Below, piece after piece: positions 1 to 26,667 of a DNA stretch of 26,667 nucleotides. Both the position numbers and the translations under genes were made by a program. Source of the DNA: a virus (taxonomy: Duplodnaviria > Caudoviricetes); IMG/VR virus record IMGVR_UViG_3300032239_000979, positions 1 to 26,667 of that record, one strand, 5' to 3'. Positions within the stretch are counted from its first letter, which is position 1, and each line of letters opens with the position of its first letter. The notes below the pieces were generated by a model. That model was not told the origin of the DNA. It did not search any database and saw only the letters and a program-made list of their open reading frames with translations.

Positions 1-625
1 AGTCACTGCTGGGCAGATTGCGGGTAACACTGCGGCGCAAGAAGCTGCTGCACGCACCGCTGCAGCCACCGGCCAGCTCAACCTTGGCCAGCAAGTGCAA
101 CAGAGCGGGTTGGCCGATGTCAATGCGTTGTCCACCTTGGGCCAGCAACAGCAGCAGATTGAACAGAATAGACAGTTGTTCCCGTTGGAAGTGGCCGCCA
201 AGCAAGCCGCCATCATGAGTGGCGCTCAAATTCCAACGACGGTGACGCAGACCATGGAAGGTTCGCCGTTGTCCGCCATAGCCGGGCTAGGCAGCCTGAC
301 CGCAGGCATGTTCACCTCGCAGCCTAAGTACGATCCAGTGACTGGCAAGATCATCGGCACGACAACTCCAGCAGCCAATATCGGCGATGCGATTAGTTCT
401 GGGTGGAATGCGATAAAACAGTACATCCCAAGTTTGAATACAAATCCCGGTGGAACCGCCACTACGGTAGGCGGAAACTTGGGCGCAGGAAATGATTTTG
501 GGTTGGGTTCTGGTTCGATTTCAACTGATGCAAGTGGCAATTCGATAGACCCAACTGCAAATACAAATCAATTGGGGTATTGGGATTATTCAGATCCGAA
601 TAACCCCGTATTTGTTAACGGATAA
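1..625 (+). CDS. Putative DNA ejection / internal virion protein, 5'-truncated
   Basis: Frame is open from position 2 (VTAGQIAGNTAAQEAAAR...) to the TAA at 623-625. G/A/Q/T-rich low-complexity composition, lies upstream of a transglycosylase-bearing protein at the end of the late operon. Confidence 0.65.
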   Translation, partial: VTAGQIAGNTAAQEAAARTAAATGQLNLGQQVQQSGLADVNALSTLGQQQQQIEQNRQLFPLEVAAKQAAIMSGAQIPTTVTQTMEGSPLSAIAGLGSLTAGMFTSQPKYDPVTGKIIGTTTPAANIGDAISSGWNAIKQYIPSLNTNPGGTATTVGGNLGAGNDFGLGSGSISTDASGNSIDPTANTNQLGYWDYSDPNNPVFVNG

Positions 626-636
626 AGGCGTAAATC

Positions 637-2721
637 ATGGGCGACACAATCAAAGGCGGTCTTGCATTTGCAGACCCAGCAAAGATCAATCCCTATGGCG
701 CAAAAGAAGAAGACCTGTCCGAGTACCAGCAATCGCTTCAGGACAGCGTTAATGCGCTCCAGATGCGCTATGCCCAGCCGAACTGGTTCAACGTCGCTGC
801 GGGTTTTCTGAAGCCCCAATTGGGCGGCTTTGCGGCATCGTTGGGTAGTGCATCGCAAGCCATGGGCGAAAACTTGGAAAAGCAGCGCGAATCGCAATTG
901 CCCATCGCGCAGATGCGTAGCCAGCTTGCTATGTCCAAGATCGCCATGGGGCAGAACAAGTCTGTAGCAGACATGGAAAAGGAACGGCTTCGAGTTGGGG
1001 ATCCTTTAACACCGCAATATGTATCTAAGCTAGTGAATATTGCACCAGACTCGCCGCAAGCAAAAGCTGCTCAAGCTGAACTTGCAACGATGCAAAAGAA
1101 TCGGGAGTTGGAATCTTCTGAGATAAGCAGCCGCGCTACACAATACGGTCAAGCCTTACAAGAGATCAATCTCAATGTGGCTAACCACATATACAAAACA
1201 CCGCAAGAATATCAAGCGGCGCTAGCTGCTGCAAAAGCTGCATATGGACCAAAAGAACCTTCTGTGGTACGTCCGCCCAATACGAATGTTATTGATAAAG
1301 GCGGCGCGGGAAGTACTGGAGCTGTTCAGCCACCTGAAGCTGCTGTTCAACCACCTGCGGCTGGAGCTGTTCAGCCGCCTGCGGTTGCTGTTGCGCCAAA
1401 AATTATGGGTGCCCAAGACTTTATCACTAAGTCGATATACCAAGATGAAAGCCCGGACGGAAAACCAAATCCGAATTCAACAGCGGTTGGCAGAGGCCAA
1501 ATGACTAAGGACACTCGGGAGTACATTTACAAAAAATACCACATGAATGCTAAACCGGAGGAGTACGCCACAAATCCGGAGGTAGCGGCTTCATATGACT
1601 ATGCCAACCTTGCGGATAACCATGTTGCATTAAAAGACCCAACTGCGTTTAATCACCGAGTCTTATGGTGGTTTGGCCAAGGCGATGGTCCAAAAATTCT
1701 TAACGCCAAAGACGATGCAAAATTGGGATCGCTTGGGTTGTCTTTGAAAGAAAATAAAGAAGAGCCGCTAAAGGATCAATACAAGATTAACCGTTTGTCG
1801 CCCGATACCACCGTGGGCGATCTGAAGGACCAGATTAGAAGCCAATTACAGAAGCGCGGTATTGATCCAAATACCCGAATAGCTTTTGACCAACAAAGCG
1901 CTACCGAAGCTGCGCCTGTTGCTGTTGAAAAACAGCCTACCAAAATTTCGTGGAGCGATAAAAGCTATCCAGTGCCAAAACCTGTTGTGCCAGAAGATTT
2001 AGACATTAATGCAAAAAATAAATATCTAGAAACAAATGTCAAAAATTCTACTGAGTTTGTAAATAATTTGGCCGCAATGGCAAATGATTCAAGCACCATC
2101 AATCGAAGAACAAATTTGCTCAAGACGGCAGAGCTAGTACAAGACCCATTGGTGCAAGCATGGATTGCCCGCAATAGCCCAACATCCGTTTCCAAAACAA
2201 TCAGGGATGCTTTGGCGAGTGATTCCATGCCTGCTTTTGTGCAAAGCATTACCCGAGGCACTCATGGGTTGCTGCCAACTGATAGTCCTAAGATGGTTTC
2301 GCAGGTGCAAAAGTACGTGCAAAACTTGGCGCAAGAACAGCAATATGCCAATCAGATGCAAGCGGCATCAACGAATAAGCAGTTGCAGCTTGAGCAGTTT
2401 TCTGCGGTAAACCCTGAAATGCAGCCGAAGGCCGCAATGCAAAAAATAGCTGAAGAGCTTCACAAAATACAGAGGCTATCTACAATGCCGTATCTGCTGG
2501 AGCCCTATGCGGCTTCTGGTCATACTATTGCAAGCATGCTCAACTCAGATAGGGTGAATGATTACAACAACCACTGGAGCGCTTTGCATCAGGCGCTTCC
2601 AGCATTTGCCAATGGTAATTTTTCAAATGGAAGGCCAGAGCTACCTCTTGCATTGACGCATCCAGATGCGTACAAGCCCGGATTCAACTATGAATCCTTG
2701 AAACCGAAAGGGAAACAGTAA
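637..2721 (+). CDS. Putative ejection / internal virion protein with a central lytic transglycosylase (SLT/lysozyme-like) domain
   Basis: 694 aa, AAAGG upstream. Motifs QDES..NPNSTAVGRGQMT..T and WWFGQGDGPKIL resemble the ES / A.G..Q / HF.G.GG motifs of phage SLT-like domains. Confidence 0.7.
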   Translation: MGDTIKGGLAFADPAKINPYGAKEEDLSEYQQSLQDSVNALQMRYAQPNWFNVAAGFLKPQLGGFAASLGSASQAMGENLEKQRESQLPIAQMRSQLAMSKIAMGQNKSVADMEKERLRVGDPLTPQYVSKLVNIAPDSPQAKAAQAELATMQKNRELESSEISSRATQYGQALQEINLNVANHIYKTPQEYQAALAAAKAAYGPKEPSVVRPPNTNVIDKGGAGSTGAVQPPEAAVQPPAAGAVQPPAVAVAPKIMGAQDFITKSIYQDESPDGKPNPNSTAVGRGQMTKDTREYIYKKYHMNAKPEEYATNPEVAASYDYANLADNHVALKDPTAFNHRVLWWFGQGDGPKILNAKDDAKLGSLGLSLKENKEEPLKDQYKINRLSPDTTVGDLKDQIRSQLQKRGIDPNTRIAFDQQSATEAAPVAVEKQPTKISWSDKSYPVPKPVVPEDLDINAKNKYLETNVKNSTEFVNNLAAMANDSSTINRRTNLLKTAELVQDPLVQAWIARNSPTSVSKTIRDALASDSMPAFVQSITRGTHGLLPTDSPKMVSQVQKYVQNLAQEQQYANQMQAASTNKQLQLEQFSAVNPEMQPKAAMQKIAEELHKIQRLSTMPYLLEPYAASGHTIASMLNSDRVNDYNNHWSALHQALPAFANGNFSNGRPELPLALTHPDAYKPGFNYESLKPKGKQ
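1318..1392 (+). repeat. Three imperfect tandem coding repeats (AVQPP) forming a linker
   Basis: gctgttca(g/a)cc(a/g)cct occurs three times; protein GAVQPPEAAVQPPAAGAVQPPAVAV. Confidence 0.8.
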
Positions 2722-4196
2722 TGGGTCCTGAAGCAGAAGAATTTGATTATCTCAGTCCTGCGCTGACTAAAAAGTCTAAAGAGGCGGTAAAACCCGCTCC
2801 TAAAGCTGCGCCTGAAACATCATTGTCAGCAACGCCTGAAGCTACGACTGAAGAAAAGCAAGATGACAATCTTGGCTATTTAAGCAGCACGGGAAAAACT
2901 CCCGCGCCTGATTATTCGCAGCTCATTGCTGATGCAAAACGCGATGCCAATTTATGGGCAGGTGGCGAGTTGGGCGCTTTAGCTGGCGCAGCAGGTCCTG
3001 TTATTAGGGGTATTGGACCTTTTGCCAAAGAACAGCTTGCGGATGTTTTTGGAATGGCATTGAAAAAAATGCCGGGATTTGCTTCATCCGTCAATCCACA
3101 AAATTTAACAACCACTTCGCCTACAACCCCATCCGCATCAACGATTGAAAATACTGATGCTCAAATTGCACGTATTTTGCAAGGTGGAGAAGGATCTACA
3201 GAAGGAACTACTGGAAGAGCGCGACATACGGGGTATCAAATTGAAACCGCACAACAAGCCGCAGCCAAGGAAATGGCTGATGAAATTTCAAAATTGATGC
3301 GTCGTACTGGAATGTCGGAATTTGATGCTCGTCAATTTTTAGCAAAACAACCGGGATTGACCGCCTCTCCAGCAGGAATTATTTATCCACGAAGCGAATC
3401 ACGGCCAACTATTGGGGCTAGAACATATAAAGCTGCTCCGGTAAATGCACAGGCATCTCAAACTGGAATTCCAACTGTTGGAAGCGAAGAGATTCCAGTT
3501 ATAGGTGGAGCAAATGCTTCTGTGCAGCCTGCTAAATCGCCACTGCCAACAACTACTGCTCCAGCACCAGTTACCAGTTCGTTTGGTGAGCCATCTTTTG
3601 GGCAAGAAGTAGTTAAAGCCGCAAAAAATGTAGGTAAAGTAATTGGCTCTTCCGGATATGGTCTTTTGCATGGCATGAATTTGGTAAACCAATTGCAAGA
3701 AGCTCTTGATGTTGGAGACCAACATAAAGCTGAAATGATTGGGCGCTTGATTAGCGCAACAGGAAGTGCCGCAGATTTAGCAAGCAATTTCACACCAGAA
3801 ATATGGCGTCATGGACTTCGCCAATATTTGAGTCCATTGGCTATGATTGGAGCAGGCGCAGCAGATGTGGCCAAAGGTTATGGTGAAGTATCTCAAGCGC
3901 GGCAACCCGGTGAGTCCCAAGCTGATTACGAAAAACGCACGACAACTGGAGCTATGCGCATGCCTAGCGCGGTTGTACGTACTGCAATTGGCATGATTAA
4001 TCCTCTTGCCGGTTTTGCAATGATGGCCCCGCCATTGTCACCAGAATACGCGATGGCACATCCTGAGCAAGCTCGTCAATGGGCAGAGCTTGGTATATAC
4101 GACAACCCCGAATTGACACGCGCAGGGATTAAAAGCCCTTTAAGCCAATATGAAAGAAAAGTGGGCGCAGGTCGTGGTGTAATCAATCCACCTTAA
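2721..4196 (+). CDS. Putative ejection / internal virion protein
   Basis: 491 aa, coupled to the previous gene (TAATG), A/G-rich hydrophobic stretches, last gene before the terminator. Confidence 0.55.
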   Translation: MGPEAEEFDYLSPALTKKSKEAVKPAPKAAPETSLSATPEATTEEKQDDNLGYLSSTGKTPAPDYSQLIADAKRDANLWAGGELGALAGAAGPVIRGIGPFAKEQLADVFGMALKKMPGFASSVNPQNLTTTSPTTPSASTIENTDAQIARILQGGEGSTEGTTGRARHTGYQIETAQQAAAKEMADEISKLMRRTGMSEFDARQFLAKQPGLTASPAGIIYPRSESRPTIGARTYKAAPVNAQASQTGIPTVGSEEIPVIGGANASVQPAKSPLPTTTAPAPVTSSFGEPSFGQEVVKAAKNVGKVIGSSGYGLLHGMNLVNQLQEALDVGDQHKAEMIGRLISATGSAADLASNFTPEIWRHGLRQYLSPLAMIGAGAADVAKGYGEVSQARQPGESQADYEKRTTTGAMRMPSAVVRTAIGMINPLAGFAMMAPPLSPEYAMAHPEQARQWAELGIYDNPELTRAGIKSPLSQYERKVGAGRGVINPP

Positions 4197-4256
4197 TCAG
4201 GCGCGTCCACAAATAACCGCAATCACGGCAAGCAAAACCAAAAAACACCAGCCCAT
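4197..4256 (-). CDS. Unannotated 19-aa hydrophobic peptide MGWCFLVLLAVIAVICGRA
   Basis: Minus strand reads AGAGGAG-aaactg-ATG, a strong RBS with 6-nt spacing. Its TGA directly abuts the TAA of the convergent gene. Confidence 0.55.
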   Translation of the reverse strand: MGWCFLVLLAVIAVICGRA

Positions 4257-4283
4257 CAGTTTCTCCTCTGGTCTTACGACCTT

Positions 4284-4310
4284 AGCCCCCATCGCTGGGG
4301 GCTTTTTTTT
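4284..4310 (+). terminator. Rho-independent terminator of the late operon
   Basis: AGCCCCCA-TCGC-TGGGGGCT hairpin followed by a T run, located between convergent operons. Confidence 0.85.
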
Positions 4311-4536
4311 ACATCGACCCGCGTTTTTCGCTGAGTGCCCGAGCCACCTCGGTATTCAACGACCGCACGAACTTGATGCACTCCGCACGCTCTGCGCGGG
4401 CGTACTTCATGGCCACGGCCTTCTCCACCGCCGCACACAGCTCATAGACGTCCACCTCATCGGCATACAGGCCATCCTTGCTGCGCATATCGCAGCTCAG
4501 GAATACTTTGCGCATTTCATCTTTTGTAAGCATCAT
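4309..4536 (-). CDS. Hypothetical protein
   Basis: 75 aa, ATGA overlap with the upstream nuclease gene. Confidence 0.7.
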   Translation of the reverse strand: MMLTKDEMRKVFLSCDMRSKDGLYADEVDVYELCAAVEKAVAMKYARAERAECIKFVRSLNTEVARALSEKRGSM

Positions 4537-5318
4537 TCATGTCCATTCTTGAGTTGCCAAAAATTCAACAGGTGGACAAACATCTTCCACCCGCGATCCA
4601 GATCTTCTGAGCTCCATTCCTTGACCACGGCTAGGCCGGGCACAGAGCGGCTCACAAACACGTTCCCGCAGCGCGCCTTGGGCACGCCCAGACCGACGCG
4701 GTAGGCGGCCACCTGCATCAGGTGCTCATCGTATGCATCCACCTTTGCCGGGTCCGAGAACTCCTTGGTCTTGATGTCCAGCACGATGCCGTCAAACCCG
4801 TCTCGGGCTGGTGCGTACAGGTCGGACTTACCGCCAAACCCGAGCTCGTGGCCGAAAGCCCGCTCCGCAATCCAAGGCTGGACGCCAAAAGCAACCTTGA
4901 TGGCCTCTACGCAGCCCTCCACGGACTTTTCGTGGCCTCGGACTACCTGACCCTCATAGTAGCCCTGAACGGCGGCGTGAATGTCCGTTCCGGCGTCCGC
5001 AGCCGCCCGTCCCTGCTCCTTGGAGTCCTGCACGATCCGCTTGCAGTAATCCTCATCGGCCTCGTCGGCGCGTTTTGGCAGCGTCAGGGCGGCCATCAGC
5101 ACCTGATTCATCAGCCAAGCCGTCAGGGCGGGCTTTGCAGCCACGTTCAGGATCGTGGTGACCGATGGAACCAAACTTTGGATGCGGGCGTCTCGGAGCG
5201 TTGTATTGCGCTGCTGGCCGTTCTTGCCGGTGACCGTGTACCGAGGGATTCCGTCACGGGTGTACCAATGATTCGACTCAGAGGCTCTGGGTTGTGATAT
5301 TTGCACTTTGTTTTCCAA
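4533..5318 (-). CDS. PD-(D/E)XK exonuclease (lambda Exo / RecB / Cas4-like superfamily)
   Basis: Motifs PSVTTIL, GTDIH, E..F....GFGGKSD, LDIKTK and QVAAY. The true start may be the GTG at 5306. Confidence 0.8.
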   Translation of the reverse strand: MENKVQISQPRASESNHWYTRDGIPRYTVTGKNGQQRNTTLRDARIQSLVPSVTTILNVAAKPALTAWLMNQVLMAALTLPKRADEADEDYCKRIVQDSKEQGRAAADAGTDIHAAVQGYYEGQVVRGHEKSVEGCVEAIKVAFGVQPWIAERAFGHELGFGGKSDLYAPARDGFDGIVLDIKTKEFSDPAKVDAYDEHLMQVAAYRVGLGVPKARCGNVFVSRSVPGLAVVKEWSSEDLDRGWKMFVHLLNFWQLKNGHE

Positions 5319-5796
5319 TTCGATAAATTTTTGCGTTGGTCATGTCGATGAAGGCGTTATTCCGGGTGGCCTTTCCGCCGTTGATATTTGCTTGCGTTTC
5401 GGTGCTTTCTACTCTTAGCTTCGCCATCAAACTCCCATACTGATCTGACAGCTTTTGTACGAGCAAAATTTTCTCGTCTACCAGATACAGAAGCCCCACG
5501 CATGGAACTCCAAGGGATGTCGCTATCTGCATCGCGTTTTGCACTTTTGTCCATGTCATTAGCCATTCGTTGTTGAATGAATTTTGAAACTGCACCAGTG
5601 TCAAGTTGTACCGGCACTTGGTCTCCACCACTGCGCGCATAGTCCCGCCGCGCTCGTCGGTGATGATTGCGTCAATGAGCGCCGGTGAGTCTTTTGGGGT
5701 CTCAATGTATCGGCACTTCCAAGCCTCTTCAATCCACATGGACATGATCCGCTCGTGCATGAGCGAGTCTTGGCCACGGGATGAAAGGATGTCCAT
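5278..5796 (-). CDS. Putative PD-(D/E)XK restriction-endonuclease-fold protein
   Basis: IDAII...VVETKCR gives a D...ExK pattern; 172 aa. Confidence 0.6.
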   Translation of the reverse strand: MDILSSRGQDSLMHERIMSMWIEEAWKCRYIETPKDSPALIDAIITDERGGTMRAVVETKCRYNLTLVQFQNSFNNEWLMTWTKVQNAMQIATSLGVPCVGLLYLVDEKILLVQKLSDQYGSLMAKLRVESTETQANINGGKATRNNAFIDMTNAKIYRIGKQSANITTQSL

Positions 5797-6240
5797 TTAT
5801 TGCGATGGAGCTTGCACAGGTTCACTTCTTAAAATTATTGAGTCAGGGGAGCCAAAAAGTTCTTTAAAAGCCGCATTAGATTCTTCTTGATTTTTAAATG
5901 TTTTTTTCAATAGCACTTCAATCCATTTGCGGTTTATCAATATCTCCCTTATTAACGATTTCATTACTTCTTCCTGCAATGTAAAATTTTTAAATTTTTC
6001 TTTTTTAGATTGACGAATAACTTTTGGAAGTCCAATCTCAATATTTAAATCTCTTGCAAGGTCACTCATACTAGACCAATCAACCGAAAATCCGAGCTCT
6101 TGAGATGCTTTTTCTGCTAATGCTCTTTTGGTCATAGTCCGAACAATGTCCGGATTGTCTTTTAACCATTGCACAAGTTTGTAAGAATTGACATGAGTCA
6201 ATCGACTGCGTTGAATACGTTTTGGTGTTTCAGTTGTCAT
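5797..6240 (-). CDS. Hypothetical protein, possibly HTH DNA-binding; AT-rich
   Basis: 147 aa, basic. TKRALAEKASQELGFSVDWSSMSDL looks HTH-like. Visibly more AT-rich than its neighbours. Confidence 0.6.
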   Translation of the reverse strand: MTTETPKRIQRSRLTHVNSYKLVQWLKDNPDIVRTMTKRALAEKASQELGFSVDWSSMSDLARDLNIEIGLPKVIRQSKKEKFKNFTLQEEVMKSLIREILINRKWIEVLLKKTFKNQEESNAAFKELFGSPDSIILRSEPVQAPSQ

Positions 6241-6267
6241 GAGTTTCTTCAGTGGTTAAAAATAGGT

Positions 6268-6333
6268 GGGGTACTCGCTGCATCTGATGTTACGTATGGA
6301 CAAGATACATACCGCCAGCATCCGCTTTCCCCC
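6268..6333 (-). ncRNA. Candidate structured RNA with a loop-E (GAA/AGUA) motif and two opposed 3-nt bulges
   Basis: Minus strand: GGGG-GAA-AGC-GGA-UGC-UG...GUAUG..CAUAC...CA-GAU-GCA-GCG-AGUA-CCCC, filling the intergenic gap. Confidence 0.55.
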
Positions 6334-6340
6334 GTTTTAA

Positions 6341-6985
6341 TTAAAAGGGGACGTCATCATCCATGTCATCAAAGCCACTTCCGGTTGGGGTGGCCTGCTT
6401 GCGCACAGGGTCTTGGCGTGATTTCCACTCCGGGGACCCTTCGATGATTGTTTTGACACCCTTGGACAGCTTGTTGTAGACCTCGGGGTCAAAGTTGTCC
6501 ATGTCGAATTCGAGCAGCTCGTTGTGGCCATTGGGCAGCCCGGCGCGCTTGATGGCTGCGGGCACGGGATTGACGTTGGCAATGTTGGTGTATTCCTTGC
6601 CGTTCTGACCGGCACTCTTCACAATGGACAACATGGCCCACGCGCCCAAAATGTTTTTCAGGTCAAAGCTGTTCAGCTCATCAAGGGTGAATTCTCGGCC
6701 CCGCCAAGAGATCAAATCGGCCCGTAGAGCGGCTTTTTCAGCCAATGAGCGGGTATACCGCTTGCTGACCGACATGGGCTCGTTCTTGTCCGTTACCAAC
6801 GGCTGGCCATCGGCGTCTTCGCCATGCACCTCGAACTGGACCATGATCTTCCTGTTGTATTTCACCTGTCCTTGAAATTCGCTTTTTTGGGTTCCAAGAT
6901 CCGTGATCCGGTAGCACCGTGCAAGGTGCATCCCGGCTGGGACTTGCTTGAAATCTGAGTTGTCGCTATTCGCACTGATGATCAT
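6341..6985 (-). CDS. Putative ssDNA-binding / replication protein (resembles NGO0469-type phage proteins)
   Basis: N-terminal FKQVPAGMHLARCYRITDLGTQ and an acidic SSB-type C-tail GFDDMDDDVPF. Start taken at ATG 6985. Confidence 0.7.
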   Translation of the reverse strand: MIISANSDNSDFKQVPAGMHLARCYRITDLGTQKSEFQGQVKYNRKIMVQFEVHGEDADGQPLVTDKNEPMSVSKRYTRSLAEKAALRADLISWRGREFTLDELNSFDLKNILGAWAMLSIVKSAGQNGKEYTNIANVNPVPAAIKRAGLPNGHNELLEFDMDNFDPEVYNKLSKGVKTIIEGSPEWKSRQDPVRKQATPTGSGFDDMDDDVPF

Positions 6986-7145
6986 TGATGGTTCTTTCAA
7001 AATAAATTACTTCACGGCGGGGCAGCCCACACTCAAAGCGCAGGATGTCCCAGTCTTGTGCTGTCGCCATGCCCATCTCGGCCCGGTGCATGGCGTCTTC
7101 CAGCATCCGTTTTCGCTCGGTGACGAGCTCTTCGTATTCACTCAT
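6966..7145 (-). CDS. Hypothetical protein (59 aa), first gene of the leftward operon
   Basis: GGAGG RBS before ATG 7145; MSEYEELVTERKRMLEDA... Confidence 0.7.
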   Translation of the reverse strand: MSEYEELVTERKRMLEDAMHRAEMGMATAQDWDILRFECGLPRREVIYFERTINDHQCE

Positions 7146-7173
7146 AACGCGCCTCCAAGTTAAACAGGCCACT

Positions 7174-7205
7174 ACTGTAACACACTTTAACACGATGTTG
7201 CAACA
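7174..7205 (-). promoter_or_regulatory. Leftward sigma70-type promoter with a palindrome over the -35
   Basis: TTGCAA-18 nt-TACAGT with TGn extension; perfect palindrome TGTTGCAACA at 7196-7205. Confidence 0.6.
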
Positions 7206-7228
7206 ACCTACGATTTTTTTTGGTAGCG

Positions 7229-7237
7229 TGATATGAT
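7229..7237 (+). promoter_or_regulatory. Rightward extended -10 promoter for the cro-like operon
   Basis: TGaTATGAT upstream of the AAGGAG RBS and ATG 7259. Confidence 0.5.
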
Positions 7238-7258
7238 CAAAACTTTGAAGGAGACCGC

Positions 7259-7462
7259 ATGACACTTAGTGAGTATTTCCAGACCCTACCAAGGGGGTCC
7301 AAGACGAGCATGTGCAAAGAGCTGAAGATCACCCGGACATGGCTTTCATTGCTGTGTTCCAACCGCCGCCGCCCAAGCCCAGCGCTGTCGGTGGCCATCT
7401 CCAAGTACACCCGAAACGCCGTCTCTACGAAAGAGCTGCGGCCAGATTTGTTCAAAAAATGA
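7259..7462 (+). CDS. Cro/YdaS-like HTH transcriptional regulator
   Basis: 67 aa, MTLSEY...ELKITRTWLS...PSPAL...ELRPDLF; first gene after the divergent promoters. Confidence 0.8.
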   Translation: MTLSEYFQTLPRGSKTSMCKELKITRTWLSLLCSNRRRPSPALSVAISKYTRNAVSTKELRPDLFKK

Positions 7463-7773
7463 AGTGGTACAAGTTCCCGGTCACCGAGTACCGGAGTCAC
7501 ATTGGCCATCTGGTGGATGCTGAGGATCTGGCTTTCCGGCGGTTGCTGGACTGGTACTGGATGTCCGAGCAGCCAATCCCTGCGGACCAGATTGCCTCTA
7601 TCACAAAGTTAGACATTGCAGAATCCGAGCGCGTGCTCAAGGACTTTTTTGTGTTAAAAAATGGATGCTATCATCTGCAATGGGTAGATGAGGAACTTGT
7701 TAAAAGACAGGACCGCACCAAGTTGAACCAAAAATCTGGCAAACTTGGTGGCAGACCGAAGAAATTGGTGTAG
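7459..7773 (+). CDS. DUF1376/YdaU-family protein (short paralogue)
   Basis: MKWYKFPVTEYRSHIGHL...EDLAFRRLLDWYW..EQP and a C-terminal GKLGGRPK; ATGA overlap with the cro-like gene. Confidence 0.8.
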   Translation: MKWYKFPVTEYRSHIGHLVDAEDLAFRRLLDWYWMSEQPIPADQIASITKLDIAESERVLKDFFVLKNGCYHLQWVDEELVKRQDRTKLNQKSGKLGGRPKKLV

Positions 7774-7778
7774 TATTT

Positions 7779-7867
7779 GGGCACGGCTACCTTTAGCGGG
7801 GGAAAAGGCGATTCGTTACCGCCCTGCCGATGCTTCTTTCAGTAACGCGAACCTAGAACGTAAGGTT
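7779..7867 (+). ncRNA. Candidate cis-regulatory structured RNA upstream of the replication initiator
   Basis: Outer stem GGGCACGGC / GCCGATGCTT encloses two hairpins. Loop CGTTAC is complementary to downstream GTAACG (7842-7847). An AACCT/AGGTT hairpin covers the RBS. Confidence 0.55.
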
Positions 7868-7872
7868 GAAAA

Positions 7873-8598
7873 ATGCACTACTACCAATTCAACATTGGTG
7901 ACTATCAGAGCCATACCGCTCACCTGACCGAAACCGAAGACCTTGCATATCGCAGGATGCTGGACTGGTCATATCTCCACGAGAAGCCACTGCCGCCAGA
8001 CCCAACTGATGTTGCCCGGTTAATCCGCATGCGAACGCAAAGCGAAAGCATTGCGACCGTTTTGCAAGAATATTTTCAGCGCACTGATGATGGATGGGTT
8101 TCACCTCGGGTTTTGCAGGAAATTGCCAAGGTGGGCGTGAAATCAGAGAAGGCCGCAGAAAGCGCAAAGGCCCGGTGGTCAAAGGTAAAAGATGCGAACG
8201 CATTGCAAACGCAATCCGAAGGCAATGCTACACATAACACATTACCCAAAACACAAGACACATTACCCAAGAAGAAGACCATCGCTCCGCCTTTCGGCGT
8301 CACGGAATCAGTTTGGCAAGACTGGTTGCAGCTCCGCAAAGCCAAGAAGGCAGCCGTCACCCAGACCGCTGTTGACGGCATAGAGCGCGAAGCGCGAAAG
8401 GCAGGGGTAAGCCTTCAGGTGGCCTTGGAAACCTGCTGTGCGCGTGGCTGGACCGGTTTCAAGGCCGAATGGATGGCCGAGAAGGTGGCTCCATCCCAAA
8501 GAGCTGCGGCCAACATGGCCGAGCTGACAAGAGGAAAAACTGCGCCCAAGACATTTTGGGGACAAACTGCGGAGGTGAAAAATGAACTTTTGCGATGA
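7873..8598 (+). CDS. DUF1376/YdaU-family replication initiator
   Basis: MHYYQFNIGDYQSHTAHL...EDLAYRRMLD and a C-terminal W.DWLQLRKAKKA...RGWTGFKAEW domain; contains iteron-like repeats. Confidence 0.8.
   Translation: MHYYQFNIGDYQSHTAHLTETEDLAYRRMLDWSYLHEKPLPPDPTDVARLIRMRTQSESIATVLQEYFQRTDDGWVSPRVLQEIAKVGVKSEKAAESAKARWSKVKDANALQTQSEGNATHNTLPKTQDTLPKKKTIAPPFGVTESVWQDWLQLRKAKKAAVTQTAVDGIEREARKAGVSLQVALETCCARGWTGFKAEWMAEKVAPSQRAAANMAELTRGKTAPKTFWGQTAEVKNELLR
8029..8270 (+). repeat. Putative replication origin iterons inside the initiator gene
   Basis: 11-bp period repeats ATGCGAACGCA / AAGCGAAAGCA / TTGCGACCGTT (8029-8061) and ATGCGAACGCA / TTGCAAACGCA / ATCCGAAGGCA (8192-8224), then ACACA(TA/AG)ACACATTACCCAA twice (8230-8270). 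Confidence 0.65.
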
Positions 8599-8938
8599 AG
8601 ACACCGGGTTCGATTACGTGTTCACTCGGTTGAATGCGATTTATGGCGCTACTTTTGCCCGGCATTGGGATGGCATTGATCCGCAGATGATTCGGCAGGA
8701 ATGGAAAAAGCAATTAGGTTCTTTCCTGACCTATCGGCCAATCATGGACTACGCCATCGACTGTTGCAGTCCTGACTACCCCCCGAGCGCTTTGAAGTTC
8801 AAAGGGTTGTGCATGAATGGTCCATCAATTCCAAAAAAAGATTCGATCGATTACTCGCCGAAGGTTGGACCGATGCCGCCTGAAATTCGTAAGAAATTTT
8901 TAGAAATGAAATTAAAGTGGAACCATGAGGAGCAATGA
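8582..8938 (+). CDS. Putative lambda P-like helicase loader / replisome protein
   Basis: Follows the initiator. F.RL.AIYG..F...W...W..QL...PPS...F..LC resembles the N-terminus of lambda P-like proteins. Confidence 0.5.
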   Translation: MNFCDEDTGFDYVFTRLNAIYGATFARHWDGIDPQMIRQEWKKQLGSFLTYRPIMDYAIDCCSPDYPPSALKFKGLCMNGPSIPKKDSIDYSPKVGPMPPEIRKKFLEMKLKWNHEEQ

Positions 8939-9213
8939 TGAAAAATGAACCTGATGAAAACAGCTTGAAGTGCAGCGTCCCGCTGTGCAACGCCCAATGG
9001 TCTGTGCGAAGCGGATCACCAAAGTGCAGCTTCCACCAGTGGGGCGTTTGGCCCAGTCAGTATGTTCAACGAGAAACGACCGATGAAGATCGGAACATGA
9101 GCAACGACCCGAAGTGGTGGGCCAAGAAGATCTTGCGTGATCACGAGCGTGGTATCCCGCGCACCCCATTACAAATCAAGTTCGCCAAAGAGGCGTTGCG
9201 GATCAATGTTTGA
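8935..9213 (+). CDS. Hypothetical protein with a possible Zn-binding motif
   Basis: CSVPLC...CSFH; coupled start. Confidence 0.65.
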   Translation: MMKNEPDENSLKCSVPLCNAQWSVRSGSPKCSFHQWGVWPSQYVQRETTDEDRNMSNDPKWWAKKILRDHERGIPRTPLQIKFAKEALRINV

Positions 9214-9382
9214 TCCAGAAGCAATTCGTGCCCGAGTGTTTGCTGACCATGTTCGACTCTGCAAAGAACCGGCGTGGAAGGCATGGGCTTGGGACGAAGT
9301 GAAGCGCTTGGACGAGGAAGAGCTGTTCAAGGGCATCAAAAATCATGTACTCAATGAAATGAAAAAACAATCACAAAAGTGA
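9206..9382 (+). CDS. Hypothetical protein (58 aa)
   Basis: ATG 9206 overlaps the previous gene end; MFDPEAIRARVF... Confidence 0.6.
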   Translation: MFDPEAIRARVFADHVRLCKEPAWKAWAWDEVKRLDEEELFKGIKNHVLNEMKKQSQK

Positions 9383-9657
9383 GAATGAATATGAACATTG
9401 ATGAACTTGAAGCGCAATTAAAAAAAGCTAAAACCGACCGAAAAAAAGCTGATGCTGATCGAATAAAAATTGCAAAACATCAAGCCAAAATTACCAAAAA
9501 TTTGAAAAATGCAAAAACAAACGAAGATTTTCAAAAAGCCATTTTGGAACGCAAAAAAGCCAATGCTGATTGGGTTAAAGCCGCCAATGATTGGTATAGA
9601 GCCGATTGTGAACGCAATCGGGTAGACATACTTTTATGGAAGTTGATTAAAAAATGA
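9379..9657 (+). CDS. Hypothetical coiled-coil protein; AT-rich
   Basis: K/A-rich heptad pattern; overlaps both neighbours. Confidence 0.6.
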   Translation: MRMNMNIDELEAQLKKAKTDRKKADADRIKIAKHQAKITKNLKNAKTNEDFQKAILERKKANADWVKAANDWYRADCERNRVDILLWKLIKK

Positions 9658-9911
9658 GCAAACCAGAACTGAGCCCACTAGCCCGCCAAATTCTTGGCCA
9701 CAGCGGCACGATGCAGATGTACACGCAAAAGGAATTCGATCAAGCGCTGGAAGAAGCCAAGGCCGAGATCATGGTGTTTGCAATTGATGCCGCCCGGCAG
9801 GCGGTGGACATTGAGAACGCCGCATGCGCCAAGTTGGCCGAAGAATGCGTGGATATCGAGAAGCTGGCCGACCAGATCCGCGCCCGTCGCGCAAAAGGTC
9901 CAGTTCAATGA
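9654..9911 (+). CDS. Hypothetical protein
   Basis: 85 aa, ATGA coupling, E..ACAKLAE...ADQIRAR motif common in phage accessory proteins. Confidence 0.7.
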   Translation: MSKPELSPLARQILGHSGTMQMYTQKEFDQALEEAKAEIMVFAIDAARQAVDIENAACAKLAEECVDIEKLADQIRARRAKGPVQ

Positions 9912-10258
9912 TGCCCTTGCAAGTCACCTTGCCGTGGCCACCATCGGTCAATATGTATTGGCGCACCGTCAGCGGTCGGATAATTGTTTCTGCCTATGGC
10001 CGGGCATACCGCAAGGCAGTGGCCGACCAGATTTTGATACAGCGTGCCCAGAAGCATTTTGATGGACCGCTACGGCTTACGGTGGAGGCGCACCGCCCAG
10101 ATAACCGCAGGCGCGACCTCGACAATTTGCTGAAGGCCACGCTGGACTCGTTGGCTCATGCCGGGGTGTACGAGGATGACTCGCAAATACAAGACCTGCG
10201 AATCTATTGGGCAGCCGACATTGGAGGCATGCTGAAGATAACCATTGAGGAGGCGTGA
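9908..10258 (+). CDS. rusA: RusA Holliday junction resolvase
   Basis: LPWPPSVNMYWR, PDNRRRDLDNLLKATLDSL, DDSQI. Confidence 0.92.
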   Translation: MMPLQVTLPWPPSVNMYWRTVSGRIIVSAYGRAYRKAVADQILIQRAQKHFDGPLRLTVEAHRPDNRRRDLDNLLKATLDSLAHAGVYEDDSQIQDLRIYWAADIGGMLKITIEEA

Positions 10259-10659
10259 TGATCCTGATGTTGTACAACCCCCAGCAAGCTGCGACGGTGA
10301 TGCGAGACCTGTGGCCTAAAGTCAAAGATGGGCTGCAGGCCGGTAAAAAGATGCGCTTGGAAATCAAACAAGCCCGGCGCAGCACCGAGCAGAACGACAT
10401 GTTCCATGCCATCATCAGCACCATCTCGAAGAGGATGGCCGAGGCTGGGTCGAAGTGGACCGCCGATGACTGGAAGCGCTTACTGATTGACCAGTGGGCG
10501 CATGAGACCGACCGCAAGATTGGCAAGGTCGCGCCCAGCCTTGATGGGGAGCGGGTTGTGCAGCTCGGCTTGCAAAGCCACAAGTTCACTGTGGAAGAGT
10601 CATCGGAGTTCATCGACTGGTTGATGGCATGGGCGACCGACAAAGGCATTGACGTATGA
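10255..10659 (+). CDS. ninB: NinB/Orf family recombination protein
   Basis: RRSTEQN..FHAII, WKRLL, KFTVEESSEFIDWLMAWA. Confidence 0.8.
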   Translation: MMILMLYNPQQAATVMRDLWPKVKDGLQAGKKMRLEIKQARRSTEQNDMFHAIISTISKRMAEAGSKWTADDWKRLLIDQWAHETDRKIGKVAPSLDGERVVQLGLQSHKFTVEESSEFIDWLMAWATDKGIDV

Positions 10660-10961
10660 CAACCATCGCCGAGCGCAAGCACATGGCGTTGGTGGCCGAG
10701 CTGGGCTGCGCCGTGTGCCGACGCATCGGATACGAGGGAACCCCGGCAGAGCTGCACCATCCCCGCGAGGGGACCGGCGGTGGCCGCAGGGCCAGCCACA
10801 TGGATGTGATCCCACTTTGCCCTGAGCACCACCGGGGCAAGACCGGCGTCCATGGGCTGGGCACAAAGGGTTTCCCCAAGCATTGGGGCTTTGGGGAAAC
10901 CGAGCTGCTGGAGGACACCAGAACAGAATTAAAAAAGCTAATCGACTTGAGTATTCGATAG
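10656..10961 (+). CDS. Ref-family recombination enhancement (HNH-type) nuclease
   Basis: LGCAVC...AELHH...VIPLCPEHHRG..GVH. Confidence 0.8.
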   Translation: MTTIAERKHMALVAELGCAVCRRIGYEGTPAELHHPREGTGGGRRASHMDVIPLCPEHHRGKTGVHGLGTKGFPKHWGFGETELLEDTRTELKKLIDLSIR

Positions 10962-11000
10962 AAAAAATTGTGAAAAATTTTTCGGCGGCATGATTTTTTG

Positions 11001-11019
11001 TGTAATTCGGCGTTACAAT
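11001..11019 (+). promoter_or_regulatory. Putative promoter/operator
   Basis: TGTAA-N7-TTACA inverted repeat overlapping a TACAAT -10; AT-rich upstream with the palindrome GAAAAATTTTTC (10972-10983). Confidence 0.55.
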
Positions 11020-11075
11020 TTCCTCACTGACCAAGCAAACGGTTTGCAAGGCAGGCAACAACGAAGGATAGTGAA

Positions 11076-11381
11076 ATGAACGCAATGACCGACATGACCG
11101 TAATCGCAGCCAGCGAAGTAGATCAACTGGGCTACCTGCTTGCCCAGATCGCTGAGTTGACCAAGCAAGCCGATGCCATCAAGGACGGCATCAAAGACGC
11201 CGCCAGCATGGGCGGTGACAAAGTTGTTGAGGGTGACTTGTTCAAAGCTACGTACATGGAATCCAACCGCTCCACCGTTGACCACAAAGCCCTCTACGCA
11301 GCGCTCGGCATCACTGCTGACCAAGTGGCCAAGTACACCAAGACCACTGCCGTGTTCACGGTCAAGGTCACTGCACGCTAA
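11076..11381 (+). CDS. Hypothetical protein
   Basis: 101 aa, AAGGA RBS, strong codon bias. Confidence 0.8.
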   Translation: MNAMTDMTVIAASEVDQLGYLLAQIAELTKQADAIKDGIKDAASMGGDKVVEGDLFKATYMESNRSTVDHKALYAALGITADQVAKYTKTTAVFTVKVTAR

Positions 11382-11392
11382 TTGGAGCCGCC

Positions 11393-11578
11393 ATGAAAAC
11401 TGCACACATCAACGCAATCGTGGTCTACGGCATGGACGGTAAAGAAAAAGATGTCATTGAGCTGACCGACGAAGAGGTCAATGCGCTAGAGCGCGCCATG
11501 CAATGGCCGGAAGATCTTGCCAAATGGGACCGGATCAACCGTGTGATTAACGGCTATGAGATGGGATCACCAATTTAA
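11393..11578 (+). CDS. Hypothetical protein
   Basis: 61 aa, GGAG RBS. Confidence 0.7.
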   Translation: MKTAHINAIVVYGMDGKEKDVIELTDEEVNALERAMQWPEDLAKWDRINRVINGYEMGSPI

Positions 11579-11583
11579 TCAAC

Positions 11584-11605
11584 GGGGCTCCGGCCCCATC
11601 TCTTT
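11584..11605 (+). terminator. Possible terminator or stable hairpin
   Basis: GGGGC-TCCG-GCCCC (cUNCGg loop) with a weak T tail (ATCTCTTT). Confidence 0.45.
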
Positions 11606-11637
11606 ACACAATCTTTACAAAGCAGAACGGTATTTAC

Positions 11638-11656
11638 TTTAACTTCGAGTAATAAT
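11638..11656 (+). promoter_or_regulatory. Putative promoter/operator
   Basis: TTTAACTTCGAGTAATAAT, similar to the sites at 11001 and 15522. Confidence 0.45.
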
Positions 11657-11691
11657 AAAGCCATCAGCAACCAACCAACTAGGACCTAAAA

Positions 11692-12000
11692 ATGAACTAT
11701 GCGAATCACTACAGCTACAGCGACGTTACCCCTTACGAGGTGGTCCGTGTCATCAGCGATAAGACCATCGAAGTGCGCGAGATGGATGCCGAGCGCGATG
11801 ACAGCGTGAAGCTGGAATTTCATGTCGGCGGCTTTGCTGCCCACTGCTCCAATCAATGCGACCAGCGCTGGAACATTGCCAGCAACCCAACCAATCAAGT
11901 CCTGCGCATCCGCTTTGGCAAGCAGGGTTGGAAGGATGCGCATGGCCGTAAATTCCGCTTGAACGACAAGCCCGTCAAGTTCTATGACTACAACTTCTGA
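11692..12000 (+). CDS. Hypothetical phage protein
   Basis: 102 aa, AGGA RBS, YSDVTPYEVVRV...FYDYNF. Confidence 0.8.
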   Translation: MNYANHYSYSDVTPYEVVRVISDKTIEVREMDAERDDSVKLEFHVGGFAAHCSNQCDQRWNIASNPTNQVLRIRFGKQGWKDAHGRKFRLNDKPVKFYDYNF

Positions 12001-12010
12001 GGAGCAGACC

Positions 12011-12196
12011 ATGGACGAATTAGAGTTTTACATCAAGGGGAAGGAGCTGGACTCCCCCCACATCTTCATCAATCCATGCGATGCAGGTGTGTGGCTTTCA
12101 CTCAGCCGCCCCGGAGCAAACTGCTATGCCGAATTCACCCGTGAACAGGCCAAGCAAATGATTGACGCCCTGACCACGATTTTGGAGAAAACGTAA
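12011..12196 (+). CDS. Hypothetical protein (61 aa)
   Basis: GAGGAG RBS before ATG 12011. Confidence 0.7.
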   Translation: MDELEFYIKGKELDSPHIFINPCDAGVWLSLSRPGANCYAEFTREQAKQMIDALTTILEKT

Positions 12197-12516
12197 TGCC
12201 ACAAATGCACATTGACCACATCATCATCAACACGGCAACCCAAGCATACGAATGCCAGCACTGCGGTGCTACGCAATCCCCGCCGAAGATGCCTGTACCC
12301 ATTGATGATCTGCTTGACCACATGGATATGTTCAGCGCTGCTCACAAGGACTGCAAGGCACCCGTTGAGGCATCCACGCCGCCGACCGAGTACGAGCAGG
12401 GCTTTGAGGCGGGCTATTCCTTCGTTGTAGCCGCGATTGAGAGCCAGTTGGACCTACCCCCTTACGACGAGCACACGGCGATCCTAGAGCGCCTTTTGGA
12501 CTACTTGAGGCACTAA
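12196..12516 (+). CDS. Hypothetical protein with a possible Zn finger
   Basis: CQHC...HKDC; TAATG coupling. Confidence 0.7.
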   Translation: MPQMHIDHIIINTATQAYECQHCGATQSPPKMPVPIDDLLDHMDMFSAAHKDCKAPVEASTPPTEYEQGFEAGYSFVVAAIESQLDLPPYDEHTAILERLLDYLRH

Positions 12517-12518
12517 TC

Positions 12519-12668
12519 ATGGTCAAGACTACCTACAACCCAAAATACACCCCTGAACTTGACTGGGAGGCATGCCTTGATGGCTACGAACCCGGTGATC
12601 CGCTTGGGCTCGGCTCCACTGAGCAAGCAGCCATTGAAGATTTGATGTCCAAAATGGAGGATGCATGA
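12519..12668 (+). CDS. Small acidic hypothetical protein (49 aa; not in the ORF track)
   Basis: GAGG RBS; MVKTTYNPKYTPELDWEACLDGYEPGDPLGLGSTEQAAIEDLMSKMEDA; fills the gap and is coupled to the next gene. Confidence 0.7.
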   Translation: MVKTTYNPKYTPELDWEACLDGYEPGDPLGLGSTEQAAIEDLMSKMEDA

Positions 12669-12919
12669 TTGAAGCACGCCGTATATTTTTTCCAGTGACC
12701 TATGACGATGTCCCAAGATGCTTTGCAGTTGAAGAGTTTGTGGAATGGAAGATGCTAGCCAAGTTAGCCGGTGAGATGTCCACCATCTGCGATGACTGCA
12801 CTATGGAATATCAGAACAAGATGATCCGGGCTGGGACCTGCCGCAAGGATTCGTGGCAGACGCTGAAATTTGGCAAGCGGGCTGCTAAATATGCAGCAAG
12901 GGATGGATACTTGATATGA
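12665..12919 (+). CDS. Hypothetical 4-Cys protein
   Basis: GGAGG RBS; C...CDDC...C. Confidence 0.7.
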   Translation: MIEARRIFFPVTYDDVPRCFAVEEFVEWKMLAKLAGEMSTICDDCTMEYQNKMIRAGTCRKDSWQTLKFGKRAAKYAARDGYLI

Positions 12920-13053
12920 GATACATCGCCGACCTGTTTGCCCTCATTGGGCTTGTATGCACCATCCTTGTGGTGGGGTTCTACATGGGCTACGCCACCT
13001 ATCAACCCAAGTGCCACACCGTGGCATCCATGTTCACCAAGGAGTGCAAATGA
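12916..13053 (+). CDS. Small membrane protein (45 aa; not in the ORF track)
   Basis: MRYIADLFALIGLVCTILVVGFYMGYATYQPKCHTVASMFTKECK; ATGA overlaps at both ends. Confidence 0.65.
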   Translation: MRYIADLFALIGLVCTILVVGFYMGYATYQPKCHTVASMFTKECK

Positions 13054-13229
13054 CCGAAGACCAAAAGTGGCAGGTTATGAGCGCCCTGATACCGCCAGCG
13101 TGTTTGGCCGCAATCATCATAAGGATGATGGACGGAACCATCAGCAGAGCGGGCGCGTTAATCGTGTTCGACACCATCTACGAGCAAAACAAGGCCAAAT
13201 TGTCCGCAGCAATTGAGGAGCAGATATGA
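13050..13229 (+). CDS. Hypothetical protein (59 aa)
   Basis: AAGGAG RBS before ATG 13050. Confidence 0.65.
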   Translation: MTEDQKWQVMSALIPPACLAAIIIRMMDGTISRAGALIVFDTIYEQNKAKLSAAIEEQI

Positions 13230-13708
13230 AAATGGACAATGAAATCTTAAATTTGCCTATATCAACGCGTTGCTATTACGCTTTATATCGAAACGACATT
13301 CAAAATTTGGCCGAACTCACCAAAATGTCAAAACGCGATTTATTGAAATTGCCCACCTTTGGTAAAAAGTGTTTAGAAGAAATTGTTGAAGCATTGGGAG
13401 AAATAGGACTTTCACTCAGTCCGGGCCCCGAAGACAAAAAGCAATGGGAAGAATTAGGCGAACGCGTTAATAAACAAGTGAAAGGATTTTTGGCCATGAA
13501 AGAAGACACCACACCCATCGACCCAACATGGATGCAAAAGACCGGCGGCTTTGCCCGCGACATGACCTTGCGTGACCACTACGCTGGGCTGGCTTTGCAG
13601 GCGTATTGTTCAGATCCCGATTGGCGGCAAGACATGATGCCGGATGCAACCGCCCGTGCTGCATATGCACAAGCAGACGCAATGCTGAAAGCAAGGGAGG
13701 CAAAATGA
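13226..13708 (+). CDS. RNA polymerase alpha-CTD-like domain fused to a MTLRD..A...ADAML phage domain
   Basis: LPISTRCYYALYRNDI....EL.....DLLKLPTFGKKCLEEIVEAL...GLSL matches the alpha-CTD pattern (LTVRSANCL...LLKTPNLGKKSLTEI). Confidence 0.8.
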   Translation: MKMDNEILNLPISTRCYYALYRNDIQNLAELTKMSKRDLLKLPTFGKKCLEEIVEALGEIGLSLSPGPEDKKQWEELGERVNKQVKGFLAMKEDTTPIDPTWMQKTGGFARDMTLRDHYAGLALQAYCSDPDWRQDMMPDATARAAYAQADAMLKAREAK

Positions 13709-13884
13709 CCACCAACATTCACGCCATCCTTAATCCAGTTTCATACAAAATGTGGGAGCCTCCATCACCTGTTGGTTACTGGATTCTGTACGCGCAAGCA
13801 AACCCGCACACGAGTTTTGCTATGTACCACAAGCCAACACCTGAGCAGATTGAGAACACAACCAAGCTGCTAGGCTGGACATGA
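13705..13884 (+). CDS. Hypothetical protein (59 aa)
   Basis: GGAGG RBS, ATGA overlap. Confidence 0.65.
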   Translation: MTTNIHAILNPVSYKMWEPPSPVGYWILYAQANPHTSFAMYHKPTPEQIENTTKLLGWT

Positions 13885-14129
13885 AAGGATGCGGAATGAA
13901 CTTTGAAGAAAAAAATATTATGGAGGCATACACACGGGGTGCGTTTCACGCCCGCACCATCTGCATTGAAATGGTGATGGAGGGAACTGAAGAACCCGTG
14001 CAGACAGCTACCCTTGAGGCTTTAGAGCGTGACCGCATACGCATTGCCAAGTTGATTGCGGGGGATGACGTGTACCTGCGTAATTTGGTTGACTCCTACA
14101 CGATGGCAAGCGAGGAGAACAAGGTATGA
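13881..14129 (+). CDS. Hypothetical protein
   Basis: 82 aa; alternative start at 13896 after AAGGA. Confidence 0.65.
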   Translation: MKGCGMNFEEKNIMEAYTRGAFHARTICIEMVMEGTEEPVQTATLEALERDRIRIAKLIAGDDVYLRNLVDSYTMASEENKV

Positions 14130-14257
14130 ACGACGACGATGACACTGACGCTGGTGGTGACTTCTTCATCGACTTGATGAAGACCATCATCGCCATTTTT
14201 TGCTTTGTGATGTTTGTCTCAGTGATATGCAGCGTTGTATGGTGGGCCATCACATGA
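14126..14257 (+). CDS. Small membrane protein with an acidic N-terminus (43 aa; not in the ORF track)
   Basis: GAGGAG RBS; MNDDDDTDAGGDFFIDLMKTIIAIFCFVMFVSVICSVVWWAIT. Confidence 0.65.
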   Translation: MNDDDDTDAGGDFFIDLMKTIIAIFCFVMFVSVICSVVWWAIT

Positions 14258-14466
14258 TCCAAATCATCTACATCCCGGTCCTGTTTGTGTGCATGAACGG
14301 CCACTGCGATTTCGTGCAGGCCATGCGGTACTACACCCGCGAAGCTGAATGCCGGGCCGCACTCGATGACCAGAAAGAAAACTTGCGCAAGATGGCTTTG
14401 AAGGGCAATCAGATGGTCACCCAACTTGAAGGCACTTGCATCACACTAAAGAATGGAATGCTATGA
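14254..14466 (+). CDS. Hypothetical 4-Cys protein (70 aa)
   Basis: ATGA coupling; hydrophobic N-terminus followed by C....C...EC...C. Confidence 0.65.
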   Translation: MIQIIYIPVLFVCMNGHCDFVQAMRYYTREAECRAALDDQKENLRKMALKGNQMVTQLEGTCITLKNGML

Positions 14467-15116
14467 AGACACCAGAGGATGAAGCGTTTGAGGACATCGA
14501 GCGCAGACAAGGCGGCGGATTTCCCGCTAAGAGGGCTATGGCTGCGGACAAGTTGCACTGGTCAGACTGTGCGGTACACAACGGGCCAGCATACCCTGCG
14601 GGGCCATGTGATTGCGGTGTAGCGCAGGAGCCTGTAAATTTGTTAGAGGCCAGAAGAATTGCTGCTGAATACGGGACGCTAGATTCTCAAGTTGACAATG
14701 GCAACTTGTATTTTGCTTTACGCAAATGCTTAGAGCATATTGATGCGCAGCTAGCGCAGCAGTCGACAAAAGAATTGCAGTGTCAAGAGCTTGAGATATG
14801 GGCTAATTCTGTGTGGGAGGCAAGGGCCACCCCATCCCTGCCAGCGCAGGAACCAATAGCATATGTGACGGGAACTTATAACGGTAGGTTTGTAGTTGCG
14901 CCGTTAAACCCTGCAATGGTTTTGCCGGTTGGCATGGCGTTTTACACCACCCCACCAAAGCGCGAATGGGTAGGGTTGACGGATGCAGATATTGAGCGCA
15001 TCAAATTGATGACCTACGAAAAAGAAACCAATGCTGATGGAGAAGAACAAGAGGCAGTAAACATTGATTGGCTTATCAAAACCGCCGAGCATTTTTGCAA
15101 GGAGAAGAACACATGA
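14463..15116 (+). CDS. Mosaic phage accessory protein (QEPVA-type modules)
   Basis: HWSDCAVHN..AYPAGPCDCG metal-binding motif, AQEPV / AQEPIAY linkers and a PPKREWVGLTD.DI module. Confidence 0.7.
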   Translation: MKTPEDEAFEDIERRQGGGFPAKRAMAADKLHWSDCAVHNGPAYPAGPCDCGVAQEPVNLLEARRIAAEYGTLDSQVDNGNLYFALRKCLEHIDAQLAQQSTKELQCQELEIWANSVWEARATPSLPAQEPIAYVTGTYNGRFVVAPLNPAMVLPVGMAFYTTPPKREWVGLTDADIERIKLMTYEKETNADGEEQEAVNIDWLIKTAEHFCKEKNT

Positions 15117-15274
15117 CTAAAGTAGAAGCCCTGAACGTCATCAAATTATTGAGCGCATTGGAATCGTGGGCATTTAGCCAGCCCGACAGCAGAAGGCTTC
15201 CCGACTATCTGGTGGAAGACATTGCCAATGCCATGAAAGTGCTCGAACGTATTGTTTTGGAGAAAAACACATGA
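15113..15274 (+). CDS. Hypothetical protein (53 aa)
   Basis: AAGGAG RBS, ATGA overlap. Confidence 0.65.
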   Translation: MTKVEALNVIKLLSALESWAFSQPDSRRLPDYLVEDIANAMKVLERIVLEKNT

Positions 15275-15295
15275 TCAACAACAAAGGAAACTGAT

Positions 15296-15526
15296 ATGGC
15301 CACCACAAAGAAAACCACAAAGGTTTTGCCTGAGATACCGGTACAGCCAGTAAAAACCGATAAGGTTTACAACATGCCAGCCGAGGTCTCAAACTGGATC
15401 GACAACGCCATGAGCCGCATCCAGCACTTGACCAGCACCGTGGAGCGCCAGAAGGAGGAGATTCGGACCCTTAAAATTGCGAACAGGGCTATGGAGCGCC
15501 GGGTGATGGGCACATCGCAGGAATAA
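15296..15526 (+). CDS. Hypothetical coiled-coil protein
   Basis: 76 aa, AAGGA RBS. Confidence 0.7.
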   Translation: MATTKKTTKVLPEIPVQPVKTDKVYNMPAEVSNWIDNAMSRIQHLTSTVERQKEEIRTLKIANRAMERRVMGTSQE

Positions 15527-15540
15527 CTTCGTATTATAAT
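15522..15540 (+). promoter_or_regulatory. Promoter/operator with a consensus -10, upstream of the ncRNA and terS
   Basis: AATAACTTCGTATTATAAT with TATAAT at 15535-15540. Confidence 0.6.
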
Positions 15541-15546
15541 ACCCGC

Positions 15547-15645
15547 GCCCCTGAAAAATGGGGCTAACACGCATGAGGATTGGTTTCGGCATGTTGCTGT
15601 GATAGACGGAGCCGCAAGAAAAAGCCAGTCTTCAGCCGTGTTGGT
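15547..15645 (+). ncRNA. boxB-like hairpin plus a long irregular stem-loop
   Basis: GCCCC-TGAAAAAT-GGGGC, then GCTAACACGCATGAGGATTGGTT pairing with AGCCAGTCTTCAGCCGTGTTGGT with a 2x2 internal loop. Confidence 0.6.
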
Positions 15646-15741
15646 GTAGTTCAGAGAATCCACCACAAGGTGGGCCGAGGCATCGGCGGGAAGAACAGCC
15701 CCGGCAGGGGTATGCGCTGGGTTCGAGGCCAGCCGCCAACA
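15640..15741 (+). ncRNA. tRNA-like RNA lacking an anticodon loop, with an expanded D-loop
   Basis: Acceptor stem GTTGGTG/CGCCAAC+A, TA linker, D-stem GTTC/GAAC, arm GCCCC-GGCA-GGGGT, T-arm GCTGG-GTTCGAGG-CCAGC. Confidence 0.7.
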
Positions 15742-15779
15742 ACTTGTTACACTGGAGCGAATAGGAATAAGGATTAACC

Positions 15780-16382
15780 ATGCCAGAAACTACCGCCAAG
15801 CCATCCAAACGGCCCGAGACGCTCGAAATCGAGCCGGTTGAGGTCAACCTACCAACCATCACCCAAAACGCGCCTGTGGCCCCGAAAAAGAAACTAGGCC
15901 GCCCATCCAAATACAGCCCAGAACTCGCAGCAGAGATTGCCCAACGCCTGAGCGCAGGAGAGCCGCTACGGAAAATCTGTAGGGATGAGCACATGCCGCA
16001 TTGGACGGTGATGTATGACTGGTTGGCAAAAGACAAAGATCTTTACCTACAGGTCGCGCGCGCTCGCGAAGCCGGGTATGAGGCTTTGGCTGAGGAAGCA
16101 TTGGAGATTGCCGACGAGCGGCCAGAGGTGAATGAGCTGATTGACAAGAAGACCGGCGAGGTCCTGAGCATTGATCTGAGCAGCGCCTACATCTCGTGGC
16201 AGAAGAACCGCATCGAGACCCGACTAAAGTTGCTGGCTTGCTGGAGCCCGGCTAAGTATGGCAACCGCACCGTGGTGGCTGGTGACGACAAGAACCCGCT
16301 GGTGGTCGAGGCCAGCTTTGACGTATTCGGCGAGGTCCTGAAGCACTTGTCCATGGCCAAGCTCGATGGGCAACCTAGCTGA
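15780..16382 (+). CDS. terS: Terminase small subunit
   Basis: GRPSKYSPELA.EI..RL..GE.LRKIC...MP....YDWL...ARARE...ALEIAD...P.KYG; directly upstream of terL. Confidence 0.85.
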   Translation: MPETTAKPSKRPETLEIEPVEVNLPTITQNAPVAPKKKLGRPSKYSPELAAEIAQRLSAGEPLRKICRDEHMPHWTVMYDWLAKDKDLYLQVARAREAGYEALAEEALEIADERPEVNELIDKKTGEVLSIDLSSAYISWQKNRIETRLKLLACWSPAKYGNRTVVAGDDKNPLVVEASFDVFGEVLKHLSMAKLDGQPS

Positions 16383-17781
16383 CATCCTGCGCGACCCCAA
16401 GATTCGGGAGCAGTTCGCAAAGCTACCGGAAAGCCATCGCATTGCGTTCGCATGGCGTGCCAAGTGGATCATCGCCGCCCACCGGCATCAAATCCAGCCC
16501 GTCGGCGACTGGTGGTCCATCTGGCTGATGTGCGCAGGCCGTGGAGCCGGAAAGACCCGCGCAGCCGCCGAGAACATCGCTTGGTGGGCATGGGAGCAGC
16601 CCGGAACCCGGTGGCTGGTGTCCGCCCCGACATCCGCTGACCTGCGCGGAACCTGCTATGAGGGCGACTCCGGCCTGATTGCCGTCATCCCGCCTGAGCT
16701 GGTCAGGGACTACAACAAGTCTTTGCATGAGCTGACCCTCATCAACGGCTCCCTTATCAAGGGCATCCCGGCGTCCGAGCCCGAGCGCTTCCGTGGTCCA
16801 CAGTTCCACGGCGCATGGCTGGATGAGCTGGCCGCATGGGAGTACCTGCAAGAGAGCTGGGACATGCTCCAGTTCGGCATCCGGCTTGGTAAGCAGACCC
16901 GAATCATCGCGTCCACCACGCCAAAACCAAAAGATGTTGTGATGGACCTGATTGCCCGTGAAGGCGACGACGTGGTCATCACCCGCGCCAGCACCTACAG
17001 CAACATCGACAACCTCGCGCCATCGTTCCAGAAGCAAATCTTGAGCTATGAGGGCACGAACCTTGGGCGGCAGGAGATCCACGCCGAGATCATCGACCCC
17101 GAGGAGGGCGGCATCGTCAAGCGGGACTGGTTCCGCCTGTGGCCGGACGGCAAGGCTTTCCCCAAGTTTGAGTACATCGTCCAGTCCATGGATGTGGCCA
17201 CCAGCGAGAAAACCCAGAACGACCCGACCGCCCATATCACCTTCGGCGTGTTCAAGCCCATGGACGGCGGCATGTGCGTCATGGTGATCGACTGCTGGCA
17301 GGACCGCCTGCAATACCCTGACCTGCGCCCCAAGATCGTGGACGAGTATGAGACCGTGTACGGCGACGGAAAGGAAAAGAAGCGCGTGGACGTCCTGCTA
17401 ATCGAGGACAAGAGCGCCGGTATCAGCCTGATCCAAGACCTGCGCCGGGCTGGCCTGCCGGTAATCCCGTGGAATCCGGGCAAGGCCGACAAGATCCAGC
17501 GCCTGTCCATCGTCTCCAACATCATCAAGGCCGGGCGGGTCTGGGTTCCAGAGTCCAGCAAGCGCAAAGGGTTTGTGCGAGACTGGGCCGAGGGCATGGT
17601 CAGTCAGATCTGTTCTTTTCCGGAAACCGCCCACGACGACTTCGTGGACGCCATGAGCCAAGCCCTGCGCTACCTGCGCGACGCCGGGTGGCTGACCATC
17701 GACTTCCCCCGCGAGTGGGTGGATGAAGAAGACTACATTGACGCTGGTGGCCGTAGCAGGGAAAATCCATACGCCGCGTAG
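16366..17781 (+). CDS. terL: Terminase large subunit
   Basis: Walker A AGRGAGKT, Walker B AWLDE, STTPK motif, and nuclease residues D.A / DPTA / IED / HDDFVDA. Confidence 0.95.
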   Translation: MGNLADILRDPKIREQFAKLPESHRIAFAWRAKWIIAAHRHQIQPVGDWWSIWLMCAGRGAGKTRAAAENIAWWAWEQPGTRWLVSAPTSADLRGTCYEGDSGLIAVIPPELVRDYNKSLHELTLINGSLIKGIPASEPERFRGPQFHGAWLDELAAWEYLQESWDMLQFGIRLGKQTRIIASTTPKPKDVVMDLIAREGDDVVITRASTYSNIDNLAPSFQKQILSYEGTNLGRQEIHAEIIDPEEGGIVKRDWFRLWPDGKAFPKFEYIVQSMDVATSEKTQNDPTAHITFGVFKPMDGGMCVMVIDCWQDRLQYPDLRPKIVDEYETVYGDGKEKKRVDVLLIEDKSAGISLIQDLRRAGLPVIPWNPGKADKIQRLSIVSNIIKAGRVWVPESSKRKGFVRDWAEGMVSQICSFPETAHDDFVDAMSQALRYLRDAGWLTIDFPREWVDEEDYIDAGGRSRENPYAA

Positions 17782-17810
17782 AATGCGCGCCATCACCATA
17801 GGACCGAGCC

Positions 17811-19892
17811 ATGGAACCACCCATTGAGCAGATGCAGCAGGCGCTGAGTAAAGCCCCTACCAAGCGTGACCAGACCGTCAAGAATGCCCAGCGCATGGCT
17901 TACCCCGGCGTCTACGGCAGACCCGATGAAGTTGCCGCCATGGCCGCATCCCGAGTCGCTCCCGAGGACCCGGCACTCAAACAATTATTTGGCGTGACCC
18001 GTGCCGATATGTATGAGGCAGCCAAAGACCGAAAAGGTATGCCGCACCTTGGAATGCTGCCCGGCGCAGCAGCCAACCCCCGAGGATCGGAATCAACCGA
18101 AGGCGTGATGAACAAGCGCAATGAGCAGCGCCTGTTGGATGTCATGGCTGAAGCCGGTAAGCACCAAGGGCTAGTGCATGGCATGGACCCGTGGTATTAC
18201 ATGGACCCAATGTTTGAGCACATGGTTCAGCTAGTCGGGCCGCAAAAAGCCGCCGAAGAGTACAAAAAAATGAATGCCCTGATGGGTATGGCCTCCTCGG
18301 CCAGCGAAGTGAACACCGAAATTCCCCGAGGATCATTGGCATACTGGCTGCAACGGCAGGGCCGGTTCGACGAGTTTGTGAAGCACGGTGGCAAGCGCGA
18401 CCCCAACCGACCGGCAGATTTTGGTGAAGTGCCCGGTCACCTTGCCCACAAGACTGCCCATGCAGTGCCCATGAAGAACTTCCTGACCGCTGGCAATGTG
18501 GACATGAGCAGCCCCAAAGTGCCGATGTACATTGAGGCATCTGGCGTGCCTGCCATTGGATTCCAGACCCGGACACCGGTGGGCGATGCGCACTGGAGCC
18601 GTGCCGTAGGATTGGCCGACACCCGCAACACCAAGATGATGAAGGGCAAGGAGATGGTCCCCGGCCAGAGCGTGACCACGCCGGAGATGTCGGCGCTTGG
18701 ACCGTGGTGGGCAGAGAAGATTGCCAAGCCATTGGGATTGGAGTCGGTCCCGGCGCAAGCTCGGGCATGGGGTGCATTCTCCCCGCAGACCGGCGTGACG
18801 ACTCCTATTGGAGCGCCTAAGCTGGAGCTGATTGCCAAGCAAATCATGCTGACCGCCAAGCGATTGGGCATACCTCCAGAAAAAGCCCGCGACCTTGTCC
18901 TGACCGGCCAAGAGCGCATGGGATTGGCAGAGGGTGGAACAGTTGGCTATGCCGATGGCGGCAGCGTCGAGCCCACGCAGGACCAGATGCTGGCGCACGT
19001 CATGCTGCACAAAACCCCCGATTCGGTGGACATCCGCAACGTAGGCGTCAATGAGGCCCCCGATCTGCCCATCAAGGCGTATGTGCCGCCCAACGGTGGC
19101 GATGGCGCTGGCTTGCCAATCGGTGGCGTGGACTTCCAGCCCCTGACGCCGGGCAACCAGTTGATGCCCCAGCAACCCGGACAACCCCAAGGTGGGCCAC
19201 CGCCCGCACAGCCACCGCAAGGAGGTATGCCACCCCCCGGAGCGCCCGGAGCGCCGCCGCCACAGCCCGGCCAGCCGCAAAGCAACATCCTGTCGCTGAC
19301 GCCCCAAGGCCAAGCCATGCAGGCCATGCGCCCCAGCCCGCAGGCTATGCCACGTCAACCCGGTCCAACCATGCCCAAGATGTCCAAGGGCGGGACGGTC
19401 GAGGAGATGCGCAGGGCTATTGCCGACGCGGCCAAGTCATCGGGCATGAAGGCCCCCGTGGTGGCCAACAAGTCCTTGATGAATGTGGAAGACTTTCACC
19501 AGTCGCTTGGAGATGCTATTCGCAAACAAGCGGGGGACATGCAAAATCTGATGGAGTCCATGCCGTTTAAGTATGACAAAGGCCACCATGTGTTCACCAA
19601 GTGGTCGGCGGATAAGAACAAGCCGCCTTACAAGATTTTGAGCCGCACTTTGTACGGCAACAACCCAGTACGAGAGGATCACCCGACGTTGGGGCCGGGC
19701 ATGGGCAAACACGTCAAGGACCCCGACACAGGCAAGACCAAGCGCACGCCTTACGAGCCCGGCTACAAGGTGCGCATGCAAATGGGACCAGACGATTGGC
19801 ACGAATCCGTGATTCCTGAGTCAGCCATTCTTGGCCACCTCAAGGCGGGCGGATCAACAAACGACATCGAGCTTGAGGAGCGCCCACTGTGA
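17811..19892 (+). CDS. Polyvalent (multidomain) protein: HhH-glycosylase-like domain, P/Q-rich linker and SH3-like C-terminal domain
   Basis: WY...S....V...PK...GDAHWSR...GL....AQARAW motif set; QQPGQPQGGPPP linker; four xxxGGx motifs. Confidence 0.6.
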   Translation: MEPPIEQMQQALSKAPTKRDQTVKNAQRMAYPGVYGRPDEVAAMAASRVAPEDPALKQLFGVTRADMYEAAKDRKGMPHLGMLPGAAANPRGSESTEGVMNKRNEQRLLDVMAEAGKHQGLVHGMDPWYYMDPMFEHMVQLVGPQKAAEEYKKMNALMGMASSASEVNTEIPRGSLAYWLQRQGRFDEFVKHGGKRDPNRPADFGEVPGHLAHKTAHAVPMKNFLTAGNVDMSSPKVPMYIEASGVPAIGFQTRTPVGDAHWSRAVGLADTRNTKMMKGKEMVPGQSVTTPEMSALGPWWAEKIAKPLGLESVPAQARAWGAFSPQTGVTTPIGAPKLELIAKQIMLTAKRLGIPPEKARDLVLTGQERMGLAEGGTVGYADGGSVEPTQDQMLAHVMLHKTPDSVDIRNVGVNEAPDLPIKAYVPPNGGDGAGLPIGGVDFQPLTPGNQLMPQQPGQPQGGPPPAQPPQGGMPPPGAPGAPPPQPGQPQSNILSLTPQGQAMQAMRPSPQAMPRQPGPTMPKMSKGGTVEEMRRAIADAAKSSGMKAPVVANKSLMNVEDFHQSLGDAIRKQAGDMQNLMESMPFKYDKGHHVFTKWSADKNKPPYKILSRTLYGNNPVREDHPTLGPGMGKHVKDPDTGKTKRTPYEPGYKVRMQMGPDDWHESVIPESAILGHLKAGGSTNDIELEERPL

Positions 19893-22138
19893 CCTTCTAC
19901 TCCCCTATCGACCGGCTGGCCCAGACCCTGCCCCGTCCAAAGGGGACCGGCGCAGAGTTCATGACCGAACTCAGCAAGATGCCCGGCTACAAGTCGCAGG
20001 AGGCCGAGGACCGTGGGCTACAGGCGCTTATGAACCTGCCCAAAATGGAGCGGGCGCAGTTCATGGAGGCGCTGAAGAGCAAACGGCCCGTAGTGCCTCA
20101 AACGCACGAGTTGAGTGGCGACTACGGTGGCTACGAGCCTCATCACGAGGAATACACCTTGCCGGGCGGAACCAACTACCGTGAAATATTGTTGCAGCAC
20201 CCAAAGGGCGCATTTAAGGGCGTAGAGCACCACTTCGATGGCACGCCAAACATATTGGCCAGCGTCCGCGTTAAGGACCGTATGGTTCCCGGCGAGATGG
20301 GTTACACCTTGCGCAACAAAACATCGGGATTTAAGAGCCGCCATCACAAAACGCTAGAAGAAGCGCAGGCTTCGATACAAAACTATCCAGAACATTTTCG
20401 TTCCACGTTGGACGTGGTGCCTAATAAAGGCCCAGACAAAAAGATTCTGCACATCGAAGAGCTGCAATCTGATTGGCATCAGCAGGGGCGTGAGCATGGT
20501 TACCGACCTGCGGGGCAATCAGAAAGATTGACTGGTGAGCCCTACAAAGTTGATGAAGATGAGTATGGAATCAAATGGTCAGATGGCAGTATTGAACCTG
20601 ATACATATAGCGAAAATTATGCAAGAAGGATTGCTGAACAAGGCAAACTGACAGGCAAAGTGCCCGATGCCCCGTTCAAAAAAAATTGGCATGAGATGGC
20701 GCTCAAAAAAATGATTCACCATGCCGCTGCCAACGGCTATGACGCCATCGCCATCACGCCGGGGCAAGAGCAGGCGGATCGGTATGGGCTGGCCAAACAT
20801 GTTAAAGACTTGACTTACCTAAAAAATAAAAATGGCACACATGACCTATCAGCATTTAGTCATGAAGATGTTCCAATAATTGAAAAACAAAATTTGACGC
20901 CACAAGATTTAGAAGCGCATGTTGGCAAAGAATTGGCCAAAAAGATTTTGAGCAATGAAGGTGAGCCAACAAAGTACGACAAAAACGCAAGAACATTGTC
21001 TGGTCTTGACCTCAAGGTTGGTGGCGAAGGCATGAAGGGTTTTTACGACAAGATCGTGCCCAACTTTCTAAACCAGTTTGGCAAGAAGTACGGCGCAAAA
21101 GTGCAATTGGGAACAATTGCGGGTATGTCATTTCCAGATTATCTTGCCAAAAGAAATATAGAACTTCGTAACGGGGAAATGTTTTCTAGCGGTTTTCCAT
21201 TGCATTCTTCCGCAGTAAAAAAAGCTTACGAAGAAGAAAATCCTATAGGACACGTACTAGGACATACGTTCCCCATCACCCAAGCCATGCGCGAGGACGT
21301 GACCAAGAACGGTGTACCGCTGTACGCCGATGGTGGACCCGTGCCGCCCCTGCGCCCATTGAGCCCACAGCTTACTGCTTTGCGTGAACAGATGGCCCAG
21401 CAGTCTGCATTGAGCAAGGCATACGACGAGGCCATGAAGAACGTGCGCACCAGTCAAATGCCAACTTTTGCGGATTGGGTGGCATCGCAGGGCAAGGCCA
21501 AGGGCGGCAAAGTGTCACGCAAAGAGCATGACGCCAACCTTGCCAAGTTCCTGTCAGAGAGCAAAGTCAAAGACCGGCTGTACCACGCCACACCGGCAAA
21601 CTTTAATGAGTTCAAGCCCGGCGGGCACAACCCCCGGATAAGCGGCCACGCAATCTGGTTAGGGGCTGATCCATCGCACCTGCCTGCTGCGCACCACATT
21701 GGCGACCCTAAGAACCCGAAGACCGGCGTGCAAATAATGCCCGTCCATGTGCAAGTCAAAAAACCAATGGTGTTAGATGACAAGGACATGCTGGAGTGGG
21801 CGCAGGCCGCCTACGCAGGCGGCAGCAAAGAATTCCCTGAGTTGATGCCCAAGGAATGGGCCGACAAAGTCAAAGAGGATTACGACAGCATCATTCACGC
21901 AGACCCGCATGGCCGTGGCGATCCGCATGAAGTTATTGTGTTTCATCCAAGCCAAATCAAATCAGCTATTGGCAACCGTGGAACGTATGACACCAGTAAA
22001 TCAGATATGACCAAAGCCAAGGGCGGCCGCATCAAGCCCGTGGGCTACACTAAAGAGCGAATTACAGTTTCACCAAACCTCGATGCAATGCGCTATGAGC
22101 TGGAGAGCGTGAAACACTTTACCAAAAAGGTTAAATGA
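19889..22138 (+). CDS. Polyvalent protein with an IEELQSDWHQ domain and a C-terminal ADP-ribosyltransferase-like (ART-PolyVal-type) domain
   Basis: FYSP...LPGGTNYRE...LHIEELQSDWHQQGR...PDAPFKKNW...GMKGFYD, then RLYHAT..FNEF...IWL...MPVHV...YDSII...EVIVFHPSQIKSAIGNRGTYD. Confidence 0.7.
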   Translation: MTFYSPIDRLAQTLPRPKGTGAEFMTELSKMPGYKSQEAEDRGLQALMNLPKMERAQFMEALKSKRPVVPQTHELSGDYGGYEPHHEEYTLPGGTNYREILLQHPKGAFKGVEHHFDGTPNILASVRVKDRMVPGEMGYTLRNKTSGFKSRHHKTLEEAQASIQNYPEHFRSTLDVVPNKGPDKKILHIEELQSDWHQQGREHGYRPAGQSERLTGEPYKVDEDEYGIKWSDGSIEPDTYSENYARRIAEQGKLTGKVPDAPFKKNWHEMALKKMIHHAAANGYDAIAITPGQEQADRYGLAKHVKDLTYLKNKNGTHDLSAFSHEDVPIIEKQNLTPQDLEAHVGKELAKKILSNEGEPTKYDKNARTLSGLDLKVGGEGMKGFYDKIVPNFLNQFGKKYGAKVQLGTIAGMSFPDYLAKRNIELRNGEMFSSGFPLHSSAVKKAYEEENPIGHVLGHTFPITQAMREDVTKNGVPLYADGGPVPPLRPLSPQLTALREQMAQQSALSKAYDEAMKNVRTSQMPTFADWVASQGKAKGGKVSRKEHDANLAKFLSESKVKDRLYHATPANFNEFKPGGHNPRISGHAIWLGADPSHLPAAHHIGDPKNPKTGVQIMPVHVQVKKPMVLDDKDMLEWAQAAYAGGSKEFPELMPKEWADKVKEDYDSIIHADPHGRGDPHEVIVFHPSQIKSAIGNRGTYDTSKSDMTKAKGGRIKPVGYTKERITVSPNLDAMRYELESVKHFTKKVK

Positions 22139-24600
22139 TGGCAGAACAAGACGACGACCTGAACGACCCCGAGCTGAACGAAGACGGATCGGCGGACGTT
22201 GAGCTGCCCGAGGACGTGTCCGACGTAACTGAGCTGCCCGATGGATCGGCTATTGTGAACATGGAGACCACCGGCCCGGAAGAGTCACCCGACTTCTATG
22301 CCAACATGGTTGAGACCATGGACAGCTATGAGCTGAATACGTTGGCCATGCGCTACGTCAATTTGCTGGACAAGGACAAGAACGCCCGCGAGGAGCGCGA
22401 CAAGCAGTACGAAGAGGGCATGAAGCGCACTGGGTTGGGCAAAGATGCACCCGGCGGGGCCAACTTCTACGGCGCATCCAAGGTGGTCCACCCGGTCATG
22501 GCCGAGGGTTGCGTGGACTTTGCATCCCGCGCCATCAAGGAGCTGTTCCCACCGGACGGCCCGGTCCGCACCAAGATCATCGGAACGGTGGACGATCTGA
22601 AGACGCAGCGCGCCGAGCGCAAGCGCGACTTCCTCAACTGGCAGATTACCGAGCAGATTGAAGAGTTCCGCGACGAGCAGGAGCAGATGCTGACTCAGCT
22701 ACCACTGGGCGGATCGCAGTTCCTGAAGATCTGGTACGACGAGCAGAAGAAGCGCCCGACCGTGGAATTCTTGCCCATCGACAGAATTATTTTGCCGTTT
22801 GCGGCCACCAACTTCTACACTGCACAGCGCGCAGCCGAGGTTCACGAGATCACCGAGTGGGAGTACAACCGGCGCGTGGCCAGCGGCATGTACATCGGCG
22901 GCTCTAACTTGACCAGTGGCCAAGAGCCCGAGCCTACCCGGCCGCAGTCAGCCAACAACAAGATTGAGGGCAAGCAGTTCCAAGACAACGAGGACGGCCT
23001 GCGCAAGGTCTACCACATCTACGTGTTTTTGGAGTTTGAAGACGACAAGTTCTCCAAGGGCGAGATGGCCCCGTACATCATGATGGTGGACGAGCAGAGC
23101 TCCGAAGTTATCGGCCTGTACCGCAACTGGGAAGAGGGCGACGACACGATGACCAAGCTCGATTGGATCATCGAGTTCAAGTTCATCCCATGGCGCGGCG
23201 CATATGCCATCGGCCTGCCGCATCTGATTGGCGGCTTGTCTGCCGCCCTGACCGGCGCTCTGCGGGCCTTGCTGGACTCGGCGCACATCAACAACGCCGC
23301 GACCATGTTGAAGCTCAAGGGCGCAAAGATCAGCGGCCAGACCCAGCAGATTGAGGTGACACAGGTCGCCGAGATTGAAGGCGCGCCCGGCGTGGACGAC
23401 ATCCGCAAGATCGCCATGCCCATGCCGTTTAACCCGCCGTCGCAAGTGCTGTTTCAGCTGCTGGGCTGGCTGGATGATGCCGCCAAGGGCGTGGTGACCA
23501 CCAGCGAAGAAAAGATCGCCGACGTCACCAGCAACGCCCCGGTTGGAACTACGCAGGCGCTGATTGAGCAGGGCGCGGCGGTCTACTCGGCTATTCATGC
23601 CCGCCTGCACCAGTCGCAAGCCCGCCTAATTAAGGTCCTGTGCCGCCTGAACCGCTGGCACTTCGACGAGATGCGCAAGGGCGAGGTCATCAAGGACTTG
23701 GAGATTGAGCGCGAGGACTTTGAGCGCAACACCGATGTCATCCCGGTGTCCGACCCGCACATTTTCAGCGAGACCCAGCGCATGGCCCAGATGCAGGCCG
23801 TGCTGCAACGGGCGGACGCTCACCCCGAGCTATATGACGCCAAGGCCGTGGAAGAGCGCTTCCTCAAGCAGATCAAGATCCCGAACATCTCCGAGCTGAT
23901 GAAGGACGTTCCAGCGCCCGAGCAACGGACGTTGGCTGACGAAAACGCTGCCATGTCTATCGGCAAGCCGTCCTATGCATACATGCAGCAGGATCATCTG
24001 GCGCACATCCAAGGCCACCTGATGTTTGCCATGGACCCGTCCTTTGGTGCGAACCCTTTCATCGCCCCGCAGTTCCTGCCCAATTGCATCGAGCACATCA
24101 AGCAGCACATGACCCTGTGGTACTTGAACCGCATGAACGGCTACGTGGCCAACCTGCGCGGCGGCAAGCCGGTGACCGACTACGACAACCCGCACCTAAC
24201 CGGCATCATCGACCAGCTCTACGCCACCGTGGGCCAGCACGTCGCATTGGACAGCCAGCAGGTGTTCTCGCAGATCTTGCCGCAGATCCAACAGCTCCAG
24301 CAGATGTTGCAGCAGAGCATGCCACCACCGCAGCTTCCGCCCGATGCGCAGGTCGTCAAGGACACCGCCATGGCCGAGACACAGCGCAAGGCCGCCAAGG
24401 ACCAGCAGGACGTGCAAATCGACGTCCAGCAGATGCAAGCGGACATCACCAAGCACAAGATGGACAACGACACCAAGGTCGCCATTGAGAATGCCAAATT
24501 AACCCACGAGACCATCCAGCAGATGGCTCAACCTGCGGCACCCGTCGCGCAACCCGCAGCCCCGGCTGCACCCCAAGGAGTACCAAATGGCCAACAGTGA
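22135..24600 (+). CDS. Portal protein
   Basis: 821 aa downstream of terL; HPVMAE.CVDF.SRA.KELFP..GPV, YAIGL.HLIG, APVGTT.ALIEQG, PVSDP; acidic N-terminus and Q-rich C-tail as in podoviral portals. Confidence 0.85.
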   Translation: MMAEQDDDLNDPELNEDGSADVELPEDVSDVTELPDGSAIVNMETTGPEESPDFYANMVETMDSYELNTLAMRYVNLLDKDKNAREERDKQYEEGMKRTGLGKDAPGGANFYGASKVVHPVMAEGCVDFASRAIKELFPPDGPVRTKIIGTVDDLKTQRAERKRDFLNWQITEQIEEFRDEQEQMLTQLPLGGSQFLKIWYDEQKKRPTVEFLPIDRIILPFAATNFYTAQRAAEVHEITEWEYNRRVASGMYIGGSNLTSGQEPEPTRPQSANNKIEGKQFQDNEDGLRKVYHIYVFLEFEDDKFSKGEMAPYIMMVDEQSSEVIGLYRNWEEGDDTMTKLDWIIEFKFIPWRGAYAIGLPHLIGGLSAALTGALRALLDSAHINNAATMLKLKGAKISGQTQQIEVTQVAEIEGAPGVDDIRKIAMPMPFNPPSQVLFQLLGWLDDAAKGVVTTSEEKIADVTSNAPVGTTQALIEQGAAVYSAIHARLHQSQARLIKVLCRLNRWHFDEMRKGEVIKDLEIEREDFERNTDVIPVSDPHIFSETQRMAQMQAVLQRADAHPELYDAKAVEERFLKQIKIPNISELMKDVPAPEQRTLADENAAMSIGKPSYAYMQQDHLAHIQGHLMFAMDPSFGANPFIAPQFLPNCIEHIKQHMTLWYLNRMNGYVANLRGGKPVTDYDNPHLTGIIDQLYATVGQHVALDSQQVFSQILPQIQQLQQMLQQSMPPPQLPPDAQVVKDTAMAETQRKAAKDQQDVQIDVQQMQADITKHKMDNDTKVAIENAKLTHETIQQMAQPAAPVAQPAAPAAPQGVPNGQQ

Positions 24601-24751
24601 TGCAGAACAGAAGAGCGTTGACGTGCGTCAGCACAAGCGCATGGCGATGGGCGTGCCGATTACCGGCCAGTCCATGCAAACCAAAGGCGAGAGCAAGGCC
24701 CCAGCCAAGCCCGCCGGTGGTCTGAGCCATATCGCTAAGAAGAATAAGTGA
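24587..24751 (+). CDS. Small basic hypothetical protein (54 aa; not in the ORF track)
   Basis: AAGGAG RBS; MANSDAEQKSVDVRQHKRMAMGVP...KKNK. Confidence 0.7.
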   Translation: MANSDAEQKSVDVRQHKRMAMGVPITGQSMQTKGESKAPAKPAGGLSHIAKKNK

Positions 24752-24918
24752 TATCAGACCTGATTCATATGCTAAAACAGCGGCAAGCCGAGATCCGGCT
24801 GTCGCTTGTGGATAACCCTGTGGGCAACTATGACTCGTACAACCGGCTGGTTGGCGAGTATCAGGGCTTGCAGTGGGTGATGGATAGCTTGAACGCAAAA
24901 CTCGCCGAGAACGAATAA
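24748..24918 (+). CDS. Small hypothetical protein (56 aa; not in the ORF track)
   Basis: GTGA overlap; MISDLIHMLKQRQAEI...YDSYNRLVGEYQGLQW... Confidence 0.7.
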   Translation: MISDLIHMLKQRQAEIRLSLVDNPVGNYDSYNRLVGEYQGLQWVMDSLNAKLAENE

Positions 24919-24976
24919 GGCCGAGAGGCCCTAAGCCGCGCTGAAATATGCGCATTTTGAACCTGAAATATGGTTT
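24919..24976 (+). promoter_or_regulatory. Three tandem hairpins, two with the identical loop TGAAATAT
   Basis: GGCC-GAGA-GGCC, GCGC-TGAAATAT-GCGC and GAACC-TGAAATAT-GGTTT. Confidence 0.65.
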
Positions 24977-24994
24977 GTGTAACTAGGAGTGAGC

Positions 24995-25450
24995 ATGAGC
25001 GAGAAACCAATTCCCGTGGTGAGCGGGGATCAGACGGAAGTTGACCCGACAGAGCTGGCGTGGGCATTTCCAGACGTAAAACCGGGCCAAGCGCCCTATG
25101 GTGGCCGAGTAATCGTCCAGCTACGTCGCATCAAAAAGAACGCAGGCAAGATCATCTTGGTGGAAGAAACCAAGGAAAACGAAAAATGGAACAACATGAT
25201 CGGCAAGGTCGTGGCCATTGGACCGCTGGCATTCAAAAACAAGGACACGATGGCCTCATGGCCTGAAGGAAGCTGGGCGGAAATCGGAGATTACGTCCGT
25301 GTGCCGCGCTGGGGCGGAGACCGCTGGGAGCGGCCAGCCATCAACGAAGAAAACGGAGACCTGAACCCGGTCCTTTTCATGACCATCAACGATCACGAGC
25401 TGATTGCCAAGGTCACCGACAACCCGTTGTCGTTCAAAGCCTACGTCTAA
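24995..25450 (+). CDS. GroES/Cpn10-like co-chaperonin
   Basis: PYGGRVIV...AGKIIL...GKVVAIGP...GDYV...INDHELIAKV; AGGAG RBS. Confidence 0.85.
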   Translation: MSEKPIPVVSGDQTEVDPTELAWAFPDVKPGQAPYGGRVIVQLRRIKKNAGKIILVEETKENEKWNNMIGKVVAIGPLAFKNKDTMASWPEGSWAEIGDYVRVPRWGGDRWERPAINEENGDLNPVLFMTINDHELIAKVTDNPLSFKAYV

Positions 25451-25459
25451 GGAGATACC

Positions 25460-26428
25460 ATGGCCACACAAATGAAAGAAGAGCCGCTGTACGTGCAGGA
25501 AAGCGGTGACGGCACAGCCACAGTTGAACTGCCGGAGAACCTGCTGCCCGCAGAAGATGGCAATGACGGCGGGAACAATGAGTCCCGCAACGAATCCCGC
25601 GACGAAGGCGAGGATGGCGACCATCCGGACGACACGGAGGCCATGCGGGCAGCCCGCCGAGCCCGCCGCCGGTCCAAACGCGACTTGGTGCGCAAAACCA
25701 ATGAGGAAAAAGACGTCCGCTTGCAGATTTTGCAGCGCCAAAATGAGGAAATGGCCGCTCGGCTGTCCCAAGTTGAGCGCCGCACGCAAGGCGCGGACAT
25801 GGCCCGATTGGAAAAAGCCATTGACGACGAGCAAGTTCGGGTGGAATACCACCGGATGAAACTGTCCGAGGCCACTAGCGCAGGCGATGGGGAGGCCGCT
25901 GTGGCCGCTCAGGAGGCTTTGTACGAGGCGCGGCAGAAAGTTGAGCAGTTGGGTCGCCTGAAGCAGCAAGCGGAGCGCCCAGCGCAGGAAAAACCGCCTA
26001 TTGACCACGGTGTGCAGCGCCACGCCGCCCAATGGATTGAGCGCAATGGCTGGTACAAGCCGGATCTGTCCGACACCGACAGCAAAATTGCCAAAGTGAT
26101 TGACGAAGACCTTGTAAAAGAGGGCTGGAACCCCGGCACGCCGGATTATTGGGACGAATTAGACAATCGCTTGCAAAAAAGATTACCCCATAGGTATAAT
26201 GAATCGTCAGACCGACGTGATTCACCTAACAGGACTCCAAGGAACACCGTGGGAAGCTCAGGACGCGAAGCATCAGCCGCTTACGGGGGCACAAACCGTA
26301 CTTTCACGCTTACCGCCGAACAGGTGCGTGCGATGAAGGACGCTGGTATGTGGGACAACCCCGAAAAGCGCGCCAAGATGATTAAGCGATACGCAGAGCA
26401 AGCACGATCAACCCAACGGAGTAACTAA
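25460..26428 (+). CDS. Putative head scaffolding protein
   Basis: Acidic N-terminus, long coiled coil, W...N.WY and C-terminal LTAEQV.AM motifs; position after portal and GroES. Confidence 0.6.
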   Translation: MATQMKEEPLYVQESGDGTATVELPENLLPAEDGNDGGNNESRNESRDEGEDGDHPDDTEAMRAARRARRRSKRDLVRKTNEEKDVRLQILQRQNEEMAARLSQVERRTQGADMARLEKAIDDEQVRVEYHRMKLSEATSAGDGEAAVAAQEALYEARQKVEQLGRLKQQAERPAQEKPPIDHGVQRHAAQWIERNGWYKPDLSDTDSKIAKVIDEDLVKEGWNPGTPDYWDELDNRLQKRLPHRYNESSDRRDSPNRTPRNTVGSSGREASAAYGGTNRTFTLTAEQVRAMKDAGMWDNPEKRAKMIKRYAEQARSTQRSN

Positions 26429-26430
26429 TC

Positions 26431-26667
26431 ATGGAATCACGTCTCAAGAAATCTCTAGGAACCGGTCAGCGCGAAACTCGTGCAAACGAGGACGGCAGCC
26501 GAGCAGCCCCTGAAGAAAAGTTCATTTCCACGCAGGAACGTCGCCGCATGTGGAGCGAGGAATGGACACAATCCGCATTGCCCAAACTGCCCAACCTTGA
26601 TGGTTGGCATCTTTGCTGGCTCTCAACAACCAATAGCTACGACTCCATCGATAAACGGATGCGACTC
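26431..26667 (+). CDS. Hypothetical head-module protein, 3'-truncated
   Basis: GGAG RBS; open frame MESRLKKSLG...GWHLCWLSTTNSYDSIDKRMRL to the window end. Confidence 0.75.
   Translation, partial: MESRLKKSLGTGQRETRANEDGSRAAPEEKFISTQERRRMWSEEWTQSALPKLPNLDGWHLCWLSTTNSYDSIDKRMRL

Follow-up and report, generated by a model that had tools for sequence, protein, structure and literature searches.

The window, by which we mean the whole stretch of DNA analysed (26,667 nucleotides), is a 26.7-kb phage record that carries replication and recombination genes followed by terS, terL and a portal gene. The terminase small subunit gene (15780..16382, plus strand; phrog_1482, E 1e-32; PF20901) is a neighbour that lies outside of the RNA system described here. 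Upstream of it, on the same strand, are a short G+C 5' hairpin (15547..15564, read from the sequence; L002-L004 and L006 have another hairpin at this position), a long stem with variable cargo, termed unit A (15563..15645), and a tRNA-fold RNA, termed unit B (15640..15741). A candidate -10 box for the non-coding unit, TATAAT, was read at 15535..15540 (plus strand) with no recognisable -35 box, and a promoter scan of the window returned 0 sigma-70 sites. Between unit B and terS lies a putative functional element, the extended -10-like motif TG-N-TACACT (15745..15753, plus strand), which is kept in relatives whatever the cargo. A coding reading of the region was rejected: Pfam gave no match for either of two overlapping ORFs (15580-15777, 15632-16036), and homologues differ by indels of 1-2 nt.

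Fold, alignments and covariation all describe unit B as an anticodon-less tRNA-fold RNA with a two-hairpin insertion in the D-loop. The acceptor stem (15640-46/15734-40) has 7 bp including one U.G pair and is followed by the discriminator A73 (15741), and U-1 could pair with A73 to give an 8-bp acceptor stem. After the U8-A9 linker, a 4-bp D-stem (15649-52/15693-96) encloses a D-loop of 40 nt, which contains hairpin 1 (15660..15673, plus strand), with a covarying stem and a loop free in sequence and length, and hairpin 2 (15674..15687, plus strand), with a GGCA loop at 15679-15682, and which keeps a GG near its end. The anticodon-position arm (15698..15711, plus strand) has a 5-bp stem and again a GGCA loop (15703-15706); a variable region of 4 nt and the T-arm (15716..15733, plus strand; fold and homologue alignment) complete the body, and CCA is not encoded. 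All of these parts lie where the initial annotation had placed them, with two corrections. The GGCA loop had been labelled a GNRA tetraloop, which is wrong because its third base is C where a purine is required. The T-arm does contain the reported TTCGA, read as a UUCGA loop, but it is not canonical, since it has one extra G and thus either an 8-nt loop or a 7-nt loop plus one bulged G; this form is invariant among 11 of 11 close homologues. In addition, it had been overlooked that the 5' strand of unit B is shared with a second hairpin unit upstream, unit A.

The whole 102-nt element folds with an MFE of -46.6 kcal/mol (z -3.25; 1 of 200 shuffles equally stable), and the reverse strand of 15640-15741 folds more weakly (z -1.78). 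It should be noted that the D-stem is open in the centroid structure of the window copy, so that its support is covariation (C-G in nine sequences, U-A in nine). The ARAGORN and Rfam checks proposed at the outset were both run: no gene was called at the window copy, and it had no Rfam match at E<=5. Rfam scans of the window, the array loci and the homologues returned no family for unit A, for the unit B scaffold or for the mimic beyond weak tRNA matches; the RF00005 gathering score was passed by four of nine distant homologues and not by the window copy.

Pattern scans of viral and metagenome contigs recovered close copies and nine distant sequences (two of 28 matches of the first scan and four of 84 of the metagenome scan were real). 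Among 11 close copies, 341 of 341 cells are paired, three pairs have changed on both sides, and each one-sided change involves a G.U or U.G form. Covariation in relatives had been set beforehand as a test, and it was found in an alignment of 18 sequences, nine close and nine distant, with a mean column identity of 66%: 95.9% of 392 cells are paired, 13 of 22 pairs show compensatory, two-sided changes, including six of the seven acceptor pairs, and none of 500 shuffles matched this. The shuffle control is blind to relatedness, and in a second control with slid partners pairing dropped to 33-58%. All 18 sequences share U8, A9, G10, A14, the D-loop GG, A21, U54, U55, C56 and A58, and all have a D-loop of 40-54 nt. 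At position 15, 12 sequences have G and six have A, with C or U at position 48 to match (by eye), which reads as a tertiary swap between G15-C48 and A15-U48. Covariation and the kept core bases thus bear out the earlier proposal of a non-decoding mimic under selection rather than a tRNA in decay. Judged from these alignments, the mimic represents a family of tRNA-fold RNAs that is uncatalogued and has no entry in Rfam.

The loops behave differently from one another. In hairpin 1, two of six pairs have changed on both sides, and its loop ranges from 4 to >12 nt in distant homologues. Hairpin 2 has GGCA in 18 of 18 sequences, and this loop lay outside the search pattern by which the nine distant copies were found, whereas GGCA in the anticodon arm of the distant copies was forced by that pattern. 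In close homologues the anticodon-arm stem covaries, and its loop has 4-6 nt and five different sequences; the 7-nt anticodon loop with U33 is absent, 4-6-nt loops being found instead. CCA is encoded after position 73 neither in the window copy nor in the nine distant copies. A control scan for short-armed tRNA bodies gave an estimated ~980 viral stretches, of which the best 121 included 102 distinct ones; their loops are highly diverse, and GGCA occurs in about one of the 102. Therefore, anticodon-less mimics are common in phages, and the GGCA hairpin is specific to the family of the mimic. One recurring family of short-armed bodies with an AGGA loop was noted in L524-L644. The anticodon-position loops all read N-G-C, and the hairpin 2 loop equals the loop of E. 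coli tRNA-Ala(GGC) (alaX) minus U33. An origin of the loops from alanine tRNA is possible on this sequence likeness, and it was not singled out by host tRNA scoring, in which the 15 host tRNAs that best matched the RNA model were ten Thr, three Ala, one Val and one Ile.

Neither the window unit nor L450 had a BLAST match among cultured phages, and when the RNA model was run against 151 bacterial genomes, the matches listed (25 candidates per genome) were all of 72-74 nt, and the mimic was not among them. Of 19 matches in a genome scan, five were real; these lie without exception on MAG contigs with lengths of 1.8-3.4 kb (four Burkholderiales, one Flavobacterium), so that the host assignment is weak. 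No published description of the mimic or its arrays was found, in a literature coverage that left out most subscription journals, and the available text of PMC12197685, PMC13192938 and PMC5371410 contains nothing on the family.

Unit A consists of a long stem with a 2x2 internal loop and a variable cargo (fold z -5.61, 0 of 200 shuffles), and its outer helix uses the 5' acceptor strand of the mimic. The cargo (15584-15624) has 11 nt in common with a tRNA-like cargo of Klebsiella phage Magnus (L353 1094-1219). A predicted RNase III site lies in the stem, whose register matches an RNase III consensus that its own source terms weak (PMC4357697). From this consensus, cuts are predicted at 15571|15572 and 15638|15639, which would leave a 2-nt 3' overhang, release a 67-nt product (15572..15638, plus strand; fold z -3.57) and leave the mimic with a 1-nt leader. 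Conservation was judged on 172 A stems, of which 64 were not forced by the scan pattern; positions -3 to -1 and part of the 5' strand are fixed by the anchors. In the 64 unforced stems, the distal box reads U-A at -12 (57 stems) and U.G at -11 (54 stems), -6 is G-C and -5 is U-A in 64 of 64, and -7 and -8 covary freely. Position -5 is U-A in all 172 stems, with no G-C, and the helix has 13 bp, about one helical turn. A UA/UG distal box is described as optimal for RNase III (PMC1540722); at positions -9 and -4 the A stem does not follow the E. coli consensus.

Since the two units share a strand, they would exclude each other until the cut. Among 131 distinct A+B pairs, the acceptor is predicted to be paired in 13 precursors versus 122 of 131 molecules after the predicted cut, a thermodynamic prediction made on fragments with 10 nt of upstream sequence. 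Release of the mimic by RNase III is probable. The suggestion that the mimic might be an RNase P/Z processing element has to be revised, the predicted signal being the upstream RNase III stem and not primarily RNase P or Z.

The junction of units A and B occurs in an estimated ~920 viral stretches, of which the best 120 were examined. In the arrays two fixed elements take turns, a long stem (unit A) and a 7-bp acceptor stem (unit B), and within each of them lies an exchanged RNA cargo. They run B-A-B-A and have their own promoter and terminator in the clear cases L079 (TTGACA-17-TAAAAT, several units, terminator) and L178; in a -10 box test across arrays, 29 of 61 had a box versus 22.8 in shuffled sequences. 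Parsing of 214 loci yielded 169 distinct A units, which form 97 families. Of the B units, likewise 169, those kept fall into 116 families, a rough count, as B-unit ends were parsed greedily and some were cut too short. The mimic cargo is the largest B family owing to the targeted scans, with three occurrences in 120 unbiased loci; it was found in 14 distinct contexts, behind nine different A units or none, and the A cargo of the window stands ahead of five different B units. Within the family of the seed, unit A was present in one of 401 genomes, that of the seed itself, and was not found in the other 400. The mimic is, as far as sequence comparison can tell, one exchangeable cassette of a larger array system, and we regard the conclusions on the fold and on the cassette arrays as highly probable.

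Most array cargoes are not tRNA-like. ARAGORN called three of 32 distinct tRNA-like B units (Stop, unknown, and Thr with a non-standard loop), and none of the called units has a normal anticodon loop. Compact mimics of 71-73 nt with 6-nt anticodon loops and variable middle bases make up the B units of L181, L195, L199, L216, L227 and L236. Distant copies of the mimic in L457, L444, L467 and L487 lie inside other long flanking stems, which represent a third and a fourth frame type. Real tRNA genes follow some arrays, among them tRNA-Met(CAU)-type genes with an odd D-arm directly after the arrays of L008 (1392-1466), L080, L087, L132 and L157, and an abiF RNA follows one (L110 817-853, 55 bits, directly after the B unit and followed by a run of T). 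In L062, L079, L097, L110 and L353-L356, a B cargo has complementary D-like and T-like loops (CUGAU/AUCAG) that might form a Watson-Crick elbow; this cargo is common to uncultured arrays and >200 cultured phages.

Comparison with known systems places the mimic among the tRNA mimics, within an RNase III-punctuated phage RNA operon. With tRNA (RF00005) it shares the acceptor, D, anticodon-position and T arms and the tertiary core bases, and it differs in having no 7-nt anticodon loop, a two-hairpin D-loop of 40-54 nt and no encoded CCA, and in the close group also by the extra base of the T-arm. The C4/CI RNAs of P1, P7 and P4 are phage RNAs of tRNA-like fold with variable loops that are cut from a precursor and act as antisense RNAs. 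The mimic, unlike these, has true D- and T-loop tertiary bases, and it has no Rfam match to C4/CI, no complementary target above shuffles in three records and no integrase in 10. A tRNA elbow without a decoding anticodon is also found in YrlA (a bacterial Y RNA), the tRNA-like domain of tmRNA and mascRNA; the mimic has no Rfam match to these families and, to our knowledge, none of them has a two-hairpin D-loop or occurs in shuffled arrays.

Judged by its layout, the same arrangement is present in the lambda late leader and in the dicBF operon of E. coli K-12. In the lambda late leader, just past tR', A and B overlap in this order as in the arrays, but the scaffold has another sequence and the cargo is not tRNA-like. 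Applied to this leader, the RNase III consensus predicts a 61-nt product (+210 to +270), and the RNase III cuts of the leader are reported at +209/+270. A 1988 paper on RNase III sites in the lambda late transcript is cited in PMC7547250. LPR2 is a lytic lambda RNA of ~63 nt near 6S RNA (10.1101/2024.10.31.621285); it fits the predicted late-leader product in size and is a candidate for it. In the dicBF non-coding region of the E. coli Qin prophage, stems stand in an array-like layout with DicF among them (PMC5069750), but the scaffold letters are others, DicF is an Hfq-bound base-pairing sRNA and not a tRNA mimic, and the available text of that source describes no array of exchangeable cassettes. 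Abundant late phage RNAs among tRNA genes include PAK_P3 sRNA2, which has a T-loop-like stretch (PMC4933390), and the band C and D RNAs of T4; inspection of sRNA2 by eye showed no A/B scaffold and no fold like that of the mimic. One B cargo of the arrays matches >200 cultured phage records. In these phages a long stem and a short-stem unit overlap as they do in the arrays, although the long stem is of different sequence, and tRNA genes and tmRNA-tag-like pieces lie next to them. The latter were seen directly 5' of long-stem units in enterobacterial phages (L353 857-1058, L355 870-1059; sub-threshold tmRNA matches), and stretches in L358 and L360 resemble tmRNA tag-coding sequence by eye.

What the family has kept is the complete elbow of a tRNA, an end that is protected, and small GGCA loops, one or two in number. 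The best explanation might be that the mimic is an RNase III-released, non-decoding decoy for a host protein that targets tRNA, a prediction that concerns the class of protein only and that we consider quite possible without being confident of it. The array would be transcribed as a single RNA, in which unit A would hold the 5' acceptor strand of the mimic until it is cut by RNase III; thereafter the acceptor would close and exonucleases would trim the 3' trailer. The mature RNA would then display a tRNA elbow together with one or two truncated, anticodon-like GGCA loops, and loops and elbow may bind a tRNA-cleaving or tRNA-modifying defence or toxin protein of the host, by which the mimic would be poorly cut or used; this is the weakest step of the model. 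The extra base of the T-arm and the missing anticodon would bar the mimic from ribosomes. The genomic context offers hints in the same direction, namely tRNA genes and an abiF RNA after arrays and the few ARAGORN calls (3/32). Nevertheless, the hairpin 2 loop is conserved, by the alignment, beyond the needs of a pure shape decoy, which argues against that version of the model, and since short-armed tRNA bodies are common (~980 stretches) and their loops diverse, some of these could be drifting.

The main rival, which we consider rather unlikely, assumes the same processing but takes the tRNA body for a mere chassis that displays GGCA hairpins, in two copies, to a dimeric RNA-binding protein of host or phage unrelated to tRNA. 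It would explain why the loop of hairpin 2 is GGCA in every sequence although all stems change, and it agrees with the rarity of GGCA among short-armed bodies, which shows that this loop is not a default cap, and with other B units that carry long anticodon-arm inserts in an intact tRNA body. Two copies of the displayed loop are harder to defend, as the anticodon-arm loop drifts among five sequences in close homologues and, in the distant copies, had to be GGCA for the search pattern to find them, and a chassis would hardly account for retention of the full tertiary core, including the 15-48 swap.

An improbable reading is that of a base-pairing RNA, in which the loops would act as antisense on phage or host RNA, like C4/CI or DicF, or in which GGCA, being complementary to UGCC, would pair with U33-G-C-C of tRNA-Gly much as a T-box specifier does. 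The presence of DicF, a base-pairing sRNA, among the similarly arranged stems of dicBF (PMC5069750) speaks in its favour. Against it, the RNA lacks a long single-stranded seed, loops of 4 nt pair poorly, and the longest match to the own phage genome was 11 nt in three of three records, equal to shuffles; this test covered phage targets in three phage records, two of which are partial genomes. A C4/CI antisense immunity RNA in particular finds no support, with no target above shuffles in the three records, no Rfam match and no tyrosine integrase in 10 of 10 near-complete records.

The initial annotation had placed the element directly upstream of terS and named a packaging-associated RNA as one possibility, and a cis-acting processing or packaging element for terS or the late transcript would fit its position 38 nt before terS in the window, its occurrence before terS in L032 and the fact that 12 of 47 tested genes downstream of arrays encode terminase subunits. 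These comprise ten terS and two terL by comparison with PHROGs, and the rest are varied or unassigned (47 of 76 candidate ORFs were tested, repeats and doubtful frames being left out). In close relatives, however, the slot holds other cargo or nothing: several of the 11 terS relatives compared have the same flanks with unrelated inserts, in L001, whose terS is 97% identical, the slot is taken by another anticodon-less mimic, and in L007 it is empty. The mimic is also found in other frames, some copies face a convergent gene, and some arrays have their own terminator. Such scattered contexts, 14 in all, make a role in packaging or in the control of terS unlikely and do not uphold a particular link to terS, and the cis-acting reading as a whole is very improbable. 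The mimic is thus more general than first reported, and it is neither a tRNA nor a terS element.

Just as improbable is a tRNA in decay, or a module of almost no selective effect that has spread because the repeated stems recombine. Cargo turnover is indeed very high, truncated cargoes occur in L186 and L229, and short-armed bodies are common, but drift of this kind would not be expected to leave six of seven acceptor pairs compensated, a swap at 15-48 and an unchanged hairpin 2 loop at 66% mean column identity. DNA-level cassettes of the integron type, with unit A as an attC-type hairpin, almost certainly do not apply: attC sites likewise end in GTT...AAC and form long, imperfect hairpins whose tops vary, but the absence of a tyrosine integrase from 10 of 10 records that are at least 90% complete removes this reading, the GTT core is not invariant (the pentamer that gives GTT is often altered, to CCAAG in 33, CCATC in 10 and CCTAC in 10 of 131), and G.U pairs and T-loops point to a plus-strand RNA.

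An uncatalogued tRNA-fold RNA family with covariation at the tertiary level is thus found inside a large, shuffling system of non-coding cassettes, which would carry a built-in cut-to-fold switch as predicted above. As the layout recurs in lambda and in dicBF of E. coli K-12, laboratory strains are suited to testing the processing model, and the cassette model could account for orphan phage small RNAs, for example lambda LPR2. If the cargoes are decoys, RNA counter-defence would have in them a reservoir that is new, and the frame would be a ready means of obtaining several stable, structured RNAs per transcript. A further step, which we regard as doubtful, would be to see the arrays as a phage arsenal of RNA decoys, a counterpart of anti-CRISPR and anti-defence clusters, in which universal RNase III and acceptor-stem frames would allow hundreds of small folded RNAs to be recombined and each to be set free as a stable molecule, the twin-GGCA mimic would neutralise a specific tRNA-targeting immune nuclease, and the lambda late leader would be a reduced member.

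Two further features of the window deserve mention. An int-alpA RNA above the gathering score lies at 7781-7847 (plus strand), ahead of a replication gene, and a sub-threshold copy of this RNA was seen after the array in L053. At 13226-13708 (plus strand), the phage encodes a protein that matches PF03118, the C-terminal domain of RNA polymerase alpha (E 6e-14).
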